Made by a program: the position numbers and the translations under genes
Part shown: positions 1 through 64,000 of the stretch, piece by piece
How positions within the stretch are numbered: the first letter of the stretch is position 1
Layout: each line of letters opens with the position of its first letter
Virus record (IMG/VR): IMGVR_UViG_3300042923_001201
Span: 1-64,000 of that record
DNA: 64,000 nucleotides
Direction: 5' to 3' (one strand)
Source: a virus
The notes under the pieces: model-generated
What the model saw: the letters and a program-made list of their open reading frames with translations, nothing else
Told to the model about the DNA's origin: nothing
Database searches by the model: none

Positions 1-62
1 ATTTGATATATACATCATATCACACTCAACAGACTTTGTAAATAATAAACTTTCGACAATTT

Positions 63-1303
63 GTTGCATTGGGGCAACTTTTAATGACGCAACCACCAAG
101 GTGGGCCCTAAGGGGCGGTCGCGTGAAATGATTGCCTTTGTTGTAAAATTACCTTTGATGTATTTGCATCATTTCGATTAATTTCATTATAACACAGTCC
201 TACAATAATGTAAACTAATATTTTGAGAGAGGAAGACGTACAATCATACACAAGAGAGGACCTCGTGGGTTTTAAACAGGATGTGTGATTTTGGGAACTA
301 ACCATATAAAATTAAAACCCAATCATAAGATTGGGTCAATGTCAACTATTATTTCATTACACTTCCTCTTCATCATTCAAAAATTGCAACATGAATTTTG
401 ATACATGAACCGAACCTTTGATCTCCCTTTTAAACTTATCATTAACAAAGATTTCGATTTTATCAAAATCATATGAAAGCTTAATTTCGACTTCCTGATT
501 CCCTTTGATATAGGCTACTGAATAATATGTGTCCTGATCCTCTTCAATCACTGTTTCAAAACCCTTACTAAACAAAATCGCTCTTAATAAAAATTATGCA
601 TTTTCATTCAAGATTATCACTCCATTTCGTATTTGATAAATCAATTATATCATGAAAATGAGCAGTTGTACATAGATAATTGCTTATTTTTCGTCCTTTT
701 TCTAAGCTCTTTTTATTTAAAGGACATACAATTATACACGGACCTTTGCTAGACAAGGACATGTAACTACTTATTACATATCCTTTTTAAAGGGCTTTTT
801 ATAATTTAAATCGCATCGTTATATATAGGAGAGTGTATAATGAGGACGTGTAATTGTCTAAACGATATATTCAATACGACAATACCATATGCCTATAATA
901 TCAGTATGATAATATCAACTTGTCTGATTTCAAACACTACTTGTACTTGATAATAACACACTGATAATAACAACAACTCTATATAACATACTGATACAAT
1001 CACATTGATATTATCAGCTAACATATTAATACATTAATAATATCATACTGAATATAAAGGTCTGATATTATTATAATGATAATAACATAATGATAATAAT
1101 AATAACGCACCATCAGTCTGTTGTACGAATGTAAAACTGTTGCACTCTAACACTGTTGCACAAAGGCAACTCTTTTGTCTTGCTCAAAAACTTTTTAAGT
1201 GCTGCAATATTTGTGCGTGGTGGAAAAAATTGCTGACCAAGGACAAATTGTTGCACTTAGGAAACACTTTTGAACTGATGCAATGCTATTGCACTGCTGC
1301 AAC
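63..1303. repeat. Repeat-rich, mostly non-coding region (candidate origin and/or packaging-site region)
   Basis: Imperfect palindrome GTTGC-N6-GCAAC at 63, 1155, 1250 and 1288 (degenerate at 1120, 1139). Co-oriented ARGAYRTRYRAY repeats at 233, 278, 721, 756 and 843. AT-rich TGATAATAA tract at ~890-1105. Confidence 0.55.
357..575 (-). CDS. hypothetical protein
   Basis: ORF track; the true start is probably slightly upstream, near a GGAGTG RBS at ~625. Confidence 0.55.
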   Translation of the reverse strand: MFSKGFETVIEEDQDTYYSVAYIKGNQEVEIKLSYDFDKIEIFVNDKFKREIKGSVHVSKFMLQFLNDEEEV

Positions 1304-1445
1304 TCTTGTCAGCTGACCACATACGCCCATCAGCTCCAGCTAAAAGGAGGAACGTGCGCATGATAACTTATGCACATTGCTACACTCTTCCAGTACCAAT
1401 TGAATCTAGAGCTGTTGAAATTTTAAAGCAAAAAAATAAGGCTTT

Positions 1446-1571
1446 TCAGCCTTTTATTAACTTATTTTTCAATTTTGTGTTTTCATAAGCCATTTTACAT
1501 AAATGACTACAAAAGATTTTATTATCGTGGTTTATTTTTCCTTCTCGATTACAAATATTACACTTCACCAT
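1446..1571 (-). CDS. small Zn-finger protein (CxxC...FCSxxC), 41 aa
   Basis: Translated by hand: MVKCNICNREGKINHDNKIFCSHLCKMAY...; sigmaA-like promoter upstream. Confidence 0.55.
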   Translation of the reverse strand: MVKCNICNREGKINHDNKIFCSHLCKMAYENTKLKNKLIKG

Positions 1572-1651
1572 TTTCCCCATCACCTTTTATTTTTATTATA
1601 TCATAGAATTGTAAAATAGTAAATAGTAAAAAAATAGGACCCCGTAGGATC

Positions 1652-1846
1652 CTACTGTAACATTTTTAAAAAGTTTGACATAACTTTATCTTTAACTTCA
1701 TTTCGTCCTTTATTATAAGCAAATTCAATTGCATAAATAATCCTTTGCGCATCCTCAGCAGTATCAAGAGTACCACCCAAAATATCTTTGCCTTGTTCAT
1801 TTACCAATCTAAATCTATCTCCTACTCTTACCCTTGAAATTAACAT
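1652..1846 (-). CDS. hypothetical protein
   Basis: ORF with GGAGTG RBS in a leftward operon. Confidence 0.6.
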   Translation of the reverse strand: MLISRVRVGDRFRLVNEQGKDILGGTLDTAEDAQRIIYAIEFAYNKGRNEVKDKVMSNFLKMLQ

Positions 1847-1852
1847 TAAATA

Positions 1853-2113
1853 TCACTCCTTAACTTTAATTGTTTGAAATACCAAAGCAAATCTTCCAAT
1901 GTAAATTCCTGTTCTTGTGTCGCCATCTTTGTCTTTCTTTCTAAACTCAGCACTTGCAAACTTAATCTTTTCATCTTCTGTATTCCATACTTCACCTTTT
2001 TCCCCGACACCTAGTGCAAACATTCTTCCTTTAACTTTTCCGTGATAACTTAATGAAGTATAATGAGTACCTCTGAACTTTCGTGAGTCAAAAATTAAAT
2101 TACCTATTCTCAT
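1853..2113 (-). CDS. hypothetical protein
   Basis: ORF with GGAGG RBS, abutting its neighbour. Confidence 0.65.
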   Translation of the reverse strand: MRIGNLIFDSRKFRGTHYTSLSYHGKVKGRMFALGVGEKGEVWNTEDEKIKFASAEFRKKDKDGDTRTGIYIGRFALVFQTIKVKE

Positions 2114-2320
2114 TTACTTACCTCCATATTTTAATTTTAATCTTTCATATTCTGATCTTTTAATTTCTTCTAAAGATTTTGTTTTATAAGCATAAGACAT
2201 GTCAGCCTTAGTATAGCAAGTAGGACAACTAACCATAATTGGACCTTTAAATATTTTCCTATCAGGTACAAATATTTTACCTAATGTACCACAGCCTAGA
2301 CACATCCTACTTATAATCAT
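2114..2320 (-). CDS. Zn-ribbon protein (CxxC...CxxC)
   Basis: CLGC and CPTC motifs. Confidence 0.6.
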   Translation of the reverse strand: MIISRMCLGCGTLGKIFVPDRKIFKGPIMVSCPTCYTKADMSYAYKTKSLEEIKRSEYERLKLKYGGK

Positions 2321-2483
2321 TTTCGTTTATCCTTTCTTAATCGTCTTGTTTCTCTAACAAGTTCAATAATGACTCTTATAATTAATTTAGGTATGTGATA
2401 CCATTTAAACTCTAAGTTCATCAACTTTACCTCAACTCCTTAAAATAAAAGCTAGAGTACCAATTGGACTCCAGCTTGTTTAA

Positions 2484-2696
2484 TTAAAAAAATCTTTTAT
2501 CTACTTCTACCCAACTAGATTGTTCAAAATATTCTTCTACTTCTCTTAAGTCATATTCTGTACTCCTGATCCCGGATTGTCCACCACGCCAACAAATCAT
2601 AACTTTGTTATTGTTCCAAAATTCAGCTTTATACACAGTTCGACCATCAACAGGGTTTTCTTCATTTACGGCTCCTATTACAAAATATTTTTCCAT
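2484..2696 (-). CDS. hypothetical protein
   Basis: ORF directly downstream of YqeY. Confidence 0.6.
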   Translation of the reverse strand: MEKYFVIGAVNEENPVDGRTVYKAEFWNNNKVMICWRGGQSGIRSTEYDLREVEEYFEQSSWVEVDKRFF

Positions 2697-2697
2697 A

Positions 2698-3147
2698 TTA
2701 GTTCACCTTAATAGCTTCAGCAACAATTTCTTTAATTACACTTCCATCAGCCTTACCTTTTAGCATAGGTGATACAATTTTCATAACTGAACCAATATTA
2801 ACAGGAACTGTATTTATTTTAAGGAACTCAATCGTCCCATCTACAATTGCCTTAACGTCATCTTTAGACATTGGTTTAGGCAAATAAGATGCAATCAAAT
2901 TTTCACTTTCTAGCAGTTGTGCAATTTTTTCACCATTTTGAACCTTATAGAAAGCATCAAACTCTTCCTTCAGTTCAGATTTAAACTTTTGACCAATTTC
3001 AACAATTTCAGAATCAGTAAGATCACGCTTTAGATCTTTAGCCTTGCCTTGAATACGGCTAATAAACATGCGTAGAGTGGAAACTGTATTTTTATCCTTA
3101 TTTCTCATTGCCTGTTTCATGTCTTCTTGAATTTTGTTCAACATCAT
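2698..3147 (-). CDS. yqeY: GatB/YqeY domain protein
   Basis: LNKIQEDMKQAMRNKDK..STLRM, YLPKPMS, IGSVMK..LKGKADGS signature; start reassigned to the ATG behind GAGGAG. Confidence 0.85.
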   Translation of the reverse strand: MMLNKIQEDMKQAMRNKDKNTVSTLRMFISRIQGKAKDLKRDLTDSEIVEIGQKFKSELKEEFDAFYKVQNGEKIAQLLESENLIASYLPKPMSKDDVKAIVDGTIEFLKINTVPVNIGSVMKIVSPMLKGKADGSVIKEIVAEAIKVN

Positions 3148-3157
3148 TATCTCTCCT

Positions 3158-3316
3158 CTATATAAAATAGACTGCAATCGTAAACAAAATAGAAATAAAT
3201 GACAAAGAAGCAAATATAGGAGTTAAATTAAACATTTTTGACTTTACAGGAAATCCACATGAAAGACCTGTCATAAATGATAAGAACAATGATAAAAATG
3301 AAAATAAAGAAAACAT
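3158..3316 (-). CDS. small membrane protein, 52 aa
   Basis: MFSLFSFLSLFLSF...ISILFTIAVYFI, two hydrophobic segments; AAAGGA RBS. Confidence 0.5.
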   Translation of the reverse strand: MFSLFSFLSLFLSFMTGLSCGFPVKSKMFNLTPIFASLSFISILFTIAVYFI

Positions 3317-3347
3317 ATTATCATCCTTTCTTTAATATTTAAAACAA

Positions 3348-3448
3348 AGCGGAAGTGAGGATTCGAACCTCAAACTCTTTCCTCTTATCGGAGGCTTATC
3401 TCATAGAGACCCTGGAAGGGGCGTGTTTTACCATTAAACTACTGCCGC
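3348..3448 (-). tRNA. tRNA-Gly(TCC)-like RNA with a ~30-nt insertion after the anticodon arm
   Basis: GCGGCAG-TA-GTTT-AATGGTA-AAAC...CTTCCAG...TGAGG-TTCGAAT-CCTCA-CTTCCGC-T. D arm, T arm and U73 are Gly-like; the anticodon stem is imperfect; no CCA. Confidence 0.65.
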
Positions 3449-3454
3449 AAGATA

Positions 3455-3561
3455 TTAATTCAACTTGTTGTGGTTGCGAACCTTCAATCAGTCATACTAG
3501 AAAATATGTCGAGTCGCTACACCCTACCTTTAACAATTTCATGACTGCCAAGTTGAATCAA
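3455..3561 (-). ncRNA. putative structured RNA (rod-like, 13-bp terminal stem, T-loop-like hairpin)
   Basis: TTGATTCAACTTG/CAAGTTGAATTAA terminal stem, inner CAGTCATG/TATGACTG stem, GG-TTCGCAA-CC; starts a few nt downstream of a TTTACG-17-TATAAT promoter. Confidence 0.5.
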
Positions 3562-3759
3562 CGTTATAATACATTATATATAATTTTTCTATTTGCGTAA
3601 ACCATAAATAGAATTATTTTTTGTCCTTAGGAACTACCTCAATAACCTTCTTATATCTTTTAACAACTACTTCGGGTTCCTCTGTTTCTTTTTCTTCATT
3701 CATCCATTCGGCGATAACATAGAGTAACCAACTGAGACATAGCAAATGTACAAATCCCA

Positions 3760-4224
3760 TCATTGGTAATCACTCAACCTTTCTTGAAAATTTTGTAAAC
3801 TCATACCTTTCTTTTTCTTTTTCTTGGTATAAGTGCCATATTCTTTATAAACAGTTTTTAACTCATAGGCCTCTGACGCATAATCAAAAAGACATGAGGC
3901 AATTTTTGTTACAGATGTATCATAATACACCGCAAAGTATGCTAACTTCTGCCACCAAATATTTGTCAGTCTTATACCCAAAACAGTTACAGCTTCGTCA
4001 TTCCTTCTCATAGTTAAGCTTTCTAATCTACTTGAAATTATTTCATGAATTAAAACATCACTTAAATCACCTAAGCACCTTACTATAAACTGTTCACCGA
4101 CAAACATCATAGAGAGATGATATTCAACACAAGAGAGCCTAAAGTTTTTCTTCCTACTTGAACTTATCCAAATTTTTACTGGAAACTTTTTGTCAACTCT
4201 TACCTGCGATATGATGCACCACAT
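3760..4224 (-). CDS. putative DNA-binding protein, possibly tandem ribbon-helix-helix
   Basis: Two strand-helix-helix-like repeats (FPVKIWISSSRKKNFR...; VLGIRLTNIWWQKLAYFA..TSVTKIASCLF). Confidence 0.45.
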   Translation of the reverse strand: MWCIISQVRVDKKFPVKIWISSSRKKNFRLSCVEYHLSMMFVGEQFIVRCLGDLSDVLIHEIISSRLESLTMRRNDEAVTVLGIRLTNIWWQKLAYFAVYYDTSVTKIASCLFDYASEAYELKTVYKEYGTYTKKKKKKGMSLQNFQERLSDYQ

Positions 4225-4303
4225 CCTCTCATAATACTCATTCTATATGCGCGTGTTTCCATTTCGTTTTATTATATGATTTTTTCATTAAAAATATACT
4301 AGG

Positions 4304-4413
4304 CCATTTCCGATGGTAAACCATGAAGGTGGTATAATGTTCCTTCTGGTACCATGGTCCATTATGGAAACGACCAAAATGGAACTATTTCCCAAATTGG
4401 CACCATGTTCCAT
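4304..4413. repeat. degenerate tandem 15-18-bp repeats (TGGNACYATKKYCC), candidate operator/centromere
   Basis: TGGTACCATGGTCC, TGGAAACGACC, TGGAACTATTTCCC and TGGCACCATGTTCC in tandem at the divergent transcription point. Confidence 0.45.
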
Positions 4414-4432
4414 AATTTATTTACCTGAGTAG

Positions 4433-4461
4433 TTTACAGTCTTAAATTTTCTATGTATAAT
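4433..4461 (+). promoter_or_regulatory. sigmaA-like promoter
   Basis: TTTACA-17 bp-TATAAT. Confidence 0.7.
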
Positions 4462-4473
4462 GTAACTATAACA

Positions 4474-4893
4474 GAAAAGTATTTGGTGAGAGTTGGAAGC
4501 TGAGTCTTAACACCGTTATCAAATAAAGACCAAGGTTAGCTGAGCCGATGCCGCAGTACCAGTCAGCAGTTGCACAGCAACTTCCACTAGGACAAGTGGG
4601 ATTTGTAGTTTGTGTGATGTGGTGGGTTTGGAGATCGTTCCCACATTAATAAAAAATGAACGGAGGACCTGAATTTGTAAATTCATTTGAGATTGTATTG
4701 GCCGGGGTGGTACAATCAAGAATTTACAAATTACCGGCTAGCTAGTGGTTAGTTATACTTATTTCTAGATACTACCTATACTGTAAAATGAATTGTAACC
4801 GTTACCGAACTAATCTGAAAGATTAGTGAGGAACCAAACTGAAAAGTTTGGTGAATGCCAGATAGAGTTTACGTACAATAAAATAAATATTTC
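4474..4893 (+). ncRNA. large structured RNA or structured 5' leader of unknown class
   Basis: No credible ORF. At least 7 hairpins, including a perfect 13-bp IR (4672-4684/4720-4732), pseudoknot-type pairing TGGCCGG/CCGGCTA, a GAAA-tetraloop stem (4833-4852) and 5'/3' end complementarity. Confidence 0.6.
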
Positions 4894-4920
4894 ATATTAA
4901 ACCAGCATGGAGGTGAACTT

Positions 4921-5025
4921 ATGGGAATTAATGACAGTGATGCAATAGGTGTGTTAACGGTACTTACTGGTATAGCTACATTTATATTTGGTTTAGGTTT
5001 TGTTGTAGGAGCACTCATTTTTTAA
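4921..5025 (+). CDS. 34-aa single-pass membrane peptide
   Basis: GGAGGTG RBS; MGINDSDAIGVLTVLTGIATFIFGLGFVVGALIF. Confidence 0.65.
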   Translation: MGINDSDAIGVLTVLTGIATFIFGLGFVVGALIF

Positions 5026-5044
5026 TGGGTGCTTTCTTTTTTTT
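5009..5044 (+). terminator. intrinsic terminator
   Basis: GAGCACTCATT/AATGGGTGCTT stem followed by a T run. Confidence 0.75.
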
Positions 5045-5061
5045 AAGAATTTGAGTAACTT

Positions 5062-5094
5062 GGTTTACAAAGTCTTACATTACTGACATATTAT
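5062..5094 (+). promoter_or_regulatory. putative late promoter GGTTTACA-17-CATATTAT
   Basis: The same motif recurs at 14095 and 21303, each directly after a terminator. Confidence 0.55.
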
Positions 5095-5133
5095 ATGTAA
5101 GGTAGAAAAGTACCTTACTGAGGAGGTATGAAC

Positions 5134-5289
5134 ATGAAAACTAAACTTTGTGATAGCTGTAATTCACCTATTATAAAGGTTAAAAAGGGTACTCGCGTAT
5201 CCATGGAATGTTCCTACTGTGGTAAGGTTAGCGAAAAGGGTGCAGAAATATCGGACTTTCTTCCAGAATACGCCGGTGATGATGAGTGA
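5134..5289 (+). CDS. small Zn-ribbon protein, 51 aa
   Basis: AGGAGG RBS; CDSC...CSYC; stop overlaps the HNH start. Confidence 0.65.
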   Translation: MKTKLCDSCNSPIIKVKKGTRVSMECSYCGKVSEKGAEISDFLPEYAGDDE

Positions 5290-5648
5290 GGAAAAAAATT
5301 TGCTCATGCGGTAAAATAATACCTGATAATGCTTCTTGTTTATGTAAAAGAGCTAAAAAGCGCGATTATATGAGAGAGTATCAGCGAAACGATAAAGATA
5401 ATCCTTTGAAAACCACAAAGTGGAAACATTTTAGAAATAATATCTTACGAAGAGATAAATACTTATGTCAAAGATGCTTATTTAAGTATGGAATTGTAAA
5501 TTCAAAAGATTTACAAGCTCATCACATCAAGTCCAGGAAAAATTATCCTGAACTAGTTTTTGATGTTAAGAATGTTATTTGTCTTTGCAGGACCTGTAAC
5601 CTTCAATTGGGCACAAAGGATGCTTTAGACTTTGAAGTTCGTAGATAG
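5286..5648 (+). CDS. terminase-associated HNH endonuclease (HK97 gp74-like)
   Basis: W..FR..IL.RD.YLCQRC...AHHIK...N.ICLCRTCN; directly upstream of the terminase genes. Confidence 0.85.
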   Translation: MRKKICSCGKIIPDNASCLCKRAKKRDYMREYQRNDKDNPLKTTKWKHFRNNILRRDKYLCQRCLFKYGIVNSKDLQAHHIKSRKNYPELVFDVKNVICLCRTCNLQLGTKDALDFEVRR

Positions 5649-5660
5649 AAGGTGCTCAAA

Positions 5661-5807
5661 ATGGAAATTACTCATGAAGAAGTATTTGAATATGTTTATA
5701 ATAATCTTATTAAAAGAGGCCTCGCTCCCTATAAAGACGACGTTGACGAAATTGTCGATGTATTTTTCGATCTTATGGAGGATTTGGGCATAGGTGAATC
5801 GGAATAA
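5661..5807 (+). CDS. YozD-like small acidic protein, 48 aa
   Basis: ITHEEVFEYVYNNLIKRGLAP...EIVDVFFDLM resembles B. subtilis YozD as recalled. Confidence 0.55.
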   Translation: MEITHEEVFEYVYNNLIKRGLAPYKDDVDEIVDVFFDLMEDLGIGESE

Positions 5808-5828
5808 ACAACCTGAGGAGGTTATTTA

Positions 5829-6332
5829 ATGGCTCGACAAAAGAAGCCAGCCTCATTAAAAGCAGGTAAATCTGAAACAAAAGAACAATTAGCAGTTCGT
5901 GAAGAAATTGAAAAGCAATTGTTAGGTGGAACCGACAAAATTGCAACTGTTCCATCTCATTTAAATGATTTGGCACAAGTATATTATCAATTTCTTGTTA
6001 ACGAACTTGAAATTGGTGGTCTTTTGTCAAATTTGGATATACCATTGCTTGAACAAACTGCAGACACACTTAGCAAGATAAGAGAATGTGACTCTGCATT
6101 GAATCAACAAGGGCTGGTATTATCAGGAGTGGACAGATACGGACATGATTATGCTAAGGAAAATCCGTATGTAAAGATTAAAATGGGTTACCTCAATCAG
6201 TTCAGGAACTTGGCCAACCAATTAGGTTTGTCGCCATCATCTCGTGCTGCATTAGCAAGCAAAAAGATTGATAAACAAGCTGAAGAGGAAGATCCATTGT
6301 TAAAGGTCTTGCGCGGAGAATCAATAGATTAA
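5829..6332 (+). CDS. terS: terminase small subunit (P27 family)
   Basis: MARQKKP..., P.HL, ENPY, QLGLSPSSRA motifs. Confidence 0.9.
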   Translation: MARQKKPASLKAGKSETKEQLAVREEIEKQLLGGTDKIATVPSHLNDLAQVYYQFLVNELEIGGLLSNLDIPLLEQTADTLSKIRECDSALNQQGLVLSGVDRYGHDYAKENPYVKIKMGYLNQFRNLANQLGLSPSSRAALASKKIDKQAEEEDPLLKVLRGESID

Positions 6333-6350
6333 GGGCTGAGGTGATAGGCA

Positions 6351-8054
6351 ATGGATATAAAAACTCACAAAGCCTACCAATATGCTGAAGCCGTCGTTAG
6401 TGGTAAAATCGCAACTAGTAAATACGTAAAAAAGCAGTGTCAAAAATTCTTCAAAGACCTTGAAGATCCTGATTGTAAATTCTTTATTGATGAAAAAGAC
6501 GTAGAGAAGATTACAATGCTAACGAAGTTGATTAATATGGCATCAGGACCTGCTGCAGGTAAACCCGCACATGACGCTTTAGCAGGCTTTCAATGGTTCT
6601 TTATAATTAATGCTTTGTGTTGGAAACATAAGACTAATTCGGAAAAAAGACGCTATGAGAAATCTGTATTGCTCATTGCCCGTAAATCAGGAAAATCATT
6701 CTTAGTGGGCCTTATCTTTATTATCCTACTATTAATTGAACCACAGTTTTCAGAATTTTACTCTGTTGCTCCTGACCGCGAACTTTCTTCAATTGTTAAA
6801 AAAGAGTTAGAGCAAATGATTTCATCGTCTCCTCTAATTTCAAAGCACTTTCAGACTACAAGAGCTGAAACAAGGTGCTTGGCAACAAAGAGTAAGTTTG
6901 TACCACTGGCAACATCTGAAAACCGAATGGATGGACGGAAAGCAAACGTATTCGTAGCCGACGAAGTCGGAGCACTAAGAAACAGATATCCAATTGATGC
7001 CATGCAATCATCTCAGATGAATATGATTAACCGTACTGGCATACTTATTTCAACAGCATATGAATCTTTAAATAACCCTATGACTGAAGAAATGGAATAT
7101 TGTGAAAAAGTTCTTGATGGAATTATTGACGATGAGGAAACATTTGCCTTACTTTATAAACCAGATGATAGTAAAGATTGGTTGAGTGATAAATCACTTA
7201 TCGAAGCAAATCCACTTATTGTTGACGTTCCTGAGAACTATGATTATCTTGTTAAGCAACGTAAAACAGCAATAGAAATGCCTGGTTCTAAAAAGAACTT
7301 TTTAACAAAGCATATGAACATATTCGTTGATGGAGACGATTCAGAAGTATATGTCTCAACCGACGATTTAAGAAAGTGTAAAATTGATAGTTTCGATTGG
7401 CGTGGCAAAGCCGTATATCTCGGCCTTGACTTGTCGCTTTCAAACGATAATACAGCTGTTAATATGACTCATTATGATTTTGAAACTAAAACATTTTATG
7501 CAAAGACTTGGGCGTTTATACCAAATGAAGGTGTAGACAATAAGTCAAAAATTGAAAAAATTGATTATAGAATGATGGCCGAAAATAAATACGCCTTCCT
7601 CTGCGGTGATCGGATTATTAGTTATAAGTTCGTTGAGGACTTTATACTTAAACTCGAAGAAGCATATGGTGTAAATATCAAAGGCATTGGCTATGATAAG
7701 TATAACGCTGTTTCATCTGTAAATAGATTGGCAGAAGAAGGAAACTATGATGTAATTGAGATTAAGCAACACTCAGGCACATTGCATCCTGCTACAAAAC
7801 TTCTTAAAGAGTCTATTCTTGAAGAAAAATTTGCGTATGAACAAAACAGACTATACGAAATCAACTTTTCAAACGCTCGTGAAGTTAGGGATACTAACCT
7901 TAACAGTTATATAAATAAGAAAAAATCAACAGGTAAAGTCGATATGGTCGCGGCAACAATAAACTCGATAGTACTTTGGATTCAAGAGATTGAAGAAGGT
8001 ACGAGTGTTTATGATAGAGATAGTCGCGAAGAAGAGGCCTTTATCTTCCTATAA
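6351..8054 (+). CDS. terL: terminase large subunit
   Basis: Walker A IARKSGKS, Walker B FVADE, nuclease GLDLS...D and KVDMVAA. Confidence 0.95.
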   Translation: MDIKTHKAYQYAEAVVSGKIATSKYVKKQCQKFFKDLEDPDCKFFIDEKDVEKITMLTKLINMASGPAAGKPAHDALAGFQWFFIINALCWKHKTNSEKRRYEKSVLLIARKSGKSFLVGLIFIILLLIEPQFSEFYSVAPDRELSSIVKKELEQMISSSPLISKHFQTTRAETRCLATKSKFVPLATSENRMDGRKANVFVADEVGALRNRYPIDAMQSSQMNMINRTGILISTAYESLNNPMTEEMEYCEKVLDGIIDDEETFALLYKPDDSKDWLSDKSLIEANPLIVDVPENYDYLVKQRKTAIEMPGSKKNFLTKHMNIFVDGDDSEVYVSTDDLRKCKIDSFDWRGKAVYLGLDLSLSNDNTAVNMTHYDFETKTFYAKTWAFIPNEGVDNKSKIEKIDYRMMAENKYAFLCGDRIISYKFVEDFILKLEEAYGVNIKGIGYDKYNAVSSVNRLAEEGNYDVIEIKQHSGTLHPATKLLKESILEEKFAYEQNRLYEINFSNAREVRDTNLNSYINKKKSTGKVDMVAATINSIVLWIQEIEEGTSVYDRDSREEEAFIFL

Positions 8055-8069
8055 GAGAGGAGGAGAATT

Positions 8070-9404
8070 GTGGGATTATTTGACCGTTTTAGTTCAAAAA
8101 AAGCAAAAGAAGATAGAAGTATAGTGAGTTATTCTGGTGCTACGTCTACTGGAACAATTTTTTCTATGTTTTCAACAGCTACCGCAATTACGGAAGAACA
8201 AGCTATGAAAATTCCATCAGTTGTTGCTTGTACAGAGTTAATTAGTGGTTCTATAGCACAATTACCTATCTATCTCTATAGAGAAAACGAACAAGGCGAA
8301 GTTGAAAGAGTACCTAACGATAATCGAGTTTTTCTTCTTAATAGTGAACCAAACGATATGTTGAACGGTTTTAACTTTAAAAAGAAAATAATTAAGGACT
8401 ATTTGTTTTATGGTGTTAGTTACACAAAGAAAGAAATGGATAGGAATAATATATTAGAGCTCCATGCTCTTGATATGAATAATGTTCAGGTAACTAAGTA
8501 TATCATAGATGGATATAAGTTTGATGCTGATGTAAAGCTAACATATACAGGTGCAGACGATAACCATAAACAAAAAGTATTTAAACCTCACGAACTGATC
8601 ATGGTAACTCGCGATAGTGAAGATGGATTCACAGGTAGAGGCATACTTAATTCTGGTACAGATTTACTTCAGTTAGCTATAAATGAAATTGAGTATAGTT
8701 CAAACGTTCTTAAAAATGGCGCATTGCCTATTGGTGTGATTGAAACTGCTGCTAAACTATCAGAGACTGCAATTAAACGCTTACGCGCAGGTTGGGAAAC
8801 TCTATATGGTGGTTCGAAGAATGCTGGTAAAACAGTAATTCTTGAAGAAGGTCTTTCATATAAACCAATAAGTTTAAAACCTAATGATATGCAACTAAAT
8901 GACAGCAAAAAGGTAACTATTGCTGAAATTGCAAGACTATTTAATGTTCCTGAGAGTATGCTAAATGCTGATGCAAACAAATACGCTTCCAATGAACAAA
9001 ATAATCTACACTTCCTACAATATACACTGGCTCCGATAATTACATCATTAGAGTCAGCTCTTGACAAATCACTCCTTTTGGAAGAAGAAAAGCAAGCAGG
9101 ATATTATTTCCGCTGCGATGTTAGTGAAATTCTTCGTACAACTGAAAAGGAAAAAATTGAATCAGCCACACTGGGACTGAGTAAAGGAATCTTCTCGATG
9201 AATGAAACTCGCTCCAAATTTGACATGCACAAACTCAAAGACGATTACTTTATTTGGTCGTTAGGTAATGTATTGTTTAATCCTGCTACAGGTGAGATTA
9301 TTGTACCTAACATGCAAGGTAGTGCTGATTTAGATGATCCTATAAGTTCCCAAAATGTGAACAATGTTAAACAGCCAGTAAACAAGGGCAAAGGAGGTGA
9401 GTAG
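8070..9404 (+). CDS. HK97-family portal protein
   Basis: AMKIPSVVAC, NAGKTVILEEGL, EIARLFNVP motifs. Confidence 0.95.
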   Translation: MGLFDRFSSKKAKEDRSIVSYSGATSTGTIFSMFSTATAITEEQAMKIPSVVACTELISGSIAQLPIYLYRENEQGEVERVPNDNRVFLLNSEPNDMLNGFNFKKKIIKDYLFYGVSYTKKEMDRNNILELHALDMNNVQVTKYIIDGYKFDADVKLTYTGADDNHKQKVFKPHELIMVTRDSEDGFTGRGILNSGTDLLQLAINEIEYSSNVLKNGALPIGVIETAAKLSETAIKRLRAGWETLYGGSKNAGKTVILEEGLSYKPISLKPNDMQLNDSKKVTIAEIARLFNVPESMLNADANKYASNEQNNLHFLQYTLAPIITSLESALDKSLLLEEEKQAGYYFRCDVSEILRTTEKEKIESATLGLSKGIFSMNETRSKFDMHKLKDDYFIWSLGNVLFNPATGEIIVPNMQGSADLDDPISSQNVNNVKQPVNKGKGGE

Positions 9405-9407
9405 ATA

Positions 9408-10277
9408 ATGAAAATGGAATTGCGTATGGCTCCTATGAACATTGAGACTACTGAAGATGGTTCCCTAAAAGTTTCAGGTTATGTAAATAAAACTGAACAA
9501 TGGAGCGAACTGCTTGGTCGAAGAGACAGGTTCAAAGAAAAGATTAGTAAAGGAGCCTTTACTCGAGCAATAGATAAGTCAAATGAAATTCATTTCTTGG
9601 CCGAACATGACGGTAATAAAATATTGTCTTCGACAAGAAATAATTCGTTGGAACTGCGAGAAGATGAAGTTGGTTTGTTTATGAGCGCAGAAATTTGTCC
9701 AACCTCATGGGGTAAGGATTATTATGAACTTATTAAATCAGGTATACTTAACAATATGTCTTTTGGGTTCAGAGCTGTTAAGGACGCATGGAAAAAAGTT
9801 GATGGTTATTTTGAAAGAACTGTTAATGAACTCGAACTATTCGAGGTTTCTGTGGTTCGAGATCCTGCCTACTCACAATCGTCAATATCAGCACGAGGAA
9901 TTGACCTAGTAGAAGATGAAGTGCCTAGTTCTGAACTAAACCTTAGGACAATTGAAATAAGATCTGATGCAGATATTGAAGCAATTGCTAAAAAATTGTT
10001 TGAGATGATTACAAACAATGCTAAAATTGCTGAAGGTCATGAAAAAGACGAAACCGCTGAAGAAAAAACAGAGGAAGTAGTTGAAACAGAAGAAACTGTC
10101 GAAGTCAATGAGGAAATCTCTGATACGGAAACTAAGATTGAAGAAGATAGCAAAGAATTAGACGTTGAGGAACCTGTTGAAAAAACAGAAGAAACTGAAA
10201 TCGTCGAAACTGAAGCTAATACTCAAACTGAGGCTGACAAAATCAGAGACTTTATTAAAAAATATAAAGAAGTATAA
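9408..10277 (+). CDS. HK97-family prohead protease with acidic C-terminal tail
   Basis: F.EKI.KGAF, EHD, MSFGF, LFEVSVV..PAY motifs. Confidence 0.92.
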   Translation: MKMELRMAPMNIETTEDGSLKVSGYVNKTEQWSELLGRRDRFKEKISKGAFTRAIDKSNEIHFLAEHDGNKILSSTRNNSLELREDEVGLFMSAEICPTSWGKDYYELIKSGILNNMSFGFRAVKDAWKKVDGYFERTVNELELFEVSVVRDPAYSQSSISARGIDLVEDEVPSSELNLRTIEIRSDADIEAIAKKLFEMITNNAKIAEGHEKDETAEEKTEEVVETEETVEVNEEISDTETKIEEDSKELDVEEPVEKTEETEIVETEANTQTEADKIRDFIKKYKEV

Positions 10278-10295
10278 ACATAGGAGGATTTTTAA

Positions 10296-11462
10296 ATGAA
10301 TAAAAATCTTAAGGCACTAATCGAAAAACGAAATGCTACTCTTGATCAACTTGATCAATTGGCTAATACTGTTGAAACTGAAGTTCGTGGTTTGACTGCA
10401 GATGAAGATGCTCTGGTAGCTCAACTACAGGCTGATGTTGATAGTTTGGATAAGGCTATTAAATTGGCCGAACAACGTACCAAAGAAGGTACTGTTGTAG
10501 AAGATAAGGAGGATCGCTCTGTGGAAAAAGATCTGCAATATGAAATTCGCGCGGTCGAACAATTCCTTCGCAAACAAGAAGGCGAAGAAGTTCGTACCGT
10601 TACTGCTGGCGCTGCCCCAGGTTCATTGACTGTTCCTGTAAATCTTTCTAATTTGATTGTTGAGAAACTTTTTGAAGTTGCTGCTCTCTTCTCTCGAACT
10701 CGTTCATTTACGCCAGTTAATGGTACTCTAGAAGTTCTGCGTGAACAAACCATTGGTACCGCCGGTTTCGTTGGGGAACTGACAAACCTTGCTGCTAATG
10801 ACTTCACAATGGACAAGGTTCGTCTTACTCAAAAGCGGGCTGGTACCGCCATTGAACTGTCCCAACACATCATCAACGACTCTGGTATTGATGTAGTTGG
10901 TTATGCAATTAATCTGTTGGCTCGCCGTTTGGCACTTACCCTGGACCGTAACGTCCTTCAAGGTACTGGTGATGCTAATAACCAATTCGAAGGTATTCTC
11001 GGTCATGCAGATATCGGTTCTGTAGTAACTGCTGCAGCTGGTGCTGTTGGTACTGACGACCTGCTCGACCTGTATAACTCTCTGCACCCAGAATATCAAG
11101 GTGGAGCCGTGTTCGTTGTTAACCGTTCTACTTTCAGCAAGATTGTTAAGTTGAAAGATGCTAACAACCAGTACTACTTCGTTCGTGATATTACAGCTGC
11201 TGGTGCCGGTTATCGTCTGTTTGGTCTGCCTGTACTGATCACTGATGCTATGCCTGATATTGCTGCTGGTGAAACGCCTGTTCTTTTCATCAACTTCAAC
11301 GAAGCATACGCCACAATGATCAAGAAAGGTCTGAACCTGCAACACATCTTCGGAGATACACAACAAGCACTTCGTGGTTCCCACCTGCTGCTGCTGGACG
11401 GTTACTTCGACGGTAAGGTTCTTAACCCAGACGCCGCCAAGTTCCTCGAAATCAAAGCCTAA
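10296..11462 (+). CDS. HK97-fold major capsid protein with N-terminal delta domain
   Basis: Coiled-coil N-terminus; LQGTG..NQFEGIL; KLKDANNQY; LFGLPV; codon usage typical of high expression. Confidence 0.95.
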   Translation: MNKNLKALIEKRNATLDQLDQLANTVETEVRGLTADEDALVAQLQADVDSLDKAIKLAEQRTKEGTVVEDKEDRSVEKDLQYEIRAVEQFLRKQEGEEVRTVTAGAAPGSLTVPVNLSNLIVEKLFEVAALFSRTRSFTPVNGTLEVLREQTIGTAGFVGELTNLAANDFTMDKVRLTQKRAGTAIELSQHIINDSGIDVVGYAINLLARRLALTLDRNVLQGTGDANNQFEGILGHADIGSVVTAAAGAVGTDDLLDLYNSLHPEYQGGAVFVVNRSTFSKIVKLKDANNQYYFVRDITAAGAGYRLFGLPVLITDAMPDIAAGETPVLFINFNEAYATMIKKGLNLQHIFGDTQQALRGSHLLLLDGYFDGKVLNPDAAKFLEIKA

Positions 11463-11481
11463 TTTATTAGGTTCACAAAAT

Positions 11482-11519
11482 GCGGATCTGCTCAATTTGA
11501 GTGGGTCCGCTATTTTTTT
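11482..11519 (+). terminator. intrinsic terminator after the capsid gene
   Basis: GCGGATCTGCTCA/TGAGTGGGTCCGC plus T run. Confidence 0.8.
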
Positions 11520-11536
11520 ATATAAGGAGGAAGAAT

Positions 11537-12886
11537 ATGCTATTTAAAGTTAAACAGAATATGATGTTACACAATTTAGACTTAGAAGTTGGTGAAGTTT
11601 ACAACTCGAATGATTTTCCTCCAGGCCTTTATGAAAGTTTAAGTTCTGCAGGGATATTGGATGATTCATATAAGGCACTTGCGGAGCTGGTTGGAACTGG
11701 TAGTGGGGGTGGGGCTAGTGAAGAACAAATGGCCGAAATTAATCAAAAAATTTATGACCTGCAATTACTCGCAGGTGGAATAAGTTTGGCTCCTTCCACA
11801 AGTGAAACAATTACTGTCTCAGGCAGTGTTGTAAGATTAACATCAAACTCTGCTTTCACACGGGCTGTAGTTAGTATTGATAATAATTCAGTAAGGTTCT
11901 TTACTACAGGAGCGTCGCCCACAATAACAAGTGGTCATTTAGTAAGTCCAGGAGATATAGTTTTACTTCACGGCACTTCAGAGATTGATAATTTTAAGGC
12001 AATAGCTGTTAGTGGTCAAGCATCGTTGCAAGTAACCTATTATGTTGATGCAGACGGATCAATTCCTTCTACCCCTAAGGGCTTTACAATAGTCGAAGGC
12101 GATAAAAGTTTAGTTCTTTCCTGGACAGCGAATACTGAATCCGATCTATTGGGTTATAATGTATATCAAAACGGTGTTAAGGTTGCAAATGCAATTACAG
12201 GAACCTCTCACACAATAACAGGACTAACAAACGGAACTCAATATAGCGTGCAGGTATCTGCTGTTAATTTACAAAACGCAGAATCACCGAAAACTCCTGC
12301 AATAACAGGCACTCCTTATGATGTTAAATTGAAAGTCAATGATACATTTACAAGAGCAGACAATGCAACCTCGATGGGAACATCTGAATCAGGTCAGTCA
12401 TGGTCGGGTCTTGGTGGAACGTGGGGTATTATTGATGGTCAAGCGTATAATCCAAGTGCGACAAGTAATGGTGCTGTTGTAATTGAATCAGGAGTAAAAG
12501 ATGGTTCGGTTGAAGCAAATGTATTAATGGTTAGTGCGAACAGTACTTCAGACTTCGCAGGTCTTGTGATTAGAGCTGCAGATGCTGCGAACTTCATAAG
12601 TATAAGAGGCGATTCCTTAAGTCGTTTCGTTGTACACAAGAGAATAGCGAACGTATCTACAGTTCTTGGATATGCTTCAAAAACCTATACAGCCGGTCAA
12701 GTCCTGAACGTCAAATTAGTATTTAATCAAAAGAATATAGAAGTGTACTTTGATGGCACAAAGAGTACCACTATAACTCTTGATGATTCAGACTATCAAG
12801 TGTTCAAAGACAACACCAAGCACGGACTGTATAGTAAATCATTTGCAGGACAACGGTGGGATAACTTCCAAGTTAGATCGCTGTAA
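11537..12886 (+). CDS. putative head decoration/fibre protein (FN3 domain plus ConA/lectin-like C-terminal domain)
   Basis: FN3: P..P.GF....GDKSLVLSWTAN.ESDL.GYNVY..TGLTNGTQY.VQVSAV. C-terminal DTFTRAD...WDNF. Start at the ATG after AAGGAGG. Confidence 0.7.
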   Translation: MLFKVKQNMMLHNLDLEVGEVYNSNDFPPGLYESLSSAGILDDSYKALAELVGTGSGGGASEEQMAEINQKIYDLQLLAGGISLAPSTSETITVSGSVVRLTSNSAFTRAVVSIDNNSVRFFTTGASPTITSGHLVSPGDIVLLHGTSEIDNFKAIAVSGQASLQVTYYVDADGSIPSTPKGFTIVEGDKSLVLSWTANTESDLLGYNVYQNGVKVANAITGTSHTITGLTNGTQYSVQVSAVNLQNAESPKTPAITGTPYDVKLKVNDTFTRADNATSMGTSESGQSWSGLGGTWGIIDGQAYNPSATSNGAVVIESGVKDGSVEANVLMVSANSTSDFAGLVIRAADAANFISIRGDSLSRFVVHKRIANVSTVLGYASKTYTAGQVLNVKLVFNQKNIEVYFDGTKSTTITLDDSDYQVFKDNTKHGLYSKSFAGQRWDNFQVRSL

Positions 12887-12907
12887 TAGTGAAAGGAGAG
12901 TTTATTA

Positions 12908-14050
12908 ATGCAAATTATAAAAGGCTCGGCATCTTCTACACCAACGCCTTCGCCCACTCCTATTGCTGCTACTAGCAAAAAGATGATAGCTACGGGCGGA
13001 CATAATAGCATTAATTTATCATCTGACCCAGCAGATAATAACTGTACGTATGTTGTTAGGCATACGTGCAGATCTGCATGTGTTGATGTTCAGTTAATGT
13101 GGATTAATTATTATGCAAGTTCGGGCGACAATGTAGGAAGCGATCCCGTAACAATCAAATCAAGTATTGTTTATGAAGGAAGCGTCTATCCTATAAGTTT
13201 TAATGGACGAAGATCAGTTGTAATTGATCCGGGGACAACAGTAACCTCGGATAGCATCGGTGTTGAAATGAAAGAAGGAGACATTTTTTATACAAGAACG
13301 TTTGTGAGTGTCCCTGAAGGTGGTAAGTTTCCACAAGGCTATGTTACTACACCAGCAAAAGGCGAAGGTAAAACTGCAGGAGATGTTGTAGATTCAGCTA
13401 CAGGTCATAGCACTAATGTAGATTCAGCATTTAATCCTATCGTTATTATCGGAACTGAAAAAACTCCTAGACCATCTGTACTCCTTATGGGTTCAAGTAC
13501 TATGGAGGGGGCGGGGGATAGTTTTGATGGTGGTGGATTTGGTGAGCGTGCTTTTTCAGAGTTTGCCTGGACAAATATAAGCCGGGGTGGCGAAAGTGCA
13601 TATCATAATACTAGTGTAAGGAAGCAATTCCGCGCTCAGACATATAAATATGCAACTCATGCCGTTATTTACTATGGTTCCAACGATATTGGTGGGACTG
13701 CAGTACCAACAATCAAAGCTAACTTCCAAGCAATATGGGATGCATTGGCAGCGAGAGGAATTAAAGTCTGGCACTGTACGATTAACCCTAAGCCTAACGT
13801 GTCAGAAGGTGTTCAGACAATTAATACTACTGTTGAACAGCGAAGACAAGAAATTAACACTTGGCTAAAAACTTTGCCTGCACCACTTACAGGATGTCTT
13901 GATGTTAATGTTCCCGTAGAAGACTCTAGTAACCCAGGACTGTGGAAACCTGAATACTTGGCTGATGGCACTCATACGAACCAAGCTGGCCAAACAGCGA
14001 TTGCTAACTATATAAAAGCTACTTATATAGATACAGGTTTGTTTAAGTAA
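12908..14050 (+). CDS. SGNH/GDSL hydrolase (putative carbohydrate esterase)
   Basis: Blocks LMGSST.EG, NISRGG, YGSND, DGTH. Confidence 0.8.
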   Translation: MQIIKGSASSTPTPSPTPIAATSKKMIATGGHNSINLSSDPADNNCTYVVRHTCRSACVDVQLMWINYYASSGDNVGSDPVTIKSSIVYEGSVYPISFNGRRSVVIDPGTTVTSDSIGVEMKEGDIFYTRTFVSVPEGGKFPQGYVTTPAKGEGKTAGDVVDSATGHSTNVDSAFNPIVIIGTEKTPRPSVLLMGSSTMEGAGDSFDGGGFGERAFSEFAWTNISRGGESAYHNTSVRKQFRAQTYKYATHAVIYYGSNDIGGTAVPTIKANFQAIWDALAARGIKVWHCTINPKPNVSEGVQTINTTVEQRRQEINTWLKTLPAPLTGCLDVNVPVEDSSNPGLWKPEYLADGTHTNQAGQTAIANYIKATYIDTGLFK

Positions 14051-14056
14051 TATCAG

Positions 14057-14094
14057 AGCAGGAGAAATTTTATTTTAAGTTTCTCCTGTTTCTT
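14057..14094 (+). terminator. intrinsic terminator
   Basis: GCAGGAGAAAT/GTTTCTCCTGT stem plus T-rich tail. Confidence 0.65.
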
Positions 14095-14127
14095 GGTTTA
14101 CAAAATCTCCTAAAAAGGACATATCAT
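14095..14127 (+). promoter_or_regulatory. putative late promoter of the tRNA/neck operon
   Basis: GGTTTACA-17-CATATCAT followed by ATGTAAGGTAG, as at 5062. Confidence 0.55.
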
Positions 14128-14142
14128 ATGTAAGGTAGTTAT

Positions 14143-14217
14143 AGTCGTGTAGCTCAATGGTAGAGCAGAGTGCTGTTAACACTAAGGTTACAGGTTCGAG
14201 TCCTGTCGTGACTGCCA
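14143..14217 (+). tRNA. tRNA-Asn(GTT)
   Basis: Full cloverleaf, TTCGAGT T-loop, encoded CCA. Confidence 0.9.
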
Positions 14218-14218
14218 T

Positions 14219-14297
14219 ACAGGTGTAGAGGAGTTTGGCCGTCCTCGCTTCCCTTGGAAGGAAGAAATCGCAGGTTCAAATCCTGCCACTTGTACCA
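14219..14297 (+). tRNA. tRNA-Pro(TGG), atypical (A1-U72, A37)
   Basis: CTTCC-CT-TGG-AA-GGAAG anticodon arm; CCA. Confidence 0.85.
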
Positions 14298-14298
14298 T

Positions 14299-14370
14299 GG
14301 CGCGTTAGTCAAAGGGTTAAGACATCAGACTTTCAATCTGAAATTACGGGTTCGAGTCCCGTACGCGCAA
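14299..14370 (+). tRNA. tRNA-Glu(TTC), no encoded CCA
   Basis: TCAGA-CT-TTC-AA-TCTGA; ACGGG-TTCGAGT-CCCGT; G1-A72 mismatch. Confidence 0.85.
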
Positions 14371-14374
14371 TTTT

Positions 14375-14458
14375 ATTTAATTGTAAGGCGAAATGCCATT
14401 GGTTCACTTCTCGCTAGTGATTAAATGAGGCACCAACGATAAGGCCGCCCTCAGCCAA
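14375..14458 (+). ncRNA. structured spacer RNA; candidate HDV-like (theta-type) ribozyme
   Basis: P1 ATTTAAT/ATTAAAT, P2 TTGGT/GCCAA, P3 CAC/GTG, L3 TTCTCGCTA, P1.1 TC/GA; J4/2 CTCA is imperfect. Confidence 0.4.
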
Positions 14459-14463
14459 ACTAT

Positions 14464-14551
14464 GTTAGAGCTGCAGAGATGGCGATCTGTGACGGGCTGT
14501 AACCCCGTTGTCCTCAGGACTTAGTGAGTTCGAATCTCACCTCTTTCACCA
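14464..14551 (+). tRNA. tRNA-Tyr(GTA), long variable arm, two U-U acceptor mismatches
   Basis: ACGGG-CT-GTA-AC-CCCGT; GTGAG-TTCGAAT-CTCAC; CCA. Confidence 0.75.
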
Positions 14552-14552
14552 T

Positions 14553-14628
14553 ACTCCTTTAATTCAGTGGTTAGAGCGTCGGTCTTATATACCGGTTGTC
14601 CCTGGTTCGAGTCCAGGAAGGAGTACCA
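14553..14628 (+). tRNA. tRNA-Ile(TAT)
   Basis: ACTCCTT/AAGGAGT acceptor; TCGGT-CT-TAT-AT-ACCGG; CCA. Confidence 0.88.
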
Positions 14629-14629
14629 T

Positions 14630-14703
14630 ATGGGTTTAGTTCAATGGTAGAACAACGGCTTCCAAACCCGTGGACGTGGGTTCGATTCCTACAACCTGTG
14701 CCA
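14630..14703 (+). tRNA. tRNA-Trp(CCA)
   Basis: ACGGC-TT-CCA-AA-CCCGT; G73; CCA. Confidence 0.85.
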
Positions 14704-14753
14704 ATAATGAAATCACAATTTTAATTATATAAAACTCCTTTGGAGGTGACGTA

Positions 14754-14954
14754 ATGAAGCTAAAATTTACTCAAAGTGTATATTTAGTTGATTTAGAACG
14801 GATAGTTACAGTAGATGAAGAACTCGAATTAAGCGAAGCGAAAGGTAAAAGTTTCGTAAATGCAGGTTATGCGATTGAACTTGTTGAAGAAGTTAAGGTT
14901 GAAAAACCAAAACGCACAACCAAAAAGCAGGAAAAAGAAACTGGTGATGAATAA
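14754..14954 (+). CDS. small head-associated protein
   Basis: GGAGGTG RBS; resembles small proteins that follow capsid genes (ELSEAKGKSFVNAGYA). Confidence 0.65.
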   Translation: MKLKFTQSVYLVDLERIVTVDEELELSEAKGKSFVNAGYAIELVEEVKVEKPKRTTKKQEKETGDE

Positions 14955-15292
14955 TGTTTCCTAAAATAACTGATCTTGATTTAACCTTTGTAAAAGAATA
15001 TTTAAAGGTCGATTACGAAGATGAAGACATGTTTATTTCAGGTCTTATTGTAGCATCTAAATCTTATATCCAAACGTTATTGGGATACAAAATATCAACA
15101 AGGTTTCCCGAACCTGATGATATTCCTGATGAACTGACAATAGCTTGCATTATGATTATTGCACATTGGTTTGACAATAGGCAAATTCAACAATCAGGTA
15201 CCTTAGGTGATGAAATGGGTCATGCTTTCAGCGCTATTATAAGTGCTCATAAAGAACCTATCAAGGAAGATTGGGAGAATTACAATGCTTAG
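14954..15292 (+). CDS. head-tail connector (HK97 gp6/SPP1 gp15-like)
   Basis: LTFVKEYLKVDYEDED..I..LI.A; IAHWFDNR. Confidence 0.9.
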   Translation: MFPKITDLDLTFVKEYLKVDYEDEDMFISGLIVASKSYIQTLLGYKISTRFPEPDDIPDELTIACIMIIAHWFDNRQIQQSGTLGDEMGHAFSAIISAHKEPIKEDWENYNA

Positions 15293-15800
15293 GGTGAGGA
15301 ATACCACAAGACGAGATTTTGATAGTTTTGTCAATCACCTTGCCTCGATAGGTCATAATGGATTTGATGCAATGTTAGCAACCATGCATGAAGTGGCAGA
15401 AGACGGATTAGAGCACATGCAAAACGAGGCAAGTAAGCGTACAGCTGAACGTACAGGTAGACTATTAGATTCCTTTACGTTAGGTAATAGGTTGTGTGTT
15501 TATGATGTTGGTGAGTATGATGTAGTCTTCGGTTCAGCCCTTTATTATGCAGGAATGGTTGATGCAGGCCACGCTATTGTCCCACCTGGATACAGAAAAG
15601 ATTATAGAAAACAGAAACGGCGCAAACAAGAAAACCAAAGATATGACTATTATGAAGGTGCTCATTTCTTTAACCCTGCTTTTAATAAAGTTGAGAATGA
15701 CTTTACACGGAAAATGAGTCAAGATCTTGGTTTGGTTGTTAGCAACACTTCGTTTGCAAAAAGACAAGCGAAGCGTAAAAAACGTAGAGGTTCTGTATAG
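15285..15800 (+). CDS. HK97 gp10-like tail completion protein
   Basis: RTGRLLDS, YAGMVDAGH, G.HFF.PA motifs; start reassigned to ATG 15285. Confidence 0.8.
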   Translation: MLRVRNTTRRDFDSFVNHLASIGHNGFDAMLATMHEVAEDGLEHMQNEASKRTAERTGRLLDSFTLGNRLCVYDVGEYDVVFGSALYYAGMVDAGHAIVPPGYRKDYRKQKRRKQENQRYDYYEGAHFFNPAFNKVENDFTRKMSQDLGLVVSNTSFAKRQAKRKKRRGSV

Positions 15801-15816
15801 GAAGGGGTGACGACTT

Positions 15817-18516
15817 TTGGCAGGTAAACGATTTAGTCGATTAAGTATTTTACTTGAAGCACGTGATAGAATGACTCGACCAATGCAAAATGCTAGTAGA
15901 GCCTCATCGCAACTTCAAAGAAATATGAACGCCCTGAATGGACAAACAGGCCAAAATTCAAGTGGTTTTAATAGAGTAACCAATTCCGTAAAGAATGCTT
16001 ATACAGGAATGATAAGATACTCTCAGAGTGTTATAAGAGCTTCTAAAAATTCAGCGTTGGCATATTTAGCTACTCAATCTCTAAAAGGCTCTCTAAAATT
16101 AATGACGTTAGTTGTTAATGGAACAAGGATGGCATTTAGGTATTTAGGATCAGCCATTTTAGATGCTGTAAGGAATACAAGGTTGTTTAGAGCAGGTGCG
16201 AGAGCCTACGATGTTGTTAAAACGTCAGTTAAAGGCGTGACTGTTGCTATTCTTAATGCTCTTAGAATCACTAAAATGTGGAATGCCACATTAAAGTTCA
16301 TTAGAACCACTAAAAATGATATAAGAATATTAAATGATATGTTTAAGCAATCTGCATCAAGATTAAAGCAGAATGTTGTAAACACTATTAAAAATACAGC
16401 AGCATATAAAGCCATGACTCGAGCTACGCAAGGTTTGCGCAATAAGATAGTATCTGCTCGAATAGCCATGGAATTATTTAAGAACTCCTCAACCTTTGTG
16501 GCAAAATTGAAAAATGACGCTGCAACAGCTAAGAGAGGTTTCGAAGTATTAGGTAGAGGAATAAAAAGTTTAATACCTAAATTTGAAACGTTGAGAAGAA
16601 ACATAGAGAATGCAAACCGAGGTCTCCATCAAACAGGTTCAAGACGTGCCACGTTTAATCAGTTAGCCGATGCTAATGCTAGGTTGAACAGAGAGTTGGC
16701 TCGTATGAATCGAAACCTTGACAAAGGCAACAGCAAACTTTCACAAATGAGAAGTTCAATAGGGCATCTTAATGGTATGGGTGCTGCGTTTGGTTTGGCT
16801 TATGCCGGACAGGCTGCTTACGGCACCGGTGAAAGAATTGTTGAAGGAACTGTCGGTACGGCTATGGAACAAAACTACAGTCAGGCTTCAGTAGGTATAC
16901 TGGCAGGAGCAGATAAAGGTGCAGCTTATTGGAAACAAATCCAAGAGTATGCCGCATCAACTGCGTATTCTGCAGAAGACTGGGCCCGTAATATGCGCGG
17001 TGCAATTTCAAAGTCCAAGACTGTTAAGGAATTAGAAGTTTATCAAAACGCTTTGGAACAATTGGCAACACTTGACCCTATTCAAGGTCTTGATGGTGCA
17101 GCACTCGCAATTCGAGAATTGAACTCAGGTGATATAGTTTCCTTGGTTGAACGTTTCGAGTTACCTCGTCAACAACTTAAGGAAATTAAAGCAATCGCTG
17201 ACCCTATTAAACAAATTAAAGAACTGATGAAAATAGTTGGTAAAGAAACTGGCTACACACTTGAAAACATTGCTCAAATGAAAGAGCTTCCTTTGATGCA
17301 ATGGCAAAAGATGACCAACAGCGTGAAAACAATGTTTGGTTATATCGGTTCTGGTGCGCTTGAAAAAATCGCTCCCTTAATGAAAAAGTTTAATATGCTA
17401 TGGGATTCAGGAAAACTAAAACCATTTATAGATTGGGCAACAAAAGGATTTGCAAATCTTGCAGAGAAGGCAATAAATTTTGCAACTAAACTTGCAAATG
17501 GTATTGATATGTCTTCAATAAAAGAAAAGTATAAGCCTTTCTTAGATTTGTTTAACAATATCAAATCGACAATTCAGGAAGCATGGCCTACTATTTCTGC
17601 TATACTTGACAATGCAAGAACTATCCTTGGACACGTTGCGGATGAGATAAACACTGCATGGCCAACGGCTAATACGCTACTTCAAGATATGTTAACAGTT
17701 GTTAAAGATGTGTCGGGTTGGATTGCTAACAATTGGCCTCAAACAGTTTCAATAATTGGTGGGGTTGCTGCAGCATTTGGAGCGTTCCATGTACTGTCAG
17801 CAGTAGCTAGTGGTTTCTCATTAGTTACTAAAGCAATAAAGTTATATCAAGCTGGTACACTATTAGCAACAATTCAAACATGGGCACTCAATACCGCTCT
17901 CCTCGCAAATCCTATCGTAGCAGTAATTGCTGCAGTTGTAGGTTTAGTTGCAGCCTGCGTATTATTATATAAGAACTTTGACGTTGTTAAAGAAAAAGTT
18001 GATAATATGTGGAAAAAGGTTAAAGAGTGGGGATTGGGAATGAAAAATGCCATGACTGAAGTCTTCTATATAATCAAAATGAAAGTTAATGATACTATTA
18101 ACTCTATTATTGATAAGATCAACACTATGATTAAGAAGATTAATAACATTCCAGGTGTTAAGATTCCAATTATACCTCAGGTAAAAGAACCTGTAATGCC
18201 TGCTTCAATGATTGACGCTACGCTAGGAGTTGAACCAACGGGACCCGTAACACCAAAAAGTAGTGGTGGAACAAGTTGGGGTACTGGGCATCATGGTGGT
18301 CTTAACTATGTACCATATGATGGTTATCAAGCAAGATTACACAAGGGTGAAGCGGTACTTACGAATCAAGAAAGAAAAGAACGTGATTCTAAACAACAGG
18401 CCGCAGGTGTGATAATAACCGGCAATAACTTTGTTGTACGGAATGATTCTGATATTGATTCAATAGCCGAAGCACTTTTCCAAAAATTATATAAAGCACA
18501 AACAGCCACGGGGTGA
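15817..18516 (+). CDS. tape measure protein
   Basis: ILLEARDRMTRP N-terminus, long helical body, W-spaced repeats, ANPIVAVIAAVVGL TM region, GLNYVPYDGYQARLHKGEAVLT C-terminus. Confidence 0.9.
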   Translation: MAGKRFSRLSILLEARDRMTRPMQNASRASSQLQRNMNALNGQTGQNSSGFNRVTNSVKNAYTGMIRYSQSVIRASKNSALAYLATQSLKGSLKLMTLVVNGTRMAFRYLGSAILDAVRNTRLFRAGARAYDVVKTSVKGVTVAILNALRITKMWNATLKFIRTTKNDIRILNDMFKQSASRLKQNVVNTIKNTAAYKAMTRATQGLRNKIVSARIAMELFKNSSTFVAKLKNDAATAKRGFEVLGRGIKSLIPKFETLRRNIENANRGLHQTGSRRATFNQLADANARLNRELARMNRNLDKGNSKLSQMRSSIGHLNGMGAAFGLAYAGQAAYGTGERIVEGTVGTAMEQNYSQASVGILAGADKGAAYWKQIQEYAASTAYSAEDWARNMRGAISKSKTVKELEVYQNALEQLATLDPIQGLDGAALAIRELNSGDIVSLVERFELPRQQLKEIKAIADPIKQIKELMKIVGKETGYTLENIAQMKELPLMQWQKMTNSVKTMFGYIGSGALEKIAPLMKKFNMLWDSGKLKPFIDWATKGFANLAEKAINFATKLANGIDMSSIKEKYKPFLDLFNNIKSTIQEAWPTISAILDNARTILGHVADEINTAWPTANTLLQDMLTVVKDVSGWIANNWPQTVSIIGGVAAAFGAFHVLSAVASGFSLVTKAIKLYQAGTLLATIQTWALNTALLANPIVAVIAAVVGLVAACVLLYKNFDVVKEKVDNMWKKVKEWGLGMKNAMTEVFYIIKMKVNDTINSIIDKINTMIKKINNIPGVKIPIIPQVKEPVMPASMIDATLGVEPTGPVTPKSSGGTSWGTGHHGGLNYVPYDGYQARLHKGEAVLTNQERKERDSKQQAAGVIITGNNFVVRNDSDIDSIAEALFQKLYKAQTATG

Positions 18517-18522
18517 TATTAG

Positions 18523-19209
18523 ATGTCAAGGTACAAACCAGAGAAATTTAATTTTTCAGGCATGAGTGAAAGGATAACTTTCCAAACACTTAATGCCGAT
18601 GGTACCTATACAGATAATATCACTGTATGGGCTCATATATTGAAAGATGGTTTTACAAGAAGTGAAACTGACAATTTTTTCAAGATTATGATGAGAGAAC
18701 AGTCAGCATTAAATACATTGTTGAGTATGGGAAATAGAATAAAGTGGAAAAGAATGACTTTTTCTATTTTTTCATGGAAAGATCCATCAGTAGAAGATAG
18801 AGGATTCATTGAAGTATTGGTAAAGCAAATACCTTCAACAGAAATTGGTGGGGGCTACCCCGGACCTACTGAGGGTGATTTCTTCAAAGATGTGGTTTCT
18901 GTATATAATATGACAACTGTCGAAGAAAGCGATTATGGATTAAAGTCATATAAATATACCTATGATTTCACAACTCCAAATTATATAGGTATAAGATGTA
19001 ACTTCTCACCTGATAGAAACAGATATTTGGATGATAAGAATGTGGATACAGAACATGATTCACTTATTGTAACCTTTAATATTGATGCTCCTATTAAAAC
19101 TGAGGATTATATTGTATCTCATGTTCATGGAAAGTTTAAGGTCGATATGGTTGTGAAAACAGATGAAAATACTCTGTTAGCACATGTTCAAAGGAGTGAA
19201 GTACAATAA
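18523..19209 (+). CDS. head-closure/adaptor protein, apparently two tandem beta-barrel domains
   Basis: N-half MSERITFQ...TVWA.I is SPP1 gp16-like; C-half is XkdH-like. Confidence 0.55.
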   Translation: MSRYKPEKFNFSGMSERITFQTLNADGTYTDNITVWAHILKDGFTRSETDNFFKIMMREQSALNTLLSMGNRIKWKRMTFSIFSWKDPSVEDRGFIEVLVKQIPSTEIGGGYPGPTEGDFFKDVVSVYNMTTVEESDYGLKSYKYTYDFTTPNYIGIRCNFSPDRNRYLDDKNVDTEHDSLIVTFNIDAPIKTEDYIVSHVHGKFKVDMVVKTDENTLLAHVQRSEVQ

Positions 19210-19667
19210 TGCTAGAGCAATTTTTAAAGTCAATTATGGCGTACTTCGTATCCAAAGAACCCATGAACGCCTACATCCAAAAAATACCTGTAGATGTTAA
19301 GTATCCTTGTTATTTAGTTAACAAATGTGATATTGTAACACAGCCACTCAATTCTTATTATTTCATAAACACAGTAACTTTATATGTTCGAGTTTTTGGA
19401 ACAGATGAAGTAGAATTAAAAAATAAAGTATTCAATTTAACAAACAGAATTTTCGAGGAGAATCGAAAAATACCAATCTTAAACAAAGATGGTACTCATA
19501 ATGGACGATTCGTAAGAATAGAAAATATTGAGTCCATTGATATTCCTGTTGACGAAAATGAGATGTATTGTGTCGAGCTAAATTTTAGTTTCGATACTAC
19601 TCATATTGTCGGTACTCAGGAGTTCGATCTGTTAGGACGCGTATTCTTCAGATTTGAATTAAATTAA
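19209..19667 (+). CDS. tail terminator (XkdJ-like)
   Basis: AYIQKIP.DVKYPCY motif; position before the sheath. Confidence 0.65.
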   Translation: MLEQFLKSIMAYFVSKEPMNAYIQKIPVDVKYPCYLVNKCDIVTQPLNSYYFINTVTLYVRVFGTDEVELKNKVFNLTNRIFEENRKIPILNKDGTHNGRFVRIENIESIDIPVDENEMYCVELNFSFDTTHIVGTQEFDLLGRVFFRFELN

Positions 19668-19683
19668 TTAGGGGGACTACACA

Positions 19684-20751
19684 ATGGCAGTTAAAGTTAC
19701 AACTGGCGGAGTTTTTACTAAAGCGCCTGGACAAAGACCTGGTTTGTATGTTCGGTTTATAGAACGGGCAATTGCAGCTATTGGTTCTGGTGCAAGATCA
19801 AAGGTTGCTACTCTGAAATCAACATTTAGTGGAACGGCTGTTGCTAATAAAGTATACCGAGTAACAAATATGGAACAGGCCACATCACTTTTCGGAGACG
19901 GAAACGTAAAAGATATTGCACAAATTTTTACAGGTGGCGCATCTGAAGTAGTTGTTTCAACAGCTGGAACTGGTGGAACTATAAACTGGAGTGCTGCCCT
20001 ACAGGCTCTTGAAACATATGAGTTTCATGTATATGTAAATCCAGTAGGTGGCGATACAGCTTTGGCTACAGCTTCATTCACTTGGCTGAAAACTTGCAAA
20101 ACAAACGGAATGAGTTTCATCGGTGTATTTGCTGATAAGGCTTCTGAAGGTACTGTAACTTCGGTTAAGGCTGCAGCTACTGGTTTCGACGATGAATATG
20201 CAGTTTTTGTTGGTGGGGGCGTGCTTAAAGCAGACGGTACCAAAGTTGAGGCTGACGAATATGCTTGCTATATTGCAGGTCTGATTGCAGGTACTCCACT
20301 TGATGGATCGCTGACATATCTTGACGTTCCATTTGCTGAACCTATCACTCGTTACCGCAGCGTCGATGTTATTGATCTGTTGGCTGCTGGTGTGCTTGTT
20401 ACAGTAATGGACGGGGACAAACCGCGTATTGAACAGGGTCTTACTCTCGGTGAAGGTACATTCAGTAAGATTCGTACTGTTCGTGCTAAACAAGCCCTGG
20501 TGGATGACATTAGCAGAACTGTTAATGATTCCTATATCGGTAAAATCACCAACAATGCAAATGGTCAAGTAGCAGTAATTAATGCTATAAAGGCATACCT
20601 TACTACTTTGGCTACAGCGAATGTTATTGACACTGACTTCATTGTTGAACTTGATCCTACTCAACCGTCTGTAGGTTCCGATCTCTACATTCTTGTTGGT
20701 GTTAGATTCCTTGATTCTATCGAATATGTCTACATGACAATTTCCAACTAA
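19684..20751 (+). CDS. tail sheath protein (XkdK-like)
   Basis: RPGLYVRF, IAGLIAG..L..SLTY, SKIRTVR, YIGKI.N...G, DSIEYVY. Confidence 0.93.
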   Translation: MAVKVTTGGVFTKAPGQRPGLYVRFIERAIAAIGSGARSKVATLKSTFSGTAVANKVYRVTNMEQATSLFGDGNVKDIAQIFTGGASEVVVSTAGTGGTINWSAALQALETYEFHVYVNPVGGDTALATASFTWLKTCKTNGMSFIGVFADKASEGTVTSVKAAATGFDDEYAVFVGGGVLKADGTKVEADEYACYIAGLIAGTPLDGSLTYLDVPFAEPITRYRSVDVIDLLAAGVLVTVMDGDKPRIEQGLTLGEGTFSKIRTVRAKQALVDDISRTVNDSYIGKITNNANGQVAVINAIKAYLTTLATANVIDTDFIVELDPTQPSVGSDLYILVGVRFLDSIEYVYMTISN

Positions 20752-20768
20752 TATAGGAGGTAATATAA

Positions 20769-21194
20769 ATGGCAATAGCACCCCAAACAGTATTCCGCGG
20801 AACTGACGCGGAAATCCACATGGAAGGCCAGTGGATTAGTAATGCCTCGTCTGTTGAGGCTACTGTGGAAGTTAACCAAGCTGAAGTAAATGTATTGGGT
20901 AACTGGTGGACCGTTTATCGTAACATGGGTCTTTCTGGCTCAGGTTCGATGACAGGCGTTTTTGTAAACACCACTTTGCTCGAGCGTATTGGCACGATTC
21001 AAGCAGGGAGAGAATTTAGAACTGAACTTGTTATTTCAAATACTAATCCAGACGTTGATAAGACGTATCGGGTAACTTTGAAAAACGTTACTTTCACTTC
21101 TATTCCACTTGCAAACTTTAGCACAGGAGAAATTGCTGAGCAAGAGTTTCCATTCACTTTTAGTGGATATGAAATTAATAGCGTAGTATCATAA
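20769..21194 (+). CDS. tail tube protein (XkdM-like)
   Basis: GSGSMT, RVTLKNVTF.SIPLANF, EFPFTF. Confidence 0.9.
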   Translation: MAIAPQTVFRGTDAEIHMEGQWISNASSVEATVEVNQAEVNVLGNWWTVYRNMGLSGSGSMTGVFVNTTLLERIGTIQAGREFRTELVISNTNPDVDKTYRVTLKNVTFTSIPLANFSTGEIAEQEFPFTFSGYEINSVVS

Positions 21195-21200
21195 TAATAT

Positions 21201-21247
21201 GGGAGGGTAAACTGCAAATGTTCCGCAGCACCCTCCCTATTTTTTTA
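21201..21247 (+). terminator. intrinsic terminator after the tube gene
   Basis: GGGAGGGT/ACCCTCCC plus T run. Confidence 0.75.
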
Positions 21248-21302
21248 TGAGAACTTATGGTAGATAAAATTTATATTTTATATCTAAAAATGGGCCAAAA
21301 AC

Positions 21303-21335
21303 GGTTTACAAACTGACTTTTAAAGAACATATATA
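21303..21335 (+). promoter_or_regulatory. putative late promoter of the chaperone/baseplate operon
   Basis: GGTTTACA-17-CATATA. Confidence 0.5.
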
Positions 21336-21379
21336 TTATGAAGGTGAATAAAAACCTTAAAAATAGGAGGAAATTAACA

Positions 21380-21784
21380 ATGTCCGAAGTAATTAAAGAA
21401 AAAGATATTTTGGCTGCACTGCTTGCCCCTGATAATGATGTAATTGTTGAAGTTCCAATGAAACGTTTCGGTATTAACTTTAAACTTAAGGCTCTGTCTC
21501 CCGATGAAATGAGTCGTGTACAGCAACGTGCAACTCGTCTTGTTGGTAAAGGAAAGAAAGTATTTAATGAAGAAATGTTTAACTATCTTACAATTATTGA
21601 AGCGTGTATTGTTCCTAATTGGAAAGATGAAAAAGTATTGGAAGCTCTCGGTGTAACCGATCCGATCGATGCAATTAAGAAGCGTCTGTTGTTTGGTGAA
21701 GTTGCGTATCTGCTTCAAGAAATCGGTAATTTGAATGGTTTCGACCAATCTGATGAAGAAATTATTGAAGAAGTAAAAAACTAA
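21380..21784 (+). CDS. tail assembly chaperone (XkdN-like)
   Basis: F.LKALS..E, VPNWKD.K, LLFGEV, GFD...EEVKN. Confidence 0.9.
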   Translation: MSEVIKEKDILAALLAPDNDVIVEVPMKRFGINFKLKALSPDEMSRVQQRATRLVGKGKKVFNEEMFNYLTIIEACIVPNWKDEKVLEALGVTDPIDAIKKRLLFGEVAYLLQEIGNLNGFDQSDEEIIEEVKN

Positions 21785-21942
21785 TAAAGCAGGACTTTGA
21801 GGCGAGTATGTTACACTACTTACTTCAGGAAAAGTCACTAATGCCCGATGAAATTTACGCAAAACCACGGGGCGTGAAAAACTTCATTTACGCCTCTACA
21901 CTTCTTCAAATAGAAATGGAAGAGAAAGCAGCTAAAAAGTAA
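21775..21942 (+). CDS. -1 frameshift extension of the tail assembly chaperone (XkzB-like)
   Basis: Slippery A AAA AAC at 21775-21781; -1 frame LIKQDFEASMLHYLLQ...FIYASTLLQIEMEEKAAKK. Confidence 0.8.
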   Translation, partial: KKLIKQDFEASMLHYLLQEKSLMPDEIYAKPRGVKNFIYASTLLQIEMEEKAAKK

Positions 21943-21954
21943 GGAGGTAAATAT

Positions 21955-22617
21955 ATGGCAGTTGAAATTTGGTTGAAAAAAGATGAAGATGACAGACTGT
22001 TAATTCCTGTAAACCCTCCTACAGTTGGCTCTACCTTAACCAGAAACTATGAAGATATAGTTGTGGCAAGCGGTGACGAAAAAACTGTTATGAGTGGTAA
22101 AAACCTCAGAGAATATACGATTGCATCCTTTCTACCGAAGCGAATGACTTATTATAACAAAGCAGCATCTGATTATACAGATCCTATTGTTATTGTAACG
22201 AAAATCGAAAAATGGATGAACTCAAAGACAGTCCTGCTACTTCAAGTTACGAACACAGTAATTAACAAACCTGTTACCATAAGATCATTTAAATGGGAAG
22301 TAAATCATGTCGGTGATGTTGATTATACTCTGGAATTAAAACAATATGATCCTATTACTTTTAAAGCAATCACTTCGGGTCCTAGTTCAACTGAAACAGT
22401 TAAAACTGTAGTTGCTCCAACAAAGACTCGTCCAGCGTCTCAAAAAGTAACATCGGGTGATTACACAGTAAAAACAGGCGATAGTCTTTGGACAATTGCT
22501 AAAAAGTTTTATAACGATGGGTCAAAAACGGATAAAATATATCAAGCAAATAAAAAGGTTATAGGTCCTAATCCCAATTTAATTCAGCCCGGTATGAAGT
22601 TGGTGATTCCTGAATGA
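21955..22617 (+). CDS. tail tube initiator with LysM domain (XkdP-like)
   Basis: IPVNP, GDVDYTLELKQY, LysM YTVKTGDSLWTIAKKFY...IQPG. Confidence 0.9.
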   Translation: MAVEIWLKKDEDDRLLIPVNPPTVGSTLTRNYEDIVVASGDEKTVMSGKNLREYTIASFLPKRMTYYNKAASDYTDPIVIVTKIEKWMNSKTVLLLQVTNTVINKPVTIRSFKWEVNHVGDVDYTLELKQYDPITFKAITSGPSSTETVKTVVAPTKTRPASQKVTSGDYTVKTGDSLWTIAKKFYNDGSKTDKIYQANKKVIGPNPNLIQPGMKLVIPE

Positions 22618-23621
22618 TAAGTTTGTTTGTATATTCTTATATCAGTAAAACCCAATATAATTTAACTGATATGTTAAAAGATGTTAGTTGGAGTGGAGAT
22701 ATTAACACCCTGCCCCGAAACATCGACGTACAGTTAATGAACAGTGTTGATAAACAAGGCGATAAGCGCGCAGTTCCTTTTGATGTTGGTGATATGGTAA
22801 TCTTAAAATATGATGATTCAGAAATATTTAGAGGATTCATATTTAAAAGGTCAATTGATGAAATCGGATCCGAATCTTTTACTGCATATGATGAACTTAT
22901 TTATGCAGTTAAGAATAGCACATCAACAATTGTTAAGAAAAAGACAGCATCTGCTGTAATTACAGAACAAATGAAGAAATTTGGTATTGAGATAGGTTCG
23001 ATTGAAAGCACCAAAATAGTAATACCAAAAAAAGTTTTTCAAGGTTCTTCAATAAACGAGATTTGGGAACAATGTCTTGAATATGAAAAATCTAAAACTG
23101 GTAAATCCTATCATATTTTTTCCTCTAAGGGAAAAGTGTATATGTGGTCAAGGGAAAAAGCTTCAAAGGCCACAATAAGTATTAACGATATAATTTCAGG
23201 AACCCAAGAAGTATCCATTGAGGATTTAAAAACTCAAGTACTTGTAACAAAAGGAAACATAGATCCAACTGCTGAGGATGCAAAAAGTAAAGATTTTGTT
23301 CCTTATAAGGAAGTACTTATAGTTGACAAAGAAGGTGTTCAAAGGTATGGACAACTTCAAACAGTTGAAGAAGCAGATGATAAAGACACTTTAGCTTCTA
23401 TGAAAAATAGAGGTAATACAATTTTAGGTTCATCGAACAAACCTGAAACAACATCTAATATAGACTTTATAGGAAATGTTAACTGTATTACTGGAAGAAT
23501 TATTGAAGTAACAGATCCTACAATAGGTTTGTCTGGTGTATATTACATTACTTCTGATAATCACACATTTTCAAACGGAGTTCACAAAATGTCACTTCAA
23601 ATATCAAAAAAATTAGAGTAG
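22614..23621 (+). CDS. baseplate hub (XkdQ-like)
   Basis: VSWSGD, IFRGFIF, TAYD.L.Y, YG.LQ, D.HTF.NG.HKM.L. Confidence 0.88.
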   Translation: MISLFVYSYISKTQYNLTDMLKDVSWSGDINTLPRNIDVQLMNSVDKQGDKRAVPFDVGDMVILKYDDSEIFRGFIFKRSIDEIGSESFTAYDELIYAVKNSTSTIVKKKTASAVITEQMKKFGIEIGSIESTKIVIPKKVFQGSSINEIWEQCLEYEKSKTGKSYHIFSSKGKVYMWSREKASKATISINDIISGTQEVSIEDLKTQVLVTKGNIDPTAEDAKSKDFVPYKEVLIVDKEGVQRYGQLQTVEEADDKDTLASMKNRGNTILGSSNKPETTSNIDFIGNVNCITGRIIEVTDPTIGLSGVYYITSDNHTFSNGVHKMSLQISKKLE

Positions 23622-23631
23622 GTGAAATAGA

Positions 23632-24006
23632 ATGCCTGAAGGTAATCCTTATACAAACCTCTTAAAGATGATGAAATTGCAAGGTTATAATAAAGACAGT
23701 GATATTTCTTTTGGAAAGGTAACTTCTATTTCGCCGCTCAAATTTAAGGTCAATGATTTTGAAATAGAGCCAGGCGATTATATCATTACTGAAAGCCTGA
23801 TTGAACATAAAAGGGAAGCAGAAATAAGCGTAAAAACAGTTACAGCTACAACTTCCCAAAATAGCAATCACACTCATACTTTAACTCCTTTTGAAATAAC
23901 TAAAGCAGAAATAACTGTTAAATCTCCTTTAAAGGTTGGAGACTTAGTTTTAATATTAATTGATGGCGATAACTTTTTTGTAATAGATCGGGTGGTGATT
24001 AAATAA
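23632..24006 (+). CDS. baseplate spike (XkdR/DUF2577-like)
   Basis: FGKVTSISPL, H.H apex motif, LKVGD.V...FFVIDRV. Confidence 0.85.
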   Translation: MPEGNPYTNLLKMMKLQGYNKDSDISFGKVTSISPLKFKVNDFEIEPGDYIITESLIEHKREAEISVKTVTATTSQNSNHTHTLTPFEITKAEITVKSPLKVGDLVLILIDGDNFFVIDRVVIK

Positions 24007-24434
24007 TGCTAAGACCTTTAGTTTTTACAGACGCTGAACTACAAGAGTTTGAAAAAATGAGTGCGGTAAAAGAAAATTTGCCCGGAAAAACATATAGAAT
24101 TGATTTTGATAGACAAATGATTTTCGCTGAATATGTAGATCAGGCTGATGCATTACGTCAAGCAATCATAAAAATTATTAAAACTCCTCGAGATAGACAT
24201 CTTATATATACTTCAGATTACGGTTGTGAAATTTACAATATTTTAGGACAAGGTTACTCAATTGAGTATTTAAACTTAGAAGTTCCACGTATGATAGATG
24301 AAGCTTTATCAATTGATGATAGAATAGTAGGAACTGATAACTATACTATTGAAAAACAAGGCGATAATCTTTATGTAACATTTAATGTAAATACAACTCT
24401 AAATGAAAATTTTACGGTAGGGGTGACAATATAG
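24006..24434 (+). CDS. baseplate wedge/sheath initiator (XkdS/gp25-like)
   Basis: ALRQAI.K...T.R....IY..DYG.E; EAL..DDRI. Confidence 0.88.
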   Translation: MLRPLVFTDAELQEFEKMSAVKENLPGKTYRIDFDRQMIFAEYVDQADALRQAIIKIIKTPRDRHLIYTSDYGCEIYNILGQGYSIEYLNLEVPRMIDEALSIDDRIVGTDNYTIEKQGDNLYVTFNVNTTLNENFTVGVTI

Positions 24435-24435
24435 A

Positions 24436-25470
24436 ATGTATGAAACTCAAACATATGAAGCGATTTTCCAACGAATGTTAAGTAAACTGTCTAATGACAT
24501 TGATAAGCGTGAAGGTTCTATAGCTTATGATGCTCTCGCTCCCAAAGCTGCAGAACTCGCTATTGCTTATATGGAACTTGATAATATACTTAAATTCGGG
24601 TATGTTGATACAACTTATGGCAAATTCCTAGACTCAAAAGTATTGGAAGTAGGTATCATAAGAGACCCAGAAAAAAAAGCAACAGGTACGCTAAAATTTA
24701 TGGGTGCAAGTGGAACGGTTATTCCTAAAGGAACCGAAGCATATACAGATAGCGGCGTTTCTTTTGTTACGACTGAACCAGGGACGATTGTTGGTGGCGA
24801 AGTTATTGTCAATATAGTTGCTGTTAATGCAGGAGTTATTGGTAATGTTGCTATGAACTCAATTATTAATACCGTTATTGAAGACGTTACTTGTACGAAT
24901 ATCGCGGCAACTGCTGGAGGAGAAGATATAGAGACAGATGAATCATTGCTTAAAAAATTCATTAAACAAGTTACAACTCCTAGTACAAGCGGTAATATTT
25001 ATGATTATTATGATTGGGCTCTAGAAGTAGTAGGTATTGGCGATGCCAGAGTAATTCCAATTTGGAATGGCAATGGAACGGTTAAAGTCGTAGTAATTGG
25101 TGATGATAAGAAAGCCGTTACACCATCGAAGGTAGTTGAAGTAAAAGATTATATTGAGACTAAACGACCTGTTGGCGTAAACCTTACAGTTGAATCAGCT
25201 GTAAATAAAAGCATTAATATTAACGTCAAGTTGTCATTAAATGGAAAAACACCTGCCGAAATTACACCGATTCTAACGGAAAAGGTCGAAGAATATTTTA
25301 GAGATGTTTCATTTATTGATTCTGAAATTAAAATTTCAAGAATAGGTTCTATCTTACTTGAAATTCCAGGTGTAGTCGATTACTCAAACCTAACTTTGAA
25401 CGCCTCTTCAGGCAATATCGTACTTGCTGATAATGAAGTAGCAACAATAGGAACGGTGACGATAACATGA
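24436..25470 (+). CDS. baseplate J-like protein (XkdT)
   Basis: DKREGS, GG.D.ETDE.L, SGN..DY..WA.EV.G, WNG.GTVKV. Confidence 0.92.
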   Translation: MYETQTYEAIFQRMLSKLSNDIDKREGSIAYDALAPKAAELAIAYMELDNILKFGYVDTTYGKFLDSKVLEVGIIRDPEKKATGTLKFMGASGTVIPKGTEAYTDSGVSFVTTEPGTIVGGEVIVNIVAVNAGVIGNVAMNSIINTVIEDVTCTNIAATAGGEDIETDESLLKKFIKQVTTPSTSGNIYDYYDWALEVVGIGDARVIPIWNGNGTVKVVVIGDDKKAVTPSKVVEVKDYIETKRPVGVNLTVESAVNKSININVKLSLNGKTPAEITPILTEKVEEYFRDVSFIDSEIKISRIGSILLEIPGVVDYSNLTLNASSGNIVLADNEVATIGTVTIT

Positions 25471-26036
25471 AGTTAATCGGATCAGATTACGAACGAAAAT
25501 TAAATACTATTCTTATGGACTATCTCCCGAGGTATTATCAAGATTCAAAAGCTATGATGGAAATAATGAAAATCGACGCAGCAGAATTAGAATCGCTTAA
25601 TGCTGCTACATTAGACGTTTTTGATCAATTCTTTATAAACAAAGCAACTTGGGGTTTAGACAATTGGGAAAAGATACTGAATATCACACCCTCAGATAGA
25701 TCATACGCACAAAGGCGATCTGTTATAATTTCAAGGTTGCGTGGTACGGGTGTTGTTACTGCTGCATTGATAAAAAATGTAGCCGAATCATTCCTTAATG
25801 GTGAAGTTCAAGTTACTGAAGTTTTTTCAAATTATGAAATATTGGTTAAGTTCATTGGAACTCGCGGTATTCCTGATGATTTGGAAGGATTAAGGAAATC
25901 AATAAGAGATATAGTTCCCGCACACCTAGGAATACAGTTTATAATTACTTATTTGGCTTTTATTGAATTAGATAACCAAATATGGAGAGATATAGATTTA
26001 CTAACGTGGAGTGAATTAGAAACAAAATTCTTTTAA
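25467..26036 (+). CDS. baseplate protein (XkdU/YmfQ-like)
   Basis: YLP.YY, ATWGL..WEK.L, PAHL. Confidence 0.9.
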   Translation: MKLIGSDYERKLNTILMDYLPRYYQDSKAMMEIMKIDAAELESLNAATLDVFDQFFINKATWGLDNWEKILNITPSDRSYAQRRSVIISRLRGTGVVTAALIKNVAESFLNGEVQVTEVFSNYEILVKFIGTRGIPDDLEGLRKSIRDIVPAHLGIQFIITYLAFIELDNQIWRDIDLLTWSELETKFF

Positions 26037-26049
26037 CGGAGGAAAATAA

Positions 26050-29000
26050 ATGAGCACTAATAAAACGCCTAACCTTGGTCTTCACTCTTGGGTTGAAACA
26101 GACTATGTCAAACGCGCAGAGTTCAATGAGAACTTCGCAGGTATTGATTCAGCGTTTACGCAATTTAAAGTTAGTGGCAATGTTAGAGCAGCAACAACAG
26201 CTAATATTGGCTTGTCGGGAAATCAAACTATAGATGGCGTTGCAGTTACTATAGGAAATCGCGTACTTGTTAAAAACCAAACAACTGCATCACAAAACGG
26301 TATTTATATTGTAGGCGTTCCCGCTTGGACTAGAGCTGCAGATGCAAACTCATCCATGAAAATTGAGTCAGGTATTTCTGTTTATGTAGAAGAAGGTACT
26401 GTAAATGCAAAAAGTGAATGGACGCTTACTAATACTGGCACTATAATTATTGGTAGTACAGGTCTAACATTTGAGCGTACAGGTGGTATGGCTTCCTCTA
26501 CACTTCCTGGCCTTATTTCCGCCGGAGATCAAGCTAAACTAACAGGTATTGCTGCGGGGGCGGAAGTCAACCAAAATACCTTTACAACTGTTAGGGTTGC
26601 AGGACAAGCCGATGTAGTTGCAGATGCAAAAACAGATGTACTTACAGTCGCTGCTGGTAGTGGTATTGCTTTAACTACAGATGCAGCAACTGATACAGTT
26701 ACAATTGCTACCTCTATTCCTAATGCAAGTACGTCTACTTCAGGCCTAATGTCATCTGCAGATAAAACAGAATTTGACAAAATCAAACAAGGGATGATGA
26801 GAGTTGACCTCACACAAACACTAGGACCTGGTACATCAGTTATTACAACAGATAACAATGGCAGTGAGCTAGATGTAACAGTTAACGGGAGAACACTGGT
26901 TAACTTGCTGGGCGTGCTAGGTGGAGGGGAGAGCTTAAGTAATTGGATTAACTCGGGCACCGTAACACTAGATACAGCAAAGAAGCGGAGCGGGAATGCT
27001 GGATTTAAGTTTATATCATCGAATGGTGGATCTTATTTAACAAAGGATGTTAGTTTAACGCTTGATTCAGAAAAATCATACCTATTAGGAATGTGGGTAT
27101 ATGTAGAATCATTTACACAGGTAAGTGGAGGAGCTGTAAGTCTCACATTGCGAGATTACGGAGCATCTACAATCAGGTATGGTCCATCTACAAATGCTTC
27201 GCTAACTGGACAATGGCAATTCATCTATCAAAAAATTCCGAAGAATAATACTTTAGTAGGCTCGGGATTTAGGATAATGGTAGGGCTTGTAGGAACGAGT
27301 AATGCAGTAGTATATGGGGACGAAATTCGCCTTTATGAAGTTACAGCTGCTGAGTACGACGCAATTGGTACAACAATTTCCGGGGAAGCTATTGATCAGT
27401 ATTTCCCTTATGTAGACGGCAAACAGCACGTACAGGGCGTAGCTATTACAAAGCAGGGACGGAATCTGCTGCCGGGAACACCTGATTCTATTGCAAATAC
27501 CACTGAAACAAAAGTCAATGGTCCATATGATCTTACCATGACGGCGAGTGCAAACTGGAGGTGGAATAGTTTCTTTATAGACGTTATTCCTGGGGAAGTA
27601 TATACTCTGTCTCTTGTAGGCAATGGAAGCTCAATAGTCTACGAATCAAATTCCCAAAATCAGCAGTTGAATCCTATTCTACAAAATAGTTTGACTTCAC
27701 CAAGAACCTTTACCGTACCATCAACGATAAGGCGAATAATGGTTGTGCTAACAAACGCATCAGTAGGAACATTCAACTTTTCTAAATGGCAGCTTGAGCT
27801 TGGCAGCAGTGCTACACCGTTTACCCCAGCCGAACCGCAGTCCGTTATCCTGCCTGTAACTCTCGGCCAGATCGGAGATATAAAGGACAGTGTATATAGC
27901 TCAGGTACAGAGTGGATGTACGCGGAGCGAATTAAGAAGAATGTGGTACTAGATGGGGGAATGGCTTGGAGCTACAACTCAGATTACACAGGTGCAAAAA
28001 GTGTAAAGGTAGTAGTAGGAGCAACTTTAGGCCCACGGACGTCAAACTTTAGAGTGATTAAATACGATGGGTCACAGCTAAGAAATGAGATTGTTACCCA
28101 AGGTGATCGGGCTTGGTTTGAGACCGATCTGACAACCTTTACAATCTCAATTAATGACACTGATTCGGGTTGGGCTGAAACCATAAATCCTAACAACAAC
28201 GCTGTAAAGGCCCTCATGAACGGATGGAAAGCCACGGCAAACAACGGCACAACTTACACCTCGTGGACCTCTATCTTGACGGGAAGTGCGCCAGCAACAA
28301 ATACCGAGGCATGGGTAGCAGCTAATAAAGCGCCGGGCTGGACTGGATGGGCTACACTGGATTATGTGTTGGCTTCATCCGCCACACCTGTCGTACTTCC
28401 GAAGGCTGAAGGCAGCATTACACTACACCCGGGCGGCAATCAGGTCAGTGTGGATACGGGGGTTATTCAACGGGAGAAAGTCATCCCGTATAAAAGCCCA
28501 TCGAATTTTTACAATATCAACTCACCGGATTACCCTGAATCAGCGCTAACGAGAAGGACGGCTAAAATATTGACTGTCTGCAAAGGTGCTGATGCAGACA
28601 ATAAATGGACATTACAATTACAAAATGCAACTGCTATGAAGGCTTTTGTAACTGCGGCGGACTTTGACACGGAGGCTACGTATTATGTCACCTATATAGC
28701 TCTAGACAAATACGCCCTTACCGCTAATGCTATAGAGACAGCCGCATCCTGGCACACAGGTCTGAGCGGTGTGGTCTCTGATCTGGTGCAGACTGCGGCA
28801 GAGTTGCGGCAAGAGAATGACCGGCAGGACTTTGCAGATGATTATATCGAAGCTAAGATTGATAATTTAAAAGTTGATTTAACAAACGGAACACTGATTC
28901 CTACAACAATGCAAAAGTATAAACTCACAGAGGACACTGGTTTTGGTAAGACAGTGCCATCTACTGACTTTAACGCTATTTTAAGTCCTGGTGAATATAT

Positions 29001-30420
29001 TTTGTCGGGCTCCACAATGACAAACGGTCCTATAACTACACCTTCCGGTTATCTTAGAGTTAGAGCTATTGATGCAACAAATATCATTCAGGAGATAGTT
29101 TTAACACCAACGTTTGTATCGTGGGCAAGACGAATGAATGCCGGGACCTGGAATACTTGGACTAAATCATGGAATGAAAATAATGATGGTCCTGGTAGTG
29201 GGTTGAATGCAGACACGCTCGATGATCTTCACGCCGATTCAGTTGCAAATGGTAGTACTATTGTCGCGCGGGAAGCCAATGGCGGGATAAATGCAACAGT
29301 GGTTAAATATGGAAATGGAAGCACTGCAGTGGGAGCGTTAAACTACAGCGCTGGAGTTGTTACGTTGGAAGCACAATCTGCTAATACAAGCATATTAATT
29401 AAGCCAATGGGGTCAGGAACCATTACCCTTGGCAATGAATCGCAGAACACGCTTATTTTAAATCAATCTATGTTTGATTATCGTCTACCAACTGGGGGAA
29501 CAGGTGGATATGCAAGAGGTTTCTTATTCAAGAATGTAGATGGAAGCACCGGATATGGCGGCACGGGAATATACGGGCAGAGCGCGGCGGGAGTAGCTAC
29601 GATTGAGAACATGTATATGGCCCATGGAGCTAGTCCTTGGTCAAGTGGATTGGGAATATATATAAAACCTAACGGGACGACAGGAGTAGGAATCGTTTCT
29701 CCAGAAGAAAGACTACATGTCCACGGAAACGTACTGATAACCCATTCAACAGCTCCTCAATTAAAGATGCGGGAACAAGATCAAGCTGTTGACGAAAAGA
29801 ACTGGGCTTTCCTTGTAGACGCAAAAGGATTCAGAGTGAGAGTATTGAACGATGCTGAGACAGCATACAGTGAACCTCTCGTTATTCAACGTGGAACAGG
29901 AACTGCTGTAACAGGGATTACTGTTGGTGCACCTTTAACTGTGTCAAGTCTAATTACAAGTTCTACTGCAAAGGTAAATAATTTGCATGTAGACCAACTT
30001 GATGGAGCTCATGCAGATAGTGCTGCAACAGCAAGTACTATTCCTATCCGTGATGCAAATAAAAAAATTGCAGAAGTTGCATCAAACCGTGCAGTTGCCA
30101 AGGATGTTCAACTTACAACCACTTCAAATACTACTATAGCTACATTTACACCTACAACAAAGGCAATGTGCACTGTAAAAATATATTTAAGATGTGCAGC
30201 TGCACGAAATGTAACAATTGTAGTAAACTATGCAGATGGAGATGGTACCCCAGTTGCACAAACTCGAGTAGTATTACCATCTAGTGACATGGCAATAGGA
30301 TCATACGACTTTATTCCAGTAACACTACTTAGTAATGCTAATACTGCAATCAGTGTAGTTGCATCAACTACAACAGCAAGTAACGTATTTGTATCTGCTG
30401 TAATTACAGAGGAGGGCTAA
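26050..30420 (+). CDS. long mosaic tail fibre/receptor-binding protein
   Basis: KTPNLGLH.W anchor, VRAATTANI.LSG.QTIDGV..RVLVKNQ module, carbohydrate-binding-like domains (QLELGS.ATPF), NDG.GSGLNAD.LD repeats. Confidence 0.85.
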   Translation: MSTNKTPNLGLHSWVETDYVKRAEFNENFAGIDSAFTQFKVSGNVRAATTANIGLSGNQTIDGVAVTIGNRVLVKNQTTASQNGIYIVGVPAWTRAADANSSMKIESGISVYVEEGTVNAKSEWTLTNTGTIIIGSTGLTFERTGGMASSTLPGLISAGDQAKLTGIAAGAEVNQNTFTTVRVAGQADVVADAKTDVLTVAAGSGIALTTDAATDTVTIATSIPNASTSTSGLMSSADKTEFDKIKQGMMRVDLTQTLGPGTSVITTDNNGSELDVTVNGRTLVNLLGVLGGGESLSNWINSGTVTLDTAKKRSGNAGFKFISSNGGSYLTKDVSLTLDSEKSYLLGMWVYVESFTQVSGGAVSLTLRDYGASTIRYGPSTNASLTGQWQFIYQKIPKNNTLVGSGFRIMVGLVGTSNAVVYGDEIRLYEVTAAEYDAIGTTISGEAIDQYFPYVDGKQHVQGVAITKQGRNLLPGTPDSIANTTETKVNGPYDLTMTASANWRWNSFFIDVIPGEVYTLSLVGNGSSIVYESNSQNQQLNPILQNSLTSPRTFTVPSTIRRIMVVLTNASVGTFNFSKWQLELGSSATPFTPAEPQSVILPVTLGQIGDIKDSVYSSGTEWMYAERIKKNVVLDGGMAWSYNSDYTGAKSVKVVVGATLGPRTSNFRVIKYDGSQLRNEIVTQGDRAWFETDLTTFTISINDTDSGWAETINPNNNAVKALMNGWKATANNGTTYTSWTSILTGSAPATNTEAWVAANKAPGWTGWATLDYVLASSATPVVLPKAEGSITLHPGGNQVSVDTGVIQREKVIPYKSPSNFYNINSPDYPESALTRRTAKILTVCKGADADNKWTLQLQNATAMKAFVTAADFDTEATYYVTYIALDKYALTANAIETAASWHTGLSGVVSDLVQTAAELRQENDRQDFADDYIEAKIDNLKVDLTNGTLIPTTMQKYKLTEDTGFGKTVPSTDFNAILSPGEYILSGSTMTNGPITTPSGYLRVRAIDATNIIQEIVLTPTFVSWARRMNAGTWNTWTKSWNENNDGPGSGLNADTLDDLHADSVANGSTIVAREANGGINATVVKYGNGSTAVGALNYSAGVVTLEAQSANTSILIKPMGSGTITLGNESQNTLILNQSMFDYRLPTGGTGGYARGFLFKNVDGSTGYGGTGIYGQSAAGVATIENMYMAHGASPWSSGLGIYIKPNGTTGVGIVSPEERLHVHGNVLITHSTAPQLKMREQDQAVDEKNWAFLVDAKGFRVRVLNDAETAYSEPLVIQRGTGTAVTGITVGAPLTVSSLITSSTAKVNNLHVDQLDGAHADSAATASTIPIRDANKKIAEVASNRAVAKDVQLTTTSNTTIATFTPTTKAMCTVKIYLRCAAARNVTIVVNYADGDGTPVAQTRVVLPSSDMAIGSYDFIPVTLLSNANTAISVVASTTTASNVFVSAVITEEG

Positions 30421-30421
30421 A

Positions 30422-31357
30422 ATGAGTTTATATCTACCAGGAACTGCAGACCCAGCTGATGTATTGGCTGGGAAACGCTTTAGTTCAAAAAGTAAATACA
30501 ATGAACCAGGAACAATGGTAAATAATGGTGCAGGTGGAACAGTAACTCCATCTGCATCTGCTCAAACTAAACCTGCAGGTTACTATTCTTCAGCTATTAC
30601 TGTAGCTGCTGTACCAGTTCCAGCAGCTAACGTTCTTTCAGGAACTACAATTGCAGGGACAGCTGGTACAATGCCTGATAATCGCGGTGTGGCTAAGGAC
30701 GCTGTAGGAACGACGCTTTATGCTGATGGAAATCTATTTTTAAACACACCGGAAGGATACTACAATCCAACATCGTCTATCCGTTCTTATGAGGCTAATC
30801 TTGCTAATACGGCTAACTGGCGAGCTGATAGAGCTATTTTCGGGCGTGCCGGCACCCTACCTATTATTTCTGCGGCTGATGATGTAGCTCAAGGCGTGGC
30901 AATATGGCCAAACAGAGATTTAGCAGTCTATCCTAGAGAAGGGTACCGAAAGGGTGGTGCGGGAGCGGGAGAAATTAAGGTAACAAGTGCTCAGATGCAG
31001 TCCGTTGAGGGTAATTTAAGGTCACATAATATACGGAATGGTGTTAATATATTCGGTGTAGTTGGCTCAATGATTGAAGGAAAACGAACGGACTTTGGGT
31101 GGATTAGAGTTGATAACTACGGCGTCCAATCAGGATGGGTGGTTCTTGCTTGGAGACCAAGAATTATTGTTATATTAAAAGCAAATAATGAAAGTCCGTA
31201 TACTACAGCTGTTCTAATTGAAGATTATGGAGTAAACTTTTCAACATATTTTAATCCGCCCATATTGAATGCAATTGTAAGAGATGCGGGAAATGGTTTT
31301 GCCATCGCAGGAAATGCGATGGGGCCGGGGGACTACAGATACTTCGCGTCAGAATAA
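30422..31357 (+). CDS. second tail fibre/fibre-associated protein
   Basis: GTA.PADVLAGK.F, GTM.NNG and NIR.GVNIFGV.G repeats. Confidence 0.7.
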   Translation: MSLYLPGTADPADVLAGKRFSSKSKYNEPGTMVNNGAGGTVTPSASAQTKPAGYYSSAITVAAVPVPAANVLSGTTIAGTAGTMPDNRGVAKDAVGTTLYADGNLFLNTPEGYYNPTSSIRSYEANLANTANWRADRAIFGRAGTLPIISAADDVAQGVAIWPNRDLAVYPREGYRKGGAGAGEIKVTSAQMQSVEGNLRSHNIRNGVNIFGVVGSMIEGKRTDFGWIRVDNYGVQSGWVVLAWRPRIIVILKANNESPYTTAVLIEDYGVNFSTYFNPPILNAIVRDAGNGFAIAGNAMGPGDYRYFASE

Positions 31358-31426
31358 CACCACAGATTAAACATTTATAGACCCTGGGCTATTTTATCTA
31401 GGGTCTTCCTAAATAGGAGTGATACG

Positions 31427-31678
31427 ATGGAACAGGGCATAATGGACATGCTTTTCAATAGAGAGACAGTATTCTTCGCCTTATTCTTGTACTTATTTTA
31501 TACGCAACTACAAGAAAAGAAAGAGCAGAACACTTTCCTTTTAAAACAACAAGGGATATTAAGTGACCTCACAAACTCTTTTGAAAAGATGGCTCAGAAC
31601 CAAGAAAAACTAACTGAGCGCATTGAAAGAATAGAAATAACGCTTGATAAAAATGGGGAGGGTTCAAAAAATGAGTAA
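31427..31678 (+). CDS. BhlA/UviB-like holin
   Basis: N-terminal TM (VFFALFLYLFY) followed by a coiled coil. Confidence 0.75.
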   Translation: MEQGIMDMLFNRETVFFALFLYLFYTQLQEKKEQNTFLLKQQGILSDLTNSFEKMAQNQEKLTERIERIEITLDKNGEGSKNE

Positions 31679-31862
31679 ATTTAAAAATTATGGTCTTTGG
31701 GTTGCCGTCGCTGCATTTATTGGTTTGATTCTTCAAGACGCAGGTGTGATTGTTACTCCTGAAAAGTTTCAAGGTTATGTTGATATTATCCTTAACATTC
31801 TTGTACTTGCAGGTATCATTAGCAATCCATCAGTAGGAAAAGGTTTTACAGATAAAAAGTAA
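31671..31862 (+). CDS. holin (two TM segments)
   Basis: KFKNYGLWVAV...ILVLAGIISNP..GKG..D. Confidence 0.85.
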   Translation: MSKFKNYGLWVAVAAFIGLILQDAGVIVTPEKFQGYVDIILNILVLAGIISNPSVGKGFTDKK

Positions 31863-31916
31863 ATACAATGAGGCTGGAACTATAGTGGTTTCAGTCTCTC
31901 CTAAGGGGAGAAAACA

Positions 31917-32507
31917 ATGAGATACGATAAAAGAAACCGTGCAACTCTTGACGAACTTGCTCCTAATACCCGTGCAGCTGCACTTAAATGGTACGAATAC
32001 TGTGTAAAGAATAATGTTGAAATATTAATAACTGACGGTATACGAACCATTGAAGAACAGAAAGCAAATGTTGCCCGGGGCGCATCTAAAACAATGAAGT
32101 CTTATCACTTGGTCGGTCAAGCATTTGACTTTGTACCGCTAGACTCAAAAGGTAATCCTATGTGGGTTGTCGCAAAGTACTCTACAGATCCTTGGTTTGG
32201 TGCAGTTAAATATGCAATTGAACTAGGATTTGAGTGGGGTGGAGCGTGGAAATCGTTTATTGATGCGCCTCATATGCAGTTTAACTACAAAGGTTACGGC
32301 ACTGACAAAGTATTGGATAAAGCTCCAACTGAAACTAAATACGATTCGGGAGTGAAAGGTTATATGATCAAACAGGGTGACGCTGAACAAGTGATCAAGA
32401 TTCTTAGTGACTATTGGTTCCGCATGCAAGGTAATAAACCTGTCCAAGATTACACTCACTACCTTGCCAATGAGATCCGTAAGGCTGCAGGTATTGAAGT
32501 AAAATAA
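31917..32507 (+). CDS. endolysin, M15-family L-Ala-D-Glu peptidase
   Basis: RT.EEQ, SYHLVGQAFD (SxHxxxxAxD), EWGG.W..F.DAPH; C-terminal helical domain HYLANEIRKAAG. Confidence 0.92.
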   Translation: MRYDKRNRATLDELAPNTRAAALKWYEYCVKNNVEILITDGIRTIEEQKANVARGASKTMKSYHLVGQAFDFVPLDSKGNPMWVVAKYSTDPWFGAVKYAIELGFEWGGAWKSFIDAPHMQFNYKGYGTDKVLDKAPTETKYDSGVKGYMIKQGDAEQVIKILSDYWFRMQGNKPVQDYTHYLANEIRKAAGIEVK

Positions 32508-32549
32508 AAATAGAGAGGAGGGTTATCCCTCCTTTATAGGAGGATTATT

Positions 32550-33524
32550 ATGTCAAAAAGACTAAGGGTTTTCAATGAAGAAACATGGGCAAAAGTACAC
32601 GAAGATAATAAACAAATACTTGAAGATTATGTACTCGAATTACAATCAAAAAAGAAAAGCTCTGGAACAATTTATCAATATTCTGCAGATATTAAAATGT
32701 TTTTATGTTGGGTTCATGACAATTTGAAAAATGCGCCTATTTTAGAGTTAAAGAAACGTGACTTCCGAAGATTCTTTCTATTCCTTCAAGAAAAGTCTCC
32801 CGCGCGAATTAATAGAGTTCAATGCTCAATAAGAAACCTACTAGAATTTTGCACACAGGATGACGATTTATATGAAGAATATGAAATAAATATAATGAGA
32901 TCAGTTAAAGGTTTGGAAAAGGAAAAAGTAAGAGAAATACACTTTTTGTCAAATGATCAAATTGAACTAATTATTAATGACCTTTTAGCAAAAAAACAAT
33001 ATCAACGCGCCTTATATCTAGCCTTATCATATGAAAGCGCGGGACGTAGAGCTGAACTTCATCAAGTTTTAAAGACTAATTTCTTAAATGACAACAAGAC
33101 AAATATTGTAACAGGTAAGCGTGGTAAAAAGTTTGCGCTTAGATACTTTGGCAAATCAAAAGAAATTGCTGAATTATATTTCACTCAACGTGGCGAAGAT
33201 GATGTTGAATCTCTTTGGGTTGTTGGTGAACCTGGTGAAAGAAAAGCAGCTTCATATGAAACTCTATACAATTGGACGATGGGATTCAGAAAGATTTTGT
33301 TCGATTTAACTGAGGAAAATATTGATTTCAACCCCCACTCTCTCCGACACTCTTCATTGGAAAATTATGCACAAGGGACACATTATGTTCTAAGGGAGAT
33401 GGGCAAAGATAAATTAGATATTAAAGTATTGAAAGTATTAGCGAATCACTCAGATATTTCCACCACGGAATCATATCTTAAAGATAGAGACCAAGAGATT
33501 CTTAATGAGGCGTTCGGTATTTAA
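32550..33524 (+). CDS. tyrosine recombinase/integrase
   Basis: SAGRRAE, GKRGK, PHSLRH, LANHSD..TTESY; catalytic set intact. Confidence 0.9.
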   Translation: MSKRLRVFNEETWAKVHEDNKQILEDYVLELQSKKKSSGTIYQYSADIKMFLCWVHDNLKNAPILELKKRDFRRFFLFLQEKSPARINRVQCSIRNLLEFCTQDDDLYEEYEINIMRSVKGLEKEKVREIHFLSNDQIELIINDLLAKKQYQRALYLALSYESAGRRAELHQVLKTNFLNDNKTNIVTGKRGKKFALRYFGKSKEIAELYFTQRGEDDVESLWVVGEPGERKAASYETLYNWTMGFRKILFDLTEENIDFNPHSLRHSSLENYAQGTHYVLREMGKDKLDIKVLKVLANHSDISTTESYLKDRDQEILNEAFGI

Positions 33525-33563
33525 GGATGCCTCAATTTATATAATCCGAGGAGGAATTGTTTA

Positions 33564-35018
33564 ATGAGTGACACAAAAGTATTATGGGATTTATTGAACA
33601 AAGCATCGAGAATGGTTACAGATCAGACCTGGCGAGATGAATTTAATGCATTGATTAGAGCTCCTATTAATCCACTTGCTGGTGCAAAAACAAGAGCAGT
33701 ATTGGATTTGTTTTACAGCTATCGAGGCAATCGAATTGTAACAGGACAACATGAATATATTGAAACTCCTTATCAATATACAAATCACTTACGTGATAGA
33801 GTAGCCCTACAACCGTTGATAAAGGGTTTTGAGATTGGTCATTTTTCAGGACAGTCTGCAGCAACTATTCATGCTCAACGCTCTGAAGTTGCAAATGCTG
33901 CTAATAACTGGATAAAAAACGAAAAAGGTATTGCTACGATTACCTATCATCCAGCTTATCCAGGATCCGCACCTACATGGGCAAACGTTCAGCGAAATAC
34001 AACACAAGCAGAATTTGACCAAATTGTTACACCTGGAACTACATTACACACAGCTCTAATCGCAGAACTTGATCTTGTCGCAACTTATTTGATTCGTATG
34101 AGAGACAATGGAACCCCTATTCTTTGGCGACCTTATCATGAAATGAATGGTGGTTGGTTTTGGTGGGGCAATAAGAATAACTTTGCACAGCTATGGGAAA
34201 TTATGTATGATCGCTTTGTCAATTTTCATGGATTGCATAATCTGCTATGGGTATGGTCACCAAATGCAGAAAACCAATGGACAACTCCTATGAAGAATTA
34301 TTACCCAGGTCATTGGAGAGTAGATATTCTTGCTCAAGATATTTACAATTGGGATTTTAAACAAGAATATTATGATTCAATTCAAGATCTTGCTCAAGGT
34401 AAACTTACATTTATCGGCGAATGTGGCGAAATGCCTAATATTGACATCTTGCAATCTACACAACCGCTTTATACTGCGTTCATGACTTGGGGTAAAATGC
34501 TTTGGGAAAATAATACAGAAGATAAAGTCAGAACTGTATATAATCATCAATTCACTAGGAAGCTTGTTGATCCTGTTGTAGTTATTCCTGACCCAATTGG
34601 TGATGGACTGAACGGCAAATATTACAGCGGACGCAACTTTGAAACTCTTATATTTGAGCGTATTGACCCAACAATTAATTTTGATTGGACTGGCGGGCGA
34701 GTTAATTCATCTATGCCAACTGATAACTTCTCAATTCGTTGGACGGGTTATTTGATGCCAAAATCGACTGAAACATATACAATCTTTACTCAATCTGATG
34801 ATGGGGCGAGAGTATATATTGACGGAGTGCTTGTAACAAACAAATGGGTTAATGGCTCTGCAACGGCCCAAGGCAATATTAATTTGGTTAAGGGCCAAAA
34901 ATATGAAATAGTTGTAGAGTATTATGATTCTGAATCAAATGCTAAAATCAACGTTTCATGGCAGACTCCTACAATTGCAAAAGAGATTATTCCTCAAGAA
35001 AAACTGTTTACTGTGTAA
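33564..35018 (+). CDS. GH26 glycoside hydrolase (beta-mannanase-like) fused to a PA14 domain
   Basis: ILWRPYHEMNGGWFWWG, HNLLWVWSPN, YYPG..VDI...DIY, IGECG; PA14 FSIRWTG...SDDG. Confidence 0.9.
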   Translation: MSDTKVLWDLLNKASRMVTDQTWRDEFNALIRAPINPLAGAKTRAVLDLFYSYRGNRIVTGQHEYIETPYQYTNHLRDRVALQPLIKGFEIGHFSGQSAATIHAQRSEVANAANNWIKNEKGIATITYHPAYPGSAPTWANVQRNTTQAEFDQIVTPGTTLHTALIAELDLVATYLIRMRDNGTPILWRPYHEMNGGWFWWGNKNNFAQLWEIMYDRFVNFHGLHNLLWVWSPNAENQWTTPMKNYYPGHWRVDILAQDIYNWDFKQEYYDSIQDLAQGKLTFIGECGEMPNIDILQSTQPLYTAFMTWGKMLWENNTEDKVRTVYNHQFTRKLVDPVVVIPDPIGDGLNGKYYSGRNFETLIFERIDPTINFDWTGGRVNSSMPTDNFSIRWTGYLMPKSTETYTIFTQSDDGARVYIDGVLVTNKWVNGSATAQGNINLVKGQKYEIVVEYYDSESNAKINVSWQTPTIAKEIIPQEKLFTV

Positions 35019-35026
35019 AATAAAAC

Positions 35027-35055
35027 AAGAGAGGGGAAGCTTCCCTCTCTCATTT
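35027..35055. terminator. terminator at the convergence of the two transcription blocks
   Basis: GAGAGGGG-AAGCT-TCCCTCTC hairpin between convergent genes. Confidence 0.65.
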
Positions 35056-35060
35056 CAACC

Positions 35061-35402
35061 TTAGTGGAGTTGCTGATTTGGTTCAGGAACAATAGGTGCA
35101 TTAGCATAAGACTCAGCGCTTGTCCGAGAAATTTCTTCCTGCATGTCCTGTACATACGAATTTAAATCAAGATTGGATTGGGAAGGATCTTGCTGTGCCA
35201 AGTACTTTTCACCCATCTCGATCAAACGTTTCGTCATTGTACCGCCTATCAAACCGTGAAGCCGAGCTGGTAGAGCGCCTTTGTCGATTTTATCATAATT
35301 CTGTACTCCTAGTTCAGCAGCAATTTCATTCTTGAACTTCGAAAGAAATTGATCAGCACCGGGCACTACGAGACTATTACGATTTCCTCTTCCTTTGGCC
35401 AT
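35061..35402 (-). CDS. alpha/beta-type small acid-soluble spore protein with C-terminal extension
   Basis: N.LVVPGA...L.KFK.EIAAELGV...G.L.AR..G.IGG.MTKRLIEM.E; start at the ATG after GGGAGTGG. Confidence 0.9.
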   Translation of the reverse strand: MAKGRGNRNSLVVPGADQFLSKFKNEIAAELGVQNYDKIDKGALPARLHGLIGGTMTKRLIEMGEKYLAQQDPSQSNLDLNSYVQDMQEEISRTSAESYANAPIVPEPNQQLH

Positions 35403-35540
35403 TCTTACCACTCCCTTAGGTTTTTGGTAACAATCTATACCTAAAGGTGGCGCGAACAATCCACCACTAGGTCGATTGTTACATTTATATTATTGACAAA
35501 TGAATGCTCTTGTATACACTATTTTGAAACCAATTCATGA

Positions 35541-35819
35541 TTATGCCGTGAGTTTTTCAAATTTACTACCCTTCTTTTTATATATGGTAACTATTGCTGA
35601 TTCCTTAGTAATTATTATCCATTTCCCCGAAGTCCAAATTTCTGCCATCTTATCTCTTTTTTCATAACAAACAAAGGTTGCCTTTTCCATCATTTTAAGT
35701 ATTTCTTCCATTGCTTCGTTGTAAGTGTTTATAAACTTGTTTCTTTCCACGAATTGCTTTACTACGTGATAGCTACATCCCCAAACCTTACCTATCTTCT
35801 TCTCACAAATCATTCCCAT
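35541..35819 (-). CDS. hypothetical protein, possible RelE/DUF4258-like RNase fold
   Basis: S.H...F.ER...IVTIY pattern. Confidence 0.5.
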   Translation of the reverse strand: MGMICEKKIGKVWGCSYHVVKQFVERNKFINTYNEAMEEILKMMEKATFVCYEKRDKMAEIWTSGKWIIITKESAIVTIYKKKGSKFEKLTA

Positions 35820-35920
35820 GTCATTCTATCCTCCATTTGTATTAGTTTATAATTAATTATATCATATTTACATTTATTTGTATATAGAAAAAAAGAGGAG
35901 ATTAGAATCTCCCCAATTTG

Positions 35921-36079
35921 TTAATAGTTAAAGACCTTGATTACGTTTTGAAATATAAGCGGCTGTCCATGAGGAACAACTAAAATTCCTCGATGAAATT
36001 CACTTTGATAAACGTCAACCTTAAACCCAAATTCGAAGAATAATTCGGCCTGAAGTTGTTTTAATTGTTCATCGTTCAT
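35921..36079 (-). CDS. hypothetical protein, 52 aa
   Basis: Translated by hand (MNDEQLKQLQAELFFEFG...); ATGA overlap with the upstream gene. Confidence 0.5.
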   Translation of the reverse strand: MNDEQLKQLQAELFFEFGFKVDVYQSEFHRGILVVPHGQPLIFQNVIKVFNY

Positions 36080-36408
36080 TCCTTCAATCCTTTCAAGTTA
36101 ACATCCCAGGTTTCTCCGTTGTTGTCAATATATTGAATTTGAACATATTTAAGTGTATGACAGTATCCATCCCAACCATTATATGGAATATCTAAATCAT
36201 GTTCATTGTAGTAATTAGGGAGCTGATATGATAACCCATAATTATTTTGTAAATCTACCAAAGCATCTGCGATAGTTTCTTCAAATTCTTCTTTTGAATA
36301 TGTGTTTTCAGTTGTAATATAATCTGCGTCATTTGAGTCAGCGACAATAGTTACAATAAATTTATCTCTTTGTTTACTTTCAGGTTTTGTTAAAGTATAT
36401 TTTTCCAT
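36076..36408 (-). CDS. hypothetical protein
   Basis: ORF with AGGAG RBS. Confidence 0.7.
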   Translation of the reverse strand: MEKYTLTKPESKQRDKFIVTIVADSNDADYITTENTYSKEEFEETIADALVDLQNNYGLSYQLPNYYNEHDLDIPYNGWDGYCHTLKYVQIQYIDNNGETWDVNLKGLKE

Positions 36409-36420
36409 TTTAATGTCTCC

Positions 36421-36657
36421 TTATATAGTTTTTTTGGGAGGTGGCAACAGACGTGAAATCGAAGGTTTGTATTTATTATAAGAGAATAGAGGACAAGTTT
36501 TAGTGTCAGTTAATTCCATTCTTCCTCTATTACAATAGATAGTCTTTTTATAATTTATTACTTTCTTATCTGAAGTTAAAGTGGGAGCAAGTTGATGCAT
36601 TGTACAATGAACACAATTAAGACATGTTTTTTCCTTTTTCTTAAACCATTTCATCAA
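36421..36657 (-). CDS. Cys-rich hypothetical protein
   Basis: TCLNCVHC...C...C pattern. Confidence 0.55.
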   Translation of the reverse strand: MMKWFKKKEKTCLNCVHCTMHQLAPTLTSDKKVINYKKTIYCNRGRMELTDTKTCPLFSYNKYKPSISRLLPPPKKTI

Positions 36658-36749
36658 AATCTCTCCTTAATTAAAATCGACATTTTATTGCTAAAATTGC
36701 TCCCTATATCTTACTTTCATAGCATGATTAGGGAGCAAAATGATGATTA

Positions 36750-37019
36750 TCAAGCTAAATTATTGTCCTCTAAGATATTGCACGTACCATTATATAGATC
36801 AAGTGGTACATCTGTTTTTGAATATCCACTTCCACTAATAGTTTCTGCTAGTTCTTTAATATTTTTATTAGAAGATTTTCTAAGAGAATCAATAACAATA
36901 TCTGTATATGATTTTGCAAAAATTTCATTAATTACCATTACTTCTGCTAAGGACAATTCAACGGAAATAAAAACCTCATGAGGATTAAGGGGCGTCTTAT
37001 CTTTTTTAATATACTTCAT
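36750..37019 (-). CDS. hypothetical protein
   Basis: ORF in the leftward operon. Confidence 0.6.
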   Translation of the reverse strand: MKYIKKDKTPLNPHEVFISVELSLAEVMVINEIFAKSYTDIVIDSLRKSSNKNIKELAETISGSGYSKTDVPLDLYNGTCNILEDNNLA

Positions 37020-37021
37020 AA

Positions 37022-37273
37022 TTATTCATCCTTTCCTAATACAAGTTTAATTTCATCGGAGGTATAAAATTTTTGTTTGTGAGCTATACTTGAAGCAAGT
37101 TTACTAATTGTGTCATATGTTAAACTTAGATTTGAAGTTTTGAGATTTACAGCAGCATACTGACCAAAAGCAATTTTAACAATAAGATAAGGATCACCTG
37201 AAGATTCACCTATAATAACACATCCAACACCCAATATATCTTTATTTTTCTTTTCTTTAATTTTAATTTGCAT
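37022..37273 (-). CDS. hypothetical protein, probable paralogue of 47083-47403
   Basis: G.VII....PY.IV pattern shared with that ORF. Confidence 0.6.
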   Translation of the reverse strand: MQIKIKEKKNKDILGVGCVIIGESSGDPYLIVKIAFGQYAAVNLKTSNLSLTYDTISKLASSIAHKQKFYTSDEIKLVLGKDE

Positions 37274-37285
37274 TGTTAATTCCTC

Positions 37286-38479
37286 CTATTCTGATGCTTT
37301 GAAATTATATAAAGGTTTGATAATATCAACAATATCTACTGATTCTCCAACATTATCAAGAATTTCCTCAATGGGTTTATAAGCAAATGGTGATTCATCA
37401 AGGGTACTTTGATTAACAGATGTTGTCCAAATATCTTTCATTGTATCTTTAAATTCATCAAGATTAACAAGTTCCTTTGCTTTTGATCTACTCATCAGAC
37501 GTCCTGCGCCGTGAGGTCCCGAAAAATTCCAATCAGCATTCCCTTTACCTCGTGCGATAATTGAACCATCTCTCATATTAATTGGGATGATTACAATTTC
37601 TCCACTTTGAGCAGAGATCGCGCCTTTTCGCAAAATCATGTTTTCCATATCAATGTAATTATGGATTGTTGTGAAGCCACCGATTTCTGTCCAACCCATA
37701 CCACTGATAATCTCTGCCATCATTGCTTTTCTACTAACTTCAGCATATTTTTGAGCAATTTTCATATCATGCATATAGTCTTCGAAACCTTTACCTTGAA
37801 GATATGCAAAATCCTTATTTACTTTTCCTGATTTAACACTTTTAAGCATTGTTTCAATTTCAGAATGTCTTCCTTCTTTTTGTAACTTTTTAATTAGTTC
37901 ATCTTTTTCGTGTTTTACACTTGTGAGTTCATCATAGGCTCGTTTTTGATAATATTCAGCAATCTGTTTTCCAAGATTACGTGAGCCTGAGTGAATTACA
38001 ACTGAAATGTAACCAGAGGATGTTTCATTTACCTCAATGAAGTGATTTCCTCCACCCAATGTACCGATACTGAGTTGTGCTCGATCAAAGTTAAATGGGG
38101 CTCGAACATCTTTCAGATTGGTAATTTGTTTGGCATAATGATGAATACTTCCTCTGATATTGAAACCACTCGGAACTTGTTTGCGAATTACTTGGTCAAG
38201 TTTATCGAAGTTAATTTCATCCTTTTTAACTTCAAAGAATGAAACCTCCATTCCACACCCAATGTCCACGCCAACAAGATTAGGAACAATCTTGTCAGTG
38301 ATAGTCATTGTAGTACCAATTGTGCATCCTGCACCAGCGTGAGTATCAGGCATGATGCGGATTTTAGAGTCCTTTACAAACTCCTGATTACAAAGTGAAA
38401 TAATTTGACCCAGAGCGGTTTGTTCTACGTTGTCTGTAAAAATTTTTGCACTGTTGTATTTTCCATTTACTTCAATCAT
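37286..38479 (-). CDS. rtcB: RtcB RNA 2',3'-cyclic phosphate ligase
   Basis: MPDTHAG.GC.IG, VGVDIGCG, GTLGGGNHFIE, HSGSR, HNY, HGAGR, DESP.AYK. Confidence 0.95.
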   Translation of the reverse strand: MIEVNGKYNSAKIFTDNVEQTALGQIISLCNQEFVKDSKIRIMPDTHAGAGCTIGTTMTITDKIVPNLVGVDIGCGMEVSFFEVKKDEINFDKLDQVIRKQVPSGFNIRGSIHHYAKQITNLKDVRAPFNFDRAQLSIGTLGGGNHFIEVNETSSGYISVVIHSGSRNLGKQIAEYYQKRAYDELTSVKHEKDELIKKLQKEGRHSEIETMLKSVKSGKVNKDFAYLQGKGFEDYMHDMKIAQKYAEVSRKAMMAEIISGMGWTEIGGFTTIHNYIDMENMILRKGAISAQSGEIVIIPINMRDGSIIARGKGNADWNFSGPHGAGRLMSRSKAKELVNLDEFKDTMKDIWTTSVNQSTLDESPFAYKPIEEILDNVGESVDIVDIIKPLYNFKASE

Positions 38480-39303
38480 TATTGTTCCTCCCCGGTTGGT
38501 CGACCAAAGATTTGGTAAAATTCTTCGAGTGTCATAATATCATCTTCTTGAAAATTTTCGCCTTCTAGCAGTGTTGTTTGTCTGTATGGCGGATAGTAAA
38601 TTTCCTGATAATCATATAAAACATTAGGGTCACTTTCTTTAATGATCTTAATTGTTTTTTCTACTGTTTCGTCCAGATAATTTAAATTAATATATTCATA
38701 TCTTGTATGTTCGTTGAAATATCCAATTGAAAGATTTACCGCGGCAAGATCCCAAATTGGAGCAAGAATAGATATATCAGAGAATGAACCGTAATTAAGT
38801 TCAAATCCAAAATCCAAGATGTGTTGCTGAAAATCCTCATTGCCGCAATCATAGAAAACTGCATCCTTATTTCCGCGTCGGTCGAACTCAATCATGAAGT
38901 TAACATTTGGAATATCAAGACCATATGCAGCAACCCTGGCTCCAACACCACCAACCTCTTCGTCGTGTAAGAAAATGACATGAGGTTTACAATGTTCAAG
39001 GACCTTAAGGATACCGTAAACCCCAGCTCGATCATCTCCTCCAATTCCTTGAGGCGACCACATAACCCGATGTTCAGCATCAAAGAATATTTCTGTAGGT
39101 ATTTCACGGTGAACAGTATCGAGATGTGCTACCAGGAGTACGGGAATGTCTCCTGGAGCGTAGATATAACGATTCTGTGGATGAGCCAAATCTCTTGAAA
39201 TTTCTTCCTGTGGTTCATATCCTTTTTTAATAAGATAATCATAAAGGTATTCGTGAAGCTGACCTTGTGTTAATTTAATAATATCATAAAGTACTTTTTC
39301 CAT
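38479..39303 (-). CDS. M20/M28-clan Zn peptidase-like protein
   Basis: AHLDTVH, GGDDRAG, EEVG, FDRRG, SDI, NLSIGY..EH. Confidence 0.85.
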   Translation of the reverse strand: MEKVLYDIIKLTQGQLHEYLYDYLIKKGYEPQEEISRDLAHPQNRYIYAPGDIPVLLVAHLDTVHREIPTEIFFDAEHRVMWSPQGIGGDDRAGVYGILKVLEHCKPHVIFLHDEEVGGVGARVAAYGLDIPNVNFMIEFDRRGNKDAVFYDCGNEDFQQHILDFGFELNYGSFSDISILAPIWDLAAVNLSIGYFNEHTRYEYINLNYLDETVEKTIKIIKESDPNVLYDYQEIYYPPYRQTTLLEGENFQEDDIMTLEEFYQIFGRPTGEEQ

Positions 39304-39326
39304 TTTTAAATTCCTCCTAATTGGTG

Positions 39327-40736
39327 TTAGCAACCGCAAGTTGATGTTTCATTCGATGTTCTAACAGGGTCACCGCAATGTAAGCAAGGTACTTCACCTA
39401 CGCAAATTTTAATAACATGGCTGTCACGATCTTTCAGTTTCTTGTGTCTTACATAGGAAAAGTTATTTGAGTATTTTAGGTCAACATATGCAAGTGTTCC
39501 ATTGCTTTTAAACGCATTATCAGGCATATAGCTTGAGATATAGTAACTATTCTCAATTTCCAAATAATTTGAAATTGTTTCTTCAATTAAATTTCTTACG
39601 ACAGTTTCTGTGTCCTTGCTTTTTGATGGATAATGTTTTCCAAATATCATAGAGCAGCTATCTTTATCTACAAAAACAAATTGTCTCCATGATTTTGAAT
39701 TGCCCTTCCATTTAAAACCTGATTCGTCATAGTCATACAACTTATTATTTTCTTTAAAGGCTACAAGTGTGGACTCGTCAATCATATAGTCAAGATTTCC
39801 TGTACTGTATTCCCCGCCGGCAATTGAATGGCAACTTCTCCAACCATGTCTGTTATATGACGCTGTAAGATAATCATAAGGCTCGATGGAAATTTTAATG
39901 GAACCTTTAATTGTTCTGTATTGAAGAACCTTTGAAAGTTCAATATCAAATTCAGGATCCTCGAGGTAAGCAGAAATGATTTTTGATACTTTCATTCCTC
40001 TTTCATATTTTGGAGCATATTTCATCAAAACTTCATCATATCCCCTTGCGGCATTCTTAATATATTCTTCACTGTTAAATCTATGGATTACAGTTGCATA
40101 TTTTTTATATTTTTTGGTGAGTTCATCAATCATAGCGCCCATATCAACAGAATCAATGTCCATATCAATTTCTTTGTTAATTGATAATTTTCTACCAAAT
40201 AGGAGGAAAAAGTCAACTTTAGCTTCAGCCCATTTTTCAAGGTAAAGTTTAATGATTTCTGTTTTAGGAAATACTTTATCATCATAGGTAGCAGCGACAG
40301 CCATAACAGATCGAAATTGTTTCATGTCAACCATTGAAATCATTTCTCTTTTGGCTGTTTCCCTTACTTCGTCGTTAGTTATTTTAATACTTATTTCACG
40401 AAGTGATTCATCATCAAAAACAAATTCCGGCTCTGTTTCAATTTTCTTCGCACCTTCCTTAAATTTTACCATATCAAGACTCCATGAGAATCCAAATTCT
40501 CTCCATATCATAGATTGACCTTCTTTAATACGATCCATTGCCTCTGAGTTGACTAATAATTCCTTTCCCGCAAATGCTCCCATGGCGCCTTCAGCCCAAC
40601 CGCATCTTACACTGTGAAAATAAGGACCAAATTCTTCAACTATTTCTTCTTCTCTTCTTATTACAACAACATCACCAACAGTAATACCACGAAGATGTTC
40701 AGGAATAAATTTATTAGAATTTACAGATTGAATCAT
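39327..40736 (-). CDS. large hypothetical phage protein
   Basis: Conserved-looking core SI.PYDYL.AS.N..GWRSCH...GEY...K.WRQ; C-terminal CxxC. Confidence 0.75.
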   Translation of the reverse strand: MIQSVNSNKFIPEHLRGITVGDVVVIRREEEIVEEFGPYFHSVRCGWAEGAMGAFAGKELLVNSEAMDRIKEGQSMIWREFGFSWSLDMVKFKEGAKKIETEPEFVFDDESLREISIKITNDEVRETAKREMISMVDMKQFRSVMAVAATYDDKVFPKTEIIKLYLEKWAEAKVDFFLLFGRKLSINKEIDMDIDSVDMGAMIDELTKKYKKYATVIHRFNSEEYIKNAARGYDEVLMKYAPKYERGMKVSKIISAYLEDPEFDIELSKVLQYRTIKGSIKISIEPYDYLTASYNRHGWRSCHSIAGGEYSTGNLDYMIDESTLVAFKENNKLYDYDESGFKWKGNSKSWRQFVFVDKDSCSMIFGKHYPSKSKDTETVVRNLIEETISNYLEIENSYYISSYMPDNAFKSNGTLAYVDLKYSNNFSYVRHKKLKDRDSHVIKICVGEVPCLHCGDPVRTSNETSTCGC

Positions 40737-40760
40737 TTTAAATTACCTCCATTTTATGTT

Positions 40761-40979
40761 TTAGTTAATTGATTCCCAACCGATTACTTTCCCGCCAACA
40801 ATCTTTAAATACATGCCATCATTATCATTTCCTTGACTTCCAACAAGCGTTTTAGTAGGTGGTTTGTTAGGTGGAAGTGAACTTGAAACTTGTGTCCTAA
40901 CTTCATATCCATCGGCACTACCAACAAACCTTTTAAACAATTCTGAAACCATTTTAATTTCCTCCTTTATTTCTAACAA
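40761..40979 (-). CDS. hypothetical protein
   Basis: ORF; start uncertain. Confidence 0.5.
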   Translation of the reverse strand: MLEIKEEIKMVSELFKRFVGSADGYEVRTQVSSSLPPNKPPTKTLVGSQGNDNDGMYLKIVGGKVIGWESIN

Positions 40980-41569
40980 GTTACAAATCCAGCATCTGTT
41001 AGTATTTTTGCCATTTTATGTTTGAATTTAATAACTTTTTTGTTCGCACCCTGTCTTGAAATGCCAAGTTCATCACCTAAATCACGAACAGAATAATCTG
41101 TTTTGTCCATGAATAGTCGCAGAATTTTTTTTTCTACGGGGTCTATATTTTTTTCTAAATTTTCTATAAAATCACGAAATGCAAGAGAGGAAATGTCTAC
41201 ATCCTCTTCGCCGATAACTGATTCAATACTCATCTCATCCTCATCGGACGCAGATTGGTTTAGGCTTATGAATCCTGCCTCATTATTACGCTTTTTTGCA
41301 TACATTTTAAAAGTTGATCTGTGAATGGCACCTTGAAGATAAAAGACAAGATATGTTGAAAAAGCATTAGTTCCATCATACCTTTCGTAGGCAATCCATG
41401 TTTGAAGCTTCAATTCCTGTAATACTTCCTCATGATCGGGTTTATTAAAGTCACTTTTATTACATGCTGTCCATGCAAATTTTTCTATCATTGGTGTAAA
41501 TTGTTTGAGTACCTCCTCATATGTCATTTCGACGGGTCCACGATCTGAAAGAATAATAGTTTTTGTCAT
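40973..41569 (-). CDS. RNA polymerase sigma-70 family factor (regions 2 and 4)
   Basis: QE....W.AYERYD...FSTY (region 2); ISLN; YSVRDLGDELGISRQ (region 4 HTH). Confidence 0.85.
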   Translation of the reverse strand: MTKTIILSDRGPVEMTYEEVLKQFTPMIEKFAWTACNKSDFNKPDHEEVLQELKLQTWIAYERYDGTNAFSTYLVFYLQGAIHRSTFKMYAKKRNNEAGFISLNQSASDEDEMSIESVIGEEDVDISSLAFRDFIENLEKNIDPVEKKILRLFMDKTDYSVRDLGDELGISRQGANKKVIKFKHKMAKILTDAGFVTC

Positions 41570-41666
41570 TATTTTCACTCCTTTGGTTTTTCTACGGTGT
41601 TTTTTAAAAAATCGTCACTACAATTTTATTATATCATAGTGACGATTGCCTTGTCAATAGGAATTT

Positions 41667-42953
41667 TTAATCATATGATACATCGGTTTTGTCCCAACGG
41701 ATACGAACAAAATTAGCATGGCGAATACCTACTGTTCCATTTTTATTATTAGATTCCTGAAATAATTCTACTTCAATAATCTTTCCAATCCATTTATCCC
41801 GGTCTTCCCAAAATTTAATGCGTTCAGTATTGGAATATCCGCCACCGATTCTTGCAGGATATCCTTTATAATCAACAATAAAGGCACCTAACTTACCAGG
41901 ATGTTTATGTTCAACATAACCTGTAATTTTAAGGTCGGCTGTATAAAACTTTTTAACTTTCATAAGTCCTACATGACGATCTGCAATATATTTAGAGTTC
42001 ATATCATTAAGCATGAGCCCTTCGTATCCTTGCTCTTCAACGATTTTTACATATTCAGCAACTTTTGAATGATCTTCACCTACGTAATAAATTGGGACCA
42101 TTTGAATCAGATTAAGGTTTTTTGATTCACAATACGTCATAAGTTCATACATTTTCGACAGACGATAATCATAAATAAGTTTAGATTCACCTTGCTCGAA
42201 CTCATCTAAAGGTAATAGATCAAAAAGTACGAATATAATATCTTTCTTTTCGCCTTTTGATTTGAGAATTGAACCTGTTTTGCGGAAGCGATCATCTGAC
42301 CTCATTGTTTCGTCAATATATAGAAGCTCGCCGTCATAAACATAATTTCTAGGAAGTTGATTTAATTGAGCCTCAAGTTCCAACAAACCTTCAAATTTCA
42401 TACCTGACTTTGAGAGGATTTCAAGGAAGTCTTCATGACTCTTGATTGTTGCTCGATACCCATCAATCTTGAGGTTAATGCAGTAACTGCCTTTTGTGAA
42501 CTTTTCCTTATCATCCTCATACTTTTTAGCAAGTTGGATGTTGTGTTCAGGTATAAAGCCTGCGCCAATTGCCTTGTTGAAAGATGATGATGTTGCACCA
42601 ATCTGCATATCCTGTGTAAATACTTCTTTCAGAAACTGATGAGTTTCATGAGGTTGTCCAAGAATCCATGACTGAACACTTTTAACAACTGTATCAGATC
42701 CACTGTTATGTTGCCTAACAAGATTAAACATATGAAATAAAGTGTTATTAGGATTGTAATAAGGTGTAGCACCTAGCTCCTTCTCTATTTTCTTTTTAGC
42801 AATACCTGTTGTAAAGAAGGGACTAAATACAAAATGAGCAACTTCTTTAAACAATTCGTCGTCTTTATATTTTTTAATAACTTCAATTTTTTCTTTACCT
42901 TTGGCAAGACGAATTTCCTCGAATTGATTTTTAAGTTTTACAACTTCACTCAT
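41667..42953 (-). CDS. ATP-dependent DNA ligase
   Basis: KIDGYR, YDGEL, FDLL, EGLML, MKVK, GGG, F.RIR.DK. Confidence 0.93.
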   Translation of the reverse strand: MSEVVKLKNQFEEIRLAKGKEKIEVIKKYKDDELFKEVAHFVFSPFFTTGIAKKKIEKELGATPYYNPNNTLFHMFNLVRQHNSGSDTVVKSVQSWILGQPHETHQFLKEVFTQDMQIGATSSSFNKAIGAGFIPEHNIQLAKKYEDDKEKFTKGSYCINLKIDGYRATIKSHEDFLEILSKSGMKFEGLLELEAQLNQLPRNYVYDGELLYIDETMRSDDRFRKTGSILKSKGEKKDIIFVLFDLLPLDEFEQGESKLIYDYRLSKMYELMTYCESKNLNLIQMVPIYYVGEDHSKVAEYVKIVEEQGYEGLMLNDMNSKYIADRHVGLMKVKKFYTADLKITGYVEHKHPGKLGAFIVDYKGYPARIGGGYSNTERIKFWEDRDKWIGKIIEVELFQESNNKNGTVGIRHANFVRIRWDKTDVSYD

Positions 42954-42967
42954 TAATCATACCTCCA

Positions 42968-43165
42968 TTATCTTAGGAATGAACTTATGAAAACATATTT
43001 TGCAGGGCGGCCGTATTTCTTTGAAAGTTCTTTTGATTTATGATTTACCGCCATTATGTATGGCTTAATCTGTGCGTGTGCCTCCTCGCGAGTAATCTCG
43101 TTTCGTTTATAGAGGAGTCGAGCTGCTTCAGCACGTTCCTTTAATACGCGGATATCCTGATTCAT
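42968..43165 (-). CDS. hypothetical protein
   Basis: GGAGGTG RBS. Confidence 0.7.
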   Translation of the reverse strand: MNQDIRVLKERAEAARLLYKRNEITREEAHAQIKPYIMAVNHKSKELSKKYGRPAKYVFISSFLR

Positions 43166-43230
43166 GTTCTACACCTCCATTTGTTTATAATTCATTTTAA
43201 CATATTTTTCATTCGATGTAAATAGAATTT

Positions 43231-43416
43231 TTACCACCAATTTTTACCGTGTACGATAGCCACGCCAACAGTAAGAAATATAAAACTAATTCCTAGACCT
43301 ATCGCAGCTTGAGGATTAAAATTACCTACTGTAATAACTAAAAAGACGATTGTTAAAGCGAAAAAAGCTAACATGAACATTACAGATATAACTTGAAAGA
43401 ATTTATTCCAATTCAT
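43231..43416 (-). CDS. two-TM membrane protein
   Basis: Two hydrophobic helices; own promoter and RBS. Confidence 0.7.
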   Translation of the reverse strand: MNWNKFFQVISVMFMLAFFALTIVFLVITVGNFNPQAAIGLGISFIFLTVGVAIVHGKNWW

Positions 43417-43500
43417 TATATCACCTCCATCAATAATTTTATTTTATCATAGAATTTTTCATTTGTATATAGAAAAATAAAAAAGAAACCCGAAGGTTTC

Positions 43501-44106
43501 TCATTTATCAAGTATATATACAGTAGCTCCATAAGTTCTACCCAATTGCTTAAGACTACTTGTTGAGTCCTTTTTATAAACATCAATAATCTTTCCCTTT
43601 ACTTTGCTACCCGTATCATCAGCTCGTCTTGTGATTTCTTTACCATCAGGAAATACAATGCGAACCCAAGTTCCAAGTGGGATAACTTTAGGATCTACTG
43701 AAATTGTTGTCCCATCAACAGTCTCCCTTCCGCTTTTTGTTGTACCTGTATCATTATACCAAGTTATTTCAAAACCCGTTAGTTTTTTTAATTCTTTTTG
43801 TTTTTTAAGCTGTGCGATCTCATTTTCGAGTTCACGTATACGGATTTTGGATTGATCTAATTTGTCTAATACCAAATAGTTATAAGAAATGAGTTTACTT
43901 TGATAGTTAACCAATTCCTTATTTTTTAGTGTTAGTCCATTATTAATCAATCTTTCTTCTTTTACGTTTTGCTCCAAAACTTGAACCTTTGACTCAAGTC
44001 CCGGAGCTTCAGCGGCTTGAGAATATAACGTACCTCCACCATATACCATAAGTGCTGATATAGTAAAAGCAATTACATTAGTTGCCACCTTAGCTCCCTT
44101 ATTCAT
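43501..44106 (-). CDS. 3D-domain (MltA-like) cell-wall hydrolase with N-terminal signal/TM and coiled coil
   Basis: T.SG, SVDPKVIPLGT, A.DTG..VKG.IIDVY. Confidence 0.88.
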   Translation of the reverse strand: MNKGAKVATNVIAFTISALMVYGGGTLYSQAAEAPGLESKVQVLEQNVKEERLINNGLTLKNKELVNYQSKLISYNYLVLDKLDQSKIRIRELENEIAQLKKQKELKKLTGFEITWYNDTGTTKSGRETVDGTTISVDPKVIPLGTWVRIVFPDGKEITRRADDTGSKVKGKIIDVYKKDSTSSLKQLGRTYGATVYILDK

Positions 44107-44110
44107 AAAC

Positions 44111-44680
44111 TCACTTCTTTCTAGGTTTTATTTTGTTGCAATTATTATAATCTAGATTAATATCACCTGTCAACCTATTTTCGAGGGCTCCCTTAAATAT
44201 TGAACATTTTTCATGATTTTTAGAACAGTTAATACAGTTTTTAAATTTAAATACTTCAAGTTCCCTTTCGCTATCAAAAATGCCCACATAATTAGATTCA
44301 TATATGATAAGTTCAATTTTTGGATCTTTGGAATCTATATAAATTCTTTTTGTCCTTTCTATAACTTTACTATCATCATGGTAAATCCCTGCAGATTTTA
44401 AAACATCTAATGGTAACTTATAATGATTGTTAGAGTCCATACCATGCCTAGGAAAATAAAAAGTACATTCAACTATTATATATTTCTCAGGAGTTGGTTT
44501 AACCCATGCTTGTTCTCTCGCAGCTTCTTCCGATATTTTTAGAAAGATATTTTCAAATATAAGAGAGGCTTCTGATTTATATGCTTGAACAAATCGTCTT
44601 TTATTTTTAGTCTGAACCCTATAATTTAAATAGTTATTAACTGATGGTGGAATAGGACCGACTATTTTAAGTTGTTTCAT
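44111..44680 (-). CDS. rusA: RusA-like Holliday junction resolvase
   Basis: PPSVN.Y, D.NN..K...D.L...G...DD. Confidence 0.85.
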   Translation of the reverse strand: MKQLKIVGPIPPSVNNYLNYRVQTKNKRRFVQAYKSEASLIFENIFLKISEEAAREQAWVKPTPEKYIIVECTFYFPRHGMDSNNHYKLPLDVLKSAGIYHDDSKVIERTKRIYIDSKDPKIELIIYESNYVGIFDSERELEVFKFKNCINCSKNHEKCSIFKGALENRLTGDINLDYNNCNKIKPRKK

Positions 44681-45191
44681 AGTTTTTTACCTCATATCTT
44701 TTATTAATTAAAGTCCCCTTATCTAAATGATTGTTTAATGTTCTTATAGTTGTCCCTATAAAATCTTTTGCTTCATCTCTACTATTAAAGATTTGTGAAG
44801 TACTATTTAAATTATCAACCACAAGAGTTAATTTTTTTGCTTTTTTACTTCTTTTTTCTTTTGACTCTTTTGAATGTTTTCTACCTTTCATAGTTTCAGA
44901 TTGATTTAATTGCCATTTGATGCCTTGTTCAAAACAAGCTTCATTCATTCCTAAGGACCAATAATATCTTTTCATTTCTGTTTCGTATTTATATGCCTCT
45001 TTCCTATTGTCCGTTAAAAAGATTATTTCAATATCATAGCCGTTTTTATCTACAATTTCCCACCATTTCTTATTTCTCTTACCTCCATTTGTTCTTTTAG
45101 CATGATAAGGCCTACCTAAATCCCCACTACCGACATAAAAAACGTGATCGGTTCCTTTTATTTTATGAACATATACACAGTACTTTACCAT
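44667..45191 (-). CDS. GIY-YIG homing endonuclease with NUMOD-type C-terminus
   Basis: YCVYVH...FYVGSG..R; KGRKHSKESKEK.S (NUMOD3); very AT-rich and overlaps both neighbours. Confidence 0.8.
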   Translation of the reverse strand: MVKYCVYVHKIKGTDHVFYVGSGDLGRPYHAKRTNGGKRNKKWWEIVDKNGYDIEIIFLTDNRKEAYKYETEMKRYYWSLGMNEACFEQGIKWQLNQSETMKGRKHSKESKEKRSKKAKKLTLVVDNLNSTSQIFNSRDEAKDFIGTTIRTLNNHLDKGTLINKRYEVKNYETT

Positions 45192-45724
45192 ACAACTGAT
45201 TCCTCCACAATTATTTTTTTGACCTTTTTAAGCGCGTCTTGATAGGTCTTGTTATTAATTACAATGTGCTCAACCTCATATTCAATTCCTTCAAAGTCGA
45301 CATTATCTGCTGAAAATCTACGATGGGCTTCAATTGCATTTCCATCTCTTTTTACATATCTATAAAATCTGTCTGCTTGCGGAGCCATAATATAAACGCC
45401 AATAACTCTATCTCCAAACTTCTCTTTAAAATTTCGATACCCTTGTGGTTCCAATACAATAACATATTTTTTACCTTCTTGGATAGAGTTATTAGGTGTT
45501 CCATATTTCCAATTATTAAATTCTTTGATTTCTATAAAGTCATTTTTATTAAACTCATCTTTTTTCTTGAAGTGATAGTGAACTCCATCAATTTCTCCAG
45601 GTCGGGGCGGACGTGATGTTGCTGTTACTACCTCTTCTATACCAAATATCTTTGAAATATCCTTGCAAATATCGCTCTTCCCAGAAGCAGCCTTACCTAA
45701 TATAACAAAAATTGTATCTTTCAT
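45185..45724 (-). CDS. guanylate kinase-like NMP kinase
   Basis: G.AASGKS, TSRPPRPGEIDGVHYHF, WKYG. Confidence 0.9.
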   Translation of the reverse strand: MKDTIFVILGKAASGKSDICKDISKIFGIEEVVTATSRPPRPGEIDGVHYHFKKKDEFNKNDFIEIKEFNNWKYGTPNNSIQEGKKYVIVLEPQGYRNFKEKFGDRVIGVYIMAPQADRFYRYVKRDGNAIEAHRRFSADNVDFEGIEYEVEHIVINNKTYQDALKKVKKIIVEESVVW

Positions 45725-45785
45725 GATTTTACCTCCATTGAAAATTACAAAGGTCACCCGATTAGAGTGACCTCAATATTAATTT

Positions 45786-46343
45786 TTATTTTTGTGAATT
45801 TTTAATCTGACGTTCAATTTCTGCAGTCAATTTAGGTTCAGGTGCAGACCAACCTTCAGGTTTCATAATTTTATTACCGTTCGCCGCATCATATCGAGGT
45901 TTTCCATCTTCCCAAAGTTTTGACATATTAGCATCTTGTACAATATCAAACAGTGGCTGCGGATCGGTTCCTGCAACAACAAACGAACCTTGGACAAAGT
46001 AGTTAACATCTGTAAGTGCATCCATTTGTTCTACAAGAACATTTACAACCTTGTTATCTTTTGCAATAATCTTTCTTTCTGTTTCAAATAAAGAGATTGA
46101 CAATTTTCTAACAAGTTGACGAAAAAGATCGAGATCATTGTTGGCAGTTGCATAAAGGAACTCAACAAGTTCTTCAGCAGTCCATTTTGTACGAGCAAGA
46201 GCAACGTCTGTAGGAATAGCTGTAGGTGAATCGGTAACAATATGACCAAATGCTTCGTGAAAATCCTTCACCTGATCTTTAGTATAATCGAGACCCTTAC
46301 GTTGAATTTTAGTTGTTGTTGTTGTTGTTGTTGTTTTAGCCAA
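45786..46343 (-). CDS. MazG-like all-alpha NTP pyrophosphohydrolase
   Basis: VKDFH.AFG, EELVE, DALTD..YF..G, V..ANMSK, KIMKP.GW..P. Confidence 0.85.
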   Translation of the reverse strand: MAKTTTTTTTTKIQRKGLDYTKDQVKDFHEAFGHIVTDSPTAIPTDVALARTKWTAEELVEFLYATANNDLDLFRQLVRKLSISLFETERKIIAKDNKVVNVLVEQMDALTDVNYFVQGSFVVAGTDPQPLFDIVQDANMSKLWEDGKPRYDAANGNKIMKPEGWSAPEPKLTAEIERQIKNSQK

Positions 46344-46824
46344 TTTTAGCTACCCCCAAGAATTTTTTGTGAATATACAAGCCGCGGTCGACTTGTTTAA
46401 TTGTAGGATTATATTTCATTGAAGTTTGAATTAAACTTGTGTAACTTTTTTCCTTCCACTTATATCCATGAATATTCATAATTTCTCCGATTTGTTTTGC
46501 AGTCAAACCTTTTTCACAGATAGCCAAGATTGAGGCAAGGAAATTTGCTTCAGACAAACATCCTTTTTCAGATCGACGATTTACTTCCCCCACTGTTCTG
46601 CGGCGGATAACTGTTACTTTAGTAATTCGTTTTCTAAGAACATATGCTTCAATTCCAGGACTTACATAAATTTCAGGGATATATCGTTTAAAAGTTGCTT
46701 TTTTCTCAAGACCGTCACGACCTACAACTATAACTTTATCACCATCAACAAGTCCATCAATATTGCAGATATAATTATAAGTATTTTCAGTACCTTTAAA
46801 TTTAATCATTGCATATTTTGTCAT
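46336..46824 (-). CDS. protein with C-terminal Rok-like winged helix
   Basis: TSLIQTSMKYNPTIKQVDRGLY resembles Rok TTFMAGLIKMKPEVKKPYRGHY as recalled. Confidence 0.55.
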   Translation of the reverse strand: MTKYAMIKFKGTENTYNYICNIDGLVDGDKVIVVGRDGLEKKATFKRYIPEIYVSPGIEAYVLRKRITKVTVIRRRTVGEVNRRSEKGCLSEANFLASILAICEKGLTAKQIGEIMNIHGYKWKEKSYTSLIQTSMKYNPTIKQVDRGLYIHKKFLGVAKIG

Positions 46825-46856
46825 TATATTAGCCTCCTAATTTTAGAAGGGGAGAA

Positions 46857-47078
46857 TTACTCCCCGAAATTTACATCGAACGCTTCTTTTTCAGCAACGT
46901 GAGTGACAGTAATATTAGCAATCCAATATTCTACACCTTTTTTAACTTTTTTCGTAACTGAGGACTTTTTAATTTCATGTCCTCCTTCACGGTAATTTTC
47001 TACAATCTGTTTTGCTTGAAATTCTGAACCAGCCATGTGTACAAACGTCTGTGAAAGCAAAATGTTCAAAGTGTTCAT
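46857..47078 (-). CDS. hypothetical protein
   Basis: ORF with GAGG RBS. Confidence 0.65.
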   Translation of the reverse strand: MNTLNILLSQTFVHMAGSEFQAKQIVENYREGGHEIKKSSVTKKVKKGVEYWIANITVTHVAEKEAFDVNFGE

Positions 47079-47082
47079 TTAA

Positions 47083-47403
47083 TTAACCTCTTTTCTGAAG
47101 AATGAGTTCATATTCGGACGAAGGGTAATAACTATAGCGCCGGCGGCATGCTGGAACATTGAAGGCATCGTTGAGATCTCCCAAAGAATTAAATGCTCCA
47201 AATGCTCCACCCGCACCATCAAAACTTTTAGCGATATATTGTGCGTTTTCGCCAAATTTATTAAATGCTACAATAATATATGGAGAATTAGTTTCTTTAT
47301 AGATAATTACATCGCCTAATTGAAGTTCTACCTTTCCCAAATCTGTTTTATTTTCTTTAACTTGCATTATCATCAACAACCTTTCGTTTTTGTTATATGT
47401 CAT
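47083..47403 (-). CDS. hypothetical protein
   Basis: ORF; probable paralogue of 37022-37273. Confidence 0.6.
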   Translation of the reverse strand: MTYNKNERLLMIMQVKENKTDLGKVELQLGDVIIYKETNSPYIIVAFNKFGENAQYIAKSFDGAGGAFGAFNSLGDLNDAFNVPACRRRYSYYPSSEYELILQKRG

Positions 47404-47419
47404 TATATATATTTTATAT

Positions 47420-47644
47420 TTAACTGTTAACCAGATTTTGTGATTTTTTTTCTATAATTTTATATTCATTGTGGAAGATAAAATTAGTAGCGGCAGGATT
47501 ATCTGAATATTGTTTTACATAGACGCCATCTTTATCTTTGTTCATTACAACCATTCTTGTGCCAATATCGTAATCGCTGAAAGTAAGATCAGGATTAGTA
47601 ATTTCAATTTTGTCGCCAGGTTCAACAATATCTTTATTTTCCAT
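47420..47644 (-). CDS. small SH3-like hypothetical protein
   Basis: PGDKIEIT...EYKII. Confidence 0.6.
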   Translation of the reverse strand: MENKDIVEPGDKIEITNPDLTFSDYDIGTRMVVMNKDKDGVYVKQYSDNPAATNFIFHNEYKIIEKKSQNLVNS

Positions 47645-48839
47645 TTTTCATTTCCTCCACACTTTTATTAATAAGATTATTAAAATGAGTTCCATCTTTA
47701 TACTTCTGCTGAATAATAGCATCGCGCAATAGCAATCTCATTTTTGGATAGGCCCCGGGGTGAGTCTCTAAGAACTCAACTTTTTGTTTTAGTTCTTCAG
47801 GCGAGCTCACATACAACCAATCAGGTACACCGTGGTATTTTACAAGTAAACGGTCTTCATCATAGGTTTCATGGAAGAAAGGTATAATACCATGAGCTAC
47901 AGCCTCCACCCATTTCCCGCTAATGTCGCCCTTAATAATAGGATAGCAAAAAGTATATTTAACTGAAGGGAGAATAGTCTGAAGTTCATCAAATGATACC
48001 GAACCCATAAATTTGCGTTCATTGCCTTTTTGTTGAGTTTCATCCCATTTTCCATATACTTTAATATCGTCAAAGTTATTAATACAAAAATCTTGAATTA
48101 CTTTTATTCTCTTCTTATCATCGTACTGGTGGAAAAAAATCGAAAATTTTTCTGTCTTCGGTTTGTTAGGATGTTTTAATTGACTGTCAAGCAAGTATTG
48201 AGTTTCTGCTGCAGCATATTTTAACTTAACAGTATGCTCGACCATTGTAACTTGATCTTCATAGGACTTCATACGTTTGATTTTAACTTCACCCTCACGA
48301 ACTCCCAAACTAATCTTTTCAGGATTGATCATATCTCTCGCGGGCAATGGCATGTATCGGCCATCTGATGTGATTGTTAGCCAATTAATACGCGATTCAT
48401 TAAGATAATAAGTAATGGGAGAAACATAATTAACAAGAGACATAATAGGACGCCGTATGTCTTTTGTCGGAAGTTTAGTTTTTCGGTCCAGACAAAAAAT
48501 TCGACCAGGAATGGAAAGGCTACACATCCCACCGTGAATAATACCCACATCAATCTCAACATCTTTTAATCTCTCCCATACCCAAGTTGTTGGGTCATCA
48601 GTTTTAGGGTTAAAGCCTTCCCAAACATCAATTACATTCTTATTAGGAAACCACTTATCATATGTTTCTTGATTAATTCGACTCAAATCTGACTTGCCAA
48701 TCATATAGTAAATATTCTGAGGATTAAGTCGTGCAAGCGCCGATAGCAATATAGGAAATTCGTTATTTCCTGCATTGTGACCCCACTTTGTTCTATTAAA
48801 ATATGAAGACCTACCAATCTTACCAATAACTATTAACAT
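47634..48839 (-). CDS. GT-B glycosyltransferase, T4 DNA beta-glucosyltransferase-like
   Basis: Collinear similarity to T4 BGT as recalled: SDGRY~TDIRL; KVYGKW..FMGSV~EFFGN..FTGKI; KWVEA..G..PF...YD~RVWET...EFD; LYVSSPEELKQKV~FYVNNRAELIDRV. Confidence 0.7.
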   Translation of the reverse strand: MLIVIGKIGRSSYFNRTKWGHNAGNNEFPILLSALARLNPQNIYYMIGKSDLSRINQETYDKWFPNKNVIDVWEGFNPKTDDPTTWVWERLKDVEIDVGIIHGGMCSLSIPGRIFCLDRKTKLPTKDIRRPIMSLVNYVSPITYYLNESRINWLTITSDGRYMPLPARDMINPEKISLGVREGEVKIKRMKSYEDQVTMVEHTVKLKYAAAETQYLLDSQLKHPNKPKTEKFSIFFHQYDDKKRIKVIQDFCINNFDDIKVYGKWDETQQKGNERKFMGSVSFDELQTILPSVKYTFCYPIIKGDISGKWVEAVAHGIIPFFHETYDEDRLLVKYHGVPDWLYVSSPEELKQKVEFLETHPGAYPKMRLLLRDAIIQQKYKDGTHFNNLINKSVEEMKNGK

Positions 48840-49531
48840 GCTAAACCTCCGTTTTGATTTTGAATTTTAAATTCTAACTCTTTTTTAATAAATTCTTGTA
48901 TTTCTGAGAATCTATTAATAGTCATTTCAATTTTTTCTGAAGGATAGGTTTTTTCAAATCCTTTGGGTGTTTTTAGCATATATTTAATTTTTCTAGGTGT
49001 AATTGATAAAAATTTTGTAACTACTTTCATTAGGTCCTTATCAATTGAATTAACAAAATCTTTAATATCTCTTGTTTCCCACTCTCTAAATCTAACCCAA
49101 GGATTTGCACTTCCATTATCAATTAAAAATAATCTATTATTTTTATACCCATAATTGCCTGAGTGTCTGTCTCCATTATTTATAATAATATCAAATAGTG
49201 TTAATAATTTTGATTCAGTTTTTGTCTTTGTTCTTCCATCACTATTTGCTTTATCTGCAACTATAAACTTGTCTTCCCACCAATGAACTGAACAGTATTT
49301 ATTTAGTCCGAATACATCTCCCGTATTAATTAATTCTACCTTATTTGTAGGAATACCTAGTGTCTTACCTAGTCTGTAAGCAAAACATTCCATTAGTGCC
49401 TCTTCAAAGTTTTCACCTTTAATCATTACCTTTTTGTCTTCAAATTTGCCAATAACCTTTGGTGTAATTCCTCCGTGGCTCTTTCTTGCGTCATTTTTTG
49501 ACAATACAACTTCGATTTTACTTGAGTCCAT
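48833..49531 (-). CDS. HipA/PI3-PI4-kinase-like protein
   Basis: VMIK, E...YRL, FD.II.N.DRH.GN, LIDNG. Confidence 0.8.
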   Translation of the reverse strand: MDSSKIEVVLSKNDARKSHGGITPKVIGKFEDKKVMIKGENFEEALMECFAYRLGKTLGIPTNKVELINTGDVFGLNKYCSVHWWEDKFIVADKANSDGRTKTKTESKLLTLFDIIINNGDRHSGNYGYKNNRLFLIDNGSANPWVRFREWETRDIKDFVNSIDKDLMKVVTKFLSITPRKIKYMLKTPKGFEKTYPSEKIEMTINRFSEIQEFIKKELEFKIQNQNGGLAC

Positions 49532-49610
49532 TTTAATCCTCCTTATAAAATAAAAAAATCGTTATGATAAATTATATACATAACGATTTTTTCTGTAAAC
49601 CAGGATTCAA

Positions 49611-51068
49611 TTATTTATATAACTCTTTGAAATAATTATGTTTAAACTGATTGTCATACCAATCTTTGTTAAAATGTTCAGGTTTGACATAATATTCATA
49701 GAGTTCAAAGAATAAGTCTTTATAGGCTTGAGGGTATGTTTTAGCCCAAAGTACAGCTCGCTCAATATCCTCATTGCTGCTAACTACAAGATGATTTTTA
49801 AATTTTTTAGGAATCTGAAGGTTATCAATGTCATAGTTATCCGCAATAAGTGGAATAACCCCGTTGAGCAAAGACGAATACATACGGAAGTTCAATGAAT
49901 CATACTTGCCGTAAAAACATTTAAGGATAATTGTGAATCTATAATCTTTTTGCTCTTGATGATATTCTGCCTGTGAAACAGTAGGTTTTACATTTTTATT
50001 AAGTGAAATACTTTTAATAACTTCAAATGCCTTTTCATCTTTAATCTTTTTATTTTTAAATTTCTTTGTTTCTAACGGGTCTAAAATTTCACTCTGCGTA
50101 ATAGTTGAAGTTCCATCAGTTTGAGTTCTAATTGTTGCATCAACCGATAGGTCATTGAAGAATCGAGTCCAATCATGAAGCCTGTATGAAACATCATAAG
50201 GAAAAGTACCGCCAAAAATAAAGTCATGCTTTTTCTCCTCCAAAATAGTAGATAATTCGGCTATTGTAGGTTCTTCATTTCCATAAGCGTCTTGTAATTG
50301 TGCTGATGGAAACTCATGAAAGTCTCTCATAGGGCCTCGTTTATCATCCACGAAGTAAAAACACTTAACATTTTTCGTTAAGGGATTTACTTTGGCACTA
50401 AACGGGTACCAAATAGAGCTAGTGTCGTGAGAGAATGAGTAATGCCAAAGGTCTTTGTACTCTTTCATCAATCTTATGAGCAGGTATAAAGGGTACATAT
50501 TTCGTTGACTTATCATTCTGAAACTGAAGAATTGTTGTTCGCCGTTTAGTCTTCGTTGTGCAGTTCTTAAAGCGCCCGCAGATAACTTTTCACTTTTTTC
50601 ATCATAAGGAATAATTTCGTGATTCCGTTCATATACTAGGAATAGAGCAGAAGTGAGAGTACCCACAAGATTGTTAAAAATCCAAGGCTCGCCAGAAATA
50701 AGGTTAGTAAAAAGCTCTTGCATATAAGAATAAGTATGTTGAAAAGCTTTCTTATCATCATAAAACAACTCCTGTTCTCCAATTTCCATCCTCATGAATT
50801 TACCAGCGGCATCAAGATTAATATAAATACAGTCTTCAAGTACAGGAATTTCTTGTGCAGCTTCCATCCAAACTCCTTTTGAACTTGAGGATCGCGCAAT
50901 CAAAAATACATTAAAATCTTTTTTAAGTATTTTTACAGTATTAAGAATATATGAATAAGATAGGAAATTCGTTTTCTTACTAAGGTTTCGTTCAAGTAGA
51001 AATAGCATAATATTTTTCTTACCAGGAATATACTTTTTATAGTTTACAATTTCATAAGTTTTGGACAT
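49611..51068 (-). CDS. second GT-B glycosyltransferase, BGT-like C-terminal domain
   Basis: KKHDFIFGGTF~BGT KKTLDVIYGGSF; FRMYSSL..GVIPLI..NYD; LVVSSNEDI. Confidence 0.6.
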   Translation of the reverse strand: MSKTYEIVNYKKYIPGKKNIMLFLLERNLSKKTNFLSYSYILNTVKILKKDFNVFLIARSSSSKGVWMEAAQEIPVLEDCIYINLDAAGKFMRMEIGEQELFYDDKKAFQHTYSYMQELFTNLISGEPWIFNNLVGTLTSALFLVYERNHEIIPYDEKSEKLSAGALRTAQRRLNGEQQFFSFRMISQRNMYPLYLLIRLMKEYKDLWHYSFSHDTSSIWYPFSAKVNPLTKNVKCFYFVDDKRGPMRDFHEFPSAQLQDAYGNEEPTIAELSTILEEKKHDFIFGGTFPYDVSYRLHDWTRFFNDLSVDATIRTQTDGTSTITQSEILDPLETKKFKNKKIKDEKAFEVIKSISLNKNVKPTVSQAEYHQEQKDYRFTIILKCFYGKYDSLNFRMYSSLLNGVIPLIADNYDIDNLQIPKKFKNHLVVSSNEDIERAVLWAKTYPQAYKDLFFELYEYYVKPEHFNKDWYDNQFKHNYFKELYK

Positions 51069-51214
51069 TAAGCTTCCTCCTCAAACATTTCCATAGCATC
51101 ACCATAACCGTCCCAATTATCAACTCCGCATGCTTGCAAACATTCTAATAGAGCTTGATCATTCAAGAGTTGTTCATATTTTTCCTTACTAATTCTTACT
51201 GTGTTATTCATTTG

Positions 51215-51724
51215 TTATTTAATCTCCTTTGTAGTTGATTTACAACATCTTAAACATCTGCTAATGGGTCCTGATTCAAAAATGGGTCCTCCACACCTAC
51301 AGGTTTTAGTCTTGAACAAATCCATTAGTTCCTGGTAATCATCAACCAATGACTGTCTTCCCTGTTTTATATATTGCCTAATAACATCTGCCTGACAATT
51401 TTGACTTTTACCTTTAAAGATGTCATTAAAATCATCGAAACCTCTTGCATATTCAACAAGTTCAGGATTATTGTCTAAATAGTTTACCCATAACATCTTA
51501 TACCATTGAGATAGAAACCTTTTATCATATCTTTTGCCATTTAATTCAATATGGGTGGGTTCTCTACCTTTACCATCTTGCCAACCTATAGGAACAAAAT
51601 CATCAAACCTTTTACAAGTTTGGTAGTGATTTTCTATGCTATCAAATCTTTTCCATGCAGTTATTTTTGCATAAAAAGCAGAAAATCTTTTGTCACCTTT
51701 TGAAGAACATTCAAGTATCTTCAT
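51215..51724 (-). CDS. DarT1-associated-type NADAR (putative DNA ADP-ribosyl hydrolase)
   Basis: ILE.SSK, SAF, SIE..YQ..K.F, WY..LW, N..L, F.DI...S.NCQA, as recalled for this family; start at the ATG after AGGAGG. Confidence 0.65.
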   Translation of the reverse strand: MKILECSSKGDKRFSAFYAKITAWKRFDSIENHYQTCKRFDDFVPIGWQDGKGREPTHIELNGKRYDKRFLSQWYKMLWVNYLDNNPELVEYARGFDDFNDIFKGKSQNCQADVIRQYIKQGRQSLVDDYQELMDLFKTKTCRCGGPIFESGPISRCLRCCKSTTKEIK

Positions 51725-51817
51725 ATGTCCTCCTATATAAAATGAGAATTTTATTGCTATCATTTCCCTCTAATTTGCTTATTAGGGCAAGTTAGAGGGA
51801 GCTAGATGAAGGTAGAG

Positions 51818-52114
51818 CTATTTAATCTCAACCTGAACGTCAATTTCAGCATTTTCATTAAAATAAATGGTTTTTAGGTCTTTTTCGACTTGTTTTGTAA
51901 ATTCAACGAGTCTTTCATCAATTTGTTCTTGAGTTAACTGATTAAATATCTCTTTTTCTTCACCTTCGATGGGTTGAGTGACATTTACTTTAAAATAAAT
52001 CTGTTTCATCTTATTTCCTCCATTTGTACAATTCGGACAATCAACAGGTTCAGCTAAAGGGCCACTACCATCTTCCCAACCACCTAAATCATTACAAAGT
52101 TTACATTTTACCAT
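51818..52114 (-). CDS. hypothetical protein with N-terminal Zn ribbon (possibly two ORFs)
   Basis: CKLC...CPNC; internal GGAGG RBS before MKQIYF. Confidence 0.5.
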   Translation of the reverse strand: MVKCKLCNDLGGWEDGSGPLAEPVDCPNCTNGGNKMKQIYFKVNVTQPIEGEEKEIFNQLTQEQIDERLVEFTKQVEKDLKTIYFNENAEIDVQVEIK

Positions 52115-52884
52115 ATGGCAATGTCCTTATCTATATTTTTAGCTTTTCTATAAGCATATTGTTGAGCCTCAGCTAAGGAATCTTTATCTCCGCAGTCAAA
52201 CCATGGTGATGAAAGAAAATCAAAACTAAAACCTAAATTGTCAATATAATAATTAATTACATCTACAATTTCATATTCGCCACGACTAGAAGGTTCTAGT
52301 CCTTCTATAATGTTCCAAACATTTCTATCGTATATTTGTACGCCACAAAACGCCAAGGATGATCCGGGAACCTCAGGTTTTTCCTCAAGACTGTGTACAG
52401 TTCCATTTAGTGGATCTTTATGTCCCCCACCCCAAAAGTTTAACACTGCAAATTTTTGAAGGTCCCTTATATTTGTAAATTCTTTAACTGTAATAAATGC
52501 TCCACTATCATATTCATCAACAAATTTGTTAAGATCATCATATATAATATTATCTGCACAAAGAACAACAATATTATTATCTCTTGCAAAGTCTTTTGCC
52601 TGATACAAAGCATGAGCAACACCTTTTGGTTCATCCTGATAAAAGTATGTGAATTTACAACCATACTTTTCACCCGACTTCAAATAGTCAATCGTTTCAC
52701 CTGCTGATTTAACACCAAGTACAATTGCAATATCAGTAATTCCTGCGCTTACTAAATGCCACACTGAATACTCAATCATCAACTTGTCATAAACAGGCAT
52801 CAAGAATTTGTTTGTTACATCAGTGAGAGGAGACAATCTAGTCCCTCTCCCTCCTGCAAGGATTACGCCTTTAAATTTACTCAT
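52108..52884 (-). CDS. sugar-1-phosphate nucleotidyltransferase (RmlA/SpsI-like)
   Basis: GVILAGGRGTRL.PLT...K...PVYD, Q.EP.G.A.A, EEKP, RGE.EI.D, W.D.G. Confidence 0.92.
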   Translation of the reverse strand: MSKFKGVILAGGRGTRLSPLTDVTNKFLMPVYDKLMIEYSVWHLVSAGITDIAIVLGVKSAGETIDYLKSGEKYGCKFTYFYQDEPKGVAHALYQAKDFARDNNIVVLCADNIIYDDLNKFVDEYDSGAFITVKEFTNIRDLQKFAVLNFWGGGHKDPLNGTVHSLEEKPEVPGSSLAFCGVQIYDRNVWNIIEGLEPSSRGEYEIVDVINYYIDNLGFSFDFLSSPWFDCGDKDSLAEAQQYAYRKAKNIDKDIAIW

Positions 52885-53471
52885 TTTTGTACCTCCACCA
52901 TAATAATATCCTTGATATTAGCACGTTCTGCGGATACTCTGCCGATTTTATTATCTTCGAATACAATTACATCTTCTCCACCCAAACCCAAAGTGTTTAG
53001 AGCAAGAATATATGGATCGGCTTCTGGTTTTGCTTTTTTAACACTTTCCTTCGTGATGATTAAAGACAAATATTGAATAATCCCTAGTTTATCAAGAATT
53101 TGCTCAATCGAACCTCTACGTCCATTGGACACAACAGCAATTTTTCTACGACCATATTGTTGTTTGATAAGATCAATTAAAATGGTATTGGGTACCATGT
53201 ATTGATCAAGACATTGACCCAAAAACATTTTTTTGTCAGCAATGACCAATAACTTCATTGTTTCATAATTTTCATCATCAAGTAAAGACCTCATAAGGAA
53301 ATCTCCACCAAATGGAGCACATGCATCAAATACTTCTTCTTTAAAAGGAATGTTATTTTTTTCAAATGCGAGTTTATATGCTTGTTTGTGACATTCCATA
53401 GTGTCAGCGAGGGTTCCATCACAATCAAAAAGTAGTGCTCGCTTGCCAATCATCATTTTTTCAAGATCCAT
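52881..53471 (-). CDS. HAD-family phosphatase/mutase (beta-PGM/YqaB-like)
   Basis: FDCDGTL.DT, VSN, KP..DPY, FED...G. Confidence 0.9.
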   Translation of the reverse strand: MDLEKMMIGKRALLFDCDGTLADTMECHKQAYKLAFEKNNIPFKEEVFDACAPFGGDFLMRSLLDDENYETMKLLVIADKKMFLGQCLDQYMVPNTILIDLIKQQYGRRKIAVVSNGRRGSIEQILDKLGIIQYLSLIITKESVKKAKPEADPYILALNTLGLGGEDVIVFEDNKIGRVSAERANIKDIIMVEVQK

Positions 53472-53582
53472 ACTAAAGTTCCTCCTATAATTTGCGCAGT
53501 TATTCTTAAAACATTTCAATTTCTTCATGGGTATACCATGAACTTGTCTACTATATTTTTCATAACAATAACACTTATTCAT

Positions 53583-53813
53583 TTAAAGGTACCTAATTTC
53601 GGTAGTGCTATGTCCACCTGTCGTAGACGGAATAAAAGTTCCAATAATATCTTTTCTTTCTTTATAAACGATACAAACTGTAGCATAACTTATTGTATCG
53701 CCTGTTCTGTGAGAAAATTGAAGTATTTCAATATCAGGATTTTTATAAAAGAAATTGTTCATGTCATCTTCTACGCACGACCGGCTACCACCAAAAATTT
53801 TAGTTTTGTACAT
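53583..53813 (-). CDS. small protein, possibly Cse60-like
   Basis: KTKIF.....VE..MN.F......I.......IVY pattern. Confidence 0.45.
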   Translation of the reverse strand: MYKTKIFGGSRSCVEDDMNNFFYKNPDIEILQFSHRTGDTISYATVCIVYKERKDIIGTFIPSTTGGHSTTEIRYL

Positions 53814-54822
53814 TTTTCCATTCCTCCATAACTTGATTCAGGATTTCTATACCTATACAATAACAAATTTGCATCGAATCAAAGTTTTCCTTTAATCTGA
53901 ATGGAACCATTGAAATAAAGTGACTTGCTTCAAAAAATTTTGCCGCAATTTCCCAATTTAGTCCAACATCATAATACTGAGGAATTACAATTTGAGCCAT
54001 TTCATATAAGGTATTAAATTTTTCTACATTTCCTCGAATAAAATAGTCAACTCTATGATATTCCTCAAAAAAGTAATCACTATTTACAATATAATTCCCA
54101 TCATAGATAAGATCATATTTACCATGACAAGATTGGAAAATCTTACTAATGTCATAATAAATACTGTCGGGACCTTCTCCACGTGGGTCAATTACTTTCA
54201 TATCCCAACCATCAGACAAAACATTCTGAAATGTAAAGTCTCCGTGAGATCTATACCATTTTTCTGGACGTAAAAAATTTAAAAAGTCTTGGTCGTTCGA
54301 TATTTCCTCTATTAATAACCGAAGATTTTTTAATTTTCTACCGTTAATAATTAAGTAATCTTCCTCAAAAAGAGAATGATCCTTAATTTTTTCACATCTT
54401 TCAACCATCTTATCAAGATGTTTTTCTTTTATATAAGTATCTTTGTTTCCATCGTATGTTTCTGATTCAAGTGCAATTTTGGCGCCCAATGCAACCATAT
54501 TGGACAGCGCCTCAAGGTGAAAATGTTCCAAGTCTTTTTCAATAAAAGTGTCTTTGAGAGTAGGCATATCTAAATATTCCATATCATAATAAGCTTTGTC
54601 CTTCTCAATAACGAACAAATTCACTTGAGGAAAAATTGATTCAGGGGAATAGTAATTAAATATCTTCATCCATTCAAATTGGTTCTTTAATTTTTCGAGA
54701 CCCAAAATATCATTATTTTTAGTGTTAACAATTTTCCTAACATAGGCTTGTTTATCTTTTACAATAAAGAAAGTTTCAGCCATTGATCCGCCTTTAAATT
54801 GTTTAATAATTTTAGCTTTCAA
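53800..54822 (-). CDS. APH/choline-kinase-like phosphotransferase (putative sugar kinase)
   Basis: KGGS, VRK, HGDFTFQNVL, IDPRG, D..K..QS..G.YD; TTG start after GGAGG. Confidence 0.85.
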   Translation of the reverse strand: MKAKIIKQFKGGSMAETFFIVKDKQAYVRKIVNTKNNDILGLEKLKNQFEWMKIFNYYSPESIFPQVNLFVIEKDKAYYDMEYLDMPTLKDTFIEKDLEHFHLEALSNMVALGAKIALESETYDGNKDTYIKEKHLDKMVERCEKIKDHSLFEEDYLIINGRKLKNLRLLIEEISNDQDFLNFLRPEKWYRSHGDFTFQNVLSDGWDMKVIDPRGEGPDSIYYDISKIFQSCHGKYDLIYDGNYIVNSDYFFEEYHRVDYFIRGNVEKFNTLYEMAQIVIPQYYDVGLNWEIAAKFFEASHFISMVPFRLKENFDSMQICYCIGIEILNQVMEEWKNVQN

Positions 54823-54896
54823 TGTAGCACCTCCAAATTTATATATATCATTATATATAAATTGAATGAAGGTGTAAACCAAGATTAAAATTAATT

Positions 54897-55313
54897 TTAT
54901 ACTGCAACAGATTCAAGTTGACGGATTCTTTTACCTGTGTAAACCATATCTTCATCAAATACTTTGTTAAGTACTTCAATAACAAAATCAATCAAGTTTT
55001 CGTTATATAGCTTGATTTTATTTTGAACAAAGTTACCTGAGATCTTCGATTGGATACTTGCTACTTTATTTTCGTAGGAAGGAAGTGTTTTGAGGCTTTC
55101 TTCAAGCATTACATCTTGTTTGGTATCAATATACAAAGTGATAAAAGAATTTTTATTCATTCGGATAGCTCCGATACCTTTTTGTCTTTCAGCAGTTTTC
55201 AACAATAACCAACCCGGTTTTTCAGCAAATTGTACTCTTACCTTGTCACCACATTCCATTTCGATGATTTCTTTTAGGATTCCGAGTTCTGCTTTATTGT
55301 TGTTAACTGTCAT
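54897..55313 (-). CDS. hypothetical protein
   Basis: ORF with own promoter and AAGGAG RBS. Confidence 0.65.
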   Translation of the reverse strand: MTVNNNKAELGILKEIIEMECGDKVRVQFAEKPGWLLLKTAERQKGIGAIRMNKNSFITLYIDTKQDVMLEESLKTLPSYENKVASIQSKISGNFVQNKIKLYNENLIDFVIEVLNKVFDEDMVYTGKRIRQLESVAV

Positions 55314-55593
55314 TATTATCGCTCCTTCTAATTGGTTGTAATTTTTTGTATTTGCGTTCCATAGATTTATATTATCATAGTAGAACATTTTTGTAAATAG
55401 TTTTGACTCGACTTTTTTTAATTGTTTTTAATTACTAAAATTTGCTACGACATTGTTATATTATTATATTAAACCAATTTAACGTATTTTAAACATCATT
55501 TTCATAATTTAATTTTAACATTTTTCATAATAAAATTATATGATGAAATATTGTAAATATTCATAAAAATATGTAAAAAAAATAAAGCAGTTT

Positions 55594-55980
55594 TTACACC
55601 GCTTTATTAATGTAACCTAGGCTAGGATCTTCTTGACGTAGGATATTTATGTTGTTTTTTTCGAGGTACATTTTCATTATCGTTTTTTCGTCAAGATCAA
55701 GGAAGATAGCTATGTTTGATAAAAATATAAAAATGTCAAGAAATTCCTTTCGCCCTTCTTCAATTTTTTTTTCTAATTCTTCTTGAGTTAGATGAGAATA
55801 GTCTACCCAAGGTTTGTGAAATGGCAATTCACGAAGCATTTCATATGTTTCTTCGATAAGGAACATAGAGTGAGTATGAATGAAATTCATTCTTTCCTCA
55901 ATGGACATGTTTTCGCTGAATCCAAAACGTTTTTGAAATTCAGCCTGCATGTTAAGAACTGTTTGGAACGACTTTTTCAT
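55594..55980 (-). CDS. dimeric dUTPase/dCTPase (T4 gp56-like all-alpha family)
   Basis: MQ..FQ, EE..E.....KPW, E..D...F, Y..KN..N..RQ...Y. Confidence 0.85.
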   Translation of the reverse strand: MKKSFQTVLNMQAEFQKRFGFSENMSIEERMNFIHTHSMFLIEETYEMLRELPFHKPWVDYSHLTQEELEKKIEEGRKEFLDIFIFLSNIAIFLDLDEKTIMKMYLEKNNINILRQEDPSLGYINKAV

Positions 55981-55998
55981 CTTTTACCTCCGTTACTT

Positions 55999-56232
55999 TC
56001 ATGCACTTTTAAGATGGGGACCATCAGAGTTTTCGTTAATATTTTCAATTTCATCTTCAACAAAAGATGAAATTTCATAAGCAAAATCGTCCGCATCAGA
56101 CAAGAAATCAGGACATGATGTTAATTCATAACCCGTCTCATCCAACACATTACTTAGTTCAAGTGCGACGGAAGCAAAGGCTTTTAATGCTGCCTCAAGT
56201 TTTTTTGCATTCTCTGCAGAAATTTTATTCAT
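55999..56232 (-). CDS. acidic hypothetical protein
   Basis: D/E-rich ORF. Confidence 0.55.
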   Translation of the reverse strand: MNKISAENAKKLEAALKAFASVALELSNVLDETGYELTSCPDFLSDADDFAYEISSFVEDEIENINENSDGPHLKSA

Positions 56233-56379
56233 TAATTATCATGTCCCCTTGTCCATATCGGATTTTTGTACCTCATGGTACCATTTCACATTATTAATTA
56301 TACATAGAATTAAACGACTTGTAAATACATAATTTACATTTTAATTTCATAATTTTAACAAAGTTAGTACTGTAGACGA

Positions 56380-56568
56380 CTATTTTGTCGAAAGATTCGC
56401 TTTTAAGAAATTACCAACAATAATGAATAAATATACTAGCAGAAAAGTTTTAAACCAACTAATTTCAAAGTCTAAAGTAAAATTAAAAATAAAAGAAACA
56501 ACGTATGAGATTGCCGCTGTTAATCCCGCATGAAGCAGAAGTAAACCCAGTGTTTTAATCAATTTCAT
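56380..56568 (-). CDS. two-TM membrane protein
   Basis: Hydrophobic; AAGGAG RBS. Confidence 0.65.
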   Translation of the reverse strand: MKLIKTLGLLLLHAGLTAAISYVVSFIFNFTLDFEISWFKTFLLVYLFIIVGNFLKANLSTK

Positions 56569-56690
56569 TTAATATTCTCCTTTGCAGACGATTGAGGAGA
56601 TGGTCTACACCTCCATCAACGCCCTTTATGATTTTTTGTATATTATCATTATATATACATTCTAGCAATGTGTAAACCATTGTACAACCA

Positions 56691-59600
56691 TCAAATATTA
56701 ACTTTTTGCATTCGTAGTTCCACATCATTTTTTGTAAATTTTTCAATTTTCATGGTAGTATGTCTATAGGCTGAGTCCTTATAAACTTTAGGTACAAATT
56801 CATCATTTCTTCTAAATCCAACGATTACAAGTTTAGTTCCACGTTTAAACCAAGAGTCATCTAATACAACTTTCTTCTCACCACTTGTATCAACTATCTT
56901 TTTGTCATAATGTAAAAATGTTCCTTTTGAATATTTAACTGGAACTACTCCATTTTGAGTTGAAAGATATACAATATGCTTGTCCTTGTCCTTATCAACG
57001 ACTGTGCCTGATATTGCTAATGTTTTATACTTGGGAGTTTTTCGTCCTCGCCAAACATTATAACCCGAAATTTCCATATGCTTCATGGTTGTAAAATCAG
57101 AAATGTCAAAGTATTTGCTTAAAGGAATATAGTCAAGCTCATGCTTGTCACTGTAAAATACAACAGTTTCCATTTCCCATTGTTCTTTCGTACCCATACA
57201 ATGTTTAACCCAAAGTTCCCTCATACCTTGTTTATTAAATTCAGCTGCAGCCTCATCAGATATAATCCATAATCTCAAAGGCTCTATGAGTTTTTTATAT
57301 GCCTTGTCAAACGATTTTTGATCAATAACTAATTTTCCATCATTGAAAGTGTACGTTACTTCCTTTGAATATTTTTCCATAAATTCTCTTTCTATTTCTT
57401 CGTTCATAGGAACTTTTCCTCGACCAAAAATAGAGTTCCTGAAATTGTAAATTTCAACTTCCCTTGACAATGATTCGGGCACAAAAGACAAGGCTCGTTG
57501 GATATTTTGCATGGTTAGTTTTTCCTTTTTAGGACTAACCATCTTAATAAAATCAACCATTAGTTCACGTCTGGGTCTGCCATCAATTTTGTCAAAACAG
57601 CCTGATTTAATAAGTGTAACAGTTTTACCTATGCTTAATGATTTTTCACTTTCTTCACCCTCAGATTCATTTCCAACACATCTTTCAAAGAAATCCTGGA
57701 ATGATGTAAACGGTCGACGTTCCATAATAATTTTTACGCCATCCTTACCTAATCCTGAGATAGGTTTCAACCCGAACAATATCTTATTGTCCCTCTCAAT
57801 AGGCGTGAAACCAAGTTTAGAGATATTAATATCAGGATTCAATACCTCTCCCTTCATATCACCTATAGCCTTTGCTACAGAGCCATAATCAGTATTACCT
57901 TCACGTTCACCAATCAGTCCCGAGTTGACAGTTAAACACGCAGTCTTCCAAAAAATTACGCCGTATTTATAAGCAAGATTAAGTTGCTGCATCAAGATCA
58001 TTGTGTATCCTGCAATGTGTGGCAAACTGAAAGAATAACCAAACTGAGGTTTAAATAATACTTCCCAAACATAGTTCATCATTGCGTCACTTGTATTCAT
58101 TGCAATACATCCTGTTTTGAAGTCCCCATAGCATTCATCAATAATTTCTTTTTTCTTTTTAGCAACGCCTTTTCTTAATTTGTTCGCTCCTAACAAACCA
58201 AAACCTGAAATTCGTTTGTCCATCGAGATAAGCATCATGCTTTCCTGCGTATCACAGAGTCCGTAGTTTTCAAGTAGGTGTTCCTTTATAATTTCAACTT
58301 CAAAAACGTTTAATCCTGCTTTATACATTTCATCGTACCACTCTTGAATGTTTGCTTTATGTCTTACATATTTATCAAGTGGTGATTCTCCACTTTCTGC
58401 AGACAATCTCATGAGCGAGTTACCCGCAGATAACTCTTGGAAACTCATTGGTTTAATTTTTGACACAGCCTGTGAACCTACAGCCGAGTCAAATTGAAAT
58501 GCATCAATTATCTGACCGCTGTGAAGTAATTTAAACATTTCTGGTGAATCCATATCAAGTACGTCAGGATGAAAGTATTTATTATAAGTGGCACGAAGTG
58601 AACCTTGCCATTCAATTTTACCTTCTTCAAGTAACAAATCCATTCCTGCACGGAGTTTGTCCAAGGCATTGATTGTTAGGAAGTCAAGTTTCAATCCGCC
58701 TTGATAATCACTGTCTCCCATGTTAAATTGAGTTACTTCCTGACCACCCGTTGTCTTCATCATTGCATTTTGTGCTAAATATCCATCTCTAAATACATAA
58801 ACACCACTTGCGTGAACTGATCGTCCTGAGACTAATCCTTCAATGGTTTCAATAGTTTCACGCAAACCTGGGTGTTTCTCAAATTCTTCCTGAAGTTCAC
58901 GAACGGGCCTTTTACCCGTTTCTTCATCACCTTCAAGACATTCCTTCAATGTCCACATGCCTGTCTTATCTGTAGGAATCAAGTTAGCAATGTTTTGAGC
59001 TACATCATTATCAATTCCTAATCCTCGACAAGATGTCAAGATAGATGAACGAAGCTTTTCTGTTGACAAAGTACAAATATTGAGGACGTTCTCATGACCA
59101 AATTCTTCTTTGGTTTTTGCCAAAATGTTAGCACGTTGAGAAGCCTCTGTATCAATATCAATATCTGGCAATTCGGGTCTTTCATGAGTAAGATGTCGCC
59201 AGTGAGGTAGTTTATACTTAATTGGATTAATCTGAATTATATCCATAAGGTAACAAGTATAATAGGATGCAACAGATCCACGGCTCACACCTACAAATGA
59301 AACTTCCCACATTATTTCAATAACCTTTTCTGTGAGTATATAATATGAAGAAATAGGTTGTCCTAATTGCTCACTTGTCAACCAAAGCTCTTTCATTTCC
59401 TCATTTATACGTGCCAAATTTTCATCGTTATATTCCTGTTTTTTGTTTAAAAATCCCTTTTCACAAAGGAACAAAAAGAATCTATCCTCAATATTAGGGC
59501 TATTAGAGAATTTTCTAATATAATCATATTGTTCATAAAAATCTTTGAATATATGCTGAATTTCAAATTCAGGTATCTTTCTATGAGGAATGACAGTCTC

Positions 59601-60497
59601 CTGCTTTAAATCAAATGGCTCAATCATATCCATAATCTCTAAAGTGTTATTCATCATCTCAGTTACATAATCGTCTGGCATATAGTCCTTAAAAAAAGAA
59701 CGCAACTCATCTTCATCCATAAGATATGTTGTTGAATAAAAATCAGCAACTTCCCGCTCGCCATCATCAGATCTTAAGTAATTTTCATGAATGATTGCTT
59801 GTTGTTTGTTAAGGTAATGAGCATCAGTAGCAACAATAGTTTTAATCTTGTATGCTTTTGCAATATGAGCTGCCATTTTATTATAAATTATTTGTTCTTC
59901 CTGATCTGATGGCTGTAACTCAATAAAAAAATCATCACCGAATATTTTTTGATACCAGGTAATGAGGCTGTGAATTTTACGCTTCGATTCAATATTATCA
60001 GTCTGTGCGTAGTCAATTACAGCTCTTGCAAATTCGGAACCAATACAAGCTGTTGAGGCAATAATATCACCTTTGTACTTCAATAAAGTTTCCTCGAAGT
60101 GGTCAGTGTATGTAGGTACACGTTCCATACCACGAAAGAAGAACGATTCTTCCCACGCCCTTGAACTCATTTCCTTTAGAGCCTGATAACCATTTAAATT
60201 TTTGGCAATAAGTAGAAAATGATAAAATCTTGTTCCTTCATTTTTTTCTTTTGCCGCAGCAACTTCCTCGCGGTTTACCAAATAGATCTCATTGCCTAAG
60301 GCAACCTTAAAGTCATCATATTTTTTTGCATATTTAATAGCTTCGACATGTGAAGATAAAGTGTCATGGTCAGTAATAGCGATACCTTTTAAACCTATTT
60401 TTCGTGCATAATCTATCAACTTATCAACTTTGTTAATACAGTCCTTTAGGCGGAAATTACTTCTGTCTGTATGGTTATGAGATCCGAAATATGACAA
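56691..60497 (-). CDS. dnaE: DNA polymerase III alpha subunit (DnaE-type) with PHP domain
   Basis: HNHT, AITDH, TDAHY, SRGS, PDIDID, HASG, KLDFL, YSFS..H..GY. Confidence 0.95.
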   Translation of the reverse strand: MSYFGSHNHTDRSNFRLKDCINKVDKLIDYARKIGLKGIAITDHDTLSSHVEAIKYAKKYDDFKVALGNEIYLVNREEVAAAKEKNEGTRFYHFLLIAKNLNGYQALKEMSSRAWEESFFFRGMERVPTYTDHFEETLLKYKGDIIASTACIGSEFARAVIDYAQTDNIESKRKIHSLITWYQKIFGDDFFIELQPSDQEEQIIYNKMAAHIAKAYKIKTIVATDAHYLNKQQAIIHENYLRSDDGEREVADFYSTTYLMDEDELRSFFKDYMPDDYVTEMMNNTLEIMDMIEPFDLKQETVIPHRKIPEFEIQHIFKDFYEQYDYIRKFSNSPNIEDRFFLFLCEKGFLNKKQEYNDENLARINEEMKELWLTSEQLGQPISSYYILTEKVIEIMWEVSFVGVSRGSVASYYTCYLMDIIQINPIKYKLPHWRHLTHERPELPDIDIDTEASQRANILAKTKEEFGHENVLNICTLSTEKLRSSILTSCRGLGIDNDVAQNIANLIPTDKTGMWTLKECLEGDEETGKRPVRELQEEFEKHPGLRETIETIEGLVSGRSVHASGVYVFRDGYLAQNAMMKTTGGQEVTQFNMGDSDYQGGLKLDFLTINALDKLRAGMDLLLEEGKIEWQGSLRATYNKYFHPDVLDMDSPEMFKLLHSGQIIDAFQFDSAVGSQAVSKIKPMSFQELSAGNSLMRLSAESGESPLDKYVRHKANIQEWYDEMYKAGLNVFEVEIIKEHLLENYGLCDTQESMMLISMDKRISGFGLLGANKLRKGVAKKKKEIIDECYGDFKTGCIAMNTSDAMMNYVWEVLFKPQFGYSFSLPHIAGYTMILMQQLNLAYKYGVIFWKTACLTVNSGLIGEREGNTDYGSVAKAIGDMKGEVLNPDINISKLGFTPIERDNKILFGLKPISGLGKDGVKIIMERRPFTSFQDFFERCVGNESEGEESEKSLSIGKTVTLIKSGCFDKIDGRPRRELMVDFIKMVSPKKEKLTMQNIQRALSFVPESLSREVEIYNFRNSIFGRGKVPMNEEIEREFMEKYSKEVTYTFNDGKLVIDQKSFDKAYKKLIEPLRLWIISDEAAAEFNKQGMRELWVKHCMGTKEQWEMETVVFYSDKHELDYIPLSKYFDISDFTTMKHMEISGYNVWRGRKTPKYKTLAISGTVVDKDKDKHIVYLSTQNGVVPVKYSKGTFLHYDKKIVDTSGEKKVVLDDSWFKRGTKLVIVGFRRNDEFVPKVYKDSAYRHTTMKIEKFTKNDVELRMQKVNI

Positions 60498-60602
60498 TAT
60501 ATAAACCTCCTAATCATTTTACATCATTATATATAGAAAACGTTAAAAAGTAAACCAGAAAAGAGAATACCTCAATTATATAAGGTATTCTCTTTAATTC
60601 TA

Positions 60603-61016
60603 CTACCTATTTCTAACTAATTGGTAATAACCACGACTTACAGGTTCAACTATTCCTTTCTTTGTTATTTGTGAATAGGCCGATTGATAACTTGAAGAAA
60701 CAAAGTTAAATTTTTCTAATTCTTTAAGAATTTCAGATATTTTCATGGGTCTTCCCTTATTGTCGAAAATACGTTTTATGCAATCTTCGAATGTCAATCG
60801 GTCTACACGTCCCGTTTTGCTTGAAGAAAATACAAGACTTCTATCCTGCATCCGATCGAGCAGTTCATATTCAGCAATTCTCATTTGCCGTTTTGTTTGA
60901 AGCTTTTCAATTCTTTCTTGTAATTCCTTAACCTCCTGTTCAATTTCACCTACCTCATTAATAATTTCATTTTGTCTTGCCTTAACTACATGATCTGCAT
61001 CAAGCATTTTGTTCAC
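60603..61016 (-). CDS. Rok-like protein (coiled coil plus winged helix)
   Basis: N-terminal coiled coil; PMKISEI..EL...RGYYQL resembles Rok RGHYIL. Confidence 0.6.
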   Translation of the reverse strand: MNKMLDADHVVKARQNEIINEVGEIEQEVKELQERIEKLQTKRQMRIAEYELLDRMQDRSLVFSSSKTGRVDRLTFEDCIKRIFDNKGRPMKISEILKELEKFNFVSSSYQSAYSQITKKGIVEPVSRGYYQLVRNR

Positions 61017-61091
61017 TCCTTAAAGTTTATTTGTTGTTTACATTTATATTTTATCATAATTTGTCGACTATGTAAATAGAAAAAGAGATGA

Positions 61092-63095
61092 TTAAATCAT
61101 CTCAATTTCTTTAAGTACACCTTTCATCGGTCCTGCTACACCTTGAGTCCATCTTTCCTTCAACTCAAACTTTGAGGTAGGTACAACAAATGAAGTTGTA
61201 GTAGTTTTAAATTTAAACTTTCCTTCCTCAGAGAACGTAAGGATTCCTACTACATCATTATTTTTGGCGAGTGAATTGGCAAGTTTTTTACGGTTTCCAT
61301 TAAATGAGTCTAATTTAATTTTAGCAATCTTATTATTATTATATCCGATGATAATAAATTTATTCTTCCCGTCAATAACCGAGGTTCCTACAATTGTTTT
61401 TACTTCGCAAAGTGAAGGTATAAAGACTCCTAATTGCCTTGTAGTTACTTCGTCAATTTCACTTATTTTAATCTTGTAACAACATTTATCAGCTCCAAAT
61501 ACTAACAGCTCGCCCGAGTTTCTTGTTGAATATTCAGTTACAAGTTCATCGCCCGGTTTAAGATTAAAGGATTTTGTGTCAGCGTCAAATTGTATGCTCT
61601 TTCTTACATATCCTTCTTTTGTAATATAAATCTTCACAGGATAATCGGGTACGGCTTCCATTTCTTTTTTGACAGCCTTAACCTTTTCAGTATTAACCTC
61701 GATGATTTTTGTAGCTCGATCAACGCCGTACTTCTCACTTGTTTCGGTTAGTTCCTTAATGATAATTTCATTTTTTCTTTCGTCGCTTTGTGCAATATCT
61801 TCATAGTCCTTAATTTTTTCCTCAAGACTACTGATTTCAGCAATCCGTTTAATGATATAGTCTTTATTAATATTGCGAAGTTTCATATCTGCAATAGCAG
61901 ATGCCTGGGACTCATCAATTTTAAAATGGTCCATAAGGTTCTTTTCAATTAAGTCATCTGCTGATCGGCGGATTATTTCAATAGCTTTGTCAATATCAAG
62001 CAATACTTTTTCTAATCCTCGAAGGAAGTGAAGATCCTTTTTCATTTTAGCAATATCGAATAGATATCCTCGAGTTATTGTTTGACGTCTCCATTTTAAC
62101 CATTCTTCAATAATTTGCCATGCTCCCATGACCTTCGGACCTTTGTCAATAATCACGTTCATGTTGGCGCTGAAACTTGATTGGAGTGGGGTTGTTTGGT
62201 AAAGAACTTCGAGAGCCTTATTCATATCCGTACCACGCTTAAACGATACTTCAATGTTCATTCCTTTGAGTCCCGTAAGATCCTTAACATCGGAAATCTC
62301 CTTCATTTTACCGCTTTTATACAGGTCAACAATTTTTTCAATAATCGCTTCGCGGGTAGTTGTATAAGGAATTTCCGTAATTTCAATCTTATTGCCTTTA
62401 ATTTCAGCTTTACCACGAAGAAAAATTGATCCTCTACCTTCAAGGTTAATCTGTTTAAAGACATCCTTATTTTTAACAATATACCCACCCGTAGCAAAAT
62501 CAGGCACCAGCAATGTTTTCACATTTTCCTTCAAGTATTTGATGATAGCTTTTGCCAATTCTTTCATGTTGAAGGAAGGAATTTGTGAAGCCATACCTAA
62601 TGCTACGCCATTTGAGGGCCTCATTAATACATAAGGAAATTTCACAGGCAGTACTTCGGGCTGCATAATCGAGCCGTCGTAATTGGGTACAAAGTCAACA
62701 AGGTTCTTTTTAAGGTTTTTCATCATTTCTATAGCTATAGGAGCCAATTTAACCTCAGTATATCTCGATGCACCTTCTTGCAAATCTCTTGATGTTGCTT
62801 GACCAAAGTTACCTTTACCAATAATCAGAGGTGTTTGATTACGGTCCTTTTGAACCATATTTACCATAACTCCGTAAGATGAACCGTGAGGGTGAAGCTT
62901 CATAACTGCGCCTTCAATATTCGCACTTTTTGTAAATTTTGTAGCATCCTCTAAATCCATTGTATAAAGGATCCTTCTGTTAACAGGTAACATACCATCT
63001 CTGAAGTCAGGCAATGCCCGACTCAGGATAATATATGCTCCATATTCCATCATGTTTTTTTCGATATGATCTTGTACTAAAACTGTTTTTGACAT
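61092..63095 (-). CDS. type IIA topoisomerase subunit A (GyrA/ParC-like)
   Basis: RALPD.RDG..PV.RRILY, HPHG, ASRYTE (catalytic Tyr), PDFATGG; short CTD. Confidence 0.93.
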   Translation of the reverse strand: MSKTVLVQDHIEKNMMEYGAYIILSRALPDFRDGMLPVNRRILYTMDLEDATKFTKSANIEGAVMKLHPHGSSYGVMVNMVQKDRNQTPLIIGKGNFGQATSRDLQEGASRYTEVKLAPIAIEMMKNLKKNLVDFVPNYDGSIMQPEVLPVKFPYVLMRPSNGVALGMASQIPSFNMKELAKAIIKYLKENVKTLLVPDFATGGYIVKNKDVFKQINLEGRGSIFLRGKAEIKGNKIEITEIPYTTTREAIIEKIVDLYKSGKMKEISDVKDLTGLKGMNIEVSFKRGTDMNKALEVLYQTTPLQSSFSANMNVIIDKGPKVMGAWQIIEEWLKWRRQTITRGYLFDIAKMKKDLHFLRGLEKVLLDIDKAIEIIRRSADDLIEKNLMDHFKIDESQASAIADMKLRNINKDYIIKRIAEISSLEEKIKDYEDIAQSDERKNEIIIKELTETSEKYGVDRATKIIEVNTEKVKAVKKEMEAVPDYPVKIYITKEGYVRKSIQFDADTKSFNLKPGDELVTEYSTRNSGELLVFGADKCCYKIKISEIDEVTTRQLGVFIPSLCEVKTIVGTSVIDGKNKFIIIGYNNNKIAKIKLDSFNGNRKKLANSLAKNNDVVGILTFSEEGKFKFKTTTTSFVVPTSKFELKERWTQGVAGPMKGVLKEIEMI

Positions 63096-63327
63096 TATAT
63101 CTACTCCATTTCAGAAAGGATATGTTCCAATTGTTGTTTTGTTAATCTTATTGTAGTTAATTTACCAAACGTACCGATAACATGAATTAATACTGTTCCT
63201 GGAAAATATTTACTATATTCGATAGTTATATTTTTTGAAATAGTTACCTTATCTCCTGATTTCATTTTAATATCTCCCATCTGTACTATATAGAATTAAT
63301 TATACACTACGATTTATTAAAATGCAA

Positions 63328-64000
63328 CTATTCTTCAAGAGCTGTTTCTGTATATTTATGAAGATTTTTTTCAATGAAGCCTTTTCGATCGGTTATATCA
63401 CTTCCCATAAACATATTGATCATATCCTTCATCTTTTTAGCATCGTCCATTGTGATTTGCTCAAGGATTCGAGTTTTAGGATCCATAGCTGTATAATTCA
63501 TTGTTTCAGGTTCCAACTCACCCAAACCTTTACAGCGAGCAAGTGTGTACTTCCGTTTTATTTTTGGTAATTGTTCGTCCTTTTCAGCTTCACTAAACAG
63601 ATAAGACATTGAATCATCTTCATATTTCACTTCATAGAGCGGTGTCTTTGCAATATAAACCCTACCATTTTCAATCAGTTTCGGAACAAGGACATAAACC
63701 ATTGTAATAATGAGGCACTGAATTTGTTGTCCATCTGGATCTGCATCTGTTGCAATGATAAGTTTACCATATCTCAACAATTTTTCATTAAATGATTCAA
63801 GATCCTTATTCTTTTTATCGGCTTGAATACCGCATCCCAAAGCACGAATCAAATCGAGGATAATACCATTCTTGAATATCGTTGAATAATCTGCTTTGAG
63901 GCAATTTAGGATCTTTCCACGTAAGGCATACGCTGCTTGAATTTGGGAATCCCTTGCAAGAATCAATGAACCCAATGCTGATAATCCTTCTGCAACAAAC
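63328..64000 (-). CDS. type IIA topoisomerase subunit B, C-terminal part (runs off the window)
   Basis: EGLSA, LRGKILN, TDADPDG, KGLGE. Confidence 0.93.
   Translation of the reverse strand, partial: FVAEGLSALGSLILARDSQIQAAYALRGKILNCLKADYSTIFKNGIILDLIRALGCGIQADKKNKDLESFNEKLLRYGKLIIATDADPDGQQIQCLIITMVYVLVPKLIENGRVYIAKTPLYEVKYEDDSMSYLFSEAEKDEQLPKIKRKYTLARCKGLGELEPETMNYTAMDPKTRILEQITMDDAKKMKDMINMFMGSDITDRKGFIEKNLHKYTETALEE

Follow-up and report, generated by a model that had tools for sequence, protein, structure and literature searches.

The window analysed here is a stretch of soil phage DNA of 64,000 nucleotides (positions 1 to 64,000 of the IMG/VR record IMGVR_UViG_3300042923_001201) and contains a packaging set of HNH, terS and terL genes. 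On the 5' side of these genes lies a gene-free tract, around which the following elements were located:

4340..4420, no strand assigned: operator-like repeats TGGAAC / GTTCCAT and GGTACCATGG-type words (repeats D1, I7 and I19), upstream of the promoter
4433..4461, + strand: sigma-A-type promoter TTTACA-17-TATAAT, 11 of 12 consensus matches
4921..5025, + strand: ORF for a hydrophobic peptide of 34 aa, with a strong ribosome-binding site GGAGGUG 7 nt before the ATG
5008..5045, + strand: intrinsic terminator with a 12-pair stem and a T run, found in a scan of the window
5064..5092, + strand: second promoter TTTACA-17-CATATT with TG, resembling the first (repeat D9)

Promoters, terminator and downstream peptide

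The promoter at 4433-4461 had been proposed in a first-pass annotation of the sequence and was confirmed. Without a measurement, transcription is inferred to start at ~4468. Among sequencing runs, no RNA data set contains this DNA, and the only run that covers it in full is a soil metagenome from which it may originate. A promoter of the form TTTAC(A/G)-N16/17-TATAA(T/A) was found ~20-50 nt upstream of the first helix in 11 of 11 relatives checked, and sequence resembling the window's promoter occurs at two other places in the genome. The repeats at 4340-4420 lie outside the RNA and likely represent the regulator-binding region of a divergent promoter zone. Similar TGGAAC/GTTCCA words precede the equivalent promoter of L146, a related locus without the RNA.

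On the 3' side, the terminator at 5008-5045 is the probable, inferred end of the transcript. An analogous terminator lies 3' of the RNA in group B of the relatives (L030, 5603-5636), and none was clear after the RNA in L004 or L006. The promoter at 5064-5092 is predicted to be able to drive the packaging operon alone. Where the far side of the RNA is readable, there is usually another promoter, and second promoters were read directly from the sequences of L030, L004 and L159; the one in L030 was read by eye and was not listed by the promoter scan of that locus. In L006/L007 the ribosome-binding site of the next ORF follows immediately on the RNA, which resembles a 5' leader there, and neither a terminator nor a second promoter was seen after it.

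The 34-aa ORF would be co-transcribed with the RNA, in the window phage only. This raises the possibility that the tract is a long 5' untranslated region controlling translation or stability of the peptide, as part of a type I toxin-like or small membrane protein module; a regulatory leader for this peptide had also been put forward in the first-pass annotation. In support, the ORF has its strong ribosome-binding site, is on the same transcript between RNA and terminator, and its stop codon falls within the terminator loop. Against this, no equivalent ORF was visible 3' of the RNA in L004, L006, group B members or L159, and the RNA fold is conserved. The peptide matched no Pfam or PHROG family, and no convincing antisense promoter was found, as two weak 9-of-12 minus-strand matches lay within shuffle expectation. 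With the peptide confined to the window and the antisense promoter unconvincing, the criteria for a type I toxin-antitoxin system are not met. The explanation is very unlikely and fails for the family as a whole, and the leader claim did not hold.

Homologues, covariation and fold

Using DNA patterns and models, a family of 13 members was assembled, comprising the window and 12 relatives. The host phages are a group of 80-97 kb Bacillota phages (siphophages) and include the cultured Geobacillus phage GR1, which carries its copy at 153-479 in an unannotated stretch. The core extends from ~4468 to ~4856 in the window and measures ~330-390 nt across members. With models R1 and R2, relatives score 48-81 bits over the 5' pseudoknot domain. 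A BLASTN search of 50,697 phage records with the window tract gave no match, and BLASTN of the group B RNA against phage records returned GR1 as the sole match. A search with the small terminase yielded 6 loci and a terL profile 41 loci, most of them too short upstream to contain the RNA.

Pattern scanning added no members beyond these. In species genomes it returned 32 matches, all judged to be chance; three near-identical Clostridia matches were rejected for lying inside a 1,283-aa ORF. No prophage copies were found in species genomes with the strict pattern, a scan of the metagenome collection returned only contigs already known, and a second pattern built on the H3 loop gave no new true member.

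Thermodynamics alone does not set the fold of the window apart from chance. The whole tract folds with a z-score of -2.16 on the + strand (5 of 100 shuffles were as good) and of -2.70 on the - strand. The proof comes from covariation in the relatives. Seven alignable members share 81 pairs in 12 helices, which are 94.2% paired, and 32 of these pairs show compensatory changes, a number matched by none of 500 shuffles, with slid controls giving 2-8. RNAalifold on its own returned 29 compensatory pairs. The members are few (13) and some are closely related, and the covariation counts thus partly reflect shared descent. Four features, P1, P2, H3 and P8, are common to lineages with different sequences and keep constant spacing. 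Because the intervening loops vary in length between lineages, MAFFT aligns neither P1 nor H3 across them, and both helices were counted by script instead.

The helices contain 33 G-U/U-G cells and 7 A-C/C-A cells, an excess that fixes the RNA strand; the folding strand is the promoter strand in 11 of 11 members checked. This bears on the suggestion that the inverted repeats act as DNA, either as a transcription-primed replication origin (ColE1 RNA II, T7/T4 type) or as a cos/pac region. Such an element would be consistent with a place close to the terminase genes where divergent operons meet, with the 60-190 nt A/T-rich tract with short direct repeats that follows the group B core, and with the fact that several assembled contigs break within a few kb. 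However, the G-U asymmetry is expected of RNA and not of cruciform DNA or protein-bound palindromes. The long A/T-rich tract is absent from the window, L004, L006 and L159, and the criterion for a transcription-primed origin, an A/T-rich unwinding tract in all members, is thus not met, as the tract is found in group B only. Position and orientation relative to terS vary, and relatives with the same terminase do without the RNA. We consider a DNA-level element very unlikely.

The tract had been described as ORF-free, which held in part. ORFs of 33 aa and 29 aa on the + strand and of 66 aa on the - strand are present, none of them conserved in relatives. The one TTG frame that recurs, in group B, is frameshifted between members. 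With compensatory helices beyond controls, a single strand and no conserved ORF, the criteria for a structured non-coding RNA are met.

Known families were searched with Rfam 15, covering GOLLD, ROOL, HEARO, pRNA, tmRNA, RNase P, SRP, group I/II introns, riboswitches and small ribozymes. In the window no family reached the gathering threshold for the RNA, and only tRNAs were found elsewhere. At E<=10 the best match of the RNA region scored 18.9 bits against a cutoff of 70. Across the loci of eight relatives nothing was found within the RNA, and the L030 RNA gave nothing meaningful at E<=10. ARAGORN returned nothing.

The fold of the window RNA comprises the following parts:

4485..4538, + strand: 5' H-type pseudoknot domain, P1 and P2
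4485-88 with 4511-14, + strand: P1, GGTG/CACC, read from the sequence
4504-08 with 4526-30, + strand: P2, pseudoknot partner stem of P1
4497-4504, 4516-25 and 4530-38, + strand: near-invariant unpaired words of the 5' domain, AAGCUGAG, UUAUCAAAUA and CCAAGGUUA, respectively
4539..4567, + strand: hairpin H3, GCUGA/UCAGC (GCTGA 4539-43 / TCAGC 4563-67), with the conserved loop word GCCGAUGC
4568..4601, + strand: two short lineage-specific hairpins, AGTTGC 4568-73 / GCAACT 4577-82 and TCCACT 4583-88 / AGTGGG 4595-4600
4616..4669, + strand: P5-like hairpin GTGGG/CCCAC (4622-26 / 4640-44), then an A-rich run and the conserved purine block GGAGG (4662-66)
4672..4732, + strand: P7 hairpin with outer stem, asymmetric internal loop, inner stem and loop
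4672-84 / 4720-32, + strand: outer stem of P7, 13 bp and perfect (repeat I4), window-specific
4691-97 / 4711-17, + strand: inner stem of P7, 7 bp, GATTGTA/TACAATC, conserved
4698-4710, + strand: 13-nt loop of P7
4698-4705 with 4734-4741, + strand: P8 pseudoknot, loop UUGGCCGG with CCGGCUAG, 8 pairs, partner 16 nt after the inner stem
4745..4808, + strand: joining region with the semi-conserved word GUGGUUAGUUAUACUU (4745-60), its fold unresolved and no helix tested
4809..4856, + strand: 3' module of twin hairpins (4809-27 and 4833-52) joined by GAGGA, with the conserved word UGAGGAAC

In the 5' domain, P1 occurs as GGUG/CACC, GGAG/CUCC or GCAG/CUGC, and P2 as GUCUU/AAGAC, GUUU/AAAC, GAGUU/AACUC, AAGUU/AACUU or ACAUUA/UAAUGU. 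Over 11 sequences P2 is 88% paired, with 3 of 5 pairs compensatory. Group C is without a canonical 5' pseudoknot, which means that the supposed functional core is not universal. An alternative long-range partner of the P1 5' strand returned by RNAalifold was rejected, as it is broken in L179 and L009, where the local P1 is compensated. The H3 stem is retained with nine different sequences among 11 tabulated members, and L190 and L159 add two further ones; in group B, 5 of its 6 pairs are compensatory. Which segment the H3 loop contacts in the tertiary fold is ambiguous: a 6-bp pairing with the group B 3' tail is 90% paired, but only one of its pairs is compensatory.

By collinearity with alignment A5, the two hairpins at 4568-4601 stand where group B has its long P4 hairpin, and relatives have no counterpart with the same sequence. 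L004 and L006 have an equivalent of the next hairpin together with the A-rich run and GGAGG, L159 has a GAUGUG-type stem, and group B shows covariation in P5 (helices 9 and 10). The inner P7 stem and a 13-17 nt loop with GGYC-like words recur in all lineages, and 5 of 7 P7 pairs covary in group B.

The 8-pair complementarity of P8 in the window is by itself matched by 13 of 500 shuffles. Groups B and C, L004, L159 and L190 have loop-to-flank pairing of this type with other sequences, and most have linkers of 15-19 nt. Between L006 and L007 there is a compensatory U-A to C-G change, and in group B this helix (helix 12) is 100% paired with 3 of 7 pairs compensatory. Words similar to GUGGUUAGUUAUACUU come after P8 in L006/L007 and L190. 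At the 3' end, the same GUGAGGAAC is flanked in L004 by two hairpins of unrelated sequence, L006 retains CUGAGGAAC and one hairpin, and group B has AGUGAGAA and a hairpin, then the terminator hairpin. Group B supports a long-range AGAAGC/GCUUUU helix that was not convincingly found in the window.

The first-pass annotation had proposed a new, large, pseudoknotted phage RNA with its own promoter, and had pointed to an Rfam scan and to homologues with covarying helices as ways of checking it. The scan gave no confident match, and both homologues and covariation were found. The proposal held, supported also by strand agreement and the lack of an Rfam family, as did the absence of hallmarks of tmRNA, RNase P, SRP and group I/II introns (Rfam 15, ARAGORN). 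All of its individual helices, from GGTG/CACC to the twin hairpins, can be read in the sequence, and GGTG/CACC is one stem of the covarying 5' pseudoknot. The pseudoknot claim was borne out by loop-to-3'-flank pairing in every lineage. A proposed pairing of the two ends, AAGTATTTG with TAAATATTT, failed: it has no comparative support, and the MFE fold gives the 5' strand a different partner.

Taken together, the stretch is a real, separately promoted gene for a multiply pseudoknotted non-coding RNA of ~390 bases, shown by its promoter motif, homologues and covarying helices; the transcript itself is inferred. The family has so far been uncatalogued and its function is unknown.

Placement of the RNA unit in related phages

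The promoter-RNA unit is found at three different positions and in both orientations near the terminase genes. In the window, L004 and L006/L007 it lies upstream of HNH-terS in the same sense. It has the opposite sense and heads a ligase operon in L009, GR1, L017, L179 and L013, the group B copies that can be placed relative to terS/terL, and also in L190. In L159 it is located between terL and portal. Every copy heads a long operon and immediately follows a promoter, and in the window and L030 a terminator comes after it.

Three complete relatives, namely Enterococcus phage VPE25 and two IMG/VR genomes, gave no match to models R1 and R2, and neither did L146, which retains the promoter without the RNA. 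The complete close relatives without the RNA have a 65-70% identical terL. In VPE25 the gap between terS and terL contains a tRNA and no relative of the RNA. With its own promoter and terminator, variable presence and different insertion sites, the unit meets the criteria for a moron-type cassette, with the reservation that no clear terminator is present in L004 or L006.

Such an arrangement could also reflect a cis-acting leader for transcription control, in which the nascent RNA modifies its own polymerase or gates a terminator, by antitermination of the put/EAR type or as a large attenuator. The constant distance class of ~20-50 nt behind a strong promoter and the place at the head of an operon, with the order promoter, RNA, terminator and genes in the window and L030, speak for this view. 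In L030 another terminator (6078-6096) comes after the first gene downstream, the RNA of L006/L007 leads directly into the next ORF as its 5' leader, and in L146, without the RNA, the equivalent promoter drives the operon directly. However, a second promoter lies behind the RNA in four lineages, and the downstream genes are therefore independent of read-through. The operon that follows is not constant (packaging genes, ligase operon or portal, depending on lineage), complete close relatives do without the RNA, and its at least 12 helices and two to four pseudoknots put it far above put/EAR elements in size. The put element is a two-hairpin structure of ~70 nt, and EAR measures ~120 nt. Of the two properties of put/EAR elements, position between promoter and terminators is met in the window and L030, and downstream genes needing read-through is not met in the window, L030, L004 and L159, with L006/L007 as the exception. 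A leader function is unlikely in our view, and a role in cis remains possible; there are no data on terminator resistance of the polymerase.

All copies of known position lie within ~5 kb of the terminase genes, an observation that could suggest a packaging-linked rather than a free accessory role. A component of packaging or head assembly analogous to phi29 pRNA, perhaps forming multimers via the P7 loop and its complementary flank, would be in line with this proximity and with the copy between terL and portal. In addition, the 13-bp outer stem of the window sets the P8 partner ~22 bp of helix away from the loop, from which reciprocal pairing between two molecules is inferred to be easier than intramolecular pairing. 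On the other hand, the RNA is missing in close relatives with a similar terL, and this packaging machine therefore cannot depend on it. The system of the phage is a classical HNH-terS-terL one, no Rfam match of any kind was obtained, pRNA included, and P8 in most members has ordinary H-type geometry, which fits intramolecular pairing. What would be expected of a phi29-type pRNA, a phi29 motor and the RNA in all relatives, is not met, and a packaging RNA appears very unlikely. The earlier suggestion that the loop pairing could be intermolecular has neither held nor failed; in the window, the outer stem is inferred to make the intramolecular form sterically awkward.

Proposed role and comparison with known systems

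We favour, with moderate confidence, an autonomous and accessory RNA gene whose folded product works in trans; trans action and a binding role are inferred, without expression data. In this model, the strong housekeeping-type promoter at 4433-4461 would start transcription near 4468. The folded core would reach ~4856, and the transcript would continue through the 34-codon ORF to the terminator at 5008-5045, giving ~580 nt in total. The core would fold in the order P1/P2 pseudoknot, H3, variable hairpins, hairpin with A-rich run and GGAGG, P7/P8 pseudoknot and 3' hairpin pair. The unit of promoter, RNA and, in some cases, terminator would behave as a moron carried by only some members of the clade, usually with a fresh promoter for the next genes behind it. 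The conserved pseudoknot loops would form a binding site for a protein or a small ligand, and the RNA would confer an accessory benefit rather than serve an essential step. The promoter motif, the homologues, the covarying helices and pseudoknots, the RNA strand, the lack of a conserved ORF and the variable presence and position are shown; transcript ends, trans action and the binding role of the loops are inferred from sequence alone.

A bolder reading takes the near-invariant 5' pseudoknot as a genuine active site that is catalytic or binds a specific host factor or ligand. The second pseudoknot could alternate between pairing within one molecule and a domain-swapped form between molecules, from which dimers or higher assemblies would be built as in ROOL and GOLLD, and the cassette would move around the packaging genes because the RNA acts at genome entry or packaging, e.g., as a decoy against host defence. 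As a joint claim this is unlikely, and it is not excluded.

The accessory RNA gene that we favour invites comparison with the large 'ornate' orphan RNAs ROOL and GOLLD (Rfam RF03087 and RF01998), which are common in Bacillota phages and prophages. Like these, it is large, multi-helical, pseudoknotted and without an ORF, resides in phages of Bacillota, is variably present among related phages and has an unknown function. ROOL and GOLLD form RNA-only multimers (bioRxiv 10.1101/2024.12.08.627333), and the loop complementarities of the new RNA could likewise link molecules, although there are no data on multimer formation. In contrast to both, it matches neither model even at E<=10, its core is smaller (ROOL has ~580 nt and GOLLD ~800 nt), and it is not beside tRNA genes, the tRNA cluster of the window lying at 14.1-14.7 kb. 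With phi29 pRNA it shares a phage-encoded, promoter-driven and structured nature, a gene near the packaging genes, and loop sequences with a complementary partner that may pair between molecules. It differs in the lack of an Rfam match, the HNH-terS-terL host phage in place of a phi29 motor, its dispensability in close relatives and the H-type distance of the loop partner in most members. The likeness to GOLLD, ROOL and pRNA drawn in the first-pass annotation thus held in part, at the level of kind only.

HK022 putL/putR and the Bacillus EAR element are similar in that they too immediately follow a promoter and head a long operon; for the RNA described here, a terminator lies downstream in two lineages. 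Unlike them, the new RNA is about five times larger, is pseudoknotted, has independent promoters behind it and heads unrelated operons in different phages. Morons, a concept from lambdoid and HK97 genomics, are promoter-gene-terminator cassettes between conserved genes. The RNA unit resembles them in having its own promoter and terminator, a variable site, presence or absence among close relatives and a flanking operon that keeps its own promoter, and differs in that the cargo is a structured RNA and not a protein gene. The csRNAs are candidate structured RNAs of viruses and phages, predicted by covariation from IMG/VR intergenic regions (PMC10690425). Individual hairpins of the new RNA could possibly be among them, for which there are no overlap data; the 8,495 published csRNA models span 29-151 nt, and none is described as a multi-pseudoknot unit of ~390 nt (PMC10690425).

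Few bacterial or phage RNAs exceed 300 nt and contain several pseudoknots, namely RNase P, tmRNA, group I/II introns, OLE, GOLLD, ROOL, HEARO and raiA. Historically, each known large RNA proved to be a ribozyme, a ribonucleoprotein core or an unusual assembly. The RNA described here is useful in this context, as it combines strong covariation with a very conserved pseudoknot core that resembles a functional site, the function being inferred. With a copy in the cultured phage GR1, whose host, G. stearothermophilus ATCC 10149, is cultivable from a strain collection, experiments are possible at once. The mobile and accessory layout of the gene suggests a selectable benefit, and in this phage group the seemingly empty intergenic zone beside the terminase genes serves as a slot for RNA genes, a point of importance for the annotation of phage genomes.

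The candidate RNA and its surroundings

The phage record comprises 94,472 nt, is rated complete and has a G+C content of 34.8%; the window covers its first 64 kb. A soil metagenome contains this DNA and may be where it came from. By large terminase, the closest cultured relatives are Geobacillus phage GR1 (69%), Andrewesvirinae phages of Enterococcus (VPE25, vipetofem; ~69%) and 6ec-like Staphylococcus phages. The RNA tract lies in a 700-nt gap between genes, flanked on the right by a rightward late module (34-aa ORF, Lar-like zinc ribbon, HNH endonuclease, small terminase, large terminase, portal, protease, capsid).

Features of the gap and its flanks in the window
3760-4224, leftward: gene on the left flank of the gap
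4433-4461, rightward: promoter of the RNA
~4468-4856, rightward: folded core of the RNA
4921-5025, rightward: 34-aa ORF
5008-5045: strong terminator
5064-5092, rightward: second promoter, ahead of the packaging genes
5286-5648, rightward: HNH endonuclease
5829-6332, rightward: small terminase
6351-8054, rightward: large terminase

The first-pass annotation had proposed a large pseudoknotted phage RNA with its own promoter. The promoter held, with 11 of 12 consensus matches, and every helix listed is readable where it had been placed. The claim that the tract is no tmRNA also held, as ARAGORN finds neither tRNA nor tmRNA in it, and Rfam yielded no family above its curated thresholds; relaxing the search of the region to E<=10 gave none either. 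Calling the tract ORF-free was loose, since three short ORFs lie within it, and the relatives lend no support to the idea that the ends of the RNA pair. The minimum-energy fold barely beats shuffled sequences (z -2.16; 5 of 100 shuffles as good) and the opposite strand folds equally well; chance can therefore not be excluded from the window alone.

Several further elements were observed nearby. Direct and inverted repeats (TGGTACCATGGTCCAT / TGGCACCATGTTCCAT and the words ATGGAAC / GTTCCAT) cluster at 4340-4420, just 5' of the RNA promoter, and similar words precede the equivalent promoter of the RNA-less relative L146 (about 950-1050). These repeats are likely a binding region for a phage regulator of the divergent promoters. 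Two more copies of the promoter sequence, 87% identical over 31 nt, lie outside the window on the minus strand of the full record (69263-69293 and 72062-72092), and may point to a phage-specific promoter class. At 3348-3448 on the minus strand, Rfam matches a tRNA (101 nt, 42 bits) where ARAGORN calls none, in agreement with a separate first-pass entry describing a tRNA-like gene with an insertion beside a YqeY-domain gene (2698-3213).

Relatives of the RNA and comparative support for the fold

Phages found through their small terminase carry ORF-poor gaps at the same junction, and these gaps have short words in common with the window (AAGCTGAG, TTATCAAATA, CCAAGGTT). In all, 13 members came out of pattern scans from the shared words, BLAST and the covariance models R1 and R2, both built on the 5' domain.

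Members by set
Window and L004
L006 and L007: 5' domain replaced, remainder kept
Group B, seven sequences: L009, L013, L017, L023, L030, L179 and the unannotated copy in GR1 (record positions 153-479)
L190: at one terminus of a contig of 97.6 kb
L159: between the large terminase and portal genes

Large terminases of the member phages are 65-80% identical. The RNAs can hardly be aligned between sets, as expected for an RNA held by structure and not by sequence.

For the alignment of the seven group B sequences, RNAalifold predicted 74 pairs, and 29 of these vary in a compensatory way. We extended this model with pseudoknots and counted 81 pairs in 12 helices, with 94.2% of cells paired. Changes on both sides occur in 32 pairs, a number reached by none of 500 shuffles, and sliding the partners by 1-3 columns left only 2-8 such pairs. 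The model contains two H-type pseudoknots, P1/P2 at the 5' end and P7/P8, with compensatory changes in each stem; further elements are one long-range helix and base pairing between the 3' tail and the loop of hairpin H3 (GCUGA/UCAGC in the window). Its helices hold 33 G-U/U-G cells versus 7 A-C/C-A cells; the folding strand is therefore the strand behind the promoter.

The same elements recur across lineages. P1 reads GGUG/CACC in the window, L004 and L179, and GGAG/CUCC or GCAG/CUGC elsewhere; P2 is GUCUU/AAGAC in the window, with GUUU/AAAC, GAGUU/AACUC, AAGUU/AACUU and ACAUUA/UAAUGU as variants (88% paired in an 11-sequence alignment, compensatory in 3 of 5 pairs). The stem of H3 occurs in 11 sequence variants, and its GCCGAUGC-type loop is conserved. 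The loop-to-flank pairing claimed in the first-pass annotation, P8, held: in the window it has 8 bp (4698-4705 with 4734-4741), a complementarity reached by 13 of 500 shuffles, and every lineage shows, with other sequences, a hairpin of 5-8 bp whose loop of 13-17 nt holds a GGYC-like word and has its partner downstream, 15-19 nt away in most members and at 27 and 34 nt in two others. One P8 pair is cleanly exchanged from U-A to C-G between L006 and L007. In the ten members tabulated, P8 begins after 220-290 nt of extracted sequence, so the RNAs are collinear along their length. L004 has counterparts of the window's 3' twin hairpins, unrelated to them in sequence but placed around the same GUGAGGAAC word; related words are present in the other sets.

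Specific to the window phage are the hairpins at 4568-4601 and a 13-bp outer stem of P7 (4672-84/4720-32). The latter leaves the P8 partner one base past the foot of a ~22 bp helix, which makes outer P7 and intramolecular P8 hard to combine. Possibly the two alternate, or P8 pairs two molecules as had been suggested at first pass; this is inferred from the sequence alone. The outer-stem perfect inverted repeat (4672-4684 / 4720-4732) also contains TTTACAAAT, found again in the -35 region of the second promoter (5064-5074), which could be coincidence or a common protein-binding word.

Gene layout and mobility of the promoter-RNA unit

A TTTAC(A/G)-N16/17-TATAA(T/A) promoter lies shortly 5' of P1 in 11 of 11 members checked. 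In L030, it is followed by the RNA, an A-rich tract, a hairpin, a terminator (5603-5636), a second promoter and a gene of unknown function; this second promoter is our own reading of the sequence and is absent from the list of the promoter scan. In the group B relative L014, an ATP-dependent DNA ligase and a LysM/3D protein come after the counterpart of that gene. Second promoters were likewise read after the RNA in L004 and L159. In L006/L007 the RNA leads straight into the next ORF's ribosome-binding site. In the window, L004 and L006/7 the unit is co-oriented with the terminase genes; it is reversed in L190 and in group B copies with readable neighbours. In the 91-kb relative L159, the cassette (7700-8175) sits between terL and portal; it carries a promoter of its own, and a second one precedes portal. 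The terminase-portal junction thus adds a further RNA-gene slot in this phage group. L146, whose terL is 76% identical, kept the operator-like repeats and promoter and lacks the RNA, and R1/R2 find no copy in VPE25 or in either of two complete IMG/VR relatives. In layout and variable presence, the unit behaves as a self-contained accessory cassette, a moron with RNA cargo.

Some neighbouring sequences were recorded as well. In group B, a long A/T-rich tract lies 3' of the core, missing in the window, L004, L006 and L159. It parts the core from the 3' hairpin and terminator (L009 3700-4050, L030 5500-5575 and equivalents in L017/L013), is A-rich and of low complexity, varies greatly in length (about 60-190 nt) and contains short repeats in direct orientation, AAATTAAACATAT among them; it may be a linker, a DNA-level element or a tract that binds protein. 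VPE25 (L182) carries in the gap between its small and large terminase genes (2780-3089) a tRNA (2979-3050, 56 bits), overlapping an opposite-strand 117-nt "hypothetical protein" annotation, and further unexplained hairpin-rich sequence. The public GR1 record (L183, OK896991.1) has no feature annotated over 153-479; its downstream gene is annotated ThiF-like, the same place in L014 being taken by the ATP-dependent DNA ligase.

Function and relation to known RNAs

What is shown is a conserved fold with multiple pseudoknots, specific to one strand and preceded by a conserved promoter, that can both move and be lost; a real structured RNA family is very likely. The RNA would be made as a discrete species acting in trans, and a binding or active site may be formed by the GCCGAUGC loop together with the words that stay unpaired and nearly invariant in the 5' pseudoknot (AAGCUGAG, UUAUCAAAUA, CCAAGGUUA). 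As discrete transcript and trans action are inferred, we favor the whole statement only by a modest margin.

The main rival is a cis-acting element governing read-through into the operon headed by the RNA. The promoter-RNA-terminator order and the leader-like layout of L006/L007 fit. However, second promoters follow the RNA, the downstream operons are unrelated, the fold is large and close relatives lack the RNA; we regard this rival as unlikely.

The remaining readings are much weaker. The RNA as a leader for a local peptide is very improbable: the 34-aa peptide matches no Pfam or PHROG family, and in those relatives that were read no copy of it was seen after the RNA. This peptide is hydrophobic, its ribosome-binding site is strong and its stop codon falls in the terminator-hairpin loop. 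A coding reading was rejected, as no ORF is shared among members and the only recurring frame (TTG, in group B) carries frameshifts from one member to the next, with unrelated peptides as the result. A DNA-level element is very improbable too; against a cos, pac or origin site stand the G-U bias, the one-strand promoter and the changing position and orientation, and the A/T-rich tract of group B is not shared by the window, L004, L006 or L159. A role in packaging is also improbable, and identity with pRNA is ruled out by model, packaging system and dispensability.

The trans-acting RNA we favor is alike in kind to ROOL and GOLLD (bioRxiv 10.1101/2024.12.08.627333), orphan large RNAs of Bacillota phages, but their models give no match and it is smaller. 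With put/EAR antiterminators it has position in common, but not size and dependence. Fragments of it may be among the 8,495 candidate phage RNAs, 29-151 nt long, of a published catalogue (PMC10690425). The tract is a real feature, representing a new RNA family within the known category of orphan structured phage RNAs, and an experimentally tractable member exists in phage GR1.

Follow-up and report, generated by a model that had tools for sequence, protein, structure and literature searches.

A predicted T4-type cytosine hypermodification system with phage-encoded sugar activation in an uncultured soil myovirus

The locus described here belongs to an uncultured soil phage, known from one soil metagenome only (IMG/VR record IMGVR_UViG_3300042923_001201), whose genome is 100% complete by CheckV estimate; the window, the whole stretch of DNA analysed, spans its positions 1 to 64,000. 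A preliminary description made from the sequence had called the phage a myovirus, which is borne out by tail sheath (phrog_279) and baseplate wedge genes. All features given with coordinates below lie on the minus strand. Between dnaE and two flanking nucleotide-pool genes, encoding a guanylate kinase (45185–45757; Guanylate_kin E 6e-18) and a MazG-type NTP pyrophosphohydrolase (45786–46343; PRA-PH E 9e-14), lies a cluster in which every gene named earlier is present and co-oriented: two GT-B glycosyltransferases of 401 and 485 residues, an RmlA-type nucleotidyltransferase, a HAD hydrolase, an APH-like kinase and a gp56-like NTP pyrophosphatase. Its limits had been placed correctly, position 47634 being the stop of the 401-residue gene and position 55980 the start of the 128-residue pyrophosphatase gene. 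The cluster is embedded in a replication and nucleotide-metabolism module (dnaE, topoisomerase, RecJ, primase, DnaB), and the 3′ part of gyrB, identified by its gyrB domains, forms the edge of the window (63328–64000, or 63328–65271 in the genome). The interval also holds genes absent from the earlier list, namely a HipA/PI3K-like kinase, a NADAR protein and small ORFs of 98, 76 and 163 residues.

GT401 (401 residues, 47634–48839), a predicted DNA (5-hydroxymethylcytosine, hmC) glycosyltransferase, has a weak Pfam match to Glyco_trans_1_2 (E 3e-4), while GT485 (485 residues, 49611–51068), an enlarged enzyme predicted to use the phage-made NDP-sugar, has no Pfam match. The AlphaFold models of both (pLDDT 91.2 and 86.7, respectively) adopt a GT-B fold, and for both the best match in the PDB is T4 β-glucosyltransferase (BGT), with Z 22.1 for GT401 (317 of 351 residues aligned, rmsd 4.3; Foldseek E 6e-9) and Z 19.0 for GT485 (302 residues aligned). 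BGT is ahead of other GT-B families by about 3 Z units, the runners-up being BshA for GT401 (Z 19.3) and SenB for GT485 (Z 15.4), so that both proteins model nearest to BGT and not to GT4 or teichoic-acid enzymes. GT401 is 42% identical to PLANC_61 of Enterococcus phage Planchet, and the top BFVD match of GT485 carries the annotation DNA beta-glucosyltransferase.

The resemblance of the two C-terminal domains to BGT, previously noted by eye, is weak in profile alignments (E 6e-4 and 1.4e-3; hhalign probability just 17–28%, in the C-terminal domain) but clear in structure, and the two domains are homologous to each other (hhalign 96.8%, E 2.7e-10). In the aligned motif, RVWE...IDEEFD of BGT stands against KWVE...FHETYD in GT401 and FRMYS...IADNYD in GT485, which places K309/E312 of GT401 and R395/S398 of GT485 at the UDP-binding residues R269/E272 of BGT. 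An equivalent of the BGT catalytic base, Asp100, was not located; the N-terminal domains did not align by sequence. No match to PF09198 (T4 BGT, CAZy GT63) was obtained at E≤1 among 23 + 28 family members of the two transferases, and the profiles of both families matched no PDB sequence at that threshold. Judged by the models, no solved structure is closer to either protein along its full length than BGT, yet by sequence neither reaches the BGT family. GT401 is basic like BGT (computed pI 8.9, against 9.05 for BGT and 8.0 for GT485), which we count in favour of the T4-type reading proposed below.

Three genes that may supply the donor sugar follow, all with intact catalytic motifs. The 258-residue RmlA-type sugar-1-phosphate nucleotidyltransferase (52108–52884; NTP_transferase, PF00483, E 3e-43) has B. 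anthracis RmlA as its closest solved relative (E 1e-46) and falls under the NCBIfam cut-offs for RmlA (186 bits against 320 for rmlA_long, 154 against 361 for rmlA). In E. coli RmlA numbering it retains GGxGTR, Q83, G88, D111, N112, E162, K163, R195, W224 and D226, and its pocket carries the changes L89V, G147A, V173F, Y177Q and T201V; from RmlA structures, we take these to be nucleotide- and sugar-contacting positions. Since most of the residues contacting glucose-1-phosphate are kept, dTDP- or UDP-glucose stays a possible donor. The gene overlaps, as reported earlier, that of a HAD-IA hydrolase of the β-phosphoglucomutase/YqaB subfamily, by 4 nt (233 residues, 52881–53582; HAD_2 E 1.5e-24, TIGR02009 E 4e-25, TM_1254 sugar phosphatase E 2.7e-14). 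This predicted sugar-phosphate phosphatase has the motifs DxDGT, SNG, KP and ED; translation probably begins only around residue 38, and the homologue in a sibling phage has 201 residues. The third protein (360 residues, 53800–54882) is an APH/choline-kinase-like small-molecule kinase, predicted to act on the anomeric position of a sugar. Its Pfam APH match is weak (E 0.05), but the earlier assignment is backed by phrog_21938 (E 2.5e-62), by similarity to the kinase domain of RB69 gp52 (E 2e-5) and by intact HGDxxxxN (HGDFTFQN) and IDPRG motifs. Its Atlas neighbours are APH clusters, and it also matches the kinase half of a nucleotidyltransferase-kinase fusion in the sibling locus L013 (E 2e-14).

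The NDP-heptose pathway (HddA/GmhB/HddC), to which these genes had been likened, is a weaker analogy than either AfhE/AfhF of RB69 and HY126 or AmgK/MupP/MurU, and identity with HddA and HddC was rejected, the kinase being APH-like rather than GHMP and the nucleotidyltransferase reaching 35 bits for HddC where 300 are required. The AmgK/MupP/MurU route of UDP-MurNAc recycling combines the same three classes (an APH-type anomeric kinase, a HAD-IA phosphatase and an NTP_transferase); the NCBIfam matches to MupP and MurU are weak here, with scores far under the family cut-offs, and the nucleotidyltransferase is far nearer RmlA than MurU. The arabinosyl-5-hydroxycytosine system of RB69, DLP3 and HY126, in which AfhE/AfhF provide UDP-arabinose, is a precedent for the use of phage-made NDP-sugars on DNA, as proposed here (PMC13326640). 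It shares with our locus the logic of kinase, HAD phosphatase and nucleotidyltransferase, a kinase distantly homologous to the RB69 gp52 kinase domain, and, in HY126, a transferase that is a structural neighbour of GT401 and GT485 (Z 15.0–16.4). In the present phage, unlike the Afh system, kinase and nucleotidyltransferase are separate genes, the latter is RmlA-type and not MurU-like, and the HAD is of another subfamily without similarity to RB69 gp51; an AfhF-like HAD and an AfhE-like fusion occur in the sibling L013. With no fusion, an unrelated HAD and no SIS-domain protein or arabinose-5-phosphate isomerase found in the genome, an Afh-type UDP-arabinose pathway was rejected.

At the upstream end of the cluster lies a small all-alpha NTP pyrophosphatase (128 residues, 55594–55980), 51–54% identical in sibling phages, whose gene is followed by a terminator-like hairpin at 55608–55581. 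Its dUTPase_2 match is just short of the cut-off (E 1.6e-4), and the gp56-like character attributed to it earlier is seen as a local match over the C-terminal part of T4 gp56 (residues 130–171, E 7e-6); on these weak matches it is a candidate dCTPase or dUTPase. Between the two transferases lies the 232-residue HipA/PI3K-like kinase (48833–49531; HipA_2 E 1.8e-5; pI 9.2), with intact GDRHxxN and IDNG motifs and Atlas structure and feature neighbours in HipA and PI3K/PI4K clusters; it occupies this position only in siblings (37–40% identity in L010–L013) and is absent from distant loci. The NADAR gene (DarT1-associated type, 51215–51763; PF22397 E 1.3e-9) and the adjoining 98-residue ORF (51818–52114) gave no tblastn match in the sibling loci L010–L013 and are taken to be an accessory insertion outside the core. 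The ORF at 54897–55388 (about 135 residues in relatives) has 35 homologues, all within this phage clade, none of which (0/35) has a Pfam domain; its profile matches nothing among PDB sequences.

The base-forming enzyme was expected to lie outside the window, and a genome scan found a thymidylate-synthase homologue 4.2 kb past its end (genome 68204–69265; PF00303 E 1.2e-29, 104 bits, over the cut-off; MilA E 4e-29). The catalytic Cys146 is present at the aligned position, and the protein equals T4 gp42 at 14 of 14 ThyA active-site positions checked, among them Asp at ThyA Asn177, Asp at Leu143 and a retained Asp169. An Asp in place of Asn177 confers cytosine specificity, and Asp at Leu143 is as in hydroxymethylating homologues. 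The active site thus differs from that of the SPO1 dUMP hydroxymethylase gp29, which keeps N177, and from that of the RB69 5-hydroxy-dCMP synthase gp48, which has D169N, even though overall identity is 37% to SPO1 gp29 and 26% to T4 gp42. All tested 5-hydroxy-dCMP synthases have Asn at position 169 (PMC13326640); the enzyme does not fit the RB69 gp48 type and, by keeping Asp169, should make a hydroxymethyl rather than a hydroxyl group. We predict that it is a dCMP hydroxymethylase of the gp42 type. It is flanked by a dNMP kinase (genome 69281–69778; AAA_18, dNK and Thymidylate_kin matches) and a C5-methyltransferase-like gene (genome 66696–67904; PF00145 E 1e-20).

Comparison with other phages ties the GT485 family to hydroxymethylcytosine, since the gp42 signature is present in 11 of 11 thymidylate-synthase homologues from records with a GT485 relative (10 exact, one with Ser for Thr at 147). 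A gp42-type enzyme was found in four of the five whole records searched, the fifth being only 65% complete. In distant metagenomic phage contigs of about 29–240 kb (L014, L022, L024/L028, L025, L026), no more than 10 kb separates a dNMP kinase and gp42-type synthase from GT485-like, GT401-like and C5-methyltransferase-like genes; of 15 distant loci, 12 have a homologue of the C5-methyltransferase-like gene close to their GT485-like gene. In L010–12, L015, L022, L024/28 and L025, the first match met upstream of the GT485 homologue is a nucleotidyltransferase or nucleotidyltransferase-kinase gene, and in L022, L024/L028 and L025 the fusion is directly upstream. At the equivalent position, L013 carries a small HAD of the RB69 type, sharing 34% identity with gp51, together with its fusion, which marks this position as a sugar-activation slot. 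Cultured Enterococcus phages (Planchet/9183) hold part of the set (a gp42-type enzyme, a nucleotidyltransferase-kinase fusion and a GT401 homologue). In distant relatives the set is enlarged by GT25, by DXD glycosyltransferases and by a pyruvyl transferase, which points to diverse glycans across the wider family.

The earlier proposal of DNA sugar hypermodification is supported by the BGT-nearest models, the enzyme with the gp42 signature and the 11/11 co-occurrence, and we assign a probability of roughly 0.7 to a pre-replicative, T4-type cytosine hypermodification system with a phage-made donor sugar. Our observations concern protein folds, family assignments, active-site residues, the arrangement of the genes and their co-occurrence; all catalytic steps, the nature of the acceptor and of the sugar (probably a hexose) and the sequence in which the transferases act are inferred. 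The gp56-like pyrophosphatase, possibly with MazG, would deplete dCTP; the gp42-type enzyme would convert dCMP to 5-hydroxymethyl-dCMP, which the neighbouring dNMP kinase, together with the NDP kinase of the host, would take to the triphosphate; and the phage DnaE polymerase would incorporate it into DNA, where the two BGT-like enzymes would then glycosylate the hydroxymethyl groups. For the donor, which would serve at least GT485, the APH-like kinase may place a phosphate on C1 of a sugar or sugar phosphate taken from the host, the HAD may take off the other phosphate, acting either later than the kinase (as AfhF and GmhB do) or ahead of it (as MupP does), and the RmlA-type transferase would couple the sugar-1-phosphate to dTTP or UTP. 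The most likely product is glycosylated 5-hydroxymethylcytosine from a phage-made dTDP- or UDP-hexose. The conserved C5-methyltransferase-like companion is left unexplained by full pre-replicative replacement of cytosine and counts against this reading. The earlier suggestions of a donor other than plain UDP-glucose and of a disaccharide built in two steps are conjectural. A bolder version, which we consider tentative, is that GT485 adds a sugar without precedent on DNA, which may be dTDP-activated, and GT401 a second one, giving a new hmC-linked glycan, and that the C5-methyltransferase-like partner performs an unrecognised step of the pathway and not ordinary methylation.

T4 combines the gp56 dCTPase, the gp42 dCMP hydroxymethylase, the gp1 dNMP kinase and α- and β-glucosyltransferases. 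Common to both phages are the gp42-type active site, a dNMP kinase (here beside the synthase homologue), a small gp56-like pyrophosphatase and two transferases per genome, here GT-B enzymes nearest to BGT. Unlike T4 BGT, GT401 and GT485 are not detectable members of its sequence family and are 50–134 residues longer. T4 draws on host UDP-glucose, whereas this phage has its own kinase, HAD and nucleotidyltransferase; it further differs in its C5-methyltransferase-like companion, its DnaE-type polymerase and its host, probably a spore-forming member of the Bacillota. The metavirome GT-B clusters of Pyle et al., associated with ThyS or C5-MT/TET, likewise contain BGT-like GT-B enzymes, and their frequent neighbours (thymidylate-synthase homologues, methyltransferases, secondary GTs and APH phosphotransferases) are similar to those here, so that systems of this kind are already described, although the earlier description knew of none in a Paenibacillus-like myovirus (bioRxiv 10.1101/2023.12.21.572611). 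The clusters reconstituted in that work were post-replicative and MT/TET-dependent, not ThyS-linked ones of this type (bioRxiv 10.1101/2023.12.21.572611). In our phage, unlike the C5-MT/TET clusters, no Tet/JBP dioxygenase (PF12851) was matched in the genome or in the records of five relatives, which speaks against a C5-MT/TET-dependent cluster.

Plain glucosyl-hmC, with the cassette securing dTDP- or UDP-glucose only, is a possible though less probable outcome; being a sub-case of the reading above, its likelihood is not to be added to those of the other alternatives. An example route would run from glucose-6-P through glucose-1,6-bisP to glucose-1-P and so sidestep the phosphoglucomutase of the host as well as GtaB/GalU. 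Host galU mutants yield unglucosylated, restriction-sensitive T4, so that owning the sugar supply would pay. Glucose is also favoured by the nearness of the nucleotidyltransferase to true glucose-1-phosphate thymidylyltransferases (E 1e-46, with N112, E162, K163, R195 and W224 kept), by a HAD subfamily whose chemistry runs via glucose-1,6-bisphosphate, and by the UDP-glucose donor of BGT, the best structural match. However, several residues of the sugar pocket are altered, three genes are a costly outlay for a common metabolite, and the GT25, DXD and pyruvyl transferases of distant relatives point to diverse glycans.

It is very unlikely that the acceptor is something other than DNA (teichoic acid of the host wall, a protein of the virion and a small molecule are examples), with the hydroxymethylase acting independently. 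The small-molecule and teichoic-acid GT-B enzymes BshA, TarM and SenB do score just about 3 Z units lower, and about 65% of metavirome contigs with such GTs lack a base-modifying enzyme nearby (bioRxiv 10.1101/2023.12.21.572611). Against this, neither protein has a better structural match than BGT, the link to gp42-type enzymes is strict (11/11 homologues and 4/5 whole records, the fifth 65% complete), and the cluster sits among replication genes rather than lysis or structural ones. Least likely of all is a sugar on 5-hydroxymethyluracil or 5-hydroxycytosine, as in SPO1 or RB69, which the closer overall identity to SPO1 gp29 (37% against 26% to T4 gp42) and the RB69-type cassette of L013 would favour, but which is at odds with the cytosine determinant Asp177 (Asn in SPO1 gp29), with Asp169 in place of the Asn of tested 5-hydroxy-dCMP synthases (PMC13326640), and with a genome that encodes no arabinose-5-phosphate isomerase.

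In conclusion, the predicted T4-type system is of a known kind, represented by the glucosyl-hmC of T4 and the arabinosyl-5-hydroxycytosine of RB69, and would be a variant with phage-encoded sugar activation. Most likely, this soil myovirus pursues a T4-like anti-restriction strategy assembled from uncharacterised enzymes.

The preliminary description proposed that this phage decorates a substituted base in its DNA with a sugar drawn from an NDP-sugar of its own making, and our computational follow-up supports that central interpretation, with 5-hydroxymethylcytosine (hmC) as the predicted base. The record is 94,472 bp long, of which the window covers the first 64 kb; it is complete by CheckV estimate, and its tail sheath and baseplate wedge genes identify a myovirus. 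The phage originates from one soil metagenome; a sequencing-run search listed a single DNA run, which may be the source sample, and no RNA runs holding phage sequence. Every sizeable ORF in 47634–55980 lies on the minus strand, with dnaE upstream and guanylate kinase, MazG and RusA downstream, so the gene cluster had been described correctly. In transcription order, it encodes a dUTPase_2-like protein (128 aa; chance-level matches only among PDB sequences), whose gene is followed by a terminator-like hairpin; a 163-aa ORF that belongs to no family, with homologues confined to this phage clade, no Pfam match and a profile without a PDB match; an APH-like kinase (360 aa); a 76-aa ORF; a HAD_2 hydrolase (233 aa); an NTP_transferase family nucleotidyltransferase (258 aa) whose gene overlaps that of the HAD by 4 nt; an acidic 98-aa ORF; a DarT1-type NADAR protein (182 aa); GT485, a 485-aa GT-B protein resembling T4 beta-glucosyltransferase (BGT) (49611–51068, no Pfam match); a HipA/PI3K-like kinase (232 aa, 48833–49531) with a promoter-like site ahead of its gene; and GT401, a second BGT-like GT-B protein of 401 aa (47634–48839, weak Glyco_trans_1_2 match). 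The 8.3-kb region had no megablast match among 50,697 phage records.

The base-forming enzyme, which the preliminary description had not seen in the window, emerged from a scan of the remaining genome. A thymidylate-synthase homologue carrying the signature of gp42, the T4 dCMP hydroxymethylase, is encoded at genome positions 68204–69265, 4.2 kb past the window end, between a dNMP kinase gene and a 99-aa ORF that is followed by a C5-methyltransferase-like gene. Among solved structures, the homologue is closest to the CMP hydroxymethylase MilA. Fourteen active-site positions were compared in an alignment with E. coli ThyA, T4 gp42, SPO1 gp29, RB69 gp48, phage G gp319 and Planchet PLANC_65, and the homologue has the gp42 residue at every one; they include the cytosine determinant (Asp in place of ThyA Asn177), an Asp in place of Leu143 and an unchanged Asp169. 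In the SPO1 dUMP hydroxymethylase, 4 of the 14 positions differ and Asn177 is kept. The D169N change is diagnostic of the RB69 5-hydroxy-dCMP synthase (PMC13326640) and is carried by RB69 gp48 in our alignment, unlike the homologue described here. Since its active site matches that of gp42 and differs from those of the SPO1 and RB69 enzymes, the predicted product is 5-hydroxymethyl-dCMP.

Beside the predicted hydroxymethylase gene, the C5 cytosine methyltransferase-like gene (genome 66696–67904, minus strand; L003:6696–7904 in the section spanning genome 60001–80000) has no obvious role in a phage whose cytosine is predicted to be replaced. In 12 of the 15 distant IMG/VR loci, a homologue is encoded no more than 10 kb from the GT485-like gene, and it often directly adjoins the GT401-like gene. 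A TET route was rejected: searches of this genome and five relatives detected no Tet_JBP domain, and thus the methyltransferase-like gene is not part of a methyltransferase/TET route.

AlphaFold models of the two transferases, built on alignments of 23 and 28 metagenomic homologues, reached pLDDT values of 91.2 (GT401) and 86.7 (GT485), and both are GT-B folds. The preliminary description had called for comparison with BGT and the T4 alpha-glucosyltransferase (AGT); for both proteins, BGT came first in Foldseek searches of the PDB and in VIA-align. For GT401, the Foldseek E value was 6e-9 and the VIA-align Z score 22.1 over 317 residues (rmsd 4.3), followed by BshA (Z 19.3), AGT (16.7) and the HY126 arabinosyltransferase (16.4). 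The corresponding values for GT485 were E 3e-6 and Z 19.0 over 302 residues, with SenB (15.4) and HY126 (15.0) next, and its best match in a viral model library is annotated as a DNA beta-glucosyltransferase. The resemblance of the C-terminal domains to BGT, first noted by eye, is thus borne out by structure and is thin by sequence: in hhalign comparisons with BGT, only the C-terminal domains align (E 6e-4 and 1.4e-3), placing GT401 K309/E312 and GT485 R395/S398 on BGT R269/E272. No member of either family matched the Pfam BGT family, and the two family profiles found nothing among PDB sequences. The C-terminal domains of the two families are mutually homologous (96.8% probability), and GT401, like BGT, is basic (pI 8.9 and 9.05, respectively). 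Judging from the models, GT401 and GT485 would work like BGT by fold while standing outside its sequence family.

The GT485 alignment was used to scan IMG/VR, which yielded 19 loci. Three siblings (L010–L012) share the order kinase, HAD, nucleotidyltransferase, GT485, HipA-like kinase, GT401. A fourth, L013, is a 94.7-kb contig in which both transferases are 62–63% identical to those here; the split sugar cassette has given way to a small RB69-type HAD (34% identity to gp51 of that phage) and a nucleotidyltransferase-kinase fusion of 538 aa. This exchange (L013:11388–14915) indicates that the cassette position is a predicted sugar-activation slot that can be refilled. Homing endonucleases lie between the HipA-like kinase and GT401 genes in L013 (HNH/NUMOD4) and L011 (GIY-YIG/NUMOD3; L011:12240–12968), and such elements may drive cassette exchange. 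In distant contigs of about 29–240 kb, GT485-like, GT401-like and C5-methyltransferase-like genes recur with a dNMP kinase and a thymidylate-synthase homologue encoded no more than 10 kb away; several contigs have a nucleotidyltransferase-kinase fusion immediately upstream of the GT485-like gene, and extra GT25 and DXD glycosyltransferases or a pyruvyl transferase sometimes occur. Whole-record searches found the thymidylate-synthase homologue in four of five further records, the one without it being only 65% complete. The gp42 signature is present in each of the 11 homologues collected, with a single Ser-for-Thr substitution at position 147 in one of them, and by these alignments the GT485 family is strictly linked to predicted gp42-type hydroxymethylases. 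The family is small, with about 80–140 clusters among 1.84 billion representative proteins (144 at E ≤ 1e-3), and a tblastn search of 50,697 deposited phage genomes found none of its members. The host is probably a spore-forming member of the Bacillota; the contig of one relative is labelled Pseudoneobacillus.

The sugar would be supplied by the three cassette enzymes. The nucleotidyltransferase most resembles short RmlA enzymes (B. anthracis RmlA, E 1e-46); most residues with which E. coli RmlA contacts the nucleotide and glucose-1-phosphate are conserved in it, five residues around the sugar differ, and its score falls below the NCBIfam RmlA cut-offs. In the HAD, a member of the beta-phosphoglucomutase/YqaB subfamily, all four catalytic motifs are present. 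The kinase, for which PDB sequences yielded nothing useful, retains the APH catalytic motifs and is distantly homologous to the RB69 gp52 domain that acts as an arabinose-5-phosphate 1-kinase. In most APH-type sugar kinases, among them NahK, AmgK, MtnK and maltokinase, the anomeric carbon is the site of phosphorylation. In the most likely order, the kinase would phosphorylate C1 of a host sugar phosphate, the HAD would take off the distal phosphate, and the nucleotidyltransferase would join the sugar-1-phosphate with dTTP or UTP to give the activated sugar. A MupP-like order, with the phosphatase acting first, is possible, as is a HAD that serves as a mutase instead of a phosphatase. As for the sugar itself, glucose is possible. 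Arabinose is unlikely unless the host supplies the precursor: neither a SIS domain nor an arabinose-5-phosphate isomerase is encoded in this genome, Planchet or four relatives, and the arabinose route was rejected. The nucleotidyltransferase gene adjoins GT485 in this clade and several distant loci, and GT485 has Ser in place of BGT Glu272, a residue that touches the UDP ribose in crystal structures. On these two grounds we speculate that GT485 is likelier than GT401 to use the phage-made donor, perhaps a dTDP-sugar.

Several further features of the region deserve mention. The NADAR and 98-aa ORFs (51215–52114, minus strand) sit between the nucleotidyltransferase and GT485 genes, were unmatched in the four sibling loci and are present only in this phage; the insert looks like an anti-DarT accessory gene that would reverse DNA ADP-ribosylation. 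The HipA/PI3K-like kinase is basic (pI 9.2) with intact GDRHxxN and IDNG motifs; its gene, between those of the two transferases, shares 7 nt with the start of GT401 and is kept in siblings and not in distant loci. The kinase may act on a DNA glycan, a sugar or a host protein. Near-consensus promoter-like sites (TTTACA-17-TATAAT, minus strand) occur at 56676–56648, 56325–56297, 54878–54850 and 49599–49571, with a TTAACA-17-TATAAT variant at 47430–47402 (minus strand). Since the site at 54878–54850 falls within the opening codons of the kinase ORF in its listed form (TTG start), translation probably begins further downstream. Compared with its siblings, the HAD ORF has about 37 additional N-terminal codons. 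Six tRNA genes (Asn, Pro, Glu, Tyr, Ile-TAT, Trp) cluster at 14143–14703, inside the structural module.

Related genes are present in cultured phages. The Denvervirus phages of Enterococcus faecium (Planchet, 9183 and TJE4) encode a GT401 homologue (42% identical), a gp42-signature enzyme (PLANC_65 in Planchet), a nucleotidyltransferase-kinase fusion and a small HAD. In the Planchet module (L001; OX422066.1, 8779–13209), PLANC_62 (543 aa), annotated as a glycosyltransferase, is an NTP_transferase-kinase fusion, and PLANC_63, annotated as a polynucleotide kinase, is a small HAD; DNA modification is unmentioned in the Planchet paper (PMC11210271). This gene content shows that Denvervirus phages carry a partly mis-annotated version of the putative module. 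In Bacillus phage G (L007:1293–7029), gp319, annotated as a thymidylate synthase, is the closest cultured-phage relative (41% identical) and has the full gp42 signature; gp313, annotated as an alpha-glucosyltransferase, and a kinase are encoded nearby. Phage G may also have glycosylated hmC.

The cluster shares its logic with T4 glucosyl-hmC, and the idea of a phage-made donor with RB69, DLP3 and HY126, for which such a donor has been shown (PMC13326640). ThyS-associated GT-B clusters with APH phosphotransferases have been counted in metaviromes and are uncharacterised (bioRxiv 10.1101/2023.12.21.572611). Unlike known systems, the one described here combines two paralogous BGT-like enzymes that do not belong to the BGT sequence family, a split cassette in which the transferase is RmlA-type and the HAD beta-PGM-type, a conserved methyltransferase-like partner gene and a probable spore-forming Bacillota host.

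In conclusion, the small size of the GT485 family, its absence from deposited phage genomes and its strict link to gp42-type enzymes give the module the appearance of a recurrent branch of the cytosine glycosylation strategy, as yet untouched biochemically. Glycosylated cytosines are a main phage escape from restriction enzymes and CRISPR cleavage, and they hamper sequencing and engineering of phage DNA. The E. faecium phages Planchet, 9183 and TJE4 are cultured and studied for therapy, and permit a direct chemical test of the prediction.
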